Source: an uncultured Spirochaetota bacterium
GTDB taxonomy: Bacteria > Spirochaetota > UBA4802 > UBA5550
Reading direction: 5' to 3'
Assembly: GCA_963827275.1 (NCBI GenBank)
Contig: CAWHAA010000005.1
Location: 480,001-544,000 of the forward strand
DNA length: 64,000 bases
The notes under the pieces are model-generated. The model did not search any database. It was given only the letters and a program-made list of their open reading frames with translations, and was not told the origin of the DNA. The position numbers and the translations under genes are program-made. This document shows positions 1 to 64,000 of this stretch, one piece after another; the stretch's first letter is position 1, and every line of letters begins with the position of its first letter.

Positions 1-429
1 CTGCACGGAAAGGGATTTGTCACTTTCAAAGAGGAGCCCCTGACAGGAAAGCAGGACCGCAAGGTCTATACCATAACCAGAAAGGGGAAAGAGGAATTAC
101 AGGCATGGCTGACGGAGCCCCTTGAGTTTACCTTTTCCATGACGAGCTTCCAGAAATTTTTATTAAAACTTACGTTCATGGGCTCGGTCGATAAAGAACG
201 GATCCTGACGTATTTGCGCGCCGGACTTGAGCATTATACCAGGGAAAAAAATGAATTTACCGCAGAGAACCTCTCCGTCGAAGAAAATTACATCGACAAG
301 GACCAGGAAGACAGCAAAAAGCACCTTGCACTATGGCAGCACGAGTTCGAATATATATTGAAAGAAATCAATTTGAGGATCAACTGGATTAAAAACACGA
401 TTGAAAGCATTGAAAACGAAACATTTTAA
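1..429 (+). CDS. PadR-family transcriptional regulator (5'-truncated by window edge)
   Basis: Frame 1 is open from base 1: LHGKGFVTFKEEPLTGKQDRKVYTITRKGKEELQAWL matches the PadR wing/helix motif (RKvYtiTxxG). A helical C-terminal domain follows. Confidence 0.85.
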   Translation: MHGKGFVTFKEEPLTGKQDRKVYTITRKGKEELQAWLTEPLEFTFSMTSFQKFLLKLTFMGSVDKERILTYLRAGLEHYTREKNEFTAENLSVEENYIDKDQEDSKKHLALWQHEFEYILKEINLRINWIKNTIESIENETF

Positions 430-570
430 CACGCTGCATGAATAATCCACCTGAATTACCCCGCCATCCAAACAGCACGTATGGTCCGATTTACAAAGCC
501 GCATTTCCATGCCGGGTCATGACGTCCCCGGGCGTTGCGTCCGGCAGTCAACGTCCCGTCCCGCCTCCGG

Positions 571-2988
571 TCATGAACCGGCCGCGCGCCCGATGACATT
601 CAGGGTGCCGCGGCGGCCGTCGATTTCCACGATATCGCCGTTCGAAAGGGCGCTCATTGCCCCCGGCACTCCCGTGATCATGGGCAGCCCGTATTCCCGG
701 GCCACGACAGCGCCATGCGAAAGCATGCACCCGGTCTCCGTCACGAGGCCCCCCGCGATGCTGTAATAGGGGGTCCACCCGATATCGGTGAAGGAGGCGA
801 CCATGATTTCCCCGCTCCGCAGGGACTCCGCGTCATTCACGCTGAATACCAGGCGGACGGCGCCGCGCACGATCCCGGCGCTCACGGGCATGCCCTGCAT
901 GACCGTGCCGCTCCGGCCGGATGCGGACATGTCGAGGGGCACGGCAGCGCCGCGAAAGACATCGGGGTAGCGCCGGCACATCTGCTCGGGAAGCAGCCGC
1001 CGCCGCTTCGCGGCCTTCCGCACCAGGGACGGATTCCCGGTCCGCACAACATCGCCAAGCTCGCTGCGCGTAAAAAAGAAAATGAGGTCCCCGTCGGGGA
1101 TGACGCCCCGCTCGGCCAGGAGCGCGGCGAGCCTCCGGTAGGCGTGCTTGAACCTGCCCTGGATTTTTATTACCAGGGACTTGCAATGCTCGCGGCCGAA
1201 CACGCCGCTGCGGGCCTGCCTCACGGCCCAGCGGAACGCGCGGCCCGACAGGACCGGGTTGTCCGCGGGCAGAGTGACGGCCGCCGCCGCTTCCCTCTCC
1301 CGTCCGGCCGCGCCGCCTGCGGCCATGCGCTGGAGCATGACAACCAGTTGGGAAGGGTCCTCTCCCCAATCCTTTTCCCTGAGCTCCGCCTCGCGGATGC
1401 AGCGGTGGCCATGGCGCGCAAGGAGCGCCCGGAAGGCGACGCCATGCGTCCCGCTTGCCGCGCCGGCCAGCCACCGGGCCGCCGCGTCCGGGTCCATGGC
1501 CGCGAATGCATCGCGGACGGCGGCGTCGCACGCCATGCCGGCGGCGATCTCCTCCAGGGACCGCACCACGGCGGCGCTCTCGATCCCCTCGATAGCGCTG
1601 AGGAGGGAGGTCAGCGCGCCGTCAAGCTCCTCCGCCGGCACGCCCCCCTTCCGAAGGATCTCCTGCACGATCCCGTTCATGACCCCCGAATGGATGCTTA
1701 CGCAGAGATGCCGGGCGTAGGCCCGGTTCAGGACGGTGATGCGGCGCTCAATGGCTTCGTAGAGACGCAGCGGGTCGCTCTCCGACAGATCGATCGCGAA
1801 GGCCGCGGCCGTTTTCTCCAGGCGGCGGAGTGACACTCCCTTCTGCATCACATACCAGGCCATGCGGAAGCTGTTTACGAGCCGCACCGCGAAGGGGGCC
1901 GGGCCGCCCGCCGGGCCCTCGTCGAGGGCATGGCCGAGAAGGTTCTGCTCGTAGCTCTTCCGCGTCGTGCCCAGGACGCGGTCCGCCATGAGCAGCATCA
2001 GGTCCAGGTTGAAGAAGAGGTGCCCGCCGAACGAGACAACGAACCGCTCGTCCCGGTTCGCGCGCGTAAGGGCGCCGGCGGTGCGGTAAAAATAGCGCAC
2101 GCAGAAATCGATGGCATCGCCGAACACGTTCATGGTAAGGGGCGTGACCGCCCCGGGCATCATCTCGCCGATGTTGGCGCGCGTGAAGAACTGGCCGTCC
2201 CGCGCCGGGTAGTCAAACTCGTCCGCGCCGGGGCCCTCGAGGGTCGTAATCGGCCGCGCCTGGAGCCAGTAGAGGCTTCCCGAATCGTCCACGGCCCATT
2301 CAAGGTCCAGGTGCCGCTTCATCTGTTCCGCGGCGATGCGGGACTGGCGCGCCAGCTCCCGCGCGAGATCAGCGCCGATCAGGGGGCCGCCCGGGGCCGG
2401 CTCCTCACTGACGGTCCTGCCGCCGCCGTCGACGCGATAGCGGCTGGCAAGCCGTTCGCCGCTCACCAGGGATTCGCCGAGCCCGTGGACCGCTTCGATG
2501 AGCGCGCACTCCGTGTCTCCCGTAACCGGATCGGCCGTAAAAATGACGCCGGCATAGCGCGGAGCGACCATGCGCTGGACCACCACTGCCATGGGCGCGG
2601 CGGCTCCTTCCGTCATCGTGCCGCGGTACGCGGCGACGCGGTCCGACCCGGCGGACATGGCGCATGACCTGACCGCGTCCCTGAGGCCGGTCAGTGAATC
2701 GATATTGAGGTGCGTGGCGAACTGCCCCGCGAAGGAGGCCCCTTCCCCGTCCTCGTCGCAAGCGGATGACCGCACCGCCCACGGACCGGGGCCGATAAGC
2801 CCGGGCACCGCGGCGACCGCCTCCTCCGTTACGCGGGCCGGGTCACGTATCACCAGGGCCGGGGGAACATTAAGCCCTGCGCTCATCAACGCCCGGAGAC
2901 CCGCTGCCTTGCCGCCGCCTTCACCTTCAGCAAGATCGCAGAGCCGCACCAGGGCCGGCGCGCCCTCTATTTTTTCAATGAAGGTCAT
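571..2988 (-). CDS. PEP-synthase-like phosphotransferase (PPDK_N ATP-grasp + central domain + C-terminal swivel His domain; rifampin phosphotransferase/PigC architecture)
   Basis: Motifs GGKAAGL, AVRSSACDEDG..SFAGQF, AVVVQRMV, DLEWA..LQARPIT, NIGEMMPG, and C-terminal TDIGWTP...LSHGAVVAREYGLP. Start placed at ATG 2988 (MTFIEK), overlapping the upstream gene's stop. Confidence 0.88.
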   Translation of the reverse strand: MTFIEKIEGAPALVRLCDLAEGEGGGKAAGLRALMSAGLNVPPALVIRDPARVTEEAVAAVPGLIGPGPWAVRSSACDEDGEGASFAGQFATHLNIDSLTGLRDAVRSCAMSAGSDRVAAYRGTMTEGAAAPMAVVVQRMVAPRYAGVIFTADPVTGDTECALIEAVHGLGESLVSGERLASRYRVDGGGRTVSEEPAPGGPLIGADLARELARQSRIAAEQMKRHLDLEWAVDDSGSLYWLQARPITTLEGPGADEFDYPARDGQFFTRANIGEMMPGAVTPLTMNVFGDAIDFCVRYFYRTAGALTRANRDERFVVSFGGHLFFNLDLMLLMADRVLGTTRKSYEQNLLGHALDEGPAGGPAPFAVRLVNSFRMAWYVMQKGVSLRRLEKTAAAFAIDLSESDPLRLYEAIERRITVLNRAYARHLCVSIHSGVMNGIVQEILRKGGVPAEELDGALTSLLSAIEGIESAAVVRSLEEIAAGMACDAAVRDAFAAMDPDAAARWLAGAASGTHGVAFRALLARHGHRCIREAELREKDWGEDPSQLVVMLQRMAAGGAAGREREAAAAVTLPADNPVLSGRAFRWAVRQARSGVFGREHCKSLVIKIQGRFKHAYRRLAALLAERGVIPDGDLIFFFTRSELGDVVRTGNPSLVRKAAKRRRLLPEQMCRRYPDVFRGAAVPLDMSASGRSGTVMQGMPVSAGIVRGAVRLVFSVNDAESLRSGEIMVASFTDIGWTPYYSIAGGLVTETGCMLSHGAVVAREYGLPMITGVPGAMSALSNGDIVEIDGRRGTLNVIGRAAGS

Positions 2989-3997
2989 AATCGAAGCGGC
3001 GCACGTTGTAGCCGAATTCGCAGATGCCCCTGCCGGGGACGCCGTCCAGGGTAAAGGCGGATACCCATTCGCAGACGCGGTACACGTCATCCATGAGCCA
3101 TCTGAATTCCGGCCCCCTGACGCATGATGCCGTAAGCCGCCGCCCGTCGGCCAGGTCCAGGTTGAAACGGAACGAAGCAGGCGGTCCTTCGCCGGGGGCA
3201 ATCCCGGCGAAGGGCGTGGACTCGGCAACGGGCGTGTAGCGGCCGTCCTTAGCGTAAAAACCCGCCTTTATCCTGATAAACGGATATTCGGGCAGGCTCA
3301 GGTTCACGAAGGAGCCGTCGTCGAGGCAGAGGCAGAGCCAGACGTGACGGTCCAGGGCGTCCCAGGAGCGGGGCCCGAAGGAATGGTCGCGAATATACTT
3401 CATGGCGAGCGCGCGCGTTTCCCCGTCGACGGACAGCGAGCCGGTGAGGTCGCCGCCCTGCTCGTAGTGGTGCTGGTGCATGCCGCGCAGCGTAAGAAAA
3501 AATTCCTTCGACCATCTCTCCGCCGCCATGGCGCGCGCCATCGGCGCGGGGCCCATGTCGTTGGTAAAGTGGAAAATCGGGAATGCGGAGGTGAGCCCGG
3601 CATTGAACCTGACCCTTGCCGGCCGCCCCTTCTCATCCATCATCGTGCCCGCAAAGGAAAGCTCGAATTTTTTTTCCGGCTCGCGGCAGATTATTGTAAG
3701 CGGGCTGCCCTCGAAACCCGTGATCGATTGCTGCAGCACTTCGGGAACGGAGAGGCGTCCGCGCCCCGGGAGGCTCAGGGAGAACCAGAGCTCGAACGCG
3801 CCCGTGCCGCGGCCCGCCAGCCGCAGGATAACGGCGGTGCCGTCCGGCGCATGGCCCGTGAAATAGTAGCTGTTGTTGTATTCCGGCACCGACCGGTCAA
3901 CAGACAGGTCCCGTTCCGCCGCGGCGGCATCAAAATCAGAGCCGCGAATGCTCCGCCCGACCATGGCTTTCGCCAGGCAGTATTTAATGGGATTCAC
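2975..3997 (-). CDS. Hypothetical beta-rich protein (AttH/tocopherol-cyclase/lipocalin-like fold suspected)
   Basis: 340-aa ORF with a GTG start and AGGAGG upstream. Motifs NSYYF, HYEQ, RDHSFGPRSW and G.CEF are typical of double beta-barrel AttH-like families (recognised from memory). Confidence 0.65.
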   Translation of the reverse strand: MNPIKYCLAKAMVGRSIRGSDFDAAAAERDLSVDRSVPEYNNSYYFTGHAPDGTAVILRLAGRGTGAFELWFSLSLPGRGRLSVPEVLQQSITGFEGSPLTIICREPEKKFELSFAGTMMDEKGRPARVRFNAGLTSAFPIFHFTNDMGPAPMARAMAAERWSKEFFLTLRGMHQHHYEQGGDLTGSLSVDGETRALAMKYIRDHSFGPRSWDALDRHVWLCLCLDDGSFVNLSLPEYPFIRIKAGFYAKDGRYTPVAESTPFAGIAPGEGPPASFRFNLDLADGRRLTASCVRGPEFRWLMDDVYRVCEWVSAFTLDGVPGRGICEFGYNVRRFDYDLH

Positions 3998-4232
3998 GAG
4001 AGGTAAACCTCCTATTTCAGCTCGAGGAGAGACAGGGCCCCCCTCTGACGCGGCCTGATGGGCGCGAAGCCCACTCTTATATATTTCAGGAGCGCGTCTT
4101 GTACGGTAATGGGGTAGTATATTGCAGAATCCGCTCGTCCTGTAAAGAAGAATTTTAAGAACGGGAAAACCGGCGCGGTTGTCTCAACAATGACGGCGCT
4201 TAAAACTCGTCCCCGGCCGCATCCTTATTCCG

Positions 4233-5531
4233 CTACTTTATTTTTTTCACCAGCACTTTATCGATCCTGTTGCCATCCATATCGACAACCTCGAAAGAAT
4301 GGCCCCCGTGCCTGAGCGTTTCACCCGTCTTCGGGATCCGACCGGCATGTTCCATGATAAATCCGGCGAGGGTATTATACGCGCCGTCCCCGGAAATATC
4401 CAGATTGAAATGCTCCATGAAATCATCCACCGATATCATCCCGTCGACAAGAAAGCTCCCGTCCCTGCGCCGCGTGATTTTCCGGCTCTCTTCCTCAGGC
4501 ACTTCCGGCACATCACCCACAATTTCCTCGATGACGTCATGCAAAGTAACGATGCCGGTCACTCCCCCGTACTCGTCGATGGCGAAGGCGATATGGGATT
4601 TGTTCGCCTTGAACAGCTCCAGCAGCTTGAGGGGGCTGATGCTCTCGGGCGCATACATCGGCTTTTCAATATGCCGCGCAAGCGACCTGTATTCGCCCCG
4701 GACGATCTTTCTTAAAACGTCCCGTGTCTTGATCACGCCGATGACATGGTCCAGCCCGTTTCTGCACACGGGCAGGTACGGATAATCCCCGAACTCGATT
4801 ATCCTTTCCCTGATTTTCTTCGCGGCTTCCGTTATCTCGATGTATTTAATGTCCGGCCTCGGTGTCATGATGGAGGCGATCCTGTTCCCATGAAGATCGA
4901 ACACTCCTTCGACCATCTCGGCCTGCTGCTTTTTGATCAGGCCGAACGCCTCCCCCTCCTTGATGAGCACCTTGATCTCCTCCTCCGTGACAGGAGGCTC
5001 CTCCTTGTGAACGCTTTTTGACCCAAGGAGATTCATGATAACATTGGTAATGACGGTAAACAGACGGACCAGCGGCATCAATATGATGGACACCATTTTC
5101 ATGGGGTACACGACAATAGACGCTATACGCTCGGGCCTGCCCAGGGCAATGCGCTTGGGGATGAGCTCGCCAAGGAGTATTGTGATGAACGTTATCGAAA
5201 CAACCAGTATCGCGGTACTGAGGAAATCGCCGTACCGGGCAATCGCCGGCACCGTCACAAAATACGCCCGGAGGCTCTCCGCGATTGTCTCCTCGCCATA
5301 CGCCCCGGCGAGGATGCCGATAAGGGTTATCCCGATCTGGATCGTTGACAGAAAAGAGGTGGGCGATTCCACCAGCGCCAGCACCGCGCGGTAGGATGCG
5401 CGCCCCTCATCAGCCTTGGCTTTCAGACGCAGCTTCCGTGACGAAACCACCGCCATTTCCGACATTGAGAACAACCCGTTCAGGAGCACCATGGAAAAAA
5501 TCACCAGTATAGCAAACAGTTCATTTGACAT
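4233..5531 (-). CDS. Hemolysin/CNNM-family protein (DUF21 + CBS pair + CorC_HlyC), Mg/Co transport related
   Basis: LNGLFSMSEMAVVSSR, FLSTIQIGITL, GELIPKRIAL, IMTPR, DEYGGVTGIVTLHDVIEEIVGD, TLAGFIM. Confidence 0.95.
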   Translation of the reverse strand: MSNELFAILVIFSMVLLNGLFSMSEMAVVSSRKLRLKAKADEGRASYRAVLALVESPTSFLSTIQIGITLIGILAGAYGEETIAESLRAYFVTVPAIARYGDFLSTAILVVSITFITILLGELIPKRIALGRPERIASIVVYPMKMVSIILMPLVRLFTVITNVIMNLLGSKSVHKEEPPVTEEEIKVLIKEGEAFGLIKKQQAEMVEGVFDLHGNRIASIMTPRPDIKYIEITEAAKKIRERIIEFGDYPYLPVCRNGLDHVIGVIKTRDVLRKIVRGEYRSLARHIEKPMYAPESISPLKLLELFKANKSHIAFAIDEYGGVTGIVTLHDVIEEIVGDVPEVPEEESRKITRRRDGSFLVDGMISVDDFMEHFNLDISGDGAYNTLAGFIMEHAGRIPKTGETLRHGGHSFEVVDMDGNRIDKVLVKKIK

Positions 5532-5784
5532 AACCGTACACCCCTGTCCTCTCTTACAGAATCCATAGTCAAATCATGCGGATTATCTTCATTAATTATA
5601 ATGTATCGTAAAGAATAAAATCAACCGGAAAAACATCAGGGCAGGAAATATAGGGGCATCAGGATACAATTTCTTAAAATAAAATAATCACCATGGCCGG
5701 CGGGGCGTTCGTCATGGCGTTGTCTCCGACATCATATACGCTGACCGGGGTGTGTACTGTTCTCATGCGCGCCGCGGTGCAGCA

Positions 5785-6684
5785 TCACCGTGACCTGAAC
5801 AACCCGTTCTTCATGACCTCCTGTCCGGCGCTGTTAAAAACGGCAAAGGGCTGCTCACCCGGGGCTGAAGGCGCATAGCCGACGAGTGTCAGCGACTGCC
5901 CGGGAAGGACGAACCCCGAAAACCGGCCCCTGACAGACTTCAGCCGGGAGAGGTCGTCCGCCAGTTGCCGCCGGGTCAGCGACGAGCAGCACATGGCCAT
6001 GAAGCATACCCCGTGGAGGATCGTGCGCGGAAGGCCGGACATCCTCGCCAGCACGTGGCTTGTATGGATAAAATTATTATCCCCCGAGACCGCGGCATAG
6101 GCGAGCTGTTGTCCCTCCCAGGTGCTGATTTCGGCGCGGAAACTCTCCCCCCTTGCCGGCCGCGTGCCGGCCGCGCGCTTCTCACGGACCGGCCTCGTTC
6201 CGCCGCCCCTGACCAGGAACCCCATCAGGGCCTCCACGGCGAGGGCGTCCCCGATAAAACCCTGCGCGCTGACGGTCATCATCTCACCGGCGGGAGTGTC
6301 ATGGATGTCTTTGACAAAGACCCTTCCCCGGACGCGGTCGCCGATACGCACCGGGACATGCCAGGCCACCTCCTGTTCGCCATGCACCATCTTCAGGAGA
6401 TTCAGCCCCAGGTCCCTGTGGGTGAGAACGCGTATCAGCTGATCATGGACCAGGCCCGAGAGGAAAAAAGGAGGAACGATCGCCCGCTCCTTTGCGTATT
6501 CGGGATTGGTGTCGCCGGTGGCCCGCGCATACGACAGCACCCTGTCGCGCTCCACCGTGACCTCGCACTCATCGATGGCGTAGCCGATCATCTCCCGGTT
6601 CAACGCCCGTGAATTGATGTTCCTCATGAGGGCAGTGAAAAGCCCCATGGTCCCGGGTCTGCCCGCCTGTTTTGTTCTGTTCAT
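5785..6684 (-). CDS. Double hot-dog MaoC-family (R)-enoyl-CoA hydratase/dehydratase
   Basis: YARATGDTNP, MVHGEQ, and YAAVSGDNNFIH...ILHG (D-4x-H hydratase motif). Start chosen at ATG 6684 after GAGG. Confidence 0.88.
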   Translation of the reverse strand: MNRTKQAGRPGTMGLFTALMRNINSRALNREMIGYAIDECEVTVERDRVLSYARATGDTNPEYAKERAIVPPFFLSGLVHDQLIRVLTHRDLGLNLLKMVHGEQEVAWHVPVRIGDRVRGRVFVKDIHDTPAGEMMTVSAQGFIGDALAVEALMGFLVRGGGTRPVREKRAAGTRPARGESFRAEISTWEGQQLAYAAVSGDNNFIHTSHVLARMSGLPRTILHGVCFMAMCCSSLTRRQLADDLSRLKSVRGRFSGFVLPGQSLTLVGYAPSAPGEQPFAVFNSAGQEVMKNGLFRSR

Positions 6685-6792
6685 AACGTCCTCGCCATTA
6701 CGGGAATGGCCGCGCCGAAGCAGGATTATCCCGTATTTCTGTCTGCTGTTATAAATGAAAGTACACCACACGGCGGGGATTAATCTTCCTCT

Positions 6793-6870
6793 ATCATGAT
6801 TTTAAAGGTAATGCCTATTTAAAAATCATGATTTCGGAAGGCGGAACGGTTCAATTCTTCATGATTTCGG
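6793..6870. promoter_or_regulatory. Three phased TCATGATT boxes in the divergent MaoC/AraC intergenic region
   Basis: TCATGA at 6794, 6826 and 6859 (spacing 32 and 33 bp). The first two also form a near-perfect inverted repeat, ATCATGATTTTAAA...TTTAAAAATCATGAT. Confidence 0.55.
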
Positions 6871-6890
6871 AGTCACCGACTGATAAAAAT

Positions 6891-6920
6891 TTGACAAACA
6901 CGATGCTCCTGTTATATATT
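6891..6920 (+). promoter_or_regulatory. Sigma70-type promoter for the AraC gene
   Basis: TTGACA at 6891-6896 and TG-n-TATATA/TATATT at 6910-6920. Confidence 0.55.
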
Positions 6921-6988
6921 CCCCACACGGTGTCGGCAGGTTCTCAGAACAGGTGCGCCCGCACTGGAAAATTGGACCAGGTCAACCC

Positions 6989-8110
6989 ATGAACGTTACT
7001 CTTCAGGAACTCATTATTTTTTTCAGCGGAGTGCTGTACCTGCTCAGCGCCGTGATTTATCTGTTCGAAAAAGGCAAAACGGCGGCCCATTTCGTGCTTA
7101 TCGTCCTGTTATTCGCCGTGGGGATATGGCAGCTGTACCATGGCTGCATGGTGTCCGGCCTGCTGATGCGATACCCCCACCTCGCGCTCGTCCACGTGCC
7201 GGCCCTCTACCTCACCGCGCCGTTGCTCTATTTTTTCTTCAAGACCCTTGCCGGTGACAACCTTGAATTTACCTGGAAATCGGGCCTCCACCTGCTCCCG
7301 TGCATTTTCCTGACCATACTGTTGCTCCCTTTTTACCTTGAAACGCCGGGCGTAAAGCGCGAGCTGATACAGAACCCGCTCAACAAATCACTTGAATACC
7401 CCTTTTATCCGGTGATCATATTTATCTTCATCATCGCCATCAGCGCGTATGCCGCGATTTTTATCGTGCGCGGCCTGCCGCTTTTCAGGAAAAAAACGCT
7501 CTCCATAAAAAACATGACCTTCTTCTCCCTGCTCGTCATAGCCCTTAACTATTTCCTGATAATATTCTACCTCTTCGGGTTCACCATGGTAAAGCTGTTC
7601 AATGCCACCCAGACCTTTTACCTCTCCGTCATAAAAACGATCTCACTGGTCCAGGCGCTCCAGATCTGCCTGTTCATGATCATAAAAACGAGATATCCCG
7701 ACTATTTCAAGCAGATCAGGGAGGAGGGACAGCGGATACGCTACGCCGCTTCACGGATCGAGGGACTCGACGTGCGGGACGTCCTGGACAGGCTTGCCCA
7801 GCTGATGGAGGTAGAGAAGATTTTCTGCGATGAAGACCTGTCCCTGGTGGGGCTGGCAAACCAGCTCGACATCTCGCACTACCAGCTGTCGCAGATCCTG
7901 AACGAGCGCCTCGGGAAAAATTTCAACGCCTACATCAACGAATACCGGATACGGGAGGCGGAAAAACTGCTGATGGAGGAACCGGACCGCTCCGTCACCA
8001 GCATCTCGTACGCCGTCGGTTTTAACACGATTTCGTCGTTTTACAATGCCTTTTCAAAAACACATAACATGTCACCGGCGGCGTTCAGGAAAAACGCGGG
8101 GAACGAATAG
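6989..8110 (+). CDS. Membrane-anchored AraC-family regulator (multi-TM N-terminus + C-terminal AraC HTH)
   Basis: About 6-7 hydrophobic segments followed by DEDLSL..LA..LDISHYQLSQILN...NFNAYINEYRI..A..LL...SISYAVGFN.ISSFY.AF. Confidence 0.92.
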   Translation: MNVTLQELIIFFSGVLYLLSAVIYLFEKGKTAAHFVLIVLLFAVGIWQLYHGCMVSGLLMRYPHLALVHVPALYLTAPLLYFFFKTLAGDNLEFTWKSGLHLLPCIFLTILLLPFYLETPGVKRELIQNPLNKSLEYPFYPVIIFIFIIAISAYAAIFIVRGLPLFRKKTLSIKNMTFFSLLVIALNYFLIIFYLFGFTMVKLFNATQTFYLSVIKTISLVQALQICLFMIIKTRYPDYFKQIREEGQRIRYAASRIEGLDVRDVLDRLAQLMEVEKIFCDEDLSLVGLANQLDISHYQLSQILNERLGKNFNAYINEYRIREAEKLLMEEPDRSVTSISYAVGFNTISSFYNAFSKTHNMSPAAFRKNAGNE

Positions 8111-8160
8111 CCCTCCCGCCAGGGGCGCCGGTGAATTTTAATACCAGGGGGCATATCACC

Positions 8161-9750
8161 ATGAAAAAAATCGGGATGACGGCGACTGCGCAACAAAAAA
8201 CAGCGGCCGGCCCCATACCGGGACATACCCTGCTGCTGGCGCTGCTGTTGTGCGCCTGCCTCTCCGGCTGCGGCAGCTGCAAGAAGGGAAGCAGCGGCAT
8301 TGACAACATCGTCTGGTTCCCTTTCGAGCACCGCCTGGCGCAGGACTCCCCCTGGCCGATGTTTCAGCATGACGCTTCGCACACCGGCCGCTCGCCCCGC
8401 AGCGGCCCCGACAGCGTATCTTCCATAGAAGAAATCGACCTGTGCTGCTTCGGCTTTTTCGGGTCGCCGGTGGTAGACGCTGATTCAAATGTCTATATCG
8501 GATCGATCCGCTCCGCAGAATTTGAACTCACTGCGAACACCTGGCCGATCCCGTGGCAGGCGCCTCCGGCATATTCCATGCGATCGGCCCCGCCGGCACG
8601 CCGCTGGCCGGCTTTCCCTTCGATTCCGGGCGCGGGAGCGTGCTGGCGACTGCGATCGAGTGCGCGCCCCTTCTGCTCGATGACGGCAGCATCCTGTTCG
8701 GGAAGGACGACGGGTACATGTACCGCCTCGGGCCCGGCGGCGCGCCGGTATGGGAAGCCGCGTCGGATGACCCGTTCAACCCGCTCAGCCCCACCGACGA
8801 CAACGAGCAGATGATCCCGTCGCCGCTCCTGGGCCCCGGCAACACGGTATTCTTCCTCAGCCACTTTGCCGACGTGTACGGGCCCGGGCCTGTAGAAGAC
8901 GTAGTCGCCACGCATGCCCCTCGATCGATTACTTTAAAATCACCGCGACCCCCTGGTATTCCAAGCTTTACGCCCTCGATGTCGCAAGCGGCGGGCGCCG
9001 GTGGGTCTTTGACCCGGAGGCGGAGGGCTACGATCCCATGGTGGGATGGGGATCGCCCGCGCTGGGTGCAGACGGCTCCTGCATCATCGGGCTCATGCGT
9101 ACCACCCTGGTGGCGATGGACCACTACGTGCCGACCACGGGCCGGGTGTTGGCCATAGGCCCTGACGGGAGGCCCAGGTGGGTCTTCCCTTCGGGAGAGG
9201 ATCTGGATTATTCAATCTGGGCTTCCCCGGTCATCGCCCCTTCCGGCGACATCTATATCGGGGCAAGCGACTATCTCTATAATGGAAGCGCATGCCTCTA
9301 CTCGCTCACCGCCGAAGGCGTGGAGCGCTGGCATTATGATTTTCCCGCGGATGAAAACACGATCGCGGCCACTCCCGCGCTCCGCTCGGACGGGAGCATC
9401 ATCGTCGCCACGCAAAGGCGCAATACGACAGATCCGGTCGAACGCTACGGCGCGGTCTATGCCCTTGACGACCAGGGCGCCCTCCTGTGGCGCTACCCGG
9501 CGGCAGGGACGGTCCCGGCCGGCTTCTATTCCTCGCCGCTGGTCGATGCTTCCGACCGCGTGTATATCGCAAACGAGCCGTTCCCCTGGGTGTCGGGCAC
9601 GGGCCTTCTCCTGTGCCTGGACAGCACGGGCGATCTCCTGTTCGAGCGAGAGCGCTGGGCGACTATGTGCACGGCAGCCTGGCGCTCGGTCCTGACGGGG
9701 CGCTCTACGTTCCCCTGCGCAGCCCGTCCCGTCTTCTTATAATCAGGTGA
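8161..9750 (+). pseudogene. PQQ-like beta-propeller lipoprotein (BamB-like repeats) interrupted by three -1 frameshifts
   Basis: Lipobox LSGC, WPMFQHDASHTGRSP and repeated SP-x-x-x-x-dG-x-I-Y/W blades continue across frames 1->3->2->1. Breaks are at about 8526-8565, 8890-8925 and 9640-9660. The joined product is about 530 aa. Confidence 0.75.
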
Positions 9751-9829
9751 TTGTTCGCCGCGCCGCGAACCTGCCCGGGTCATTTCCGCAACAACGCCAG
9801 AAAGCACGGCTTATAAACCGGCACGACCC

Positions 9830-9866
9830 CGGCACGGCGTCCCCGGGGACCCGCGGCGCCGTGCCG
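9830..9866. terminator. GC-rich hairpin downstream of the beta-propeller gene
   Basis: CGGCACGGCG (9830-9839) pairs with CGCCGTGCCG (9857-9866). An A-run, not a U-run, follows on the + strand, so its role as a terminator is uncertain. Confidence 0.35.
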
Positions 9867-9878
9867 ATAAAAAACAAT

Positions 9879-9985
9879 TTGACAAAAAACCCGGCGAAAC
9901 TATCATTTTATTATAGTGATTAAACATACATATCTTTTCATACTTAATTTAATTCTTAATTAATGTAATTAAGAAAACTATCATT
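9879..9985 (+). promoter_or_regulatory. Promoter and palindromic operator candidate of the steroid-like operon
   Basis: TTGACA 9879-9884, 16-bp spacer, TATCAT 9901-9906. Perfect inverted repeat TTCTTAATTA-atg-TAATTAAGAA at 9953-9975. Confidence 0.6.
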
Positions 9986-9999
9986 AAAGAGTCATTCCA

Positions 10000-11043
10000 A
10001 TGGCAAAAACTAAACCTGCGTTTGGTCCCGCATGCCTTGTTACGGGCGGATCGGGATTTCTTGGCCGCGCCCTCACAAAAGCCCTGCTCGAACGGGGCTG
10101 TACCGTGCATTCCTTCGACATACGGCCCGGCACGGACCATCACCCCCGCGTCAACTATTTTACCGGGGACATCAGGGACTACGGCGCGGTCCGCGCCGCG
10201 ACCGAGGGGTGCGCCACGGTCTTCCACTGCGCCGCCGTGATGAACTTTCTCGGCATCTGCCGTCCGTCGGTGCGCCGCGAGGTGTACGGCATCAACGTCG
10301 CCGGCACGGAAAACGTCATCAGGGCCTGCCGGAAAGCCGGCGTGAAAGCGCTGGTCTACACGAGCTCGCATTGCGTCTGCTTCGATACGAGGCCGGTCAT
10401 CGCCGGCGACGAGTCGAAGCCCTACGCGAGGCGCTATCTCGACCTGTACGGGGAGACGAAGAGCGCCGCGGAGAAGCTCGTCCTTGCCGCGGACGATGAG
10501 GGCGGGCTGCGGACCGCATCGCTGCGCCCCGGCGGCCTGTGGGGCTCTTCCGACGACTGCTACATGTTCGCCAAGTTCATACAGCAGCTGGTGAATGGAA
10601 AGCTCGTTGCCACCATCGGCTCCGCCGACGCCGTCATCGACAACACCCATGTCGACAACCTCGTCCAGGCCGAGGTCCTCGCCGCCGAGGCCCTGGTGAA
10701 AAAACCGGGGGTCGCCGGCGGACAGGCCTATTTCATCGTCGATGACGAGCCGATGAACCTGATGCAATGGTTCCGGCCCCTCATCGAGGGACTCGGCTAC
10801 CGGTTCCCGAAGCGCTCCATTCCGGCCCTGCCGATGTACGCCCTCGGGTTTCTTTCGGAATGCCTGCATTTCATCGGCGGCCCCCGTCCCTTCATTACGC
10901 GGCTCGAGGTGCACAACCTCACCGCGAAATTCACCTTCCGGCAGGACAAGGCGCGCCGCGATCTCGGTTTCAAGCCGATCATCGGCTGTGAGAAAGGGAT
11001 GAAGGAATGCATCGAGTTTTATAAAAAGTATATTACCAATTAA
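10000..11043 (+). CDS. 3beta-hydroxysteroid dehydrogenase/Delta5-Delta4 isomerase family (extended SDR, Rv1106c/AcmA-like)
   Basis: LVTGGSGFLG, VFHCAA, INVAGTENV, VYTSS, DLYGETKSAAEKLVL (YxxxK), RPGGLWG, DNTHVDNL, GQAYFIVDDEPMN and KARRDLGFKP closely follow the sequence I recall for the M. tuberculosis cholesterol 3beta-HSD. Confidence 0.85.
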   Translation: MAKTKPAFGPACLVTGGSGFLGRALTKALLERGCTVHSFDIRPGTDHHPRVNYFTGDIRDYGAVRAATEGCATVFHCAAVMNFLGICRPSVRREVYGINVAGTENVIRACRKAGVKALVYTSSHCVCFDTRPVIAGDESKPYARRYLDLYGETKSAAEKLVLAADDEGGLRTASLRPGGLWGSSDDCYMFAKFIQQLVNGKLVATIGSADAVIDNTHVDNLVQAEVLAAEALVKKPGVAGGQAYFIVDDEPMNLMQWFRPLIEGLGYRFPKRSIPALPMYALGFLSECLHFIGGPRPFITRLEVHNLTAKFTFRQDKARRDLGFKPIIGCEKGMKECIEFYKKYITN

Positions 11044-11150
11044 GAAAAGACCGGGGATGAACGTCCGCTCGTATTGGAATCAGCTGGCCCGATGATCAGA
11101 GGGCCTGACGGCGCGGCACAACGGCCGCACAGGAAGAGGAGCAAGCCATC

Positions 11151-12851
11151 GTGAACGTAAAACAACCAGGCAGCACCAACCAGCAGTGGGACGAGGAATT
11201 TGACGTGGTCGTGGCGGGGTTCGGCGGCGCCGGTGCCTGCGCCGCCATTGAGGCGGCCGACCGGGGGGCGCGGGTCCTCGCTATTGACCGCTTCGCGGGC
11301 GGGGGCGCCACGAAAATGAGCGGCGGGGTGATATACTCCGGCGGGGGAACGAGGCACCAGAAGGCGGCGGGCTTCCGCGACACCCCGGAAAAGATGTACC
11401 GCTACATGATGCGGGAAATGGCGAGCAATCCCGCCTCCTCCCGTGTCGATGATATCGACCCCGCGGCCGTCAGGACCTTCTGCGAGAGGAGCGCCGAAAA
11501 CATCGACTGGCTCGAACGGCTGGGCCTGGTGATCCCCGAGACCTATTTCCCCGGCAAGACCAACCAGCCGCCGGGCGGCTTCGGCCTTTATTTTTCAGGA
11601 AACGAAAAACAGTATTCAGATAAACATTCCCACATCCCGCGGGGCCACGTCCCCATGGGGAAGGGCATGTCGGGCGGCTTTCTGTATTCGACCCTGCACA
11701 GGGCGGCGCTCGACCGCGGCGTGACCGTGCGCACCCGGTGGCGCTGCGAAAAGCTCGTGACAGACGGCAGCGGCGCGGTGACCGGCATCGAGGCCCTGGC
11801 ATTGAGCCAGTCGGCATTCGCCGGGGCGCTGCACGGGCTCCTGTACAATCTCGGCTTCATCAGCGGCGCCGCCCGGAAGCTCCTGGGCCTCGTGGAAAAG
11901 AGGTTCGGCACAACGGTCCGCATACGGGCCCGGGGGGGCGTGGTAATCGCCGCCGGCGGGTTCGTATATAACAGGCGGAAATTCAGGGAATACGCCCCCG
12001 CCTACGGCGGGTGCCTCCCCCTCGGCACCGCGGGCGACGACGGCAGCGGCATGGAGCTCGGCCTGGGCGCCGGCGGGGTGCTGAGCTCCGTCGACGTGTG
12101 CGCCGCCTCGCGCTTCATCTATCCCCCGGTCGCCTTTGTCTCAGGGCTGCTCGCGAACATTGAAGGGAGGCGCTTCTGCGACGAAAGCCTCTACGGCGCG
12201 AGCATAAGCCGCGCGGTAACGCAGCAGCCGGGGCGCCGCGCGTACCTCGTCATCGATTCATCGGTCCACCGGGACGGCGCGTCGCAGACAAGCAGGGAAG
12301 AACGGCTCGGCACCTCCATAAAAAGCATCCTCATGGGCGAGATGAACCATATCATATACCGCAAGCTCACCACCTTCGTGAACCTCCACCTGAACCGCAA
12401 AAAATCACGGACGATTGCCGGCCTCGCACAAAAATGCGGGATCCCCCCGGAAGCGCTGGTGCGTACCGTTGAATCGTACAACGCGCAGTGCGCCGCGGGA
12501 GCGGACCGGGCGTTCGGGAAGGCGCCCGGCCTTCTCCGCACCATCGGGACGCCCCCCTATTACGCCATAGACTGCGGGATCGAAACGCTGATGTTTCCCA
12601 GCCCCTGCCTCACCATGGGCGGCCTGAAGGTGAAGGGACTCACCTCGCAGGCGGTCAGGGCCGACGGCTCGGTCATCCCCGGGTTGTACGCGGCAGGACG
12701 GAGCGCCGCCGGCATCTGTTCCCGCTCCTACGTGAGCGGGTTTTCCCTTGCGGACTGCGTTTTTTCCGGCAGAAACGCCGGGGCCCATGCCGCGGCGCAG
12801 GCGCGCAAAAAGGCCGCTGCGCCGGGCCGGAAAAAAAAGAGGCCCTCATGA
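11151..12851 (+). CDS. FAD-binding 3-ketosteroid dehydrogenase family protein, most like 3-oxo-5alpha-steroid Delta4-dehydrogenase (TesI/Kst4D type)
   Basis: WDEEFDVVVAGFGGAGACAAIEA, DRFAGGGATKMSGGVIYSGGGT.HQ..AG..DTPEKMY.Y, GLYFSGNE, GRRFCDESLYGA, CLTMGGLKV, GLYAAGRSAAGICSRSYVSG.SLADCVFSGR.AG. Confidence 0.75.
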   Translation: MNVKQPGSTNQQWDEEFDVVVAGFGGAGACAAIEAADRGARVLAIDRFAGGGATKMSGGVIYSGGGTRHQKAAGFRDTPEKMYRYMMREMASNPASSRVDDIDPAAVRTFCERSAENIDWLERLGLVIPETYFPGKTNQPPGGFGLYFSGNEKQYSDKHSHIPRGHVPMGKGMSGGFLYSTLHRAALDRGVTVRTRWRCEKLVTDGSGAVTGIEALALSQSAFAGALHGLLYNLGFISGAARKLLGLVEKRFGTTVRIRARGGVVIAAGGFVYNRRKFREYAPAYGGCLPLGTAGDDGSGMELGLGAGGVLSSVDVCAASRFIYPPVAFVSGLLANIEGRRFCDESLYGASISRAVTQQPGRRAYLVIDSSVHRDGASQTSREERLGTSIKSILMGEMNHIIYRKLTTFVNLHLNRKKSRTIAGLAQKCGIPPEALVRTVESYNAQCAAGADRAFGKAPGLLRTIGTPPYYAIDCGIETLMFPSPCLTMGGLKVKGLTSQAVRADGSVIPGLYAAGRSAAGICSRSYVSGFSLADCVFSGRNAGAHAAAQARKKAAAPGRKKKRPS

Positions 12852-13684
12852 AACTGCAGGGAAAAGTCGTACTGGTCACCGGCGCCTCGACCGGCATCGG
12901 CAGGGCGGCCGCTCTGGAATTCGGCAGGGAGGGCGCCCGCGTCGCGATAGCGGCCCGGCGCAAGGAGCTCCTCGACGGGCTCGCATCGTCAATGGACGGC
13001 GCCCTTGTCCTGAAAACGGACCTCGCGGATGAACGCCAGGCCCGCGCCATGGTGGATGCAACCGTGCGGCATTTCGGCAGGATCGACATACTGGTGAACA
13101 ACGCCGCGACGAGCATCGTAGAAAGCTCGGACCGCGTCACGAGAGAGGACCTCGCCCGCGCTTTCACGGTAAACCTCCTCGGCCCCGTCACCGCCTGCCA
13201 GCAGGCCTATACCTACATGAGGAAACAGGGAAGCGGCCACATCATCAATATCGGCACCCCCGGATTCATGATCGGCGTTCCCTTTTACGCGCCCTATGTA
13301 TGCTCCAAGGCGGCGTTCTCGGCCTGGACGAGGACCATCCAGGGGGAATGGGCCGACGCGGGAATCGTCGTGAGCGAATATTTCCCCGGCTATACGGAGA
13401 CCGGGGCCGTGGCCGAGTCCGCGCGCGGCCCCGTACCCATGGACCTCGTCATGAACCGGGGCAAAGGCTTTCTCGCGCGGTACTTCTCGGGCGCGCGGAA
13501 CGGCGCGGACATAGCCAGGGACCTTGTGGCCCTGGCGAAGCGGCCCCGGCCGCTCATGTTCTCGACCTTCATGGAGCGCATCGCCGCCTTCGTGGCCAAC
13601 GTGCCCGCCGTCAGGCTGCCGGTAACGAGGCGCATGGCCGCGACGGCCAGGAAGAAACTCGCTGAAGGGGATAGCCATGTGTGA
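12848..13684 (+). CDS. Classical SDR oxidoreductase
   Basis: TGASTGIG, ILVNNA and YVCSK (YxxxK). ATGA overlap with the upstream stop. Confidence 0.92.
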   Translation: MKLQGKVVLVTGASTGIGRAAALEFGREGARVAIAARRKELLDGLASSMDGALVLKTDLADERQARAMVDATVRHFGRIDILVNNAATSIVESSDRVTREDLARAFTVNLLGPVTACQQAYTYMRKQGSGHIINIGTPGFMIGVPFYAPYVCSKAAFSAWTRTIQGEWADAGIVVSEYFPGYTETGAVAESARGPVPMDLVMNRGKGFLARYFSGARNGADIARDLVALAKRPRPLMFSTFMERIAAFVANVPAVRLPVTRRMAATARKKLAEGDSHV

Positions 13685-14546
13685 CCTCTGCATGAAACAC
13701 GGGGCCGGCGGCAAGTGGTACCTGAACGCCGAGCACTATTCCAATGAGATCGTGGAGAAGTACAACCTGCGGGACTTCCTCATGGAGCAGTACAAGAATT
13801 TCGAGCAGATATCAGTGCGCAAGATCCACGGCTTCAACGCGGTGGGGATGGGATACAAGCTGCGCATACCCCTGATCGGGCGGATCGTGAAACATACCGC
13901 GGAAAAGATGCTCCACAGCACCAACCCCCCGACGAACCCTTTCAAGGCGGAAGGGCATATCGGCCAGGTGATCCCGCTTGAGGACGCCATAGCGATCCTG
14001 GAAACCTGCGCCGCGGAGCCGATCATCGAAAAAAACTGCATGTGCCGCTACATGTCCCGCGGGGTCAAGGACGCCTGCTGCATCAATTTCGGCGTCATGT
14101 CCGAGATCGTCGACAAGCTGCCGCGCTTCATCCCGGAAAAGGACAGGTATTTCCTCACCCGGAAGCAGGCGGTCGAGCGCTTCCGCGAGCACAACAGGAA
14201 AGGCTACATCGGCACCATCTGGTTCGGGCCGTACCCTTACATCAACAACCTCTGCTCCTGCGCGAACCCGGAGTGCGCGGGCCTCAGGCCCCGGCTCGAT
14301 TACGGGATCAAGTCCATCTTCAAGGCGGAATACATCGTCCACCACCACGAAGAGGAGTGCGCCGGGTGCGGCGCCTGCGTCAGGTTCTGCCAGTTTGGCG
14401 CCATCGAGCTCGACGCCGTACGGAAAAAGATTACCATTAACATGGACAAGTGCTTCGGCTGCGGCCTCTGCAGGCATGCCTGCAAGCACGACGCCATACA
14501 CCTGGTGCCGCGCGACGAGGTCCCCGGGCATGAAAAGGACTACTAG
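13677..14546 (+). CDS. Cys-rich 4Fe-4S binding protein
   Basis: N-terminal MCDLCMKHG.G.KWY, CMCR, CCINFG, LCSC..PEC, and two C-terminal CxxCxxCxxxC ferredoxin motifs. Overlaps the SDR stop. Confidence 0.85.
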   Translation: MCDLCMKHGAGGKWYLNAEHYSNEIVEKYNLRDFLMEQYKNFEQISVRKIHGFNAVGMGYKLRIPLIGRIVKHTAEKMLHSTNPPTNPFKAEGHIGQVIPLEDAIAILETCAAEPIIEKNCMCRYMSRGVKDACCINFGVMSEIVDKLPRFIPEKDRYFLTRKQAVERFREHNRKGYIGTIWFGPYPYINNLCSCANPECAGLRPRLDYGIKSIFKAEYIVHHHEEECAGCGACVRFCQFGAIELDAVRKKITINMDKCFGCGLCRHACKHDAIHLVPRDEVPGHEKDY

Positions 14547-14561
14547 ATTACGCCCCCCGTC

Positions 14562-14585
14562 CCCTTCGACAGGCTCAGGGCACCG
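14562..14585. repeat. REP-like short palindromic element CCCTTCGACAGGCTCAGGGCACCG
   Basis: Matches the CCCTTCGACAGGCTCAGGG intergenic repeat type that I recall from many bacterial genomes. Single copy in this window. Confidence 0.55.
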
Positions 14586-14641
14586 CCCCGATGGGGGCAC
14601 GTATGAAAAAACGACAGGAAAGCAGCTGACAGGTGCGTGAC

Positions 14642-14914
14642 ATGAAGGAAACCATAAAGGGAAAGACGAAGATCACCATAGATTACAAAAAATGCGGCGA
14701 TGGCGTCGGCGTCGATCCCCGGGAATGCTGCGCCTGCCTGCGCCAATGCGAGCCCGCGGTCTTCCTGCTGCACCAGACCCTCGGCGCCGTCGAAGAAAAT
14801 CCCCATGACCCGAAGCGGTGGCGCGTCACCGCACTCTGGCTTGATCTCTGCACCCGCTGCATGAAATGCGTCGAAGGATGCCCCGCCGGGGCCGTTACGG
14901 TGACATGGCGTTGA
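14642..14914 (+). CDS. Small ferredoxin-like protein
   Basis: C..(insert)..CCACLRQCEP and CTRCMKCVEGCPAGA. Start is ATG 14642 or GTG 14633. Confidence 0.8.
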   Translation: MKETIKGKTKITIDYKKCGDGVGVDPRECCACLRQCEPAVFLLHQTLGAVEENPHDPKRWRVTALWLDLCTRCMKCVEGCPAGAVTVTWR

Positions 14915-14951
14915 CGCACCGACGGAAGGTGCGGCGCGGCGGGCATGATGC

Positions 14952-16088
14952 TTATTCAGTTGTATGTATGGTGCGAAATTTTTTCGGAGAGACCCCGGTA
15001 AGCCTGTTGAACCAGTCATAGAAAACAGTGGTGGAATTGAAGCCAACGGCAAAGGCGACCGAAATGACGGTGCGGTCCTTCTCCGAAAGAAGCATTTTCT
15101 TCGCCTCTTCTATCCGGTATTCATTGACGAATGAATTGAAGTTCTTATTGAAATTCTCATTGATGATCTGGGAAAGCTGGTAGGGCTCTATTGAAATCTC
15201 CCTGGCCAGGTCGTTCACCGAAAGGTTCTCGTCAAAGAATATTTTTTTCTCCTCCATGAGCGACTTTAAATTCGAGATCACGTTCGCGATATCGAGGTTC
15301 TTGATCTTTGAAATTTCATAGCGCCTTTCTTCTATCTGCGTATGCAGCAGCTTGAAGAAATTGATGTTCTTTTTTTCCATGATAAAAACGACAAGGGTAA
15401 GAAAAAAGGAGATCAAGGTCAGGGCCTGGATACTCCTGTAAAAATAGTCCCCCGGATTATCCATCATGGTAATGGCGATCATGCTCGCGAAGAAGATGAT
15501 CTCAAGCGGAAAGCTGATAAGTATGATTACCAGGAGATAGGGCGACACCTTTTTTTCCCTGATCAGCGTGATATCCAGCATGAAAAAGCATTCCCGTATA
15601 AAATATGCCATGTATCCCATGAGGCATAGTATCACCGCCACGAGCAACCCGGAATAATATCTGAACAGCATGGTATCGCTGGTAAAATCAGGGGTGCTCG
15701 TGATGAACGACAGTTTCACGGCGGGATCCATCGCAATCAGCGGGATCAGGAGCGGGACTATTAGTATTCCGCAGGCGAAATGGAGGTAATCCACCGGCCT
15801 GAGCCTGAAAGAGTCATTATTTGCCGATTTGAACGTCAGAAAAAAAAGCGGTCCCATCCAGGCCAGAAACGGGAGGTGCCAGAAAACAAGCCAGGAATAA
15901 TAATATGAGCTGAGCCTCAGGACGATGAAGAGACCGTCCAGCAGCTGGAGTATGCCGAGGCAGAACATGAGCCCGGCGAACACATAGTGGTACGTCTGCT
16001 TGTCATTCTCAAGGACCAGTCCGAGGGCAATGGTCAAGGACATGAACCCGCCGAAAAATATGAAAAAAATGCTTACCTGGTCGAACAT
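14952..16088 (-). CDS. Membrane-anchored AraC-family regulator
   Basis: Same architecture as 6989..8110: TM helices, HLPFLAWMGPL, then DENLSV..LA..ISIEPYQLSQIIN..FNSFVNEYRI...SVAFAVGFNS. Confidence 0.92.
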   Translation of the reverse strand: MFDQVSIFFIFFGGFMSLTIALGLVLENDKQTYHYVFAGLMFCLGILQLLDGLFIVLRLSSYYYSWLVFWHLPFLAWMGPLFFLTFKSANNDSFRLRPVDYLHFACGILIVPLLIPLIAMDPAVKLSFITSTPDFTSDTMLFRYYSGLLVAVILCLMGYMAYFIRECFFMLDITLIREKKVSPYLLVIILISFPLEIIFFASMIAITMMDNPGDYFYRSIQALTLISFFLTLVVFIMEKKNINFFKLLHTQIEERRYEISKIKNLDIANVISNLKSLMEEKKIFFDENLSVNDLAREISIEPYQLSQIINENFNKNFNSFVNEYRIEEAKKMLLSEKDRTVISVAFAVGFNSTTVFYDWFNRLTGVSPKKFRTIHTTE

Positions 16089-16543
16089 GACGATATCCCT
16101 GCACCTGCCGCTTAGTCGCAAACGGTCACTATCATTATTATCTATAATAACAAATAAATCAATACCGCTCCATGGCGGACTATAAAAAAATCGCCGGGAC
16201 GGGCACCGGGGAAAGTATTTTTTCTGATATCAATTCTGTGCTTTTTTCTGCATCAAAAAAATACGCTCAATCATGAAAAATAATGACACAATGTCAGATT
16301 TGCATGAAGTACTGAATATGAAGATTACACATTCTATAAAATATCTTCTAAAACGCCCGGCATGTCTGTTCAAGGGCGGTGAAGGAACCGGGCCTGCCGC
16401 AAACGCCGGTCCGCACGGTCGTCAGGAAGGCACTCAACAGGTATGTCGAAAACGGGTTATATAAAAAGATAACGCGCTCTTATTTGAAACGCATGCGTCC
16501 CGTCTCGTCCGCATTACGGGACGCATACATCCCGCCATCGCAT

Positions 16544-17017
16544 CTATTTTCTGTACGATATCGTCTGGTCCTTCTTTACGCCGAACGCATTTACCTCCCG
16601 GTGCGATCCGAGAAGGATATTGATCATGTTCCCTTTTATGCTGCGGCCGGTATCCGCGACGACATACTCTTTGCCGTTATAGGTTACGATCGACCCCATG
16701 GGAATCACGCTGGGGTCGGCAGCGCAGATGTTTTTCCCTTCGGCCAGGAGCTTCTTCATCCGTTGCCCGGAGGACACCCTGCCTTTCCATTTCGCGGTAT
16801 TGCATTTTGCGCAGGGACAATAGGCATACACCGTGACATCCAGCGTCCCCCCGGAACGCACCAGGTCCGGCATCTTCGCATCGCAGCCGAGGATCCCGCC
16901 CTTTGCGTCCTTCCCGTCCTTTGAGCATCCCGAGCACCCGGAGGTCCCTGACGCGAAAAGCATGACAGCGGACAGCAGCGCGCACGCATACAAGGCCCTT
17001 TTATGTTCTCTTTTCAT
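16544..17017 (-). CDS. 3D-domain (lytic transglycosylase-like) lipoprotein
   Basis: Signal peptide ending SGC, then VTVYAYCPCAKC, ICAADPSVIPMGS and VADTGRSIKGNMINI. The third Asp of the 3D motif is replaced by Asn. Confidence 0.85.
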   Translation of the reverse strand: MKREHKRALYACALLSAVMLFASGTSGCSGCSKDGKDAKGGILGCDAKMPDLVRSGGTLDVTVYAYCPCAKCNTAKWKGRVSSGQRMKKLLAEGKNICAADPSVIPMGSIVTYNGKEYVVADTGRSIKGNMINILLGSHREVNAFGVKKDQTISYRK

Positions 17018-17346
17018 TCCATTCACCTCTCCCTGTTGTCCCCTCAAGGCACGGCATCTTCCCGCCGATGCCCGCCTGGCAATAATTTTTAATGGAAACC
17101 AGTATTTTCCTTCCCATACAGGCTTGATGGTTTTCCCCCGGTGAGTCAAGGAAATTTTCTATCCAACGGCGCCCCCGCCGTAGAACGCTCACGCATAAAA
17201 TACTTGCATCCCCGCATGGATCATGCCATACGTATCACAGGCGCCGGTCCTGAACAGCCATGGCCGCGCAGCGCGGGTCACGGTCGGGCGGCGGGGACAA
17301 CGGGACAGCGTACGCCCAGCGGCGGTTGACCAGAAGGGAGGGTACA

Positions 17347-17883
17347 ATGAAACATGTGGTCTTCATCCTCACGGCCATCGCGTTAGCGGCGGCCACACAA
17401 CGAGTATCGGCGGGGACCGGTGACAGCCCCGCATGGAACCCATCATACGGCATCACGCAGTCATCTTACGGCATGCCGGCCATGGCCGGCACCGATGCAT
17501 TAACGGGAACGGCGGCGCGGCCCCTCTCGGCGTCCACGGTCGGCCTGATGCATAAAATACTCGGCTACACGACCGCGGTGCTGGCCACCGCCAGCGCCAT
17601 AACCGGGTTCGCCGCTCCGCAACACCTGGCGCACTCCATCACCACCTATTCAACCGCGGGGCTGGCGACCCTCACTATGATAACAGGATACGCGGCCTAT
17701 GCCGACGTCATCACGTTCAGGGGAGGCGTTACCACGCAGAATTCGCACGTGGTCCTCGGCACCCTGTCCACGGTAGGCCTGATTACCAGCGCGATCATCG
17801 GCGGCATGAACGTGAAACACTGCGCGCCGGGCATCATCTCCGGCGTGGTCCTGTATGCCTCGGTGATCGTGGTGCATTTTTAG
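17347..17883 (+). CDS. Exported/membrane hypothetical protein with four His-bearing hydrophobic helices
   Basis: GGGAGGG RBS and signal peptide, then MHKILGY, AHSITTY, SHVVLG and KHCAPG, each at the start of a hydrophobic segment. Confidence 0.7.
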   Translation: MKHVVFILTAIALAAATQRVSAGTGDSPAWNPSYGITQSSYGMPAMAGTDALTGTAARPLSASTVGLMHKILGYTTAVLATASAITGFAAPQHLAHSITTYSTAGLATLTMITGYAAYADVITFRGGVTTQNSHVVLGTLSTVGLITSAIIGGMNVKHCAPGIISGVVLYASVIVVHF

Positions 17884-18158
17884 GTCCCCGCGCCATTAAT
17901 AAAATGACGCCTGTCGGGGCCAGTGCGCACCCCGCCGCCAGGGAGGCGAGCCAAAACGGGAGATCCCATGCGTGCGCGGCATAGACCTATACAATTATAT
18001 AGTATTTCCCAACATTAGTGTAACCTCGTCCCTGACGCATGCATCTAACCAATGAGCGTATGTTATATTATGTGATTTTTTTTCAAAAATGTATATGCGA
18101 AAAATACTAATATGTTGCACAACGGTATTGTTGAAAATTTATTCTCCCGGACGTAACG

Positions 18159-21100
18159 ATGAAAAGAGACTTTCGGTTCAGGGAAATACCCTATAATTAC
18201 ACCTCGTTTTCAGACAAAGAGATCATCCTGAAATACTTTGACGAGGAGATGCTGAATATTGTCGATACGCTGCGCTCGCACCGCGTGACCGGGAGGAGCG
18301 CCCGTCTCCTCTTCGAGATCATCGGCGACTATTTCATCATCGACCGGAACCCCTACGTCCACAACGACCTGCTCGATATTGAAAAAAAACGGCAGCGCCT
18401 GAAGATGAACCACGAGGCGCGCATCGATATCATCCTGAAGGGCGCGCACAGCAACCCGCTCGTGGTCAAGCTGGTGGAGAAGCTCCGGGATGTTGACCGG
18501 AAGTTTTTCGAAAACTTCGAGGAAGAGAAGGCGCTGCGCAACAAAACGCTGCGGGTCCTCAGGGGGATCACCAGGTCAAAGAACATACAGTATTCCGCCT
18601 TTCACAAGGTCGCCCACGCCACCGACGCGTCCGACTGGCGCGTTGAATGCCCCTTCATGGTCGTGTACCCGGACAGCGTCAGGGAGGTCCGGGACATTGT
18701 CGCCGCGGCGAAGAAGCTCGGCCTGGCCATCATCCCGCGCGGCGGGGGCACGGGCCTGACCGGCGGCGCGGTGCCGGTCAGGAAAAAGACCCTGGTCGTC
18801 AACACGGAGAAGCTCAACAGGATCGACGGCGTCAGGACGATCACCGACGAGGGACGGGAGCTGCCGGTCGTGCGCGTCCAGGCCGGCGCGGTGACCGATG
18901 ACGTCATCGAGTACTGCTCGCACAGGGGCTATATCTTCGCCACCGACCCCACCTCCGCCTGGGCGTCGACGATCGGGGGCAATATCGCGGAAAACGCCGG
19001 CGGCAAGAAATGCGTCATGTGGGGGACCGCCATCGACAACCTCTACTCGTACCGCATCGTCAACGCGCGGGGCGACCTGATCGAGGTACGGCGCAAGGCG
19101 CACCCCTACAAGAAGATAGAGGAAGAAGACACGGTATCCTTCGATGTCGGGACGGTCGTCCACGGGGAATTCGTCTATTCGAACACCATCACCCTGAGCG
19201 GCACCGACATCAGGAAAAAGGGGCTGGGCAAGGACATCACCAACAAGGCCCTGAAGGGGCTCCCGGGAGTGCAGAAGGAGGGGGGCGACGGCATCATCGT
19301 GTCCGCCGAGTTCGTCCTGTACCGGCCGTTCAAGTTCTGCCGCACCGTCTGCCTCGAGTTTTTCGGAAACAACCTCATCAACGCCTCGAAGGCGATCGTG
19401 GACATCAGGAACGCCTTCGAGGACAATGACAGCGTATATCTCACCGCCCTCGAGCACTTTGACGACAAGTACATCCTCGCCATCAACTACCGGAACAAGT
19501 CGGAGCGGATGGAGGTGCCGAAGGCGGTTCTGCTCATAGACATCGAGGGGAATGACCGCGACATCGTGGCAAAGGCCGCCGAGTCGATCGTGGAGACGGT
19601 CAGAAAATACAACACCGACGCCTTCATCGCCGAGAAGGAGGAGCAGCGGAACCTGTTCTGGAGCGACCGCAAGAACCTCGGCGCGATCGCCCGGCACACG
19701 AACGCGTTCAAGCTGAACGAGGACGTCGTCATCCCGCTCGAGCGGCTCCCCGATTTCGCGAACTACATAGACCGCCTGAACATGCGCAAGGACCTCTCCA
19801 ACTGCATCAACGCCATCGACGGGCTGCTTGCGCGCATTGACAAAATTGACCGTGCGGACACGGCGGACCCGGGCCCGGAAAAGACAGCAAGCTTCAGGCA
19901 GGCGCTCGACGAAAAGAGAAAATGGTACGCCATATGCCTGGAGAACATCGACAAGCTGGCCGCCGGCATCACGGGCAGCAACCTCTTCATGTACAACAGG
20001 TCCGTCTTCGACGCGCTCCAGAGCGGCGAGATCAGGTATGCCTTTGACGACGTGGTGGAATATTACCGGAAGTTCTTTCACGGGTACGACGAGATCCTGG
20101 CGCAGCTCGACGAGGTCGTGGAAAAGCAGCGGAGCAGGCGGATCATCGTGGCCACGCACATGCATGCCGGCGACGGCAACGTCCATGTCAACATACCGGT
20201 CCACTCGAACGATTACCTCATGCTCCAGGAGGCGGACGGCACGGCCGGCGACATCATGGAAGAGACCGTCAGGCTGGGGGGGGTCATATCCGGGGAGCAC
20301 GGCATCGGCCTCACCAAGCTGCGCTTCATAGACGACTCGGTCCTGTCGGACTACCAGTCATACAAGGAGACGGCGGACCCCGACGACCTGTTCAACCCGG
20401 GAAAGCTGAGCAGGTCCCTGCCCCTTTCCACGATCTACACGCCGTCCTTCAACCTGCTCGAGCTGGAGGCGTTCATCCTCGAGGCGACCGACCTGAAGGA
20501 CCTGTCCACGTCGATAGCGTCGTGCGTCAGGTGCGGCAAGTGCAAGGCCGTGTGCAACACGCACAACCCCGGCGGCGCGATGTTCTACAACCCGCGCAAC
20601 AAGATACTCGGGGTGGGGCTGGTCACGGAAGCGGTGCTCTACGACGCGCAGACGTCGAAAACGCTTTCGTTCAAGGATTTCAGCAAGCTCAAGGACATAT
20701 CGGACCACTGCACCATGTGCCACCGGTGCAAGGCCCCCTGCCCGGTGAAGATCGATTTCGGCGTCACCACGCTCGCGATGCGGACCCTGCTGGTATCGAG
20801 AAAAATGTCGCGGTCCCCGCTGATCACGCGCTTCGCGCTGTTTTACCTCTCCCTCAAGGGTTATTATACCAACCGGCTGTTCAAGGTGGCGCTCTTCAAG
20901 ATCGGCTACAGGGCGCAGCGGCTGGCCTTCACGCTCCTGAAGCCTGCCAGGAAGCTGCATATCGCCGCAAAATCGAAGCTCATGGCGATGGTCGCGGCGC
21001 CGCTCCCCGTCGCGGGGACGGCCTCCCTGCGTGAGCGCCTCGGGCTGACCGACACTAACATGTTCTACGTGTTCGAGAACCCGGACATGCCCGTGAAAAA

Positions 21101-21866
21101 AAGCGTTCTCTATTTTCCCGGGTGCGGCTCGGAGCGGATGTTCCCGGACATCAGCTACGCCGTCATGGCGCTCCTGTACCATGCCGGCGTCCGCGTCGTC
21201 CTGCCGCCCGAGTACCTCTGCTGCGGCTACCCGATGCAGGCGAACGGCAGGCAGGAGATCGCCGACCTGAAGAGCTACGAGAACCGCGTGGTGCTGCACC
21301 GTATATCGGAGACGGTCCAGTACATGGAGATAAAGGACATCATCGTTTCGTGCGGCACCTGCTTCGAGATGCTCGAGAAATACGACATGGAAAATATCTT
21401 CAGCGGCGCGCGGGTATGCGACATCCACGAGTTTCTGGTCGATGAGCACGCCTACCCCGCCACCGCGCCGGCCGGCCCCCTCGTCTACCACGAACCGTGC
21501 CACTCGCCCCTGCGCGCCCACGGCGCCGGGAAGGTGTTTTCAGCGATGTTCGCGTCAGACCCGCTGCTCGTGCCCAACTGCTGCGGTGAGGGCGGGACCA
21601 TGTCGCTGTCGACCCCCGAAATATCGAACGCGCTCAGGGAGCGGAAGATAAAGAACATCGTCGACTGCAACGCGGCTTCCGCCGGCATCATCCTGACCAC
21701 CTGCCCGAGCTGCGTGCAGGGCCTGTCGAAAATCCACGGGGCGCTGCCGCTCACCGGGCAGCACCTGTCGGTATACGCCGCCCGCGTCCTGATAGGCGCG
21801 GACTGGAAGGAACGGTTCGTCCGCTCACTGCAAAGCGGCAAGGCGGTGGAAAAAGTCCTGTATTGA
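18159..21866 (+). CDS. Large FAD-linked oxidase/Fe-S fusion (DUF3683 + FAD_binding_4 + FAD-oxidase_C + Fer4 + CCG domains)
   Basis: FREIPYNYTSFSD, PRGGGTGLTGGAVP, DPTSA.ASTIGGNIAENAGG, HMHAGDGNVH, SGEHGIG, CVRCGKC...C, CTMCHRC..PCPV, CCGYP, CCGEGG, TCPSC. Confidence 0.92.
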   Translation: MKRDFRFREIPYNYTSFSDKEIILKYFDEEMLNIVDTLRSHRVTGRSARLLFEIIGDYFIIDRNPYVHNDLLDIEKKRQRLKMNHEARIDIILKGAHSNPLVVKLVEKLRDVDRKFFENFEEEKALRNKTLRVLRGITRSKNIQYSAFHKVAHATDASDWRVECPFMVVYPDSVREVRDIVAAAKKLGLAIIPRGGGTGLTGGAVPVRKKTLVVNTEKLNRIDGVRTITDEGRELPVVRVQAGAVTDDVIEYCSHRGYIFATDPTSAWASTIGGNIAENAGGKKCVMWGTAIDNLYSYRIVNARGDLIEVRRKAHPYKKIEEEDTVSFDVGTVVHGEFVYSNTITLSGTDIRKKGLGKDITNKALKGLPGVQKEGGDGIIVSAEFVLYRPFKFCRTVCLEFFGNNLINASKAIVDIRNAFEDNDSVYLTALEHFDDKYILAINYRNKSERMEVPKAVLLIDIEGNDRDIVAKAAESIVETVRKYNTDAFIAEKEEQRNLFWSDRKNLGAIARHTNAFKLNEDVVIPLERLPDFANYIDRLNMRKDLSNCINAIDGLLARIDKIDRADTADPGPEKTASFRQALDEKRKWYAICLENIDKLAAGITGSNLFMYNRSVFDALQSGEIRYAFDDVVEYYRKFFHGYDEILAQLDEVVEKQRSRRIIVATHMHAGDGNVHVNIPVHSNDYLMLQEADGTAGDIMEETVRLGGVISGEHGIGLTKLRFIDDSVLSDYQSYKETADPDDLFNPGKLSRSLPLSTIYTPSFNLLELEAFILEATDLKDLSTSIASCVRCGKCKAVCNTHNPGGAMFYNPRNKILGVGLVTEAVLYDAQTSKTLSFKDFSKLKDISDHCTMCHRCKAPCPVKIDFGVTTLAMRTLLVSRKMSRSPLITRFALFYLSLKGYYTNRLFKVALFKIGYRAQRLAFTLLKPARKLHIAAKSKLMAMVAAPLPVAGTASLRERLGLTDTNMFYVFENPDMPVKKSVLYFPGCGSERMFPDISYAVMALLYHAGVRVVLPPEYLCCGYPMQANGRQEIADLKSYENRVVLHRISETVQYMEIKDIIVSCGTCFEMLEKYDMENIFSGARVCDIHEFLVDEHAYPATAPAGPLVYHEPCHSPLRAHGAGKVFSAMFASDPLLVPNCCGEGGTMSLSTPEISNALRERKIKNIVDCNAASAGIILTTCPSCVQGLSKIHGALPLTGQHLSVYAARVLIGADWKERFVRSLQSGKAVEKVLY

Positions 21867-21911
21867 CACGCCGGCCCCGCCGGGCGGCGCACATCACGGG
21901 AGGCATGGAAC

Positions 21912-22394
21912 ATGCGCACCACCGAGGATGAAAAATTCATGCGCCTCGCCATCGACAAGGCGCGCGAGGGCGTACGCTGCGGACAGACGCCGTTCGGCGC
22001 CTGCATCGTGTCCCCCGACGGTATCGTGCTCGCGTGTGACCACAATACCGTGTGGCACGCGACGGACATCACCGCCCACGGCGAGGTCGGCGCGATACGC
22101 TCCGCGTGCAGGGCGCTCGGGTCGATAGACCTCTCCGGCTGCACCATCTACTCGACGACGGAGCCCTGCCCCATGTGCTTCAGCGCCATCCACTGGGCGA
22201 AGATCAGGCGCATCGTGTACGGCGCGTCGATCGCGGACGCGCAGGCCGCGGGGTTCAACGAGCTTTCCATCGCCACTACCGTCATGAAGGAGACCGGGGG
22301 GAGTCCGGTCGAAGTGGAGGGAGGGTGCCTGCGCGAGGAGTGCGCCGCCCTCTTCGCCGAGTGGAAGGACTCGGGCAACGCCAGGCCCTACTAG
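21912..22394 (+). CDS. Zn-dependent nucleoside deaminase (guanine-deaminase GuaD-like)
   Basis: PFGA, AHGEV.AIR and EPCPMCFSAIHWA. C-terminal Tyr as in GuaD-type enzymes. Confidence 0.88.
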   Translation: MRTTEDEKFMRLAIDKAREGVRCGQTPFGACIVSPDGIVLACDHNTVWHATDITAHGEVGAIRSACRALGSIDLSGCTIYSTTEPCPMCFSAIHWAKIRRIVYGASIADAQAAGFNELSIATTVMKETGGSPVEVEGGCLREECAALFAEWKDSGNARPY

Positions 22395-22431
22395 GCCGGC
22401 GCCCGGCAGTGCAAAGACGCGGGGCAGACCC

Positions 22432-23010
22432 ATGGTATACCTGATCGGCGTTGACCACCTGGTCCAGTACAGCGGCCCGGTCCCCGAGCCGCTCCGGCTG
22501 GAGTTCCAGCGCTTCCTCGTGGAGAGCGCGCGCGGTTTCGGCGCCTCCCTGATCGCCGAGGAGTTCAGCCGCGAGGCGCTCGAGGAGGTCTACCACGCGG
22601 CGATCGGCACCGCCCGGGAGGCGGCCCGGGCACTCGGCATTTCCCACCGCTACTGCGACCCGGAGGAGCCGGACATGAGGAGGCTGGGCATCCCCTATTT
22701 CACGGAGCTCGTCGACCGGGTGAAGGAGCGCCGCGGCATTTCGGACCGCTTCATCCTTGACCGGGACCTCAGGGAGAGCGTACGGCGGGAGGCGGCCGGC
22801 CTCGCGCGGTCATACTGGCCGGTGCGGGAAGCATTCTGGTACGACAGGATCGCGCCGGATACCGGCTCGAACATCCTGTTCATTTGCGGGCACGAGCATG
22901 TCCCGCGCTTCCAGTCCCTCGTCCGGGAGCGGGGGCACGGGTGCACGGTCCTTGATCCGTTCTGGCGCGGTGAGATCTTCAGTGATTACGCGAATTTTAA
23001 TCTTGATTGA
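22432..23010 (+). CDS. Hypothetical protein, possible TraB/ChaN/EreA-like fold
   Basis: LIGVDH, LIAEE, REAFW and LFICGHEH motif pattern. Confidence 0.6.
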   Translation: MVYLIGVDHLVQYSGPVPEPLRLEFQRFLVESARGFGASLIAEEFSREALEEVYHAAIGTAREAARALGISHRYCDPEEPDMRRLGIPYFTELVDRVKERRGISDRFILDRDLRESVRREAAGLARSYWPVREAFWYDRIAPDTGSNILFICGHEHVPRFQSLVRERGHGCTVLDPFWRGEIFSDYANFNLD

Positions 23011-23053
23011 ACCGGCGCCGTTTCACATAATCAATTAAAGGAAAGGAACAGGG

Positions 23054-23500
23054 ATGAAAGCACGGACATTAAAAAAGATCTTCACGCTGTGGCCGCCGTA
23101 CAGGGGGGCCGGCATACGCGTGAAGCATATCGCTGACGACTATTCGGAAGTGATCGTCACCATGGCGCTGCACTGGTACAACAGGAATTACGTCAGCACC
23201 CATTTCGGCGGGAGCCTCTACTCGATGGTCGACCCCTTCTACATGCTGATGATCATGAATATTCTCGGGAACGATTATATCGTGTGGGACAAATCCGCCG
23301 CGATAGAGTTCGTCGCTCCGGGCAAGGGAACGGTGTCCGCGCATTTCAGGATGGGCGCCGGCCAGGTCGCGGAGATCAGGGAAAAGACCGCGGGGGGAGA
23401 GACCTTCCTGCCCGAGTACGAGGTCGATGTCATCGACGGGCAGGGGGAAGTGGTCGCAAAGGTGAAGAAAAAGCTCTACATACGCAGGAAAAACAGGTGA
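23054..23500 (+). CDS. DUF4442/YiiD-type hot-dog thioesterase-like protein
   Basis: WPPYRGAGI, NRNYVSTHFGGSLYSMVDPFYMLM and YIVWDKSA.IEF..PG. AGGA RBS. Confidence 0.9.
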   Translation: MKARTLKKIFTLWPPYRGAGIRVKHIADDYSEVIVTMALHWYNRNYVSTHFGGSLYSMVDPFYMLMIMNILGNDYIVWDKSAAIEFVAPGKGTVSAHFRMGAGQVAEIREKTAGGETFLPEYEVDVIDGQGEVVAKVKKKLYIRRKNR

Positions 23501-23533
23501 TCGTCCCGCCCTGTCAGAAGCCGGGCATCCACC

Positions 23534-24001
23534 CTACCCGGCGATGACCCAGAATTCCCCGTTGAATGCAACCGTAACCTCGCCCGGTCCGTCAGCATCA
23601 AAATAGCTGAAAATCACCTCGGGGCGGTTTTGCCTCATGAACTCCGATGCCTCGGTTTCCGAGGTAATTTCAAACGCCCACCACACGGCCAGCTCCGCGG
23701 TGCTTTCATTTATCTTGCCGTCCCAGCCGAACGGCATGTTTGTCGCGAGGGGCTCTATGCCGCTCCCCGTCGCGGGCACCGTTACAAGGATCAGGTCATC
23801 TTTTGAAAACAGGTACCTGCCCGGCCCGGCAGTGAACAGCGCGGCGCGCCGCAGGCTCATTGACCATCCGCCCGACATGTTCCCCTCTTTGCTCGTGCCG
23901 AAAGGCGTGCGGACAAACGGGTCGCCCCCTGTTTCTCTTTCAATCTCAGCCACAACATCATCCAGGCGATTACTGGCGGAGCCGGAGAGTCTCATCTGCA
24001 T
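23534..24001 (-). CDS. Hypothetical protein
   Basis: 155-aa ORF with natural composition, filling the gap between DUF4442 and hemerythrin. AGGA upstream. Confidence 0.6.
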   Translation of the reverse strand: MQMRLSGSASNRLDDVVAEIERETGGDPFVRTPFGTSKEGNMSGGWSMSLRRAALFTAGPGRYLFSKDDLILVTVPATGSGIEPLATNMPFGWDGKINESTAELAVWWAFEITSETEASEFMRQNRPEVIFSYFDADGPGEVTVAFNGEFWVIAG

Positions 24002-24080
24002 CTATCCTGCCTGATATACGTTTCGCCGCCTCACGGAAAGGACTTCCGGAACCGGCGGTGCGGGCCGCATACGGCCTGTT

Positions 24081-24488
24081 TCAGGCGACGCCCTTCCCGA
24101 TGAAGAAGTCGCGGTACTTCATGTCAGTGCCCTTGATGTGGTTGACCAGCCAGTCCTTCAGGAAGAGCATCAGCTCAAGCGAAAATGAGGCCTTCCCCTC
24201 GGAAAGGCGGGTTTTAAATTCACCCACCCGCCTGATCAGCTCCTGATGCTCGCGGCGGTGGACCTCGATCGCGGGGTACGCGAATTCCTTCATCAGGTCC
24301 TCCTCGCGCGCGAAATGCCCCTTCGTGTAATCGATCAGGCCGTCAAGAATATAGGTCATCTGTGATATCCCGATTCCCGAGACGATACCGCCATGGAGGT
24401 CGTTGATAAAACCGACCAGCCGGCGGTGATCTTCGTTGAAAATGGAAACACCGACATCCAGGGTATCGTCCCACGTCACATATGGCAT
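24081..24488 (-). CDS. Bacteriohemerythrin
   Basis: W....VG....DH, HF..EE.LM....YP....H...H and WLVNHI...D..Y di-iron ligand pattern. Confidence 0.95.
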   Translation of the reverse strand: MPYVTWDDTLDVGVSIFNEDHRRLVGFINDLHGGIVSGIGISQMTYILDGLIDYTKGHFAREEDLMKEFAYPAIEVHRREHQELIRRVGEFKTRLSEGKASFSLELMLFLKDWLVNHIKGTDMKYRDFFIGKGVA

Positions 24489-24617
24489 ATCCGCATCCTC
24501 CGAGGTATCATTACATGGTATAGTTCAAGTATGTGCGCCCTTATCAGCACACTACCCGGGCACAGCGGGCCGCATACGCCCCCGCCCGGCTTAATTGAGC
24601 CCTGCAACATACACCTG

Positions 24618-25700
24618 CTACGTATTCCCCTTTGCCGCATCAACGTCGGACTGGAAGTCGAGGGACGACCGCATGAAGGTGTATCTCTCCGGCGCAGGGG
24701 GCCGGCGGACCCTGTCATCAGGCTTCAGCTCCATCGCGACGGCGCCGGCAGGGCATCCGGTGACGCAGATGCCGCAGCCGATGCAGCGTTCACGGTTGAT
24801 ATCGACCGCGTCGCCCACGGCAATCGCTTTCATGGGACACCGGTCGGCGCAGACACCGCATGCGGTGCAGCTGTCATTATCAAAGACCGGCGTATAATTG
24901 GATGATAAATACCGCCCCGGATTCGGGAGACGGGCGAGCATGCGCAGGATCCCGCAGCAGTCAGCGCAGCAGTTGCAGATGCACTCAACGTTGCGCGAAT
25001 CGCCCCCGGCCTGATGCACCAGCCCCTGCTCCCTGGCCAGCTCCAGTACCCCGAGCGCCTCCTCGCGGGTGATCCACCTGCCGAAACCCCGCTCGATGGG
25101 ATATTCCGCGTAAAAATCGAAAGCGATGCACACTTCGCTGGGCTTGCCGCATTTCGAACCGAGCGCCTTCACATGGTGATTGCACGCGCACTCGAAAAGA
25201 CCGATGCGCTCCTTGCTCATGATTATGGCGCGCACATTGTCGTACGGGAGAACGCTCTTACGGTCGGACAATTCCACCTCTACCGGCACCACGCGCAGGG
25301 CCCTCGATTTCGGGATAAAACCGCCCATGATGTAGTCCTCCATGAGCTTCGGCAATTCCGGGTCCGGGTCCTTCCGGTAGACCTGATGCTCGAAAAACCC
25401 GTGCATGAACGGCGCGGCGGCATAGAACGGCCGCCCCTCCACCATCTTCGGAAAGACATGCCCCTTTCCGCACATCCGCGCCAGCACGGCACCCGCTTCT
25501 TCCCCGGGAATGCCGAGCCGGGCGGCAATTACCTCCACCGGTTCAAGAGCGCGCGTCAACGCCAGGTAATACCGCGCCTCTTCCCCTGTAAACAGCTGGC
25601 GGAGCAGCGCAAGCTCCTTGCCGGTCCCGGTGGCATTCATCCCTATAGAGTACTGGTCAATGCGTTCCCGTAGTTTTTCATATATGTCGTCTTCTGTCAT
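24618..25700 (-). CDS. wHTH-like + Cys-rich 4Fe-4S binding protein
   Basis: LFTGEEA...IAARLG...L.RM..KG N-terminus, CAC, CIAF, GLVH, ICNCCADCC and two ferredoxin motifs. Confidence 0.88.
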   Translation of the reverse strand: MTEDDIYEKLRERIDQYSIGMNATGTGKELALLRQLFTGEEARYYLALTRALEPVEVIAARLGIPGEEAGAVLARMCGKGHVFPKMVEGRPFYAAAPFMHGFFEHQVYRKDPDPELPKLMEDYIMGGFIPKSRALRVVPVEVELSDRKSVLPYDNVRAIIMSKERIGLFECACNHHVKALGSKCGKPSEVCIAFDFYAEYPIERGFGRWITREEALGVLELAREQGLVHQAGGDSRNVECICNCCADCCGILRMLARLPNPGRYLSSNYTPVFDNDSCTACGVCADRCPMKAIAVGDAVDINRERCIGCGICVTGCPAGAVAMELKPDDRVRRPPAPERYTFMRSSLDFQSDVDAAKGNT

Positions 25701-25763
25701 TCCCCTTCCTCCCGCCGGTCTTCTTCCATTATATAATCCGCCTCGCGACGGAGTGCCGGTATG

Positions 25764-26486
25764 TCACGCAACGCCCTGCGTGCCGCCCTGGCCCCCTGCC
25801 GGGGGCCATAGTACCGAGGACGGGTCGCCGCCCTTCAGCCGCGTGTATGCCGCGGCGTAGGCAATCATGGACACCGGGATGGCGACCAGCAGTCCCACGA
25901 AGAGAAGCAACACCCCGGCAAGGAGGATAAGCGCGTTGACGAGGCCCAGGAGGAACAGCGTTCCCACAAAGCCCTTCGTGATACGCGCGCTCTCCCGGTA
26001 CGCATCGATCACGGGCAGCCCGTCGGCAACGAGATAAAACACCATGGAAAAGCGCAGCAGCGCGATGACCATGACAGCAAAGCTCACAACGCCAAGGGCG
26101 ATGGTGCAATAGGGAACGAAGCCCGTCAGGCCGCCGTTGATCGCCACGTCGATGCCGAAGCCGATCGCGGCGGGGATGCAGGCCGCCAGGACAACGCAGG
26201 CATAGAGCCAGTAGGCGCCGATGAAGCTCCCGAGCTTTTTGAACCCCTGGAACAGGTCATCGACCCTGCCCTCGTCGCCCCGCAGAATTTTCAGGACGAA
26301 AATCGCCAGGCCTCCGGTCAGCACGGGGGTCACCACCACGGCGACCGCGACATTTATCACCGGGATGGCCCCGCCGGCCGTTGTTATGACGGCGTAAATC
26401 AATATGATTCCTATCGATATGCCGGCATTTTTCTTGAAGCAGCTCCATCCGTCATTGATGCATGCGCCTATGGTCAACCGGGTCAT
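25764..26486 (-). CDS. Integral membrane protein (DUF975-like)
   Basis: GW..FK, multiple TM helices, DDLFQGF, A...S..ITKG, GLLVAIP and AAAY pattern. Confidence 0.8.
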   Translation of the reverse strand: MTRLTIGACINDGWSCFKKNAGISIGIILIYAVITTAGGAIPVINVAVAVVVTPVLTGGLAIFVLKILRGDEGRVDDLFQGFKKLGSFIGAYWLYACVVLAACIPAAIGFGIDVAINGGLTGFVPYCTIALGVVSFAVMVIALLRFSMVFYLVADGLPVIDAYRESARITKGFVGTLFLLGLVNALILLAGVLLLFVGLLVAIPVSMIAYAAAYTRLKGGDPSSVLWPPAGGQGGTQGVA

Positions 26487-26674
26487 GTCAGTTGCCCCCT
26501 TATTTTAGATGTAACTACAATATATCACCGGACCTATAAATTGTCGAGAAAATTACTGGCATAACTACTCCCGGCAGGGGACCATATATTATGTTTGACG
26601 AATACCCCGCCGGGGAGTAGAAAAAGCATAGATGCCGGCAATGCCGCATAGTTTTTTCACCGAGGACAGGCGCC

Positions 26675-27862
26675 ATGAAAATTTTTTCCCCAGCTATTGT
26701 CACACTACTGGCCGCGCTTTTCATTTCAGCCGCCGTGCATGCGAACGACACCGTGTCGGTGCTCTATTTCGACAACAGTGCCAGGAACCAGGAATACGCA
26801 TGGCTCTCCAAGGGGATCGCCGACATGCTCATCTCTGACATCGCGGGCCGCGGCGCGGTCGATGTCATTGAAAGGGAAAACCTTAAAAAGGTGCTCGACG
26901 AGCAGCAGCTCTCGCTCTCCGGACTTGTTGACGACAAAAAGGCCCTCGAGCTCGGGAAGCTGTTAAGCGCGGGCAGGCTCATCTACGGCTCCTTCATCAT
27001 AAAGGGCAACGCCCTGATCATCAACGGAAAGCTCACCGAGACGCAGACGGGGAAGATTACCGCCGCCTTCACATCGCAGGGCACCGTCAATGGCCTCCTC
27101 GCGGTGAAAGATGACTTTTCAATCAAGGTGCGGAAGGCCCTCGGTATCGAAATAACCGGATCGCCCGGGACGGAGCGGGCAACGCCCCTCCAGGCGATAA
27201 AAAACTACTACCAGGGCCTTGACCTGCTGGACAGGGGAGCGGTGGATGACGCGCGAAAAAAATTCGAGGAGGCCAGCACCATAGACCCCTATTATCTGAA
27301 GCCGTACCAGGGGATCGAGGAGTCGTATAAATACCTGAAAGATTTCATCAAGATGCGCCACCAGAGGGAAATCGCCGTCCTGTACGACAATATAGCGAAG
27401 ATCCAGGCCCGTCTGAAGGAGAGCCCGTGGCGCACCTTTGCCGACATCGTGAACGACCCCCGGTATGCGAAACTGCGCCAGCAGGACGAGGCGCGCTATA
27501 ACCGGGAGGTGTACGCCTACTACCAGGGCGAAACGCCCGCGGTATGCACCTGGAATTTACAGAACAACCTCTTCGAGCTCGCCGACCTGTACGAGGAGCA
27601 CTTCAACGACAGGGCCAGGGCCGATGCCCTCAACAAAGAGGTGATCTCCGTCACGGAAAAGTCGAGGAAGCTTTTCGCCAGGGACCCTTTCCTCCCGGAG
27701 ATACTCTACGCGGGCCTCCGCGCGGGCGTCTATTTCGAGGACTGGAAGGACGTCAAGAAGCGGTGCGAGGAGCTGATGTCGGGCTATCCCGACTACCGCA
27801 TGATGTGGGCCATCGAGGATTTCTACAAGCGCGCGCTCGAGAAGCTCTCTGACAAGAAGTGA
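26675..27862 (+). CDS. Exported CsgG/FlgO-like domain + TPR protein
   Basis: Signal peptide, VSVLYFDN, IERENL.KVL.EQ.LS.SGLVD...A.ELGKLL.A..LIYGS, then TPR-like YYQGLDLLD.G....A...F..A..IDP. Confidence 0.85.
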   Translation: MKIFSPAIVTLLAALFISAAVHANDTVSVLYFDNSARNQEYAWLSKGIADMLISDIAGRGAVDVIERENLKKVLDEQQLSLSGLVDDKKALELGKLLSAGRLIYGSFIIKGNALIINGKLTETQTGKITAAFTSQGTVNGLLAVKDDFSIKVRKALGIEITGSPGTERATPLQAIKNYYQGLDLLDRGAVDDARKKFEEASTIDPYYLKPYQGIEESYKYLKDFIKMRHQREIAVLYDNIAKIQARLKESPWRTFADIVNDPRYAKLRQQDEARYNREVYAYYQGETPAVCTWNLQNNLFELADLYEEHFNDRARADALNKEVISVTEKSRKLFARDPFLPEILYAGLRAGVYFEDWKDVKKRCEELMSGYPDYRMMWAIEDFYKRALEKLSDKK

Positions 27863-27883
27863 GGGACTGGCCCGCGCCCCGCG

Positions 27884-29191
27884 TTACAGCTTGAGGATGT
27901 ACCTGGCGCCCCTCATGATGCGGTTCAGCGCGCTGCCGCTAAGGGAGATGGCGCCGCGCGGACAGTATGATTCGCAGCAATAGCAGCGTATGCAGGCCCC
28001 GTAATCGATGACCGGCAGCCGATCCCCGTCGTAGCTGATCGCCTTCACGGCGCACGCGTCCACGCAGGCGTCGCACCGCGTGCACGCGCCGCGGTCGACA
28101 ACCGGCGTCATAATGAAGGCGTCGAAGACATAGTCATCGAGCGTGCGCAGGAACCCCTCTTTCCCCCGGGTATCAGGAAGCCTGGCATAGGGCACCGAGG
28201 GGAGCGCGCCCCTGACGGTAATGTCGCCGGGGGAAACGAGTCCCCGCGCGATCGCCTCACGCACGGCCGGCACCCATTCCGGGTCGAAGCCGATCATCCG
28301 GCACGCGGTCACGTCAAGCGCGGGCCCTGAGGTTGAGGCCAGGATAACGCCGGTGAAGCGCGGCTCGCCGTTTGCCGCGGGCCCGTCCCTGTCCAGTCCC
28401 ATGACCGCGTCCATTACCGTGAGCCCGGGCGCGACCGCCTCGTACACGTCCACCAGCGGCTTGCCCCAGTACTCCTGGTAATCATGCCGGTGCTGGAACG
28501 GCTTGTGATACAACTGCTTCGACCCTCCGACGACGCACCCGTACATGTTCTTGATCGCGCCCGAGTACCGCGCCAGGCGGTGGAGCTTCAGCTTCGGCAG
28601 GTTGACCACCAGGTCATGCCCGAACACCGCTTCGGTGACATAGAAAGGATTAAGGTGCAAACCCGACGTTATCTTCCTGAGGCGTGTTGTCTCGAACGGG
28701 AGAAGGGACGCGCCGTACCGTTTTGCAACGGCGGCGATCCCGGAGGTGACCAGCGCCCCGGCCGTGCCGCCGCCCTGGTAAAATGCGGATGAATCGCCGA
28801 TGCTGATGCGGCAGTCATGCTCGGAAAAGAACCTGCACACAGCCTCCACCACTGATGGGTGCGTCGTGGTTGCCTGCCCGGGGGTGTTCTGCCCGATGAG
28901 GTTCGGCTTCAATAAAACCCGCTTCCCCGCCGGCGGCCTGAACCGCACCGCCCCGAGGGCCTTCACGACAGCGCGGTACACCTCGCCGTGATCGTAGGAA
29001 CCGCACGGCTCGACCGCAACCTCGTCGCGGGACGTCGTTTCCCGCATCTTTTTTTTCAGCGGGTGTATTTTTTTCCCCGGCGCGGCAACCGGCATATGGC
29101 CCCCCTTCCCGAACGTCCCTGCCACGAACAGCAGGAACGCCGCGAAAACCAGAGAGAATCTCCCGATAAAATCCCTGCGCGATAATGGCAT
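27884..29191 (-). CDS. DUF362 + 2x[4Fe-4S] protein with Tat-like N-terminus
   Basis: SRRDFI, VLLKPNL, TTHPSVV, NLPKLKLH, GAIKNMYG, GPANG.P, ALD, CTRCDACVDAC, CIRCYCCESYCP. Confidence 0.9.
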   Translation of the reverse strand: MPLSRRDFIGRFSLVFAAFLLFVAGTFGKGGHMPVAAPGKKIHPLKKKMRETTSRDEVAVEPCGSYDHGEVYRAVVKALGAVRFRPPAGKRVLLKPNLIGQNTPGQATTTHPSVVEAVCRFFSEHDCRISIGDSSAFYQGGGTAGALVTSGIAAVAKRYGASLLPFETTRLRKITSGLHLNPFYVTEAVFGHDLVVNLPKLKLHRLARYSGAIKNMYGCVVGGSKQLYHKPFQHRHDYQEYWGKPLVDVYEAVAPGLTVMDAVMGLDRDGPAANGEPRFTGVILASTSGPALDVTACRMIGFDPEWVPAVREAIARGLVSPGDITVRGALPSVPYARLPDTRGKEGFLRTLDDYVFDAFIMTPVVDRGACTRCDACVDACAVKAISYDGDRLPVIDYGACIRCYCCESYCPRGAISLSGSALNRIMRGARYILKL

Positions 29192-29539
29192 GGCGCAGCC
29201 CCCGTCACGGTTTCTCCCGGCCGCCCGTTATCCTGTCAATTGCGTCATCGATGATCATCCGGGACTCGGCGGCCTGGTCCCGCCCCTCGCGGTATGGTGA
29301 TTCCATTGAGCCGACCGCGCCGGGGACAGTCGGATGCACGATATTCGGGCGCGTCAAAGGGCCGCGACGGTTACGCGCCGGCCCGGGGATCTGCGGTGAG
29401 GTATCTTTCATAGTATGAATATACTACAAAATTCATCCCTGTCATATATTTCCAGCGGTTGATCAGTATTTTTTATCGAGGCGGTGATTTCGGATCGCAA
29501 TACCCATGTTGTTCCCGCGGGGAAACTGTCCGCGGGCCG

Positions 29540-30556
29540 TCATTTTATCCGTGTATAAAAATTTGTCCGGTACGCCTTTTCCAGGTCGCGCATCTCAGTC
29601 GCCTTGCCCCAGAGCAGCAGCGTCCTGTTGCCCTCCGGCCCCATGGAGACCGGTTCCTTCCCCTTCATACAGGCATCAAGCGCCATCCTGAAGCTGTCGA
29701 GGAGCTTGCCCGGCGTATCTATCCCCTTCGGGGCCAGGTCTTCCCTGACGGAGTTGAAGATGATTTTTTCGAAATGGTCGTTGATCCGCGGCACCCCGTA
29801 GAGGCCGTCGAAATCCAGCCCGTAAAACCCGGCGATGAAACGATACGCGTTTTCCACCTCCTGGCGGTCGTCCTCGGACTGTGTCATCATCCACCCCGCT
29901 ATCGCGTTCCCGAGGAGCGTCGACGTGGTATTGAGGAGCGAGAGGTCCCACAGGTTCTGGTACAGGGCGACTTCGGATTCAAGGTCGGCATGGTATTCCA
30001 GCTCGGCGATGGACCGCGCCGCCGGGATTTTCTCGCTCATCTTCTCGTGATAATTCATCATCACGGGCAGCGACATCTTTTCGGCGTTCTCCCTCAGTCC
30101 CTCCTGTTTCTCCATCATCGGGACCGCGCTCATCTTCAGGTAGAGGCCCTCCTCGGCCATGGCCCGCGTGAAGACCAGCGCGTTCTCGGAGCTCTTTTCT
30201 ATTTCGAAAATGCGTTCGTACACCCCGCGGGTCCTGTGCAGCTCTTTCGGGAGCTGTTCGCAGGCCAGGTGATACCCCCCCGCCGCCGCCGACGCCGCCG
30301 GCACCGTCCTGATGCCCCGCACCGGCTTCTCCTTCGCAAGCGCGGCCAGAAGCGCCGAGAGGTCGGCCATCAGCGCGGTCACCTCCGGCTTCGCGTAAAA
30401 CGACAGCATGTCACGGGCCGAGTCGGCGTGGCCGCAGAGCTGACGGTACGCGTCCATAGCTTTTTCAAGCACCGCGCTGGATTCGCCCAGCCGCTCCATG
30501 TAGGCGGTCAGCCCCAGCTCATAGCCCGACAGCACCTGTTTTACCGTTTCATCCAT
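29540..30556 (-). CDS. Hypothetical all-helical protein
   Basis: 338-aa ORF with GC-biased third codon positions. The start overlaps the upstream stop (TAATG), with GAGG upstream. Confidence 0.8.
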   Translation of the reverse strand: MDETVKQVLSGYELGLTAYMERLGESSAVLEKAMDAYRQLCGHADSARDMLSFYAKPEVTALMADLSALLAALAKEKPVRGIRTVPAASAAAGGYHLACEQLPKELHRTRGVYERIFEIEKSSENALVFTRAMAEEGLYLKMSAVPMMEKQEGLRENAEKMSLPVMMNYHEKMSEKIPAARSIAELEYHADLESEVALYQNLWDLSLLNTTSTLLGNAIAGWMMTQSEDDRQEVENAYRFIAGFYGLDFDGLYGVPRINDHFEKIIFNSVREDLAPKGIDTPGKLLDSFRMALDACMKGKEPVSMGPEGNRTLLLWGKATEMRDLEKAYRTNFYTRIK

Positions 30557-31170
30557 TACCGCAGCACCTCACTGAGCCATGGCTCCATTTTTCTGAGCCG
30601 CGCGTCATCAAACGGAAGGACCGCGCGGTAGGGCCCGTAGGACATTATTTTTTCAAAGGTGATATCAGGATCGATGCTTTTGAGATTTTCCCAGATGGCA
30701 CGGGCGTCGGCTTTTTTCCCGGATTTCCTCGCCTCGCATGCGGTCCGGTAAAAGACCAGGGCGGTGAACAGGTTCATTACCTGTTCGACGGCCTGGCGGG
30801 ACATGTTGATGATGTCATTTACCCTGTCTGAAACACCGGAAAGGGCATCGTAGAGGTCGGCGTGGCCGGTCGACTGTTTCACCGCGTCGATCCTGACCTG
30901 TTCGGCCGCGGCGCCCTTCTCGTCCCCGAACAGAATTTTTATTTTCCGGATGTTCCCGTAGCGGTCCAGCTGCTCTGCCTGCGACAGCGAGAACATATCG
31001 CCGGTTGACGCGATTTTATCAGCGTACTCAGCCGCATCCTTCGACGATGCGAGCATATCGAGATAGTGCCGGTATTCCGCTATCTGGCTCCCGTTCAGCT
31101 CCGGAGCGGATTCGCATTCAGCGAGCCGGGCTTCGAGGTACCGTTTCTGTTCATTGACAAGGTCGGTCAT
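30556..31170 (-). CDS. Hypothetical all-helical protein
   Basis: 204-aa ORF with a GGAGG RBS, translationally coupled to 29540..30556. Confidence 0.8.
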   Translation of the reverse strand: MTDLVNEQKRYLEARLAECESAPELNGSQIAEYRHYLDMLASSKDAAEYADKIASTGDMFSLSQAEQLDRYGNIRKIKILFGDEKGAAAEQVRIDAVKQSTGHADLYDALSGVSDRVNDIINMSRQAVEQVMNLFTALVFYRTACEARKSGKKADARAIWENLKSIDPDITFEKIMSYGPYRAVLPFDDARLRKMEPWLSEVLR

Positions 31171-31277
31171 GGCGCCTCCGCGTGTCTTTTATCTGGAAGG
31201 ATAAACCGGCGTTTGTCAATAGTATTTTGCCCCGCCGCGCACCAGCACGGCGTGACGGTCCATGAAGGACCATGCAC

Positions 31278-31307
31278 AAAAAACGGCCCCTGTCAGGGGG
31301 CCGTTTT
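31278..31307 (-). terminator. Rho-independent terminator
   Basis: AAAACGGCCCC-loop-GGGGCCGTTTT hairpin with a T-tract on the minus strand, just after the stop at 31319. Confidence 0.85.
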
Positions 31308-31318
31308 ACCGTTCAGTA

Positions 31319-32266
31319 TTAAGCGGTCTTTCTTCGCAGGATGTTTATTCCCACCACGATGCCCAGGAGCACGAACAGCGCCGCCGCGATGAGAGGGGTC
31401 GAGCGGTGCTTGATCTTCAAGAGGTAGGCGGTAAGCGCCGAATCATTGATGTGCACATTGATCTTCGCTTTAGTCGTTGCGGTTATATCGGCGCCCTTTT
31501 CATCGATCACCTGGAATTCGATATAGGCATATTTATAATTCGCGCCGCCCACGATGACCCATTTCGTCTCATCGACCTCCAGCTCTTTCATCGGGTGCTG
31601 GTTGACCGTGTACTGATAGAAGACCTCGTTGTCCCTGCCCGGATACACCCCGTACATCGTGACGAGGACCTTTGCCCGCGGCTCTATGCTTTGCACCTTG
31701 ATGGTAAACGACGGGGGAAATTCCCAGCCGAAAACGGCCCTGTCTCCCTCGTATAGCTCCCTGATCCAGTAGATGCCGGCCGAATCATACACCTTGTATT
31801 TTGAGAATTGGGAATTATTTTTTGCAAGATCATCCACCGGGTCAACATCCGGGATCTGTTGTGATTCCCCTGAAGACCCCTGGTCTCCCTGACCACCCTG
31901 GTCGCCTTGGCCGCTCTGGTTGCCGGTATCAGGAGACTGGTTTGCCTGAGTGTCATCCTGGCCTGAATCGCCCGAACCCGTCCCGCCGTTTCCTGCGCCC
32001 TGGTCGGGAGGGGTGTTCTGCGGGCCATCGCCCGAGCCCTGGTTGTTTCCGGAATCACCTGACCCTGTAGTGTCCTGCTCCGCGACAAAAACAGTCTCCC
32101 CGACGGCAATGCTCCCATCGGAGACAAGCACGGTGCCGTTCTCATCAACCACGACGGTACCCGAGCTCCGGGCCGATTCCGTCAAGGGCGGGATGAACTT
32201 GTCATCGGAATCATCGCACTGGATAAAAAAAATCGACATGACGAGAATGAACAGGACCTTTTTCAT
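31319..32266 (-). CDS. Lipoprotein with low-complexity G/Q/D/S linker and C-terminal membrane anchor
   Basis: MKKVLFILVMSIFFIQC lipobox, a GDQGGQGDQG-type linker, a globular beta-rich region, and a C-terminal TPLIAAALFVLLGIVVGINIL-RRK. Confidence 0.8.
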   Translation of the reverse strand: MKKVLFILVMSIFFIQCDDSDDKFIPPLTESARSSGTVVVDENGTVLVSDGSIAVGETVFVAEQDTTGSGDSGNNQGSGDGPQNTPPDQGAGNGGTGSGDSGQDDTQANQSPDTGNQSGQGDQGGQGDQGSSGESQQIPDVDPVDDLAKNNSQFSKYKVYDSAGIYWIRELYEGDRAVFGWEFPPSFTIKVQSIEPRAKVLVTMYGVYPGRDNEVFYQYTVNQHPMKELEVDETKWVIVGGANYKYAYIEFQVIDEKGADITATTKAKINVHINDSALTAYLLKIKHRSTPLIAAALFVLLGIVVGINILRRKTA

Positions 32267-32491
32267 AATGAAAACCCCCATATGCTTTGATAAGAAGGAA
32301 ACAACCTCTGGATTTACACGGGTTCTTTCACCGGGTGTTAGATCTACATTACTCTACTATTTCCTTTGCCGCAGGCACTGGAAATAATACTATAGAAGAG
32401 GTCTCGGCTTTAAATATAATATAAAAAACAAGATCTGTCAATTTTTTTTAGCCCAAGCGGGCTTGTTTTTTAATCTTCACCGTGCATTCCC

Positions 32492-32529
32492 CCGGGGTCA
32501 GAGTAAGCCAGGGCGATAGTTATCGGTAA
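32492..32529. repeat. Solitary degenerate copy of the 39.65-kb tandem repeat
   Basis: CCGGGGTCAGAG-taagccagggc-GATAGTTATCGGTAA versus the array junction CCGGGGTCAGAG-caactccgggacc-GATAGTTATCGGTAA. Confidence 0.85.
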
Positions 32530-32613
32530 CTTTTAACGATTTTTATTAGAAGTAATTTTTTTTCTCAAGATTATTAAAAAAATTCCGTTAATATACCCAT
32601 AAGGGGAAAATTT

Positions 32614-33861
32614 ATGTCACTTCAAAAGTCATCACTATTCATTACCATTCTACTATCATGTATTTTTTTCTATACCGCGCTTCATCCTCAGACATTCTCC
32701 GTTTCGGAAGCGCCAAAAAATTTAAAGGAGCCGGTCAACAGCCGCAAGAACGACTTTGCGCCGACGGTGAGCCCTGACGGGAGTTTCATGATATTCAATT
32801 CAAACAGGAACGGGGCGTACCAGGACCTGTTCATCAGCCATTTCAAGGACGGCGCCTGGAGCGATCCGGAACCGCTGACAGGCATAAATTCACCATATAA
32901 CGACGAAACCCCGTTTTTATCAGCCGATGGCACGATCCTCATCTTTTCATCGGACCGGGACGGCAGTATCGAGATGCCGAAAAATGACCTCAACCAGATC
33001 AGGGTGTCCTTCGACCTGTACTGGTCAAAACGCGCAAATGGAGAATGGAGCGCGCCCGAGCCAATCCCCGGACGGGTCAATACCATGTACCATGAAAAGA
33101 CCCCGAGCCTGAGCAGGGACGGGAAAACACTCTATTACTGTACGTGGCATTTCGGCGATATGAAGAAAACGGCCATGATGAACGCCTCGTACAGGGACGG
33201 AAAATTTTCCGATCCCGGGCAGCTGCCCGCTCCCTTTAACGCCGGCTACCCCGACGTCGCGCTCATCCCTGCCGAGGACCTGAACGGCTTCTTTTTCTCA
33301 TCGAGCAGGCCTGACAGCCTCGGCATGTTCGACCTCTACTTCGTTTCATACAAGGACGGCGTGTTCGGAAAACCGATCAACCTCGGCGGGAAGGTCAACA
33401 GCGCTTCTAACGAGCTATACCTGAGCAGGGCGGACCAGAGATACTTCATCTGCTCCGACCGTGAAGGCGGGACGGGGCTCTTTGACCTGTATTCGTCATT
33501 CGTTTTCACAAAGGAGGCGAGCTTCGAGACACGGGCGATACACTTTGACTTCGACAAGGCCGTGATCTGGAAGGAGTCGTACCCCTACCTGGACGCGCTC
33601 TCGCAGTTCCTGAAGGAGCACGGCGACGCGGATATCGAAATCATCGGCCACACGGACCTCCACGGCACGGACGACTACAACAACCGTCTGAGCCAGAAGC
33701 GGGCCGAAGCGGTAAAAGAGTACCTTGCCGGCAGGGGGCTGGACCCGAAGCGGATGAAGATTTTCGGAGCGGGGAAATCGCGGCCGGTGGTGAACCAGAT
33801 CGGAAAGGGGTTCGATGAACTCAACAGGCGCACCGAATTCAAGATATTAAAGAAAAAATAG
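32614..33861 (+). CDS. OmpA-family protein with PD40 (WD40-like) repeats
   Basis: APTVSPDG..MIFNSNR, TPFLSADG..LIFSSDR, FDFDKA, IIGHTD.HG...YN.RLS.KRA.AV..YL, NRRTEF. Confidence 0.95.
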   Translation: MSLQKSSLFITILLSCIFFYTALHPQTFSVSEAPKNLKEPVNSRKNDFAPTVSPDGSFMIFNSNRNGAYQDLFISHFKDGAWSDPEPLTGINSPYNDETPFLSADGTILIFSSDRDGSIEMPKNDLNQIRVSFDLYWSKRANGEWSAPEPIPGRVNTMYHEKTPSLSRDGKTLYYCTWHFGDMKKTAMMNASYRDGKFSDPGQLPAPFNAGYPDVALIPAEDLNGFFFSSSRPDSLGMFDLYFVSYKDGVFGKPINLGGKVNSASNELYLSRADQRYFICSDREGGTGLFDLYSSFVFTKEASFETRAIHFDFDKAVIWKESYPYLDALSQFLKEHGDADIEIIGHTDLHGTDDYNNRLSQKRAEAVKEYLAGRGLDPKRMKIFGAGKSRPVVNQIGKGFDELNRRTEFKILKKK

Positions 33862-34038
33862 TCGCAGCCTGCCAGCCGCCCGCACCCGCATGCCGCAATG
33901 ATACCTGCGGCTGCTCCGACATTCCGCAGATATTTATTGACGCGGACCCGTAAATTTCGTATCCTTATGATACGTACGATGTGCCGGTGTGCAGCTCGCC
34001 ATCGTCGCGCCTGATGGCTCTTTGTGAGGAGGTGGATA

Positions 34039-34617
34039 ATGGACGTGAAGGAAGCGATACTCAAACGGCGCGCCTACCGGGCGCTCGGACCGGTGGAGAT
34101 CACCGACGACATGATACGGGAACTGGCGACCGCCGCCAGCCTGACCGCCTCCTGTTTCAACAACCAGCCGTGGCGCTTCGTGTTCGCGCGGTCGCCGCAG
34201 GCCCTTGCGAAAGTACACGAGGGCCTGAACAAGGGCAACGAATGGGTGACGAAGGCGTCGCTGATAATCGCCGCGTTTGCGAAGAGAGAGAATGACTGCC
34301 TTATCAAGGAGAGGGAATACTACCTCTTTGACCTGGGCATGGCGGTATCGGCGCTACAGCTCCGCGCAACCGAGATGGGCCTCGTCGCCCACCCGATCGC
34401 CGGGTTCGATCCCGAGGCAGTCAAACGCGCGCTCGGCATTCCCGCCGACTGCATGGTGATCACCATCATCAACGTGGGGAAAAAATCAGGGGACCTCAGC
34501 CTGCTCTCCCCCTGGCAGGTAAGCCAGGAGGCGGAACGGCCGCCCCGGCTCCCGCTGGAAGCCATCTACAGCATCGATGCGTATGATGAAAAAATGAACG
34601 TCAAGGTGGAGCGCTGA
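34039..34617 (+). CDS. Nitroreductase family protein
   Basis: AI.KRRAYR, ASCFNNQPWRF, DLGMA...LQL.A.EMGL..HPIAGFD. GAGGAGG RBS. Confidence 0.92.
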   Translation: MDVKEAILKRRAYRALGPVEITDDMIRELATAASLTASCFNNQPWRFVFARSPQALAKVHEGLNKGNEWVTKASLIIAAFAKRENDCLIKEREYYLFDLGMAVSALQLRATEMGLVAHPIAGFDPEAVKRALGIPADCMVITIINVGKKSGDLSLLSPWQVSQEAERPPRLPLEAIYSIDAYDEKMNVKVER

Positions 34618-34771
34618 CTTGCAGGGTCACTCCGCCGGTACGCTCGTTGCCCCGGGATAGAATCGCACCCGGTCATACACGCTCACCGCGTCTGCGGCGG
34701 GCGAGCCGCCGCCCCGACCCGGATTGCCGGTCCAGGCGTTCATCATGATGTATCCCTTTCCCCGCGCCGCA

Positions 34772-36238
34772 TCACTTCAATGCCCGTATCCGGTCGCCGG
34801 AGAATTCGTTGGCCGCTATCCCGAGCTTTATACGGTTGAGCTTGAGCTGCAGCCGGGCCCGCTCATAGTCCTCCCGCGCCGATTGAAGCGAGGTGAGCGC
34901 GGTAAGAACATCGAGGATCGTCACGCGGTTCATCCGGTACTCCTCGGCGACAACCCGGTGGTTGTCCTCCGCTGACGAGAGGGCCTTCCGGTACGCCTCG
35001 AGCTCAAGCCCGGCGCTCTCCCACAGGCGGAAGGCGTCGAGGACTTCCTTGCGGGCAAGCCGCCCGGCCTGGGAGAGCACGAGGTCCGCCTGCCGCCGCA
35101 CCGAGTTGGCCTCCCTGACCTTTGCGAAGGTGATGTCGCCGCCGAAGATGGGAAGCTCGGCGCCGAGGGAAACGTAATAGTCGCGCGTCTTCTGGGTCCC
35201 GGAGAGGATCGAGTTTGCCGAAAGGTAGCGCGATGCATTTTTCCAGTTTGGCGTCGAGGTCGTCTGCCCGTAGTAAAGAAAATAGCTGCCTTCAAGGTAC
35301 AGGGACGGCAGGTGGACGCCGTACGCCGCGATCACGCCCGCCTTCGCGTACTCGACCTGCTGTCGCGCGGCCTTCACGTCCCACCTGGCGTCCGCGATCG
35401 ACGGCAGGTCCGCCATCGTGTACGCGGGCTCCCCGATATCGGCCGTATCCGCCGGTTCCAGGACGGCTTCGGACCCGGTCAGGGTGGCGAGGACGAGCTT
35501 CGCGTGCTCAAGCTGCGCCGCCCGCGACCGGGTATCGGCCTGGAGGCGGTAGAGCTGTGCGTTGGTCCTGAGGATGTCGCTCTGCCTGCTCCGGCCGATA
35601 TCAACGCGCCGCTTCAATTCCTGTATGGTCCTGCCGTAGAGATCGAGGAGTTGCTCGTTGTTCTTCAGGCCCCGCTCCACGAGCAGGACCGAGTAGAACG
35701 CGACGGCGACGTCCGAGAGGAGCAGCCCCGCGCTGTGGTTGAGCTCGAGCTCCCGCACTTTCTGCATCGCGACGGACGACTTGATCTGGGAGACCTCTTT
35801 CAGCCCCGTCATGATCGGCTGGCGCAGGTACAGGCTCGCGGCGGACCTGGCGAGCGCGGTATAATCGTTTCGAGGAAGGGGCAGGGCGTAATTCGCGCGA
35901 AGCGAGAAATAGGGAAGAAAGGTCTCCACGGCCTGGAGTTTGCGCTCTGCCGCCTGGATGGAGCCCTCGCCTTCGATCGCAAGGCGCTCCGTGTTATGGA
36001 CCGCGAGGGCATAGGCGCCGAACAGGGTGATCTCCTTTTTACCGGAAGCATCCGCCACATCGCCGTCCGTGATGCCGGTGGCCCTGCGCAAAAGCTTTGT
36101 AACGCCTGAATCAATCGCGTACATGTCCGCGAAGGCGAACAGGGCGCCAATGGCCGCGATCACAGCGATGCCGCGGAGCGGCCTGCTCGCGGCATGGAAA
36201 CTATTGCGGGATGTCACTCTCTTCTGGTCCATGCTCAT
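34772..36238 (-). CDS. TolC-family outer membrane efflux protein
   Basis: Two OEP repeats (LP.FSL...LRQPI..G; LPSLYLEGSY...ELPIFGG) and C-terminal Y......ILDVL.A...L. Confidence 0.9.
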   Translation of the reverse strand: MSMDQKRVTSRNSFHAASRPLRGIAVIAAIGALFAFADMYAIDSGVTKLLRRATGITDGDVADASGKKEITLFGAYALAVHNTERLAIEGEGSIQAAERKLQAVETFLPYFSLRANYALPLPRNDYTALARSAASLYLRQPIMTGLKEVSQIKSSVAMQKVRELELNHSAGLLLSDVAVAFYSVLLVERGLKNNEQLLDLYGRTIQELKRRVDIGRSRQSDILRTNAQLYRLQADTRSRAAQLEHAKLVLATLTGSEAVLEPADTADIGEPAYTMADLPSIADARWDVKAARQQVEYAKAGVIAAYGVHLPSLYLEGSYFLYYGQTTSTPNWKNASRYLSANSILSGTQKTRDYYVSLGAELPIFGGDITFAKVREANSVRRQADLVLSQAGRLARKEVLDAFRLWESAGLELEAYRKALSSAEDNHRVVAEEYRMNRVTILDVLTALTSLQSAREDYERARLQLKLNRIKLGIAANEFSGDRIRALK

Positions 36239-36377
36239 TATGTCCGGTCATGCAGATTGCGGCACATCTATTACATCAGGCTCAAGGGGCGCAAAAATAT
36301 CAATATTATTATTGCATTTATATAACATTTTGTATCTATGGGCACATGCAATTTTTACGAATAGTGTTGAATATACC

Positions 36378-39300
36378 ATGACCCTGTCCGACATATCAAT
36401 AAAAAATACGGTCTTCGCCTGGATACTGATGTTCGGGCTCATCATCTTCGGCGCGATCGGATTCTCCCGCATGGGGATCAGCCAGATGCCGGACGTGGAC
36501 TTCCCGGTCATCACCATCAGCGTCACCTGGACCGGGGCCGCTCCCGAGACCATGGAATCCGCCATCGTCGATGTGCTGGAAGACTCGGTCATGACCATTG
36601 AGGGGATCCGCAATGTCAGCTCCGTTTCGATGGAAGGACTGGCCAGGATCACGATCGAATTTGAATTGAGCCGCGATGTCGATACGGCCCTCCAGGAGGT
36701 CCAGACAAAAATCTTCCAGGCCCAGAGGAACCTTCCCACCGATATTGACCAGCCGATCGTGACCAAGTCGAACCCGGAAGACCAGCCGATAATGTTCACG
36801 ACCCTGACCGGCGATACTCCCCTGAGAGACAAAATCATTTTCGTGCGCGACCACCTGAAAGACCGGATGACCACCATTGAAGGGGTCGGGGACGTACGGC
36901 TGGGCGGCTACATCGACCCGAACATGCGGATCTGGCTCGACATGGACCGGATGGCGCGCAACGAGGTAACCGTCGACGACGTCATCGCCGCGGTCACGAG
37001 CCAGCACACCCTGACGCCGTCCGGCTTCATCGACCACGGCCTGAGCGAATCGAACGTGCGGGTCCTGAGCGAGGCGCGAACGGTGAAGGACTTCGAGAAC
37101 CTCCTGATAACCCGCCGCGGCGGCGAAACGATCTGGAGGCCGATACGGCTCGGCGACGTGGCCAGGGTTGAAGAGGGCCTGGCGGATGTCCGCCGGATAT
37201 CGCGCTTCAACCAGGTCCCGTCCGTGGGGCTCGGCATAATAAAACAGCGCGGCTCCAACGCGGTCGCGGTGGCGCGCAAGGTGAAGGAGCGGATCGCCGG
37301 GCTCAACGCCTCGGGCCTCCTCCCGAAAAACATGAAGATGAACATCTCGTTCGACAGCACGAAATTCATCGAGGATTCAACGAACGAGCTGATCTTCACC
37401 CTTACGATGTCCGTCATCCTGACGTCGCTCGTCTGCTGGCTGTTCCTCGGGTCGTGGAGCTCGGCCTTCAACGTCATCCTGGCCATCCCCACGTCTCTCA
37501 TCGGCGCCTTTATTGTACTCTACTTCCTCGGGTTTACACTGAACACGTTTACCCTGCTCGGCCTCTCGCTGGTGATCGGCATCGTGGTGGACGACGCGAT
37601 CATGGTCATGGAAAACATCGTCCGCCACTTCGAGGCCGGCATGAGCCGGGTCAAGGCGGCGATTGTCGGCGCGCGCGAGATCACCTCCGCGGCCACCGCG
37701 ACCTCGCTTGCCATTTTGGCCATCTTCCTGCCGGTCATATTCATGAAAGGTATCATCGGCAAGTTCTTCTTCCAGTTCGGGGTGACGATATCTGTCGCGG
37801 TATTGCTCTCGCTCCTCGAGGCCCTGACCCTGACGCCCATGCGCTGCTCGCAGCTTTTAAAAACCGGGACAGAAACCAGGATGGGCGCCTTCATGGACAG
37901 GTTGATGGAGCGGCTTTCCAATGCCTACCGGACGGCGCTCGTCTTCTGCCTGGACAACCGGTGGAAGGTTCTGGGTGTCGCGGGCGCCATCTTCGCGGCT
38001 TCGATGCTCCTCCTGTCCGGCATGCGCAAGGAATTCGTCCCCGCGCAGGACCAGGGGACGTTCATGGCTTCCATCCGCACGCCTTTGGGATCGTCGCTTG
38101 AATTTACCGATACCGTTTTTAAAAAGGTCGAGGCGCTGTTGAAATCGAGGCCGGAAGTGGAGCGGTTCTTCGGCAACGTCGGCGGGTTCCAGGGCGGCCA
38201 GGTCAACCAGGGCAACCTGTTCGTGACTTTGAAGGACTACAAGGAGCGCCCGGTCACCACGCCCTTCACCCGCCGCCCCACTCAGCAGGAGTTCATGGCG
38301 TTCCTGCGCGAAAAGCTGAAAAAAATCCCCGGCATATACAACGCGAGCCTGATCGACCCGTCTCAGGCCGGGTTCACCGCCCAGCGGGGGTACCCGATCC
38401 AATTCTCCGTGCAGGGGCCGGACTGGACCAAGCTTGCCAGCTATAGCGAAACGATGATGGACCGCATGAAAAAATCAGGACTGGTGACCGACGTGGATTC
38501 CGACTACCAGATGGGCATGCCGGAGGTGCGGGTGCTCCCGGACCGCGCGCGTGCCGGCGCGCGGGGCGTGACGGTCACGGGCATCGCCGACACCATCAGC
38601 GCCGCGGTGGGGAGCCTCCGGGTCGGCAAGTATACCGACGACTCCGGCCGCCGCAACGATATCCGCGTGAAGCTGCTCGACAGGCAGAACCGGAGCGCGG
38701 ACGACATCAGCCGGATCAGGGTGCGGAACATCAACGGGGAGATGGTGGCGCTCGCCAGCGTGGTCAGCGTCGCCGAGAAGCAGACGTACCTCTCCATCAC
38801 CCGGTATAACAGGGAGCGCGCGATCAACGTGTTCGCCAACATCGGGACAGGCAAGTCGCAGTCCGACATCCTCTCTTTCATCGAGGAGCAGGCGGCGAAG
38901 ATACTGCCAGCCGGCTACCACCTCGAGTTTACGGGGAGCTCGCAGACCTTCAAGGAATCGTTCGAGAGCCTCATCTTCGCCCTGTTCCTGGGCATTATCG
39001 TCGCCTACATGATACTCGGGTCGCAGTACAACAGCTTCCTGCACCCGATCATCATACTCCTCGCCCTCCCCTTCAGCGCTACCGGCGCGTTCGTGGCCAT
39101 GCGCCTCACCGGGGTCTCGCTGAACATGTACAGCATGATCGGTCTGCTGCTCCTGATGGGGATCGTCAAGAAGAACTCGATCATGCTGGTCGATTTCACC
39201 AACACCCGCCGGATCGCCGGCATGGGCGTGCGTGAAGCGCTGATGGACGCCTGCCCGATCCGCCTGCGCCCCATCATGATGACGTCGATCGCCACTATCG

Positions 39301-39509
39301 CCGCGGCCATTCCCCCGACCCTCTCGCTGGGCCCGGGCGCCGAAACCATGCGGCCGATGGGCGTCGTGATCATCGGCGGCGTGCTCTTCTCGACCGTACT
39401 GACGCTGTTCGTGGTGCCCTGCGCCTACAGCCTGATGAGCAGGTTCGAAAGCGAGCGCCATCAAAAGGAGCTGCACGAGGCGCTTGATTCACTGGGAGAG
39501 ATAAAATAA
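36378..39509 (+). CDS. RND efflux permease (AcrB/MdtBC family)
   Basis: PDVDFPVI, AIPTSL, LNTFTLLGL.L.IGIVVDDAI.V.ENI, GIVKKNSIMLVDF, RLRPIMMT. Start at ATG 36378. Confidence 0.95.
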   Translation: MTLSDISIKNTVFAWILMFGLIIFGAIGFSRMGISQMPDVDFPVITISVTWTGAAPETMESAIVDVLEDSVMTIEGIRNVSSVSMEGLARITIEFELSRDVDTALQEVQTKIFQAQRNLPTDIDQPIVTKSNPEDQPIMFTTLTGDTPLRDKIIFVRDHLKDRMTTIEGVGDVRLGGYIDPNMRIWLDMDRMARNEVTVDDVIAAVTSQHTLTPSGFIDHGLSESNVRVLSEARTVKDFENLLITRRGGETIWRPIRLGDVARVEEGLADVRRISRFNQVPSVGLGIIKQRGSNAVAVARKVKERIAGLNASGLLPKNMKMNISFDSTKFIEDSTNELIFTLTMSVILTSLVCWLFLGSWSSAFNVILAIPTSLIGAFIVLYFLGFTLNTFTLLGLSLVIGIVVDDAIMVMENIVRHFEAGMSRVKAAIVGAREITSAATATSLAILAIFLPVIFMKGIIGKFFFQFGVTISVAVLLSLLEALTLTPMRCSQLLKTGTETRMGAFMDRLMERLSNAYRTALVFCLDNRWKVLGVAGAIFAASMLLLSGMRKEFVPAQDQGTFMASIRTPLGSSLEFTDTVFKKVEALLKSRPEVERFFGNVGGFQGGQVNQGNLFVTLKDYKERPVTTPFTRRPTQQEFMAFLREKLKKIPGIYNASLIDPSQAGFTAQRGYPIQFSVQGPDWTKLASYSETMMDRMKKSGLVTDVDSDYQMGMPEVRVLPDRARAGARGVTVTGIADTISAAVGSLRVGKYTDDSGRRNDIRVKLLDRQNRSADDISRIRVRNINGEMVALASVVSVAEKQTYLSITRYNRERAINVFANIGTGKSQSDILSFIEEQAAKILPAGYHLEFTGSSQTFKESFESLIFALFLGIIVAYMILGSQYNSFLHPIIILLALPFSATGAFVAMRLTGVSLNMYSMIGLLLLMGIVKKNSIMLVDFTNTRRIAGMGVREALMDACPIRLRPIMMTSIATIAAAIPPTLSLGPGAETMRPMGVVIIGGVLFSTVLTLFVVPCAYSLMSRFESERHQKELHEALDSLGEIK

Positions 39510-39646
39510 GAGCGCGGGGAAGGCGGCGGCCGCGTTGTTGCTTCATCCCCCGGAATTATTTCCGGGCCCTCTCAAGGCGGAAGCCTATGAATTAGTCCTC
39601 CATAAACGGCACGATCTTGACCCAGAAGCCCGACTGCAGATCGCTA

Positions 39647-39860
39647 TCCGGGACCGATAGTTATCGGTACTACCGGGGTCAGAGCAACTCCGGGACCGAT
39701 AGTTATCGGTAATTACCGGGGTCAGAGCAGCTCCGGGACCGATAGTTATCGGTAATTACCGGGGTCAGAGCAGCTCCGGGACCGATAGTTATCGGTAATT
39801 ACCGGGGTCAGAGCAACTCCGGGACCGATAGTTATCGGTATTACCGGGGCCAGAGCAACT
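39647..39860. repeat. Tandem array of five 42-43 bp palindromic units
   Basis: Units start at 39647, 39689, 39732, 39775 and 39818. Consensus TCCGGG-ACCGATAGTTATCGGT-AATTACCGGGGTCAGAGCA(A/G)C. No unique spacers. Confidence 0.97.
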
Positions 39861-39869
39861 AGTTGGCGT

Positions 39870-40709
39870 TCAGGCAATCGGATGCCTCTTGTAAAATTCC
39901 AGCAGGTCTTTTGCAAACCTATCCGGGGCCTCGATGGCGGTCATGTGGCCCACACCCGGATACATCAGCAATTCCGCCCCGGGGATCTCCTGTGCCATCA
40001 GGTTGCTCGATTGGACAAACAGATCATCCTTTTCACCGTATATGACCAGGACCGGGCAGGCAATCCTCCGGAGTCCTTCGACCCGCTGGTCGGGATCGGT
40101 ATAGAACGAGCGGACGAACGACGCGGCCAGGAAGCGGTCATTCAATGAGACCATCTCCAGCGCGATCCTGAACATCTCCTCCCGATTATCCGACTCCGCG
40201 ATCCCCCTGAAGAAGGGGCCGGGGACCTTATGAAGAAATGCCATCATGATCTCCCAGGTCACCTTTTCAAAACTCTCGGCGAACTTGTCATGGAATTTCC
40301 TGATGCTCTCCGGTTGCGCGTTGATCACCGACGTGAACGACCCGGTGTCCGAAAGCACCATCGACGCGAAGCGGCCCGAGTCCTTCATGGCGTACCGGGA
40401 GGCGACAAAGCCGCCGGTGGAGTGCGTGAGCAGGTGGAAGCGCTTGAGCCCGAGATGATCGGCGAGCGCCATCATGTCGCCGGCTATGGTCTCCTCGTCA
40501 TAGCCCTTCGGCTCCCCCTCGACCACGGTGCGGCCGTGGCCCCGCATCTCCATCGATATAAACCGGTACTGTTTTGCAAGCGTGCCCGCCACCCCGGTCA
40601 GCGTCCAGTAAGCGCTGTTTTCAATAAGTCCGTGGATGGCGATTATGGGTTCGCCCTGCCCGGCTTCTTCATAATATATGCGCGCATTGCCCCTCTCGAA
40701 AAAAGCCAT
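39870..40709 (-). CDS. Alpha/beta hydrolase
   Basis: IHG oxyanion motif, MRGHG, THSTGG nucleophile elbow, GEKD acid and GH catalytic His. Confidence 0.92.
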   Translation of the reverse strand: MAFFERGNARIYYEEAGQGEPIIAIHGLIENSAYWTLTGVAGTLAKQYRFISMEMRGHGRTVVEGEPKGYDEETIAGDMMALADHLGLKRFHLLTHSTGGFVASRYAMKDSGRFASMVLSDTGSFTSVINAQPESIRKFHDKFAESFEKVTWEIMMAFLHKVPGPFFRGIAESDNREEMFRIALEMVSLNDRFLAASFVRSFYTDPDQRVEGLRRIACPVLVIYGEKDDLFVQSSNLMAQEIPGAELLMYPGVGHMTAIEAPDRFAKDLLEFYKRHPIA

Positions 40710-40762
40710 ATCAATTCCTCTCGATTTTTTACGTTACAAACAATCGTATGCCGCGTCCCCGG

Positions 40763-41629
40763 TTATTTCCTGCGGTAATCGTAAAAGCCCTTGCCGGACT
40801 TCATGCCCAGCTCGCCGCGGTCCACGTACTGTTTCAGCAGCTCCGCGCTCTTGATGGCGCGGGTATCGTTCTTTTTCTTCGCCCAGTAATCGGTGATCCG
40901 CCATACGGTCTCCAGGCCGACAAAGTCCATCAGCGCGAACGGGCCCAGGGCCATGCCGGTAACCTCTTTCCACGATTTGTCCACATCCTCGAAGGAGGCG
41001 ATGCCGTTCGAGACAAGGTTCAGTCCCGCGAGGAGCCATGGGTTCAGGAGGGCGTTGAACACGTACCCGTGGTTCTCTTTATTGATGACGATCGGGGAAT
41101 GGCCGATCAGCTCGGCGAACCGGCGCACTGTTTCCACTGCCTCCGGCGACGTGCCCGGGTGCCCCATCACATCCACCAGCTTGAAGCCCGGATGGAAATG
41201 GAAGGCGAGGAACCGGTCGGGCCTCCCGGTCTTGCCGGCGAATTGCGAGGGGACCAGTGATGATGTATTGGTGGTGAATATCGTCCGATCGGGACACAGC
41301 GCGTTCAGCCTGCCGAAAAATTCCCCTTTCAGGTCCGGGTCCTCCGGTATCGATTCGCTGACGAGGTCGATGTCGGCCCCGGCCGCGTCGAGGTCGGTCG
41401 TGGTCGCGATGCTGCTCTTGATCGACTCCGCTTTCTCTTTCGGTATGGCGCCGGACGCCGCCATCCTGTCGATCTTCGCGTCCATGCCCGCCTTCGCCCT
41501 GCCGACTATCTCCTCCTTGACGTCATACAGTACCACGGCATAGCCGTGCGAGGCGCACGACATGCCGATACTCTGGCCCATGGTCCCTGCGCCGGCGATA
41601 AGCACCTTTTTGATGTCTTCAGCATTCAT
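40763..41629 (-). CDS. 3-hydroxyacyl-CoA dehydrogenase (NAD)
   Basis: GAGTMG, ESIPE..LK, TNTSS, HF, GYVFN, GPF.LMD.VGL, G.LG.KSG.GFY. Confidence 0.93.
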   Translation of the reverse strand: MNAEDIKKVLIAGAGTMGQSIGMSCASHGYAVVLYDVKEEIVGRAKAGMDAKIDRMAASGAIPKEKAESIKSSIATTTDLDAAGADIDLVSESIPEDPDLKGEFFGRLNALCPDRTIFTTNTSSLVPSQFAGKTGRPDRFLAFHFHPGFKLVDVMGHPGTSPEAVETVRRFAELIGHSPIVINKENHGYVFNALLNPWLLAGLNLVSNGIASFEDVDKSWKEVTGMALGPFALMDFVGLETVWRITDYWAKKKNDTRAIKSAELLKQYVDRGELGMKSGKGFYDYRRK

Positions 41630-41678
41630 GTAATTGCTCCTTTTGCATTGTAGATTAAAACAACACCCTTCACTATAT

Positions 41679-43484
41679 TCAATTCGTAAAATGCCGGGGA
41701 CTGATCGCCACCGTGATCGCGTCCTGGCTCAGGAGCCTGGTGCGCAGCCCCTCGATTTTCGGCAGTTCGTACTCGTAGAAAAATTTCATCACGAATAACT
41801 TCCCCTCAAGGAAGTCGCGTTCCTCTCCCTCCGCGGAATGCGGCAGGGCCTTCTGGACCGCGATCCCCTGTAAAAGCCACTGCCACGCGATACAGATGAT
41901 CCCGGACATCTCGAGATAGAGCGTCGCGTCCGCGAGGAATCGGTCCACATCTCCCTTCACGGCGATGCCGACAAGCGCGCCCGTTACCTGTTTGAGCAGC
42001 CCCGCCGCGGATGCGAGTTTTTCGGCGTAGGGCGCAAGCGCCGCGACGGCCTTCGCGGCCGCGATTGTCTTCCCCACCTCTTCCAGATAAATGCCGGCGG
42101 CCCTGCCCTTGTGCATGGTCACCTTCCTGCCGAGAAGGTCCATCCCCTGGATGCCGGTCGTCCCTTCATGGATGGGATGGATGCGCGAGTCCCGCATGTA
42201 CTGCTCGACCGGGAACTCGTCGCTGTATCCGTACCCTCCCAGGCACTGGATGGCCAGGCTGGTGGAGACGACCCCCATCTCCGACGGATAGGTCTTCACC
42301 ATCGGCGTGAGGAAATCAAGCAGCAGCTCGTAGCGCTCCTTCTCCTCCCCCGCTGCCATGCCCGCGCAGTCCACGAGCCTGCCCGCGTAGACCATGAGGG
42401 AGAGGGCCCCCTCAATGATCGCGCGCTGCTGCAGCAACATCCGCTTCACGTCCGCGTGCTCGATGATGGCCACCTGCGGTCTCGCGGGGTCCTTCTCCGC
42501 CACGCCCCGCCCCTGGAGCCGCTCGCGCGCGTACTCGAGCGCCGCGTGGTACGCCGCCGACGATATCGCGACCGCGCCCAGGCCCACGCCGATCCGCGCC
42601 TCGTTCATCATCTGGAACATGTACGACAGCCCCCTGTTCGGCTCGCCGACCAGCCACCCGCGGCAGTCGTCGCTCTCGCCCATGCTGAGCTGGGCGATCG
42701 GCGCGCCCCGGTAGCCCATCTTGTGGTAGCAGCCGGCGCAGCTGACATCGTTGAACTCGAGGCCGCCGGACGCGCTCACGCGTTTTTTCGGGACGACGAA
42801 AAGCGAAAGCCCCTTGACGCCGGCCGGCGCGCCCTTGATGCGCGCCAGCATCAGGTGCACGATATTCTCCGCCATGTCGTGGTCTCCCGCTGAGATGAAG
42901 GTCTTCTGCCCCCTGACCAGGTAATAGCCTTTATCGGTGGGCTCAGCCGAGGTGCGCACGTCGCCCAGAGAGCTCCCCGCCTCCGGCTCGGTAAGCGCCA
43001 TGGTCCCCTGCCACCTCCCTTCGATCATCCGCGGCGCGTACGCCGCGCGCAGCTCTTCAGATCCGAAGGTCAGGATCAGGTTGACCGCTCCCGTCGTGAG
43101 GACCGGGTACACGCTCAGGGAATAATTTGCCGATGAGAATATGAACTGGCACGCATTGTACACCGAAACCGGCATCTGCTGTCCGCCTTTTTCATACGGG
43201 AAAATGGCGCTGATCCATCCGCCCTCGCCCGCCATCGCCATGAAGTCTTTCACCTTCGGATGCACGCGGATCCCCCCGTCGACATACTTCGGCGGGTTCT
43301 TGTCCATTTCCGAGCATATCGGGAACATATGCTCGATCGCTATTTTCTTTGCCGTGCCCATGATCATGTCCACGCTCTCGCGCGTATACTCGCCGAAGCG
43401 TTCCGACGTGAGCAGCGATTCGATATCATGCACGTCAAAAAGCGTAAATAAAAGATTGCGCTCGCTGAAAAACCGTTCTGCCAT
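41679..43484 (-). CDS. Acyl-CoA dehydrogenase (long FadE type)
   Basis: GTMALTEPEAGSSL, GQK.FIS.GDH, KGLSLF.VPK, HKMG, MFQMMNEAR, GGYGY, IHEGTTGIQ..DLLGRK. Confidence 0.95.
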   Translation of the reverse strand: MAERFFSERNLLFTLFDVHDIESLLTSERFGEYTRESVDMIMGTAKKIAIEHMFPICSEMDKNPPKYVDGGIRVHPKVKDFMAMAGEGGWISAIFPYEKGGQQMPVSVYNACQFIFSSANYSLSVYPVLTTGAVNLILTFGSEELRAAYAPRMIEGRWQGTMALTEPEAGSSLGDVRTSAEPTDKGYYLVRGQKTFISAGDHDMAENIVHLMLARIKGAPAGVKGLSLFVVPKKRVSASGGLEFNDVSCAGCYHKMGYRGAPIAQLSMGESDDCRGWLVGEPNRGLSYMFQMMNEARIGVGLGAVAISSAAYHAALEYARERLQGRGVAEKDPARPQVAIIEHADVKRMLLQQRAIIEGALSLMVYAGRLVDCAGMAAGEEKERYELLLDFLTPMVKTYPSEMGVVSTSLAIQCLGGYGYSDEFPVEQYMRDSRIHPIHEGTTGIQGMDLLGRKVTMHKGRAAGIYLEEVGKTIAAAKAVAALAPYAEKLASAAGLLKQVTGALVGIAVKGDVDRFLADATLYLEMSGIICIAWQWLLQGIAVQKALPHSAEGEERDFLEGKLFVMKFFYEYELPKIEGLRTRLLSQDAITVAISPRHFTN

Positions 43485-43508
43485 ATCATGCCCCTCCTGT
43501 TGACCTGA

Positions 43509-44120
43509 TCACCGGTCCCTGTTCGTTAGCGCGGCCATGGCGGCCGCTATCATATCTTCACGGAACTCTTCCGCGTCCCCTGCGCTGATAAACAGATGCT
43601 TGAAATGCCGGTATCCCTCGTACATCGCGATAATGATCTCTGCCGCCCGCTTCGGGTCATGCGCCGGGATGCCGCCCTCCCTGGTTATCTTTTCAAGTTC
43701 GTCGATGATGAGCTTCTTCAAAAGAACGTACATCTCTTTCAGCCTCGCATCGATGCGCGGCTCCCGGCCGCCCAGCGACAGGATCGCGAAGTCCCCACCG
43801 ATATCAGACATCCCGTACCACGCGTCGCTGAAAAATATCTCCACCAGCCTGCGCAGCCGCAGCCCGGGATCACCCGACTGGACGATCAGCTCCCGGTAGA
43901 TTTCGCCCGCTCTGCGGATGATGTAATCCACGAGGGCGACATACAGGTTTTCCTTGTTCTGAAAGTAATGGATGATCAGGCTGGGGTGTATACCCATCCG
44001 TTTCGCCACCTTGCCGATGGACGCGCCCTCGATGCCTTCTTCAAGAATGACCTGGTAGAAGTTCTTCAGGATGTCCGGCTTTCGCGCTCCGGCGTTCTGC
44101 CTTTTTTTTACTTCATCCAT
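43509..44120 (-). CDS. TetR-family regulator (BetI-like)
   Basis: GIEGASIGKVAKRMGIHPSLIIHYF.NKE.L HTH. Confidence 0.92.
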   Translation of the reverse strand: MDEVKKRQNAGARKPDILKNFYQVILEEGIEGASIGKVAKRMGIHPSLIIHYFQNKENLYVALVDYIIRRAGEIYRELIVQSGDPGLRLRRLVEIFFSDAWYGMSDIGGDFAILSLGGREPRIDARLKEMYVLLKKLIIDELEKITREGGIPAHDPKRAAEIIIAMYEGYRHFKHLFISAGDAEEFREDMIAAAMAALTNRDR

Positions 44121-44154
44121 TTCTGCTTTCCCTTATACCGGCAACACGTTGGAT

Positions 44155-46092
44155 TCATAGAGAGATGCCGGCAGCGTCGCCTTCATGGACCGCCTCAATG
44201 ACCCGCCGCGGCTTCACAACATCGCCCGCTTCCACAAGGGGGATCCCTTGCTCCCGCACCGCATCGACCAGCCCGCGTTCCGGCGCGGAGCCGAAGGCCT
44301 TGATGACGGTCGCAACCGGCTCGATGCGGACCCCGTTCCCCTCCTGCTCCGCCACGACCGCGTTTTTCTCTATCGCCGTGACCCTGCAGTTAAGCATCAG
44401 CGCGCCGCCGCCATCCCTCAGGCGCCGGTGGAGCCAGTAGCCGTGCGCCGGGAACTTGCTCACCGGCGGGAATTTCGCCATGTCAAGGAGCGAGACCGCG
44501 ATGCCGCGCGCCATGCAGTAATCCGCCGTTTCCATGCCCACGTAACCGGCGCCCAGTATCACCGCAGGGCCCGTGACGGGAACCGTACCCTCGAGCACAT
44601 CGCGCGCATCGACGACATTCGGGTTGCCGATGCCTTCTATCTGCGGCGCCGTCGGCGCCGCGCCGGCGGCCAGCACCACCACATCCGGCCTGTTATCCGC
44701 CAACATCTGCCCGGTGACCGCGGTGCCGGTCTGTATATGCACGCCCAGGCCTTTACACTGGCGCTCCGCCCATTCCACCCAGCGGTAAAATGCTTCTTTA
44801 TGCGGCGGCTTGCTCGCAGATACGAGCTGCCCGCCGAGGAGGGCACGCCGTTCAAAAAGCGTCACCCCGTGCCCGCGCTTCCCTGCCGCTATCGCCGCGG
44901 AGAGACCGGCGGGGCCTCCCCCGATGACCCACACCTTCTTCTTTGTAGCGGCTTGTCTGTATATATCCTCGTATTCTCGCCCGCACTCGGGATTTATCGA
45001 GCAGGTGGTCGCCTTGAATTCGAAGCTCAGGCGCTCGATGCAGCCCTGGTTGCACCCCATGCACCAGCGAATGTCGTCCCACCGCCCTTCCCGCGCCTTG
45101 ACAAGAAACTCGGGATCGGCAAGGAACTGGCGGCCCATGCTGACGAGGTCCGCGTCCCCACGCGCGATCGATTCGTCGGCCATGCGCGGATCGATGACCC
45201 TCCCCACGCCAATGACCGGGACCTTCACTGCCTGTTTTATCTCGCGCGCCCGGAACAGGTTGAACCCTTCGGGCGTGTCCGCCACGGGGATGGAGAGCAT
45301 GCCCGGCGTGGAGTAGACCCCCACGGACGCGTGCAGCGCGTCAGCACCCGCCTCGACCAGTCGCGGCGCGAGCCATTTTATAAACTCGAGTGCATAGCCC
45401 CCCTTGATGCATTCATCAGCCGACAGGCGGACAATGACCGGAAACCCCGGCCCGACTTTTTCCCTGACTGCCGTGAGGATTTCGATCAGAAAGCGCGCGC
45501 GATTTTCGTCTGTGCCGCCATATTCGTCCGTGCGCCTGTTGGAGAAAGGGGATAGAAACTGCGTTATCAGGTAGCCATGCGCCCCGTGCACTTCCACCGC
45601 GTCAAAGCCTGCCTGCCTGGCCCGGTATGCTCCCATGGCATAGGCGAGAACTATCTCCCTGATACGGTCCTTTGACATCGCCTCGGTGGGCTGGTTTAAT
45701 ATTACGCTCGGGAGGTCTGACGGCCCCTCCGGGCTCGCACCCGCAACTGCGGCAATGGTCTCGCGCCCCGCATGGTGAAGCTGAAGGGCGATCTTCGTCC
45801 CGTGCTCATGGACTGTTTCCGTGAGACGCGACAGGCCGGGGATGAATGTATCGTCCCACACGCCGATCTCCCTTCCAAACCCTCTGCCCCGCGGGTCGAT
45901 AGCGCACACCTCGGTGATAATGAGACCGACACCGCCACGCGCCCGCCGCTCGAGGTATGCAATAAGCCGGTCAGTGATGGAGCCATCTTTATTGCCGTAT
46001 GATGTAGCCATGGCAGGCATTACCACGCGGTTTTTTAGTTCCAGTTGGTTAATTTTTACTGGAGAAAAAAGGTGTGTAAGATTATTTTCCAT
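44155..46092 (-). CDS. Old-yellow-enzyme/Fe-S/FAD flavoenzyme (2,4-dienoyl-CoA reductase FadH / BaiCD-BaiH family)
   Basis: LKNRVVMPAM, QLHHAGR, GFDAVEVHGAHGYL..QFLSP..N.RTDEYGG, CMGCNQGC...C..NP, GGGPAG. Confidence 0.93.
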   Translation of the reverse strand: MENNLTHLFSPVKINQLELKNRVVMPAMATSYGNKDGSITDRLIAYLERRARGGVGLIITEVCAIDPRGRGFGREIGVWDDTFIPGLSRLTETVHEHGTKIALQLHHAGRETIAAVAGASPEGPSDLPSVILNQPTEAMSKDRIREIVLAYAMGAYRARQAGFDAVEVHGAHGYLITQFLSPFSNRRTDEYGGTDENRARFLIEILTAVREKVGPGFPVIVRLSADECIKGGYALEFIKWLAPRLVEAGADALHASVGVYSTPGMLSIPVADTPEGFNLFRAREIKQAVKVPVIGVGRVIDPRMADESIARGDADLVSMGRQFLADPEFLVKAREGRWDDIRWCMGCNQGCIERLSFEFKATTCSINPECGREYEDIYRQAATKKKVWVIGGGPAGLSAAIAAGKRGHGVTLFERRALLGGQLVSASKPPHKEAFYRWVEWAERQCKGLGVHIQTGTAVTGQMLADNRPDVVVLAAGAAPTAPQIEGIGNPNVVDARDVLEGTVPVTGPAVILGAGYVGMETADYCMARGIAVSLLDMAKFPPVSKFPAHGYWLHRRLRDGGGALMLNCRVTAIEKNAVVAEQEGNGVRIEPVATVIKAFGSAPERGLVDAVREQGIPLVEAGDVVKPRRVIEAVHEGDAAGISL

Positions 46093-46111
46093 GTTGTTTT
46101 CCTAAAGTTTA

Positions 46112-46131
46112 TTAACTGAACATTCATTTAA
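46112..46131. promoter_or_regulatory. BetI-type TetR operator candidate upstream of the OYE operon
   Basis: Imperfect palindrome TTAACTGAACATTCATTTAA, 20 bp upstream of the start at 46092. Minus-strand TTGACA at 46149-46144. Confidence 0.55.
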
Positions 46132-46160
46132 TTAAAATTCGCATGTCAAGTGTAATATCA

Positions 46161-46301
46161 GGGGTCAGAGTAAAAAATAAATTCTGTATGGTGTCAGAGT
46201 AACACAACATATGCACCTACCGATAACTATCACTTCACATTCACTCATTATTGGCTCTGCGTATGATTTTGCATAAATCCTATTGGGGTCAGAGTAAAAA
46301 A
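46161..46301. repeat. Fragments of the same repeat family inside the divergent promoter region
   Basis: GGGGTCAGAGTAAAAAA at 46161 and 46285, GGTGTCAGAGTAA at 46190, and TACCGATAACTATC at 46218 (reverse complement of GATAGTTATCGGTA). Confidence 0.75.
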
Positions 46302-46304
46302 ATC

Positions 46305-46334
46305 TTGACAGACAATAGACGACCGGTCTATTAT
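46305..46334 (+). promoter_or_regulatory. Sigma70 promoter overlapped by a NemR-like TetR operator
   Basis: TTGACA 46305-46310 and TATTAT 46329-46334. Palindrome AATAGAC-gaccg-GTCTATT at 46314-46332 resembles the TAGACC-n-GGTCTA NemR-type box. Confidence 0.75.
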
Positions 46335-46353
46335 CATGAAAGAGATTCACCCA

Positions 46354-46944
46354 ATGCCCAAAGAAGACACCAGACAACTCATTCTCAATCATGGGGCCAG
46401 GCTTGTACATGCCAGGGGGTTCGTGAACACCGGCATACAGGAAATCCTCAAGGCCTCATCCGTGCCCAAGGGCTCTTTCTACTTTTACTTCAAGAGCAAG
46501 GACGATTTCGGCCAGGCCCTGGTTGACCATTACAGCAAATTCATTTCGGCCATGTTCGACAGTTACCTGAAAGATGAAAGCCGCACTCCGATGGAGAGGC
46601 TGCGGCGCTTTTTTGATGATAGTTGCGCATTTTATACCGGCAACCGGTTCTCGAGCGGATGCCCCATTGGCAACCTGTCGCAGGAGATGAGCGACATTTC
46701 AGAGCCCCTCAGGGAAAAGCTCAAAGACGCATATTCAAAAATGAAATCCACCCTTCAGTCATGCATCGAGGAAGCGCGTGACCGGGGTGAGGTCAGTAAA
46801 AGCATGGACGCGGGAAATCTCGCCACCTTCATATTGAATGGCTGGGAAGGCGCGCTTATCGACATGAAGCTTTCAAAGAGTGTCACGCCCCTGGTTATTT
46901 TCGCGGACATGCTTTTCGGACATATCATTCAGGGCGAAAAATAA
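46354..46944 (+). CDS. TetR-family regulator (NemR/AcuR-like)
   Basis: GF..TGIQEIL..S.VPKGSFYFYF.SK, GCPIGNLSQEM, ILNGWEGAL. Confidence 0.93.
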   Translation: MPKEDTRQLILNHGARLVHARGFVNTGIQEILKASSVPKGSFYFYFKSKDDFGQALVDHYSKFISAMFDSYLKDESRTPMERLRRFFDDSCAFYTGNRFSSGCPIGNLSQEMSDISEPLREKLKDAYSKMKSTLQSCIEEARDRGEVSKSMDAGNLATFILNGWEGALIDMKLSKSVTPLVIFADMLFGHIIQGEK

Positions 46945-46964
46945 CCAGATACCGGAGGAGCCGC

Positions 46965-48047
46965 ATGGAAATTTATGAACAACTCAGGGACGTGCTCGAT
47001 TCGCACCCTACCACCGCGCCGAAAACCGAAACAATTATAAAGATCCTACAGACACTATTCACCCCCGAAGAGGCCGCAGTCGCCAGCGCAATGAGCTTCA
47101 AGGTCGCCGACATTAATAAAATTGCGGCAGCCGCATCACGCCCGGCGGGAGATACGGAACAGCTGCTCGAATCGATGGCAAACAAGGGGATCATTTATTC
47201 AAAAAACAAGGACGGCAATACATTATACGGTCTTGTCCCGCTCATACCGGGCGTGTTCGAATTTCCCTTCATGAAATCTGACGGTTCCCCAATGTATAAG
47301 CAGCTCGGCGAACTATGGGAAAAATACCATCACGAGGCCCTGGGCGCCTCCTTTTCCGGGAACCCCACCCCCCTCATGCGGGTCGTGGCGGTGGAGAAAT
47401 CAATCAAAGCGGAAAACCGGGTCCATCCCTACGAAGAGGTCAAACGCTTCATAGACAACGCCAAATTCATCGCGCTTGCCGATTGCGCCTGCAGGACGAG
47501 CGTCGCCAAATGCGACAGGCCGAAAGACGTATGCCTGATCTTCGACGGCGCCGGTGAATTTCTTGCAGAACGCGGATTCGCGCGAAAGATCACCAGGGAA
47601 GAAGGAATGGATGTCCTCGACCGCGCTGAAAAGGCCGGGCTGGTCCACACCAGCAACAACAGCGCCGACAAGGCAAACCTGATATGCAACTGCTGTCCCT
47701 GCTGCTGCACGGTCCTGCGCGGCAAAACGCAGTTACATCATCCGCACGCGTTCGAGCCGAGCCGTTTCGGCGCGAGCGTCATGAGCGGCAATTGCACCGG
47801 CTGCGGCATCTGCGCCGATGAACGCTGCCCCGTGAAGGCCATCGAGATGAAGGACGGCGTCGCCATCGTCAACAAGGAGGAATGCATCGGGTGCGGCCTC
47901 TGCGTCACCGGCTGCCCGGCTGGAGCCATTGAGCTCGTCGAGCGGAAATCGGTCCCGCCCATTCCCGCAAACATTATGGAGATGGGCATCACGGTAGCGA
48001 AGGAGAAAGGAAAGTTCGATAAATTCGTCAAGATAATGCAGCGGTAA
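46965..48047 (+). CDS. wHTH-like + Cys-rich 4Fe-4S binding protein
   Basis: LFTPEEA...LESMANKG, CACR, CLIF, GLVH, ICNCCPCCC and two ferredoxin motifs. GGAGG RBS. Paralogue of 24618..25700. Confidence 0.9.
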   Translation: MEIYEQLRDVLDSHPTTAPKTETIIKILQTLFTPEEAAVASAMSFKVADINKIAAAASRPAGDTEQLLESMANKGIIYSKNKDGNTLYGLVPLIPGVFEFPFMKSDGSPMYKQLGELWEKYHHEALGASFSGNPTPLMRVVAVEKSIKAENRVHPYEEVKRFIDNAKFIALADCACRTSVAKCDRPKDVCLIFDGAGEFLAERGFARKITREEGMDVLDRAEKAGLVHTSNNSADKANLICNCCPCCCTVLRGKTQLHHPHAFEPSRFGASVMSGNCTGCGICADERCPVKAIEMKDGVAIVNKEECIGCGLCVTGCPAGAIELVERKSVPPIPANIMEMGITVAKEKGKFDKFVKIMQR

Positions 48048-48101
48048 GGGAGCCCGGTAACGGAACAGAATGGCGGGGCACGTTCAGGGCCCCGTCACCC
48101 T

Positions 48102-48800
48102 TCATTGTCCCATGCCTCCATTTACACCCTCTTCCTTTTCAAGCATCTCGATATTAAATTTTTCTGATGCCGATATATATTCCTCTCTTTTCACCATCTC
48201 GCGGAGGCCCTTCAGTGTTCTGTACGGGATGTCGCGGCTCGCAATATTAATGATAAAAACCGGGATAAAGCCTCCTGGATCGGCCCAGCAAATGAATGTC
48301 GCGTCAGTTTTTTCCGGTGAAATGCGTTTGAAAATCCACGTGCCGTACATCGAGCTGATGCGGACCCGCTTGTCATGCTGAGGAACGATTTTATCCGGCA
48401 GGGCGGAAACCCTGCCTACAATGGTCCCCTCTCGCAGGAGTATCTCGGTTGACGATTGAAGAATAATATCCCTGTCCAGTACCGGCCAGGGCATCCCGAG
48501 AGTAAAATAGAGAAGGCAGGAAGTGGCGGTCGTACAGCCGAATTTCCGCGCCTCAACGCAATTAGCGACCCAGCGGGGATATGACGCCACATCGAGCATG
48601 ACTTGAGCAACGACTTCAAGCGGCGCGTCCAGCACGCACTCGCCCTTCAGTTCATCTATGGGTGAACCGGGCACCCTGTTGGCATAGATCCGTATATCAT
48701 TCTTCTCCAGCAGCATCTTCCATGCGCCGCTACCGTCCTGTGCAGGGAACGCCGCAGAGGCAAGGAGCAGCATCCCGCATAATAAGTTCTTCACCATCAT
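48102..48800 (-). CDS. Exported START-domain lipid-binding protein
   Basis: Signal peptide, W......I.IY, D...YP.WV, PWPV.DRD, DPGG.IP..IN. Confidence 0.85.
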   Translation of the reverse strand: MMVKNLLCGMLLLASAAFPAQDGSGAWKMLLEKNDIRIYANRVPGSPIDELKGECVLDAPLEVVAQVMLDVASYPRWVANCVEARKFGCTTATSCLLYFTLGMPWPVLDRDIILQSSTEILLREGTIVGRVSALPDKIVPQHDKRVRISSMYGTWIFKRISPEKTDATFICWADPGGFIPVFIINIASRDIPYRTLKGLREMVKREEYISASEKFNIEMLEKEEGVNGGMGQ

Positions 48801-48829
48801 CTCCGGTCACCCCCGAAAACAGTGTACTC

Positions 48830-49621
48830 TCACCTGGCGATGCTCTCCATGATCCGATTAATTGACGAATCGATAAAAACCGGATCGGTAATGGTCATTT
48901 TAATCAACCCTGCGCGACAGGCCCTGACGCACTTTCCGCACTTGATGCAATTGTTATTTATAACGACCCGGCCATGTACGACCGAAATGCCGCCGGCGAA
49001 ACATGACGATACGCATGCCCCGCATCCCGTGCAACCGTCCCGCACCTCGATGGTAACGCAGTCAAGCCCCCGCATCCTCTCCCTGATGGGCCCGCTCAGC
49101 CTGGGCAGGATCCTGAAAAAACAGCAGCACTCGCAGCAATTGCATATCGTCATGAGCGTATCGGATGGCGCACAATTCAGCATCAGAGAATCAAGCCTGT
49201 TTAGGCCGATCATGTGCACCAGGCCCGCCTCTTCACAGCGCCTGACGTGCTCCAGGGCCTGGCCAACGGTGGCCATCCTGCCCAGGTCCTGGTTGAAGTT
49301 TTGAACCGCCGGGCCGAGATAGATGCACCCGAGATCTTTCGGATAGCTCCTGCAGTTTTCGGCCGTCCGGCACACGCATCTATCCTTTATCCAAATATAT
49401 TCTGATTTCATGATAAAATGACGTATGATATCCGAGGGGAGCGCCACATGCTCATGCGGTTCCAGCGAGGCATTGATGGGGATAAACGTGACATCATCCT
49501 TGTCAAAAAAGAGCCTGTAAAGCCAGGTCCCCACGAAGGGAACCCTGGTAATATTTGCAAACAGGAATATCTTTTTAAAAAACCTGTTTATCAGTTTTAC
49601 CTGCCATCTGGGTCGTGACAT
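48830..49621 (-). CDS. Cys-rich 4Fe-4S binding protein
   Basis: CVCR, CIYLG, GLVH, ICNCCECCC, CTGCGACVSSC, CIKCGKCVRAC. Confidence 0.88.
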   Translation of the reverse strand: MSRPRWQVKLINRFFKKIFLFANITRVPFVGTWLYRLFFDKDDVTFIPINASLEPHEHVALPSDIIRHFIMKSEYIWIKDRCVCRTAENCRSYPKDLGCIYLGPAVQNFNQDLGRMATVGQALEHVRRCEEAGLVHMIGLNRLDSLMLNCAPSDTLMTICNCCECCCFFRILPRLSGPIRERMRGLDCVTIEVRDGCTGCGACVSSCFAGGISVVHGRVVINNNCIKCGKCVRACRAGLIKMTITDPVFIDSSINRIMESIAR

Positions 49622-49828
49622 CGCCTGCCCGCCATCACCAATACGGGCGGCACCCATCACACAGCACTTATTTTCCCATCATCGATCACATGCTGATGAA
49701 GCCCGGCCCCGGCTCATTGGTTGATATTTAATCTTGAAGTAAATTATACCTCGCGGCAGGCGGGAGCATCCAATCAAAAGACGAAATTTCATGAAATTGA
49801 CTTATTGCATGAACCGGCGTGAAGTGAT

Positions 49829-51385
49829 TTATTCCGGGGCGTTCCGTGGCTGATTCCGATAGTCACTCGGGGTTATACCGGTGACATACTTAAACGCCCT
49901 GTTAAAAGTCGACAGGCTTTCAAAGCCCACCGAGAGGGCGATGTCGATTACCTTGTTGTTTTTATCATCCAGCTTCTTCATCGCGTCCCTGATTCTCAGC
50001 TCGTTGATGTACTCGTTGATTTTTTTACCCGTATATTTCCTGAAGAGCCTGCTCATATAGTCAGTGCTGATGTCAATCGCCCCGGCCAGGCCTTCACGGG
50101 AAATGTCCTGTGCGTAATTCTGGTCGATGAAGTCAATAACTGATTTGAGCTTGATCTCGGTCATGTCCGTTATTATCGGGCCGTTATCTTTTTTTTCAGG
50201 CCTCCCGAGCGTCTTGTACAGGAGCTCCATCCTGACCGTGCTTCTCATCAATTCCCTCGAGGCGAGGATCATGAAGACGATCACAAAAAATGGCGAGCCG
50301 TAGATAGGCGCCAGGAACGCAAACGGCATGTCCGCGATGAAGGCCACAACCTCATAACCGCCGACCAATCCCGCGGTCAGGATGAGGAGCACCAGCATGT
50401 AAAACTGGAGCCGGTCCTTTTTTATGGTATTGATCATATTCAATATCCATATCGACAGCGGGACGATAATGACGATCCCCGCCAGCAAGGCAAACGGCGA
50501 ATAAATTTCAACGATCTTCCTCTCGGCGAACAGGATCAAAAGCGATGTTGCCGTGCAGGCAACCGCCGTTATCCTGATGAAGAACGACATGTAGACCCGA
50601 TAAAGGGACTGCACCGCCACGAAAAGAAAAACGCCGAAAACCGGGATAAGCGCAAGGTGTACCACGGGCACAACAGACCCCGTGTAGCGGACAGGAATGA
50701 ACTCGAAGAGGATATACAGGATGAAAAGCGTCAGCACCAGGGAGCCGTACGCAAGGACCCGCGCCCACCTGTTCCAGGCAAAGAAGATCATCGGCGGAAA
50801 AAGAAGGCTAAAATTAAATATCAGGATCGCCAGGGGAAGCTGGGTAAAAACAAGCTCATGTATCATCTGTTCCCGGGCAAAGGCATGCACATCCACGACG
50901 TAAATATTATTCGCCGCAGGGACATACCCCCCTGTCATGGAAGCCCTGACATGGACGGTATTGGCCCCTTTTCGTAACATTGCGCGTGGAACGGTATAAT
51001 GTAACGGGGAATAGACGTTTGCGAAACGAAGTTCTTCTGGCCTTTCGAGGGCCGTTCCATTGACAAAAACCTTGACCTCCCGGTCTCTTCCCATGACGAT
51101 GACGCCGCAGCTGTCCCCGGGAACGATTGCAAGATCAAACCGGGCTTTAAGCCAGATTTTTTCATTAGCGGGAGCCCTGAGGAGCAGAACATCCAGATCA
51201 AGTGGAGATCCCTGCTGGAATGCGCTCCAGGGGCCGCCAACCTGGCCCGGATGTTCCGCACCGCGCCCGGCCCTGTTGGATTCCCATCCAGTCAACGCCA
51301 TCCGTCCGCCGGTCTCACCGCGGCCGCAGCTGATGAAGACAGTGGAAAGAAGAATTATCATCAATATTTTTATACTATCGCGCAT
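49829..51385 (-). CDS. AraC regulator with lipoprotein-like signal, extracytoplasmic beta-domain and multi-TM region (7TM-DISM-like)
   Basis: ILLSTVFISC, VFVNG...L..G.N (jelly-roll-like), about 7 TM helices, then ISREGLA....STDYMSRLF...INELRI..A...L...IDIALSVGFESLSTFNRAF. Confidence 0.88.
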   Translation of the reverse strand: MRDSIKILMIILLSTVFISCGRGETGGRMALTGWESNRAGRGAEHPGQVGGPWSAFQQGSPLDLDVLLLRAPANEKIWLKARFDLAIVPGDSCGVIVMGRDREVKVFVNGTALERPEELRFANVYSPLHYTVPRAMLRKGANTVHVRASMTGGYVPAANNIYVVDVHAFAREQMIHELVFTQLPLAILIFNFSLLFPPMIFFAWNRWARVLAYGSLVLTLFILYILFEFIPVRYTGSVVPVVHLALIPVFGVFLFVAVQSLYRVYMSFFIRITAVACTATSLLILFAERKIVEIYSPFALLAGIVIIVPLSIWILNMINTIKKDRLQFYMLVLLILTAGLVGGYEVVAFIADMPFAFLAPIYGSPFFVIVFMILASRELMRSTVRMELLYKTLGRPEKKDNGPIITDMTEIKLKSVIDFIDQNYAQDISREGLAGAIDISTDYMSRLFRKYTGKKINEYINELRIRDAMKKLDDKNNKVIDIALSVGFESLSTFNRAFKYVTGITPSDYRNQPRNAPE

Positions 51386-51698
51386 ATCACTTCGGATACT
51401 GTTCATTGAGTGGTCTGTAAAAAACAATCAGTGTTGAATAATACTTTTCATAAGTTGATAAATAATTGATTGTTATTGAATTATTGCAAGAAAAAATATC
51501 TTTCATGAGTATCTTTTCAGCAAAAACGCATAACCGATTGCATACAGCATATTCATTAAATTCATATTTTTGACAGGAACCAGATAGCGGGAGTATGCCA
51601 TGATAGTCAGAAAGGCCCACCTGATATATTTGATGGGCGACTCGACCGCTACTACTTCCCCGACACGGGAAGGAATTTCAATCATGGGAGGCGGTACT

Positions 51699-52235
51699 AT
51701 GAACGGACTGACAATAGAAGAATACCTGACGCACTACCTTCCCGGCCTTATCGGGAGATATCTATCCGAGGATCCCGTTCCAGACATGGAGGGGACGCTC
51801 TTTACGCTGCAGATAACCATTGCGGGGGAAAACGACCTCGTCTTTGGCATCACCATCAGGGACGCAAAACAGATAACTGTGACCCCCGGCGGACTGAAGA
51901 ATCCCCAGGTGGCTCTCCAGATCCCGGAACAGGCCATCAAGCCGCTGGTTAAACTGGTATCTTCATTAACGGGCAGGGGCCGGTACACCATACTCGAGAG
52001 GAGCAGGGGCTCAATGGATGTGGAGATTGTACAACCCGGCGGAGAGGACATACCGATACGCATGGTGTTTAACGGAAGCGAGGAACCGAACTTCAGAATT
52101 TGCGGATTGCCCCATGTTCTCGGGAAGATCGCGGCAGGATCGGTTGATCCGGCCCAGGCCTTCATGCAGGGGCTGATCACGCTGTACGGCGATTTCCCCT
52201 TCGCGCTCCAGCTTTCACAGCTGGTGCGAAAATAA
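51699..52235 (+). CDS. SCP2 sterol-carrier-like domain protein (probably two degenerate SCP2 units)
   Basis: GGAGG RBS. C-terminal G.VDPAQAFMQGLI.L.GD...ALQL is the SCP2 signature. Confidence 0.78.
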   Translation: MNGLTIEEYLTHYLPGLIGRYLSEDPVPDMEGTLFTLQITIAGENDLVFGITIRDAKQITVTPGGLKNPQVALQIPEQAIKPLVKLVSSLTGRGRYTILERSRGSMDVEIVQPGGEDIPIRMVFNGSEEPNFRICGLPHVLGKIAAGSVDPAQAFMQGLITLYGDFPFALQLSQLVRK

Positions 52236-52243
52236 CCGGCGGG

Positions 52244-53542
52244 TCACCTCTCGCGGTGTTCCGCCGGCCTGGCAGGCCCATGCGGACGCCTGCCCCGTTC
52301 AAAGTGCCTTCTATCATCGCGGGGGCGCCCTTCGCCTTCGGGCTTAGCGGCCGCTCCGCGCTCCTTCCAGTATTTCAGCTCCGCCGCGTGAGAGCCGGCG
52401 GCAGTGGAGATTATTTCGAAAAACAAAAGTGCGTTCGCAAAATGCGCGTTCCGCACAAAGCGCTTCTCAAACCCCTTCCCCTTCTTCGGGTCCGGGATCC
52501 TTTCAAGGCTTGACTGGCGCGCGACAAGGTTGCTGATCGCGTCCCATTCCCGGCGGGGGATCTTGAGACGGATTACGAGATCATTGAAGCGCTGGTGCAT
52601 TACGTTGAACGCGTCCTGGAAGCCGCGCTTGTCGCCCATCGCCTCTGCGAAAAGGTCATTGAAGAGCACCGCGAGGAGCACCGCGACAGGGATCTCCTCG
52701 CCCGCGGCGCGGCGGCGGTCAACCACCGCAAGGCGGGACTGAAGGCCCGGGTGCCTCCCGAGATCGATCTCGGGGATCCAGTGCCGGAGTATCCCGAATT
52801 TTTCCAGGTTCTCGAACGTGCCGGCGGAGGCGGCACACCTGAGTATCTTGAACAGCTCCTCAAGCATCCGGTGTGCATTGGCCTGCGCGATAAGCGGGGC
52901 GCTGGCGAGCGCGGCCTTCATGTCCCGCTTTGCAGGCTTGAGGCCGAGCTGTGCGCAAAAGCGCGCGGCGCGGATGATGCGCACCGGGTCTTCCTTGAAG
53001 CGCACCATGGGATCGCCGACCGAGCGGAGCGTCTTTGTCTTCAGGTCTTCCAGGCCGCCGCAGTAATCGACGATCGAGCCGTTCGCGCTGTTAAAGTAAA
53101 GGCCGTTCACCGTGAAGTCCCGTCTCTGCGCGTCCTCCTCGATGGAACCGTACACGTTGTTCGCGGCAAAGCGGCCCTGGCCCTCGTCAGCCACCTGTTC
53201 CGGGTCAACCGCGGCCCTGAACGTGGCGACCTCCACGAACCTGTCATGGCTGATATAGACATGGGCGAGCCGGAAGCGCCTTCCGATCAGGAAGCAGCGC
53301 CGGAACAGCCGCTTGATCTGCTGCGGGCGCGCGTTCGTGACGATGTCGAAATCTTTCGGCGTTTTGCCGAGCAGAATATCGCGCACGCATCCGCCCACCA
53401 GGTATGCGTCAAATCCGTTGCCCCTCAGGCGGCCCATGATATCATGGACGTTCCGGTCGACCAGGTTCCGTGACATCGCGTGCCGTTCCTTCGGCACCGT
53501 AACGGGGAGCTTCTTTTTAAACAGGGAGGATAAAATTTTCAT
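52244..53542 (-). CDS. pcnB: Poly(A) polymerase I
   Basis: VGGCVRD..LG..PKDFD, PAP-specific LIGRRFRLAHV, EVATFR, DA.RRDFT.N, EDPVRIIRA. Confidence 0.9.
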   Translation of the reverse strand: MKILSSLFKKKLPVTVPKERHAMSRNLVDRNVHDIMGRLRGNGFDAYLVGGCVRDILLGKTPKDFDIVTNARPQQIKRLFRRCFLIGRRFRLAHVYISHDRFVEVATFRAAVDPEQVADEGQGRFAANNVYGSIEEDAQRRDFTVNGLYFNSANGSIVDYCGGLEDLKTKTLRSVGDPMVRFKEDPVRIIRAARFCAQLGLKPAKRDMKAALASAPLIAQANAHRMLEELFKILRCAASAGTFENLEKFGILRHWIPEIDLGRHPGLQSRLAVVDRRRAAGEEIPVAVLLAVLFNDLFAEAMGDKRGFQDAFNVMHQRFNDLVIRLKIPRREWDAISNLVARQSSLERIPDPKKGKGFEKRFVRNAHFANALLFFEIISTAAGSHAAELKYWKERGAAAKPEGEGRPRDDRRHFERGRRPHGPARPAEHRER

Positions 53543-53763
53543 AAGGGCTCTTGAAGTGATTTTTTTGCACTGTATCATTCCGTCTCATATTTGTCAATAC
53601 ACTCAGCGGATTGTTTTGCACAATTTATCGCATGATCGGAGCGATCCAGGCGCGCCATCAATACCCACCATGCCCCCGGATCATTATCGAACGGTCGTTG
53701 TACAATACATTCTGAATAGCAATGCTTTATATCTATCATTATCATCCCTGACAATATGTACAA

Positions 53764-53802
53764 TTCACCTATTATTAACAGAATCTTTATATTTTCTTTA
53801 TA
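53764..53802 (+). promoter_or_regulatory. Pho-box-like 11-bp direct repeats upstream of pit
   Basis: TTCACC 53764, TTAACA 53775, TTTATA 53786, TTTATA 53797. Confidence 0.65.
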
Positions 53803-53882
53803 AAATATGAGGAAAATTTAAATGAAAAGTTAAAAAAGCGCGCAGTAATAAGTATTTTAATTATATTACGCAAGGAATAGCG

Positions 53883-54872
53883 ATGGAAATTTATATAATC
53901 TTTTTGATCTTTCTCGCACTTGCTTTCGATTTTATTAACGGGTTTCATGACTCGGCAAACTCCATAGCAACCATCGTTTCTACCCGCGTGCTTTCTCCCC
54001 GCTACGCCGTCGCCTGGGCCGCCTTTTTCAACTTCATCGCATTTCTTTTCTTCGGCCTCCATGTGGCCGGCACAATCGGCAAGGGCATAATCGACATCGC
54101 CATCATGGACAATGAAATCATCCTGGCGACCCTCATCGGCGCCATAACATGGGACCTGATCACCTGGTACTTCGGATTACCCACCAGCTCATCCCACGCG
54201 CTGATGGGGGGCCTCATCGGCTCCGCGCTCGTCAAGGCAGGCACGAGCGCCCTTGTATGGAATGGCATCATCAAGACGGTAATCTTCATCTTCGTGGCCC
54301 CGGTGCTCGGGCTGGTCCTTGGACTGGGTATCGGCACCATCGTGTACCGCGCCTTTCGGAACAAGGCGCCGGGACAGGTGGACCATCTCTTTCGAAAGGG
54401 CCAGCTCATTTCAGCGGCGCTCTACAGCCTCGGGCACGGAGGAAACGACGCGCAGAAGACCATGGGCATCATCGCGGGGCTGCTCTTCAGCGCGGGCATG
54501 CTCCAGGGCGCCTTCCACGTCCCGCTCTGGGTCGTTCTCTCCTGCCATGGCGCCATAGCGCTGGGCACCATGTTCGGCGGATGGCGCATCGTGAAGACCA
54601 TGGGACAGCGGGTGGCCAAGCTCAAGCCGGTTGACGGGTTCTGCGCCGAATCGAGCGCCGCTACCACACTCTTCCTCGCTTCATTCCTGGGCATTCCGGT
54701 GAGCACCACGCACACCATTACCGGCGCGATCATGGGGGTCGGATCGCTCCGGCGCATGACTGCCGTACGGTGGGGCGTGGCGGGACAGATCGCGTGGGCG
54801 TGGGTGCTGACGATCCCGGCGGCGGCGCTGATAGCTGCCTCCGTTTATTACGCCGTTATCCTGATCAAATGA
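53883..54872 (+). CDS. pit: Inorganic phosphate transporter (PiT family)
   Basis: NGFHDSANSIAT, GLPTSSSHAL, HGGNDAQKTMG, GIPVSTTH. Confidence 0.95.
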   Translation: MEIYIIFLIFLALAFDFINGFHDSANSIATIVSTRVLSPRYAVAWAAFFNFIAFLFFGLHVAGTIGKGIIDIAIMDNEIILATLIGAITWDLITWYFGLPTSSSHALMGGLIGSALVKAGTSALVWNGIIKTVIFIFVAPVLGLVLGLGIGTIVYRAFRNKAPGQVDHLFRKGQLISAALYSLGHGGNDAQKTMGIIAGLLFSAGMLQGAFHVPLWVVLSCHGAIALGTMFGGWRIVKTMGQRVAKLKPVDGFCAESSAATTLFLASFLGIPVSTTHTITGAIMGVGSLRRMTAVRWGVAGQIAWAWVLTIPAAALIAASVYYAVILIK

Positions 54873-54924
54873 TGATCCGGCAGCGCCAGACCCATAGTCC
54901 CGTTTTCCATACTGAAACGGATTA

Positions 54925-54941
54925 TTTATAAAATCTTTACA
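54925..54941 (+). promoter_or_regulatory. Pho-box-like pair upstream of 55013
   Basis: TTTATA 54925 and TTTACA 54936 (11-bp spacing). Confidence 0.45.
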
Positions 54942-55012
54942 ACGACCGGTGTCATCGTTGATATACTCCAAATAGATAACGGCATCATTCACTGTTATCA
55001 CGGAGGCCCCGC

Positions 55013-55795
55013 ATGAAACGTTTGAAGCCATTTATATCGATGCTATCCGGATACTCCGTATTCCTGCTTACATACACGTTGGTCGCGCTCCTGCCTCACA
55101 TGTTCGGCACTCAGGTAGAGCCCTTTGCGCAGATCGGGAAACTATTCCTTGCATGCGGTATCATCGGCATCCTGCTTCCGATTCTCACTGCGAGAAAATG
55201 GAGCCTGCCGTACGACCAATCCTCCACTGCAATAAAAATCGTTATGGGGATCATTCTTTTATTCGCCGCACTCGGGATAGAAATCGCCTTTTACTCATCA
55301 TGGGTGGCAATAATCACAGATAACCCGAGCGACCTGATCCGCATAAAGCACGTCCTGTTCACGCTGCCGCTCTCCATAGCGCTCTCACTGCAGTTTTATT
55401 ACGTCATACCCCGCTCGGTCGAAAAAAGCTTCGGCACGCGCGCAGCGGCCGCGGTTAATGCGCTCGTCTCCGGCATTTCTTTTGGCATCATCATGTTTGT
55501 TGAAACGGGTTTTTACCGCATCGACCTCTTTTTCGTCATGACCGGCGTCGGCGTCCTCATCGGCACGGGCCTGTACCTGACGGGGAAGTTTTTCCTGACC
55601 TTCGTAGCGCTCTTTCTTGCAGTGTACGCCAATTCGCTGGCCGAGCTGCGATACGCCCATTATTCCTGGCCGATATCGATCGCGGGCTTTATTTTCTGCA
55701 TCGGCATACTGCTGGCGGCATTTCTGGTGCATATCAGAAATGCCGAGTCAGACAACCCGATCACTTCTCGGGAAAGGGATGATGCCACGCAATGA
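55013..55795 (+). CDS. Multi-pass membrane hypothetical protein
   Basis: GGAGG RBS and about 8 hydrophobic segments. Its layout is CPBP-like, but the EE/H catalytic motifs are absent. Confidence 0.75.
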   Translation: MKRLKPFISMLSGYSVFLLTYTLVALLPHMFGTQVEPFAQIGKLFLACGIIGILLPILTARKWSLPYDQSSTAIKIVMGIILLFAALGIEIAFYSSWVAIITDNPSDLIRIKHVLFTLPLSIALSLQFYYVIPRSVEKSFGTRAAAAVNALVSGISFGIIMFVETGFYRIDLFFVMTGVGVLIGTGLYLTGKFFLTFVALFLAVYANSLAELRYAHYSWPISIAGFIFCIGILLAAFLVHIRNAESDNPITSRERDDATQ

Positions 55796-55945
55796 TTCAT
55801 AATTTATATCGAAGCACGAAAATATTTTCATGAAATAATTATACACAATTGTCAATCGATCCCAATTCCTGCCTGCCGTAATCTGCCCGTTACTCATAAC
55901 CACATTAACATATGCCAGAGCCAGTCTCTGAACATCGAAAAAATA

Positions 55946-55984
55946 TTCACATTTTCTTTATGAAAGATTGATGATTTATTAACA
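55946..55984 (+). promoter_or_regulatory. Pho-box-like 11-bp direct repeats upstream of PHP-GT4
   Basis: TTCACA 55946, TTTATG 55957, TTGATG 55968, TTAACA 55979. Confidence 0.6.
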
Positions 55985-56020
55985 GCCGCTTGATATTTTT
56001 TAAATAAAAGGATTACAGTT

Positions 56021-58699
56021 ATGAATCACCCCAAGAACTTTCAGAATACACTTTTAAAAGAATTAGAATATTTCCTGGAAAAGCAGAAAATAAAATTCCC
56101 TGCCGGAGAAGTCCTCACCATCGACCTCCACTGCCATGACCACAACAGCAGCACGCCGGACGAGCTGCTCGGGCGCATCCTCAACATCCCGGAAACATGG
56201 CTCCCGAGCGAGGACTTGGTTGAGACATTGAAGAACCATGGCTGCGACACCTTCACCGTTACAAACCACAACAACGCACGATCTTGCTATGAGCTGCGTG
56301 AGAATGGGACCGACGTGCTCACCGGCGCTGAATTCACCTGCCAGGTGCCCGACTACCGGGTGGGTATCCACGTCCTCGCCTATGGGTTCACGCCGAATCA
56401 GGAAGTTATGCTCGATAAATTGAGAAACGATATATATCGCTTCCAGGAATACGCGGTGAGCAACGACATCCCGACGATATGGGCCCACCCCCTCTACCAC
56501 TATCACCGCGGCGAGATACCGCCGATCGAATTTTTCGAAAAAATGGCGCTCGTGTTCGAGCGGTTCGAGGTTATGAACGGCCAGCGCGATACCTGGCAGA
56601 ACATGCTGGTGAAGACATTCGTCGAGGGACTGACCCGGGAACGGATCGACTCGATAGCGAAAAGGATCAAGCTCCCGCCCGACCGTTACTGCAGGGACCC
56701 CTACAGTAAATCGATGGCGGGCGGGTCAGACAGCCACATGGGGATATTCACCGGTCTCACCGGGACGCGGCTCCATGTGCCGGACCTCGCGGAAAAGCTC
56801 AAGATCATGAGCAGGTCGAAACTGGCGCTGGAAGCGATCAAGGCGGGCGCCATGGCCCCCTTCGGATCCCACAACGACAGCGAAAAAATGACGGTGTCGT
56901 TCCTCGATTACTTCTGCCAGATCGCCATGCACATGGACGACCCGGGCCTGATACGCCTTATGCTTCACAAGGGGGACGCGCGCGATAAGCTCCTTGCCCT
57001 GGCGATCGCTAACGGCATGTCGGAGATCAAGCGACACAGGGTGACCATGGACTTTCTCCAGCTCTTTCACCAGTGCTTCAGCGGGAACGTGCCCTCATTC
57101 AGGAAGCGGCTTATGGTCCCGAAGGTCTACAAACCGATCTTCGACGAAGCGGCGCACATGGCGGTGACAAAAAGGGACGAACCGGAAGAGATAGTCCACA
57201 GGTTCAGGGACTCAATCCATGTAATATACCAAAGCCTGAGCGGCATCCTGATCGATCGCCTCCAGAAGAAAATTGAGAAGCTCGACCGCGAGCACGGCCT
57301 CAGTGAATTGAAGGTGGAAAAGATCTTCGAATCCTTCGATCTTCCGACGCAGGTGCGGAATTACGCGGCGCCGGGCCTTTCAAAGAACGGGAACGGCCTG
57401 CCGCTCAACATCACTGATTTTCTGGACGGGCTCTCCTTTCCCTTCCTGGGGACCGCAGTCATACTGAGCGCAACCTTCACGAGCGCCCGCGTCATGTACA
57501 ATTCCAGGGAGCTGCTCTCGCGGTTCTCCGGGCACGTGGGGAAGCTGAAACACCCCGAGAGGATGCTCTGGCTTACGGACACGTTTGAAGATGTCAACGG
57601 CGTCGCCATGGTCCTCCGCTCTATGCTCGACGAGATCCGGAAGCGCGACCTCCCGATCGACATCCTGATATGCAGCAGCAGGCTTAAATCAGAAGACCAT
57701 CTCATCGTGGTGCCGCCCCTGGGAGAATACACACTCCCATTCTACGAGCAGCAACCCCTCAGAATTCCGAACATCCTGGACATCCACCGGATCTTCAAGG
57801 AGGGGGAATACGACCGGCTCATCTGCTCGACCGAAGGGCCGATGGGACTTATCTCGCTTTTTCTGAAGCAGGCCTACACCGTACCCGCCTACTTCTTCGT
57901 GCACACCGACTGGATGATGTTCGCCCGCCAGGTGCTGAACTTTGACCACGAGAACCGGGGAAGGCTCCGCCGCATCCTCCGCGCCTTTTACCACAATTTC
58001 GACGGGCTCTTCGTCCTGAACAGGGACCAGAGGAGCTGGCTGATCGGCAAGGACATGGGGTTTGACCAGAACCGCGTCTTCCTGACCGCGCACTGGGCCG
58101 AATCAGAATTCGTGCCGCAAAAGGCGCGTAAGACCGACCTCTTCGGTGTGAAGCAGAACGCTCCGGTGCTCCTGTTCGCGGGCCGCGTGAGCGACGAAAA
58201 AGGGGTGATGGAGCTGCCGGCCATCTACCGGAGCGTCCGTGAGAAGCACCCGGACGCAAAGCTTGTCATCGCGGGCAAAGGCCCGAAGGAAGACGATCTG
58301 AAAAAGGCCGTTCCCGACGCGGTATTCCTCGGATGGGTTGACCATAAGAAGCTCCCGTCGGTGTACTCGGCGGCGGACATGTTGCTGCTACCCTCGAAAT
58401 TTGACACCTTCGGAGTGGTCGTGCTCGAGGCCATGAGCTGCGGGCTTCCCGTCACCGCGTATAATACCAAGGGCCCAAAAGACATTATCGAGAACGGGAA
58501 AAACGGATATCTGGTCAAGACAAGATCAGAAATGATCGCCGTCGTGGACGACTATCTCAGCAATACCAAATTACGCGCCGGTTTCAAGAGATCGGCCCAG
58601 ACACGGGCGAAGGACTTCAATCCCGATGCGATCATCACGCAGATATTGAACGACGTCGACCTGGAAGCAAATCCCCGGCGCGGCGCAAAACGAAGATGA
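56021..58699 (+). CDS. PHP metallophosphoesterase + GT4 glycosyltransferase fusion
   Basis: PHP motifs: DLHCHD, TNHN, GAEF, HVL, AHP, EVMNG, GGSDSH. GT4 motifs: TDTFEDVNGVA, FAGRVSDEKG, PSKFDTFG.V.LEAMSCG.PV. Confidence 0.92.
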   Translation: MNHPKNFQNTLLKELEYFLEKQKIKFPAGEVLTIDLHCHDHNSSTPDELLGRILNIPETWLPSEDLVETLKNHGCDTFTVTNHNNARSCYELRENGTDVLTGAEFTCQVPDYRVGIHVLAYGFTPNQEVMLDKLRNDIYRFQEYAVSNDIPTIWAHPLYHYHRGEIPPIEFFEKMALVFERFEVMNGQRDTWQNMLVKTFVEGLTRERIDSIAKRIKLPPDRYCRDPYSKSMAGGSDSHMGIFTGLTGTRLHVPDLAEKLKIMSRSKLALEAIKAGAMAPFGSHNDSEKMTVSFLDYFCQIAMHMDDPGLIRLMLHKGDARDKLLALAIANGMSEIKRHRVTMDFLQLFHQCFSGNVPSFRKRLMVPKVYKPIFDEAAHMAVTKRDEPEEIVHRFRDSIHVIYQSLSGILIDRLQKKIEKLDREHGLSELKVEKIFESFDLPTQVRNYAAPGLSKNGNGLPLNITDFLDGLSFPFLGTAVILSATFTSARVMYNSRELLSRFSGHVGKLKHPERMLWLTDTFEDVNGVAMVLRSMLDEIRKRDLPIDILICSSRLKSEDHLIVVPPLGEYTLPFYEQQPLRIPNILDIHRIFKEGEYDRLICSTEGPMGLISLFLKQAYTVPAYFFVHTDWMMFARQVLNFDHENRGRLRRILRAFYHNFDGLFVLNRDQRSWLIGKDMGFDQNRVFLTAHWAESEFVPQKARKTDLFGVKQNAPVLLFAGRVSDEKGVMELPAIYRSVREKHPDAKLVIAGKGPKEDDLKKAVPDAVFLGWVDHKKLPSVYSAADMLLLPSKFDTFGVVVLEAMSCGLPVTAYNTKGPKDIIENGKNGYLVKTRSEMIAVVDDYLSNTKLRAGFKRSAQTRAKDFNPDAIITQILNDVDLEANPRRGAKRR

Positions 58700-60307
58700 G
58701 CGATCCATCCGCCTGGTGGAAACATGGAGTCGTCTATCAGATCTATCCGCGCAGCTTCAATGACTCCAACGGCGACGGAATCGGCGATATCTCAGGCATC
58801 GTAGAAAAGCTGGACTACCTCTGCGATCTGGGGGTGGACGCGATCTGGCTCTCACCCATCAACCGGTCGCCCATGTACGATTTCGGCTATGACATCAGCG
58901 ACTATTACGCCATCGACCCCATCTTCGGGACCGGGGAAGATTTCCAGCGTCTGATAGACGGGGCCCACGCGCGCGGCATACGGGTCATCATGGACCTGGT
59001 GCTGAACCATACGTCCCACCTCCACCCGTGGTTCCTCTCGTCACGATCATCCCGAACCAACCCGAAGCGGGACTGGTATATATGGCGTGACGCCGAAAGC
59101 GGCCGGCCTCCGACCAACTGGCAGTCCGTATTCGGCGGCAGCGCGTGGAAATGGGACGAGATGACCAGCCAGTACTATCTCCATTCTTTCCTGGAAGAGC
59201 AGCCGGACCTCAACTGGCGCAACCCGCAGCTTCGCGAGGCCATGTACGACATGCTCCGCCACTGGCTCGACCGTGGCGTTGACGGGTTCAGGCTGGACGC
59301 CGTGAACTGGCTTATCAAAGACCGGAGGTTCAGGAACAACCCCGCGGTCCCGTTCGCCCCGTTCCTCCAGAAGCACCGATACGACCGCAACCGGACACGG
59401 ACGCACGAGATTATGAAAGAGTTTCGTACCATCCTTGACGGATACGGCGACCGGATGGCCGTGGGCGAAGTATTCACCCTGCCGCCGGGCGACCCGGCAC
59501 TGTCCGCGCGCTACCTCGGCATCGGGCACCGACGAGCTGCACCTGGCGTTCGACTTTTCCATCATGTACCGGCCCTGGAGCGCACTCCGCTTCTACCGCT
59601 GCCTGCGCCGCTGGATCCGGCACATCCCGGAAGGGGGATGGCCCTGCCACGTCCTCTCGAACCATGACCAGCCGCGCGGGATCAGCAGATATGGCGGGGG
59701 TGAAGACGACGAAAAACGCGCCCGGGTGGCGGCGGCTCTGCTGCTCACGGTGCCCGGGACGCCGTTCATCTACTATGGCGAGGAGCTCGGAATGAAAAAC
59801 TGCCGCGTACCGCGCTGCGACGCGCGGGACCCGCTCGCCAGTAGGTTCTGGCCCCTGTTCGCGGGCCGCGACCCCTCGCGAACACCCATGCAGTGGTCAG
59901 CGGGGGAAAACGCAGGCTTCAGCACGGGCAGGCCGTGGCTGCCGGTCGGGGCCGACTACCGACGGGTGAACGTCGATGACGAATCAGCCGACCCGTACTC
60001 GCTCCTGAATTTTTATCGCAGATTGATTGCCATCAGAAAGGAAAAAAAGGCGCTTCACGCCGGCGAATGGAAGCCGGTGCTGAAAGGACATCACGGTACA
60101 CTCGGCTACTACCGGAGATACGAAGGGGAAACGGTTTTCGTCGCGTTAAATTTCACCGGCAAAGCAAAACGCGTGCATTTACACGACCGCGGACAGTGGA
60201 AGGTGATCCTGTCGACACACCGATTTACCAATACGCATTTTACGTCGCTCGATTTCACCCTGTCGCCGTATGAGGCAATGGTGCTTGACAAGTATGGGAA
60301 TCTGTGA
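58696..60307 (+). CDS. GH13 alpha-glucosidase/oligo-1,6-glucosidase family, with one +1 frameshift near 59525
   Basis: YQIYPRSF.DSNGDGIGD, DLVLNHTS, QPDLNW, DGFRLDA and VGE, continuing in the next frame with DELHLAFDF, NHDQPR, YYGEELGM and RTPMQW. ATGA overlap with the GT gene. Confidence 0.88.
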
Positions 60308-60373
60308 TCCGAAGCACCAGAGGGCTTTTAATCTATCCGTGTGATTTATAAAGCTTGTTAGCCTGCCGGAGCA

Positions 60374-61703
60374 TCACAGCAGGTCGCTCGCGATCTCGGC
60401 GAGCTGCGAGCGCTCGCCCTTCTCCAGGGTCACGTGCGCGTAGATCTCCTGCCCCTTCATCTTGTCGATGAGGTAGGTGAGGCCGTTCGAGCGCGAGTCG
60501 AGGTACGGCGTGTCGATCTGGTAGGGGTCGCCGGTGAACACGATCTTGGTCCCCTCGCCCGGCGCGGGTGATGATGGTCTTGACCTCGTGGGGCGTCAGG
60601 TTCTGCGCCTCATCCACGATGAAGTAGACCTTCGAGAGGCTCCGCCCGCGTATGTAGGCGAGCGCCATGATCAGGAGCTTCTCGTTGTTCACCATGTCCG
60701 ATATGCGGCGGTAGTCCTGGGAGTCCTCGTCGAACTGGTTCTTGATCACCGAGAGGTTGTCGAAGAGCGGCTGCATGTAGGGATCGAGCTTGCTTCTGAT
60801 GTCGCCGGGCAGGTACCCGATGTCCCGGTTCGAGAGGGGGATGATCGGCCGGGCCAGCAGGATCTGCTTGTAGTTGTTCCGCCGCTCGAGCGCAGCGGCC
60901 AGGGCCATGAGGGTCTTCCCGGTGCCGGACTTTCCCGCGAGCGTGACGAGCTTGATGTCGTTGTTCATGAGCGCGTCGAGCGAAAACGACTGCTCCGCGT
61001 TGCGCGGCTGTATGCCGTAGGCCTTCTTCTTTTCCACGACATGGAGGTGCCCGCTGTTCTTCTGGTACGTGGTGAGCGCGCTCTTGGTCCCGTTGCGTAT
61101 GATAAAATACTCGTTCGGATAGGGGTCGCGTCCGTTCAACAGTTCGCCGGCAGGGATGCTCCCCTCGCGGTAGATCCGGTCGACGAAGCCGGGGTCCACG
61201 CCCTCGATGCAGTTCTTCCCGGTGTAGAGCTCGCCGATGTCCTTGACCTTGCCGGTCTCGTAGTCCTCGGCCTGCACGCCGATGCTCTTCGCCTTCATGC
61301 GCAGGTTGATGTCCTTGGACACCAGGATGACCCGGTCGGTGCCGTGCAGGCCGGCCAGGTTGTAGGCAAGGGACAGGATGCGGTGGTCGGAGTTGTCTTC
61401 CCAGAATATTTCGCGGAGACGCCCGCTCATCTTCACGTTGGTCTCCACGATGAGGCACCCGCCCGTTTCCAGCCGCACGCCCTGGCCGAGGAGATCGTTG
61501 CCGATGAGGGCGTCCAGCTCGCGGGAAAACTCGCGCGCGTTGTAGTTGATGATCTCGTTGCCCCGCTTGAACTTGTCGATTTCTTCAAGGAGGGTTATGG
61601 GGATGACGACATTGTGCTCTTCAAAGGAATAGATGCAGCGGTAATCATAGAGGACGACGTTGGTGTCGAGAACGAATATCTTATTGGAGTTCGTGTCTAA
61701 CAT
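60374..61703 (-). CDS. PIN-PhoH (PhoH2-type) protein, with one +1 frameshift near 60559
   Basis: PIN motif VLDTNV and SKDINLR.KA, Walker [14 protein letters not shown] and [18 protein letters not shown]. The next frame gives [21 protein letters not shown]...[13 protein letters not shown]. Confidence 0.9.
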
Positions 61704-61828
61704 ACACTCTATGTGACATAATACATATTCCACTGATAATTGCAAGTGGAAAATTAAAATAAAAAATACTTTTTCGGTTGTTGTAACGAGCCGCGCATGG
61801 CCTCCTCTCCGGAGGCAGCCGCGTCAAT

Positions 61829-61900
61829 TCAAAACGGCAGCAGCAGTATGAGCATGATGGCGGCAATCACCATGGCCATGACGGCAATCGTGTTCTTCAT
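61829..61900 (-). CDS. Candidate 23-aa single-TM small protein
   Basis: MKNTIAVMAMVIAAIMLILLLPF*. Weak RBS. Confidence 0.3.
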   Translation of the reverse strand: MKNTIAVMAMVIAAIMLILLLPF

Positions 61901-62064
61901 TGCATGCCCTGATTTTCAAAAGACATATAGAACTGCAACATTTTCAACAGGCTGGCCCTCCAGGTATCCGGCACACACAATCATGGCCATACATTACAGC
62001 GGTACTGTAAAAAATTAACAATTACCGAGTGATGTTACATCTCTAAAGCAAAAAATAAACCCGA

Positions 62065-62493
62065 TCAGGCAAGATCTTTCAGCAACTCTTCAACTTTCTT
62101 CATGATGGCATCACGGACGGCAATGGTTTTCGCCAGTTTTTCCTGATGTGTGCCGGTGAATTGCGAGGGGTCAGGAAAGGACCAGTGCATTTTTTTCCCC
62201 AGTCCCGGAAAAATCGGGCATTTATCCGCCATGGACTCGTCACATACGGTTATAACATGGCTGTACATTCTCCCCTGCTTGAACAAATCGAACACGCTTT
62301 TTGTTTTGTTACCGGAAATATCAATTCCGACCTCTCTCATGGCTTCGACAGCAAACGGATTGAGCGTGCCCGGCTCAAGGCCTGCGCTTTCAACGTCAAA
62401 GACGTCTCCACCCATCTTCTTGAGGAACGCTTCAGCCATCTGGCTGCGGGCTGAATTATGACTGCATACAAACAGGACCCTGGGTGTTCCCAT
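62065..62493 (-). CDS. arsC: Thioredoxin-coupled arsenate reductase (LMW-PTP fold)
   Basis: [15 protein letters not shown]-loop, SAG, TVCD....CP.FPG, HWSF.DP, RDAI. Confidence 0.9.
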
Positions 62494-62495
62494 AA

Positions 62496-62663
62496 TCACC
62501 TCTCACTGACAGCGGCGCCGGGGATCTCTTTGCCCGGGAAAGTTTCACCACTCCCCTGCAATGACGTATTGAAAATCCTCTTTATCCTTTTTACCCGGGA
62601 AATGTCCAGCCGTCTCAGGCGCGCCAACTTGTTTTTTTTCACTGTTCTCTGGATACTTCTCAT
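62496..62663 (-). CDS. Candidate 55-aa basic small protein upstream of arsC
   Basis: [34 protein letters not shown]...SER*. AAGGTGG lies 7 nt upstream, and the stop is 2 nt before the arsC ATG. Confidence 0.45.
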
Positions 62664-62690
62664 ATCATTCCACCTTCACTGACAATTGTA

Positions 62691-62740
62691 TATCAACAAA
62701 ATGTAGAGCAATTATAATAATAATATAAAGAATCTATAAA
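62691..62740 (-). promoter_or_regulatory. Pho-box-like 11-bp repeats facing the small ORF and arsC
   Basis: Minus-strand TTTATA, TTTATA, ATTATA, TCTACA and TTGATA at forward positions 62735, 62724, 62713, 62702 and 62691. Confidence 0.55.
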
Positions 62741-62887
62741 TTTATCAGGATGTATGATTACATGCCGTATTCATCATGGCAGCACGATCCCTACAAATTT
62801 TTAGTATCTGCTGGTATGGCACGATATATCTGTCCAAATCAATATTTCCCTTCAAAAAGATATGTAATGCAACAATTTGCGGTAGTT

Positions 62888-62926
62888 TTTATATTTTATT
62901 AACAATACGTTTATAATTTCTTAATA
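62888..62926 (+). promoter_or_regulatory. Pho-box-like 11-bp direct repeats upstream of pstC
   Basis: TTTATA 62888, TTAACA 62899, TTTATA 62910, TTAATA 62921. Confidence 0.7.
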
Positions 62927-62987
62927 AAACATGGCGATCTTGTAGTTGTAACACATGTATTATTAACAATTAAACCGGTTCTCCAGC

Positions 62988-63905
62988 ATGGCCATGATCC
63001 AAAAAACACAAAGGCAGAAAACTAACGGCAAAAGCCTCATTGCCGAGAAATTTTTTGAAAAGTTCTTTCTGATCATCGGCCTCTCCTGCCTGTTCGTCCT
63101 TCTCCTGATCATGGTCTTCCTTTTCAGCGAAGGGATCCCCATACTCAAAGACGTCCGCCTCGCCGACTTCCTTTTCGGCACCCAGTGGTATCCCACAAGC
63201 GGGAACCCCCGCTTCGGCATACTGCCCCTGATCGCCGCGTCGGTGGCGGTGACGCTGCTCGCTTCCGCGTTCGCGGTGCCGCTCTCCCTCGCAATCGCCG
63301 TGTACCTCTCGGAGCTTGCGTCCCCGCGGGTGCGGGAGATCGTAAAGCCCGCGATCGAGGTGATCGCGTCAATACCGTCCGTCATCATCGGCTTCTTCGG
63401 CATGGTCGTCGTGGCGCCATTTTTACAACAGCAGTTCAACATCGACACGGGCCTGAACCTCTTCAACGCGTCCCTCATGCTCGCCTTCATGGCCGTGCCC
63501 ACCATCGCCAGCATTTCCGAAGACGCGATCTCATCCGTCCCGATGTCGCTCAAGGAGGCGTCCTACGCGCTGGGCGCGAACCGGTGGCAGACTATATTCC
63601 ACATCACCATCCCGGCCGCACTGTCGGGGATCTGGACCGCGGTGATCCTGGGCATATCGCGGGTAATCGGCGAAACCATGGTGGTGCTCATGGTCGCCGG
63701 CGGCGCGGCCGTCATGCCCGGCTCCCTGTTCGATCCCGTGCGGCCGCTGACCTCGAACATCGCGGCGGAGATGGCGGAGGCCCCCGTGGGCGGGAGCCAC
63801 TACCACGCCCTCTTCGCCATCGGCATCATACTCTTCATCATCACGTTCATGTTCAACCTTGTCGCCGATTATCTTTCGAGCAAATACAAGTTCAAGGGGA
63901 ACTGA
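62988..63905 (+). CDS. pstC: Phosphate ABC transporter permease PstC
   Basis: FLFG..WYP, FGILPLI, IE..ASIPSV..GFFG, EASYALGA..WQTI, SR.IGETM.V.M.AG, HY.ALF. Confidence 0.95.
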   Translation: MAMIQKTQRQKTNGKSLIAEKFFEKFFLIIGLSCLFVLLLIMVFLFSEGIPILKDVRLADFLFGTQWYPTSGNPRFGILPLIAASVAVTLLASAFAVPLSLAIAVYLSELASPRVREIVKPAIEVIASIPSVIIGFFGMVVVAPFLQQQFNIDTGLNLFNASLMLAFMAVPTIASISEDAISSVPMSLKEASYALGANRWQTIFHITIPAALSGIWTAVILGISRVIGETMVVLMVAGGAAVMPGSLFDPVRPLTSNIAAEMAEAPVGGSHYHALFAIGIILFIITFMFNLVADYLSSKYKFKGN

Positions 63906-63919
63906 GATGTTTTCACACC

Positions 63920-64000
63920 ATGCGAAATCAGAGGCTGATCGAAAAAGCCATGTTTTTACTGATACGGGCCATGTCGTACACCGTGCTGGCGTTCCTTGTT
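63920..64000 (+). CDS. pstA: Probable PstA N-terminus (truncated by window edge)
   Basis: MRNQRLIEKAMFLLIRAMSYTVLAFLV directly after pstC. The call rests on gene order. Confidence 0.6.
   Translation, partial: MRNQRLIEKAMFLLIRAMSYTVLAFLV

Follow-up and report, generated by a model that had tools for sequence, protein, structure and literature searches.

The question raised by this locus is whether five neighbouring genes of an uncultured spirochaete form a pathway that turns Delta5-sterols into 5alpha-stanols with the rings left intact. The 5alpha-stanol/Delta5-sterol ratio is in use as a redox tracer, and the conversion is ascribed to bacteria under anoxia in the accessible part of PMC6928973; our literature search, with thin coverage of subscription geochemistry journals, found no genes or organisms named for it, nor any paper on steroid metabolism in this lineage naming genes or organisms for stanol formation, and "spirochaet" occurs 0 times in a global steroid-catabolism survey (PMC5790920).

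The window analysed is a stretch of 64,000 nucleotides, in which five co-oriented reading frames occupy 10000..14914 of the + strand; the gene calls stand. In order, they encode a 3beta-HSD-family protein (HSD; 10000..11043, 347 aa; PF01073 3Beta_HSD, 7.5e-55), a flavoprotein (11151..12851, 566 aa from a GTG start; PF00890, 1.7e-40), an SDR (12848..13684, 278 aa; PF00106, 1.3e-45), and the Fe-S proteins FeS1 (13677..14546, 289 aa; Fer4) and FeS2 (14642..14914, 90 aa from ATG; Fer4). The listed start of the SDR frame, 12488, is too early and was replaced by 12848; for FeS2, the ATG at 14642 matches the starts of its relatives, and the GTG at 14633 would give 93 aa. Between flavoprotein and SDR there is an overlap of 4 nt, between SDR and FeS1 one of 8 nt; 107 nt separate the HSD from the flavoprotein, and 95 nt FeS1 from FeS2. 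The sequence-only reading had described co-oriented, partly overlapping genes and a spirochaete origin; the origin, too, is supported, relatives at 78-81% identity coming from records titled Spirochaetota/Spirochaetes (6/7) or Leptospirales (1/7).

Regarding its conservation, the block was followed across relatives and held up: among 18 fetched loci, 10 have the five genes in identical order at 76-95% identity, so the arrangement is more than chance, and 10 of the 17 relatives having the flavoprotein keep the block. Its carriers are uncultured spirochaetes of sediments and digesters. Across the comparison set of 61 related genomes, orthologues of the HSD and of the flavoprotein are found in the same 18, the two genes adjoining each other in 17/18 fetched loci and in 5/70 metagenome loci. 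Further downstream, a second extended-SDR gene has left a remnant of its 3' end at 16359..16469 (+ strand; 63-68% over 34-38 aa, 73-77% DNA identity to that gene); 5 of 10 relatives have this gene close to the block.

As for the first gene, the proposed 3beta-HSD-like family is confirmed by the Pfam match and by the motifs D40, T121-S122, Y150 and K154, of NAD type with a YxxxK site; among homologues, D40 and Y150 are each kept in 118/119 and K154 in 119/119. With its acidic residue after beta2 and YxxxK, the protein is, by these motifs, an NAD-type extended SDR of the 3beta-HSD family, and its predicted activity is that of a 3beta-ol dehydrogenase/Delta5-Delta4 isomerase. The best PDB match is human NSDHL (6JKG, 1e-42), and the JGI automatic name of many homologues, an annotation and not a test, is 3beta-hydroxy-Delta5-steroid dehydrogenase/isomerase. 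The best NCBIfam score was that of OleD, far under the cut-off (207 vs 580 bits); this identity was rejected, the protein being 36% identical to the genome's own OleD, which scores 458 bits and sits in an oleABCD cluster elsewhere (C8:448822-454506).

The flavoprotein passes the NCBIfam PRK07121.1-4 cut-off (560 vs 466), and its top PDB match is Kst4D (4AT0) by sequence (3.5e-68), by profile (6.7e-110) and by fold (TM 0.76/0.88, rmsd 3.3), the next folds reaching TM 0.47-0.61. Sequence, profile, fold and tree all set it nearer to 4AT0 than to either KstD or the fumarate/urocanate reductases. In the FastTree tree, it belongs to a 30-row set apart from 4 KstD-type rows (supports 98 and 100), and this set includes the probable Sp3KSD4DH1 orthologue from Sphingobium as well as a Cupriavidus gene that neighbours a KstD-like gene. 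In metagenomes, 15/70 loci of the family adjoin KstD, which again speaks for a steroid enzyme. Identification as KstD was rejected (PRK12844, 139 vs 789 bits; PRK07843, 103 vs 788 bits; a separate branch at 24-25% identity). Across 110 sequences, Y348 and Y527 never vary and at least 90% retain S529; the three align with a Tyr, Tyr and Ser of Kst4D that we take to be its catalytic Y319, Y466 and S468, and the first Tyr and the Ser are missing from all 4 KstD-type rows. Asn138 occupies the position of the Kst4D pocket tryptophan, presumably W136; Trp occurs there only in the short-form row, and the long-form rows vary (S, T, V, N and others), the probable Sp3KSD4DH1 orthologue among them. The sequence-only reading had called this protein a TesI-like FAD enzyme, and NCBIfam, the 4AT0 match and the residues bear this out, as does its grouping with Delta4(5alpha) steroid dehydrogenases. 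Of the conditions set out beforehand as refuting the proposal, the two put to the test, a flavoprotein grouping elsewhere and a block not conserved, thus both failed to come true. As judged from these comparisons, the flavoprotein is an FAD enzyme of the Kst4D/TesI Delta4(5alpha) type, in the long form of PRK07121, with a predicted 3-oxo-Delta4/3-oxo-5alpha steroid oxidoreductase activity; the JGI automatic name for homologues, again annotation and not a test, is 3-oxo-5alpha-steroid 4-dehydrogenase. Each of these two neighbouring enzymes, independently of the other, indicates the steroid A ring, and the substrate of the block is, with fair confidence, a steroid.

The third protein is a classical SDR with Y150/K154, and it is of NADP(H) type, having A35-A36-R37-R38 and no acidic residue. 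It is a clade-specific duplicate of C8:237613-238428, and 7/18 genomes keep the HSD and the flavoprotein without it. NCBIfam and PDB searches gave no steroid-specific family or structure match, and its earlier assignment as a 3-ketosteroid reductase was not upheld; it may be a 3-ketoreductase, to which the NADP-type motif is the one pointer. FeS1, rich in cysteine and with two 4Fe-4S motifs in its C-terminal part, belongs to an uncharacterised family of anaerobes and may serve as an electron carrier; FeS2 is small and ferredoxin-like, its 8 cysteines are invariant, and it is encoded after FeS1 in every intact locus seen.

Upstream of the block, a conserved promoter region (9879..9927, + strand) holds TTGACA (9879-9884), TATCAT after 16 nt (9901-9906) and the box GTGATTAAACAT (9916-9927); in aligned upstream regions, TTTGACAA is present in 11/11 and GTGATTAAACA in 9/11. 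The box has 5 exact copies in this genome vs 0.15 expected, is common to the block and to MMPL, LolA-like lipid-transport and lipoprotein genes, and is a putative operator. It is present also in G003 and G004, genomes without the HSD-flavoprotein pair, and no exact copy was found at the pair in G001, G009 and G016.

In SDRs, the motif that sets the cofactor type, NAD or NADP, also tells the usual direction of the reaction, and an NADP-type SDR would therefore favour net reduction, as would the failure to find any of the known ring-breaking genes looked for. The NAD-type HSD, secure as to family, would oxidise and isomerise a Delta5-sterol to the 4-en-3-one; the flavoprotein, for which family, fold and residues are in place, could then add hydrogen across C4-C5 to yield the flat 5alpha ketone, if it runs in this direction. 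The SDR might conceivably reduce the 3-ketone to the 5alpha-stanol, or else the HSD could do so by running backwards, and electrons might perhaps come from the FeS1-FeS2 pair. The hydrophobic substrate may be brought in by MMPL and LolA-like transport, tied to the block through the common promoter box, and the gain for the cell would be an electron sink or sterol detoxification. We tentatively prefer this sterol A-ring redox pathway, with net stenol-to-5alpha-stanol reduction and rings intact, at slightly less than an even chance. The assayed members Kst4D, TesI and Sp3KSD4DH1 are all described as dehydrogenases, which counts against reduction; a KstD has been run in reverse with reduced viologen, according to the accessible part of PMC9736390.

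Not all five genes need belong to such a pathway. An EthD-like gene, in this genome outside the window at C8:190820-191620, immediately follows the flavoprotein gene in 5 loci, lies no more than 0.9 kb from it in a sixth, and adjoins the HSD in 4/70 metagenome loci; fusions of its domain are found with HSD orthologues (5 proteins) and with a flavoprotein orthologue (1). By this distribution, the older and wider core is HSD, flavoprotein and EthD-like protein, the last likely a sixth component; the five genes are not the ancestral unit. Nor is the Fe-S pair a fixed part of it: the pair occurs without the flavoprotein in 3/61 genomes (G003, G022 and G032), whereas searches of G009 and G019, which both have the flavoprotein, did not find it. 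In 8 genomes it has other surroundings, and 3 of these lack the flavoprotein; in G001 and G016, the HSD-flavoprotein pair and the Fe-S genes flank leuS, at 7 kb from each other and on opposite strands. All this suits a working unit of HSD, flavoprotein and EthD-like protein, with the SDR copy and the Fe-S pair gathered under a lipid-responsive promoter by rearrangement, a reading that we place appreciably below an even chance; it is compatible with any substrate or direction, and its probability does not add to those of the others. Against it, 11 genomes of two genera keep all five genes in one order, with mostly tight junctions and one conserved promoter between varying flanks; FeS1 and the flavoprotein occur together in 16 of 21 genomes having either, kin that are not independent; and an extended-SDR gene again follows the Fe-S pair in G032 and G022.

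The enzymes could also run as an oxidative funnel from stenols, 5alpha-stanols or plant sapogenins to 4-en-3-ones, for detoxification or as a lead-in to side-chain beta-oxidation, with electrons leaving through the Fe-S pair to formate, hydrogen or trace oxygen. This is the direction in which Kst4D/TesI and, in the accessible part of PMC10653915, the Sphingobium 3beta-HSD and Delta4-dehydrogenase (on tomatidine) were assayed. An oxidative electron exit is possible because this genome has a heme-copper-oxidase-like subunit I gene, in view of which the earlier label "anaerobic" is not supported as it stood. A cluster at C8:459-484 kb includes thiolase-like pairs, three OB_ChsH2 domains, an SCP2 protein, a CoA ligase, a CoA transferase, three acyl-CoA dehydrogenases and a cholesterol-oxidase-like GMC protein, and in G012 orthologues of four of its genes lie ~3 kb from the block; however, its proteins score below steroid-linked NCBIfam cut-offs, and the CoA transferases match no steroid-specific model. 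Both known ring routes appear closed: KstD is absent from all 61 related genomes (0/61), the full-length PF00890 members of this genome (92% complete) being only NadB, GlpB and the block flavoprotein, and searches of the same genome found no Rieske gene, no MoCoBD_1/AtcA-type gene, no KshA or HsaC match and no triterpene cyclase. The aerobic 9,10-seco route (KstD, KshAB, HsaAC) and the denitrifier 2,3-seco route, which requires KstD/AcmB and the molybdenum hydratase AtcABC, were thus set aside, and no known ring-degradation route follows the block, as KstD, Rieske and AtcA-type genes were not found; the lack of ring-cleavage genes first remarked in the window extends to the genome and, for KstD, to the 61. 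For the steroid C25 dehydrogenase of the 2,3-seco route, a DMSO-reductase-family enzyme, the genome has 8 PF00384 matches as mere candidates, 4 with one in-frame TGA. Oxidation, moreover, needs no NADP-type SDR, and we regard the funnel as rather unlikely.

As for a substrate other than a sterol, the flavoprotein shares only 33-37% identity with its closest relatives whose function is known or probable, its wider superfamily takes in cyclohexanone and 4-oxocyclohexanecarboxylate dehydrogenases, some family members lie in contexts without annotated steroid genes, and 55/70 metagenome loci have no KstD in the available stretch, which is often short. We know of no EthD-like protein in steroid pathways; this constant partner, and a lineage without canonical steroid catabolism, would suit another cyclic lipid or a cyclohexanol/cyclohexenone (terpenoid, triterpenoid, humic fragment), with steroid labels transferred from distant homologues. 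This is improbable, for two unrelated, constantly paired families both lead to the steroid A ring, the flavoprotein matches cyclohexanone dehydrogenase much less well than 4AT0 (1.4e-6 vs 3.5e-68, TM 0.57 vs 0.76), and the JGI names of both homologue families are those of steroid enzymes.

In conclusion, the preferred reading is net stenol reduction; its fullest form, a fatty-acid-oxidising spirochaete with co-regulated MMPL/LolA-like sterol import, a TesI-type dehydrogenase driven backwards by its own Fe-S pair, the A ring as electron sink and the EthD-like protein as a steroid-handling component, which would be the first defined gene set for stenol-to-5alpha-stanol reduction in anoxic sediments and digesters, is unlikely as a whole. 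DNA words of the locus were found in bioreactor, sediment, freshwater, wastewater, manure and soil runs, with at least half of the words in 16 runs from 9 studies, and the block offers five candidate genes for cloning, with the EthD-like partner as the sixth, and a marker that can be set against stanol profiles. If the oxidative reading is true, there is steroid A-ring chemistry in a lineage for which no ring-degradation genes are known; with a substrate other than a sterol, this is an ordinary conserved oxidoreductase cluster.

Among known systems, Kst4D of Rhodococcus jostii RHA1 is the best sequence and fold match of the flavoprotein, with Tyr/Tyr/Ser aligned; the flavoprotein differs in being 33% identical, of long form with two insertions, and with Asn at the pocket Trp. 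TesI of Comamonas testosteroni is likened by description, the sequence comparison being with Kst4D. In contrast to both, this genome is without KstD, KshA and HsaC, and pairs the flavoprotein with a 3beta-HSD and, in one clade, also with an SDR and Fe-S proteins. The HSD shares PF01073, the NAD-type fold and YxxxK with human NSDHL and with the 3beta-hydroxysteroid dehydrogenases Rv1106c, AcmA and IsmA, the last three likened by name; IsmA leads to 5beta coprostanol, not 5alpha.

BaiP and BaiJ, which act with BaiA of gut Firmicutes, are anaerobic FAD 5alpha-reductases that turn 3-oxo-Delta4 bile acids into flat 5alpha steroids before a separate 3-ketoreduction, an analogy of function by description; in the accessible part of that report, they have bile-acid substrates, an extra FMN domain and a distribution confined to Firmicutes (PMC9645264). 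A BaiP/BaiJ type was rejected for the flavoprotein, in which Pfam found the FAD domain alone and no FMN domain, set against the BaiP make-up given there. Finally, the tomato-root Sphingobium system, as far as the accessible part of PMC10653915 describes it, belongs to an aerobe, was assayed oxidatively with DCPIP and lies inside full steroid catabolism; TomTYG72_32750, the probable Sp3KSD4DH1 orthologue as judged from neighbouring genes and not from a deposited sequence, is 37% identical to the flavoprotein and falls under the same NCBIfam model, and in Sp3betaHSD1/2 with Sp3KSD4DH1 the A ring is acted on by a 3beta-HSD and then by a Delta4(5alpha) flavoenzyme, as predicted here.

The block consists of five co-oriented genes that encode a 3β-HSD-family protein (HSD, 10000-11043), a Kst4D/TesI-type FAD enzyme (hereafter the flavoprotein, 11151-12851), an SDR (12848-13684) and two Fe-S proteins (FeS1, 13677-14546, and FeS2, 14642-14914); flavoprotein and SDR genes overlap by 4 nt, and SDR and FeS1 genes by 8 nt, so that the layout drawn by the sequence-only reading, five co-oriented ORFs with three of them overlapping, stands. 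The source genome, G000, in which the window is C5:480001-544000, measures 4.13 Mb, is 92% complete, and its closest titled relatives are Spirochaetota; as background only, syntrophic fatty-acid oxidation is described for the class UBA4802, to which G000 presumably belongs. At least half of the block's words occur in 16 sequencing runs from 9 studies (bioreactor, sediment, freshwater, wastewater, manure and soil metagenomes), with no RNA run among the listed holders.

Regarding its conservation, full-length orthologues of the flavoprotein (at least 53%) and of HSD (at least 50%) occur in the identical 18 of 61 genomes; this pair is found in 14 of the 16 same-genus relatives, and in the phylum sample the flavoprotein is present in 18 of 401. 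The two genes are adjacent in 17 of 18 fetched loci, the exception being a second flavoprotein copy in the relative G021 (L038:8726-10384; 44-47%), which no longer carries the Tyr, Tyr and Ser discussed below and is without an HSD neighbor. The same five genes, whose conservation had been left for checking, lie together in 10 of the 18 loci (9 of the same genus, 1 of another), counts that come from kin genomes and are not independent. In two relatives, G001 and G016, a distance of 7 kb that includes leuS separates the pair from the Fe-S genes, an arrangement suggesting that the block arose by joining pieces of the leuS region. Myxococcales-named homologues of HSD and of the flavoprotein come from contigs of matching length, which hints at an occurrence of the pair in other phyla. 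Outside the family, the phylum sample yielded a single flavoprotein orthologue (G112:C1:115194-116810), with one TGA within the match; none of the partner genes lies in the 20 kb retrieved for this locus.

As for the surroundings, two flanking AraC genes were rejected as parts of the block, with no match in 18 of 18 loci. Upstream, 571-6771 holds a PEP-utilizing/PPDK-like gene, a DUF7064 gene, a CNNM/CorC transporter and a double MaoC dehydratase, none of which recurs across the 18 related loci; at 8131-9742 (+), a β-propeller-like lipoprotein gene is broken across three reading frames by a frameshift or an assembly error, and its homologue is a single ORF of 531-568 aa near the block in three relatives (L024, L028, L030). 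Of 10 relatives, 5 have a second extended SDR close to the block, and a relic of it remains here at 16359-16469. Geranylgeranyl-reductase-like flavoproteins occur in several relatives (L032, L033, L034, L035, L050), near HSD-flavoprotein-EthD genes or directly before FeS1; no homologue was found in G000.

HSD is a PF01073 protein whose nearest PDB relative is NSDHL, and its homologues conserve Asp40 (118/119), Tyr150 (118/119) and Lys154 (119/119); by the usual SDR rules, the Asp40 pattern indicates NAD use. HSD is not the OleD of this genome, which sits in an oleABCD-like olefin biosynthesis cluster (C8:448822-454506) where OleB and OleC form a single fused protein (878 aa). HSD-flavoprotein fusions were set aside as direct support: only in the homologue P0062 does the HSD half have the window HSD as its closest relative (33%), those of P0095 and P0110 being extended SDRs that are only distantly related.

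The flavoprotein scores above the cut-off of the NCBIfam models PRK07121.1-4 and below those of the models for KstD, the Δ1-dehydrogenase, so its identification as KstD was rejected. Its closest solved relative is Kst4D of Rhodococcus jostii RHA1 (PDB 4AT0), both by single sequence (3.5e-68; runner-up 1.7e-36) and by profile search (6.7e-110; runner-up 1.9e-55). The predicted fold (mean pLDDT 92) matches 4AT0 with TM 0.76/0.88 and rmsd 3.3, against TM of at most 0.61 for the remaining listed folds, values that led us to reject a fumarate or urocanate reductase. Y348, Y527 and S529 align with residues that we take to be catalytic in Kst4D; among 110 sequences, neither tyrosine varies and at least 90% retain the serine. 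In a midpoint-rooted FastTree with local supports only, built on 35 rows after dropping 21 (4 long or wrong rows and 17 close relatives), the flavoprotein falls within a long-form set of 30 rows (support 98) and four KstD-type rows stand apart (support 100); its earlier placement with the Δ4(5α) type is thereby borne out. A short-form Tsukamurella gene, located between hsaA and kstD, branches between the two sets. The long-form set includes a Sphingobium gene (37% identity) whose neighbors match those described for Sp3KSD4DH1, an assayed Δ4-dehydrogenase (PMC10653915). Among 70 metagenome loci of the flavoprotein family, a KstD neighbor occurs in 15; in five of the 70 (L103, L115, L122, L123, L132), the gene after the TesI-type flavoprotein encodes a cholesterol-oxidase-like GMC protein, and two of these five also have a distant Rieske gene upstream.

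The pair has a further partner, an EthD-like protein of 242 aa with no Pfam match, EthD occurring in 10-28% of the members of look-alike clusters. Its gene is present in 18 of 18 pair genomes and in 2 others. Of the 7 pair loci devoid of the block, 6 have it after the flavoprotein gene, and it adjoins HSD in 4 of 70 metagenome loci, in which the HSD and flavoprotein genes point away from each other; it is also fused to HSD orthologues in five proteins and to a flavoprotein orthologue in one. In G000, it is found outside the window, at C8:190820-191620, still near leuS.

The SDR carries invariant Arg37-Arg38, and each of the 11 aligned sequences lacks an acidic residue at this place, an NADP-type pattern; neither a specific family match nor a specific PDB relative was found. 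Only the 11 block genomes have the block-type SDR (79-86%), and a paralogue (47-57%) is present in all 16 genus relatives, so that the SDR is a duplicate. FeS1 belongs to an uncharacterized family (67 representatives at E ≤1e-30), some members of which have an extra ferredoxin domain; look-alike clusters are mostly from Chloroflexota and Thermodesulfobacteriota, and the PDB search gave no specific relative. A 1024-aa FeS1 "fusion" (P0276) was uninformative, as it has a peptidase C25 region. FeS2 follows FeS1 in 10/10 block loci and in 7/7 intact loci elsewhere. Of the 61 genomes, 19 have FeS1; the flavoprotein is present in 16 of these and missing from 3, and two flavoprotein genomes lack FeS1. 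These distributions bear on whether the SDR and Fe-S genes are passengers, a possible reading that cuts across the others: the duplicate SDR and the FeS1 genomes devoid of flavoprotein are consistent with it, and the overlapping genes and the 16 shared genomes speak for a common function. A complex prediction for flavoprotein, FeS1 and FeS2 scored 0.00 (mark 0.32) and is no evidence either way.

Upstream of HSD, the element TTTGACAA is found in 11/11 block loci, and GTGATTAAACA in 9. The 12-mer box has 5 copies in G000 against 0.15 expected, and 14 of the 16 genus relatives carry 3-7 copies; the same 12-mer reversed, used as a control, does not occur in 35 of 37 genomes. Copies in G000 stand upstream of the block, of genes for an MMPL transporter and a LolA-like protein, and of an unannotated lipoprotein-like gene, and the box stands ahead of one of these four gene types in 15 of 30 loci examined (83 matches in total), from which we infer a link between the block and lipid transport. 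The box is not pathway-specific: two genomes devoid of the pair have it, and three non-block genomes do not carry it at their pair. Sites of a second class (L157, L158, L160, L164, L167; G000 C4:595666-595677) have AAGCTG before and ATTTTAGG after the box; no downstream gene matched within 1.5 kb, and these sites could represent a small gene or RNA.

As for the rest of the genome, the lack of ring-cleavage genes first seen in the window holds beyond it: KshA and HsaC references have no match in G000, those of HsaA and HsaD give generic matches only (21-26%), and the KstD family was found in 0 of 61 genomes. Rieske, MoCoBD_1 and squalene-hopene cyclase domains were not found in G000, the last result leading us to reject sterol or hopanoid biosynthesis, and NadB, GlpB and the block flavoprotein are its sole full-length members of PF00890. 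G000 has 20 acyl-CoA dehydrogenase and 22 crotonase matches, and four molybdopterin proteins with an in-frame TGA are probably selenocysteine formate dehydrogenases. At C6:74382-76601, a heme-copper oxidase subunit I-like gene (PF00115, 180 bits, under the NCBIfam cut-offs) has a small partner gene upstream; given this gene, a strictly anaerobic life is plausible at most. A BaiCD-like Fe-S flavoenzyme at 44158-46092 (-), 30 kb from the block (541 bits versus a cut-off of 825), adjoins acyl-CoA dehydrogenase, 3-hydroxyacyl-CoA dehydrogenase and hydrolase genes; it is possibly a 5β-type enone reductase, and such enzymes are common. The region C8:459075-484000 holds paired thiolase-like genes, three OB_ChsH2 domains, an SCP2 protein, a crotonase, a CoA ligase, a CoA transferase, three acyl-CoA dehydrogenases and a cholesterol-oxidase-like GMC protein; in the relative G012, four orthologues of these genes are ~3 kb from the block.

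Taken together, we tentatively favor net reduction of a stenol to a 5α-stanol, because the ring routes are closed and on account of the cofactor pattern and two precedents. HSD would carry out the NAD-linked oxidation and isomerization of the stenol, the flavoprotein a flavin-linked reduction at C4-C5, and the SDR an NADPH-linked 3-ketoreduction, with the Fe-S pair as putative electron carriers. Families, fold, key residues, gene order, promoter box and missing genes are observations; the substrate, the direction, and the parts played by the SDR and the Fe-S pair are predictions. An oxidative funnel, in which the same enzymes would turn stenols and 5α-stanols into 4-en-3-ones, is rather unlikely: G000 does have a thiolase/OB-fold/SCP2 cluster resembling side-chain machinery, but this cluster scores under steroid-linked cut-offs, and the closed ring routes weigh against the funnel. 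A non-sterol substrate is improbable given the Kst4D-like fold, even if the flavoprotein is only 33-37% identical to the steroid enzymes, has Asn at what we take to be the pocket Trp of Kst4D, and has family members in clusters devoid of annotated steroid genes.

The precedents for net reduction come from known systems: FAD-dependent 5α-reductases occur in gut anaerobes (PMC9645264), and the KstD reaction is reversible (PMC9736390). The literature covered, largely outside subscription journals, did not yield the combination in a KstD-less lineage, the EthD-like partner or the box shared with lipid transport. Each enzyme family of the block is itself already known, and with its predicted substrate and direction the block makes an old geochemical question directly testable.
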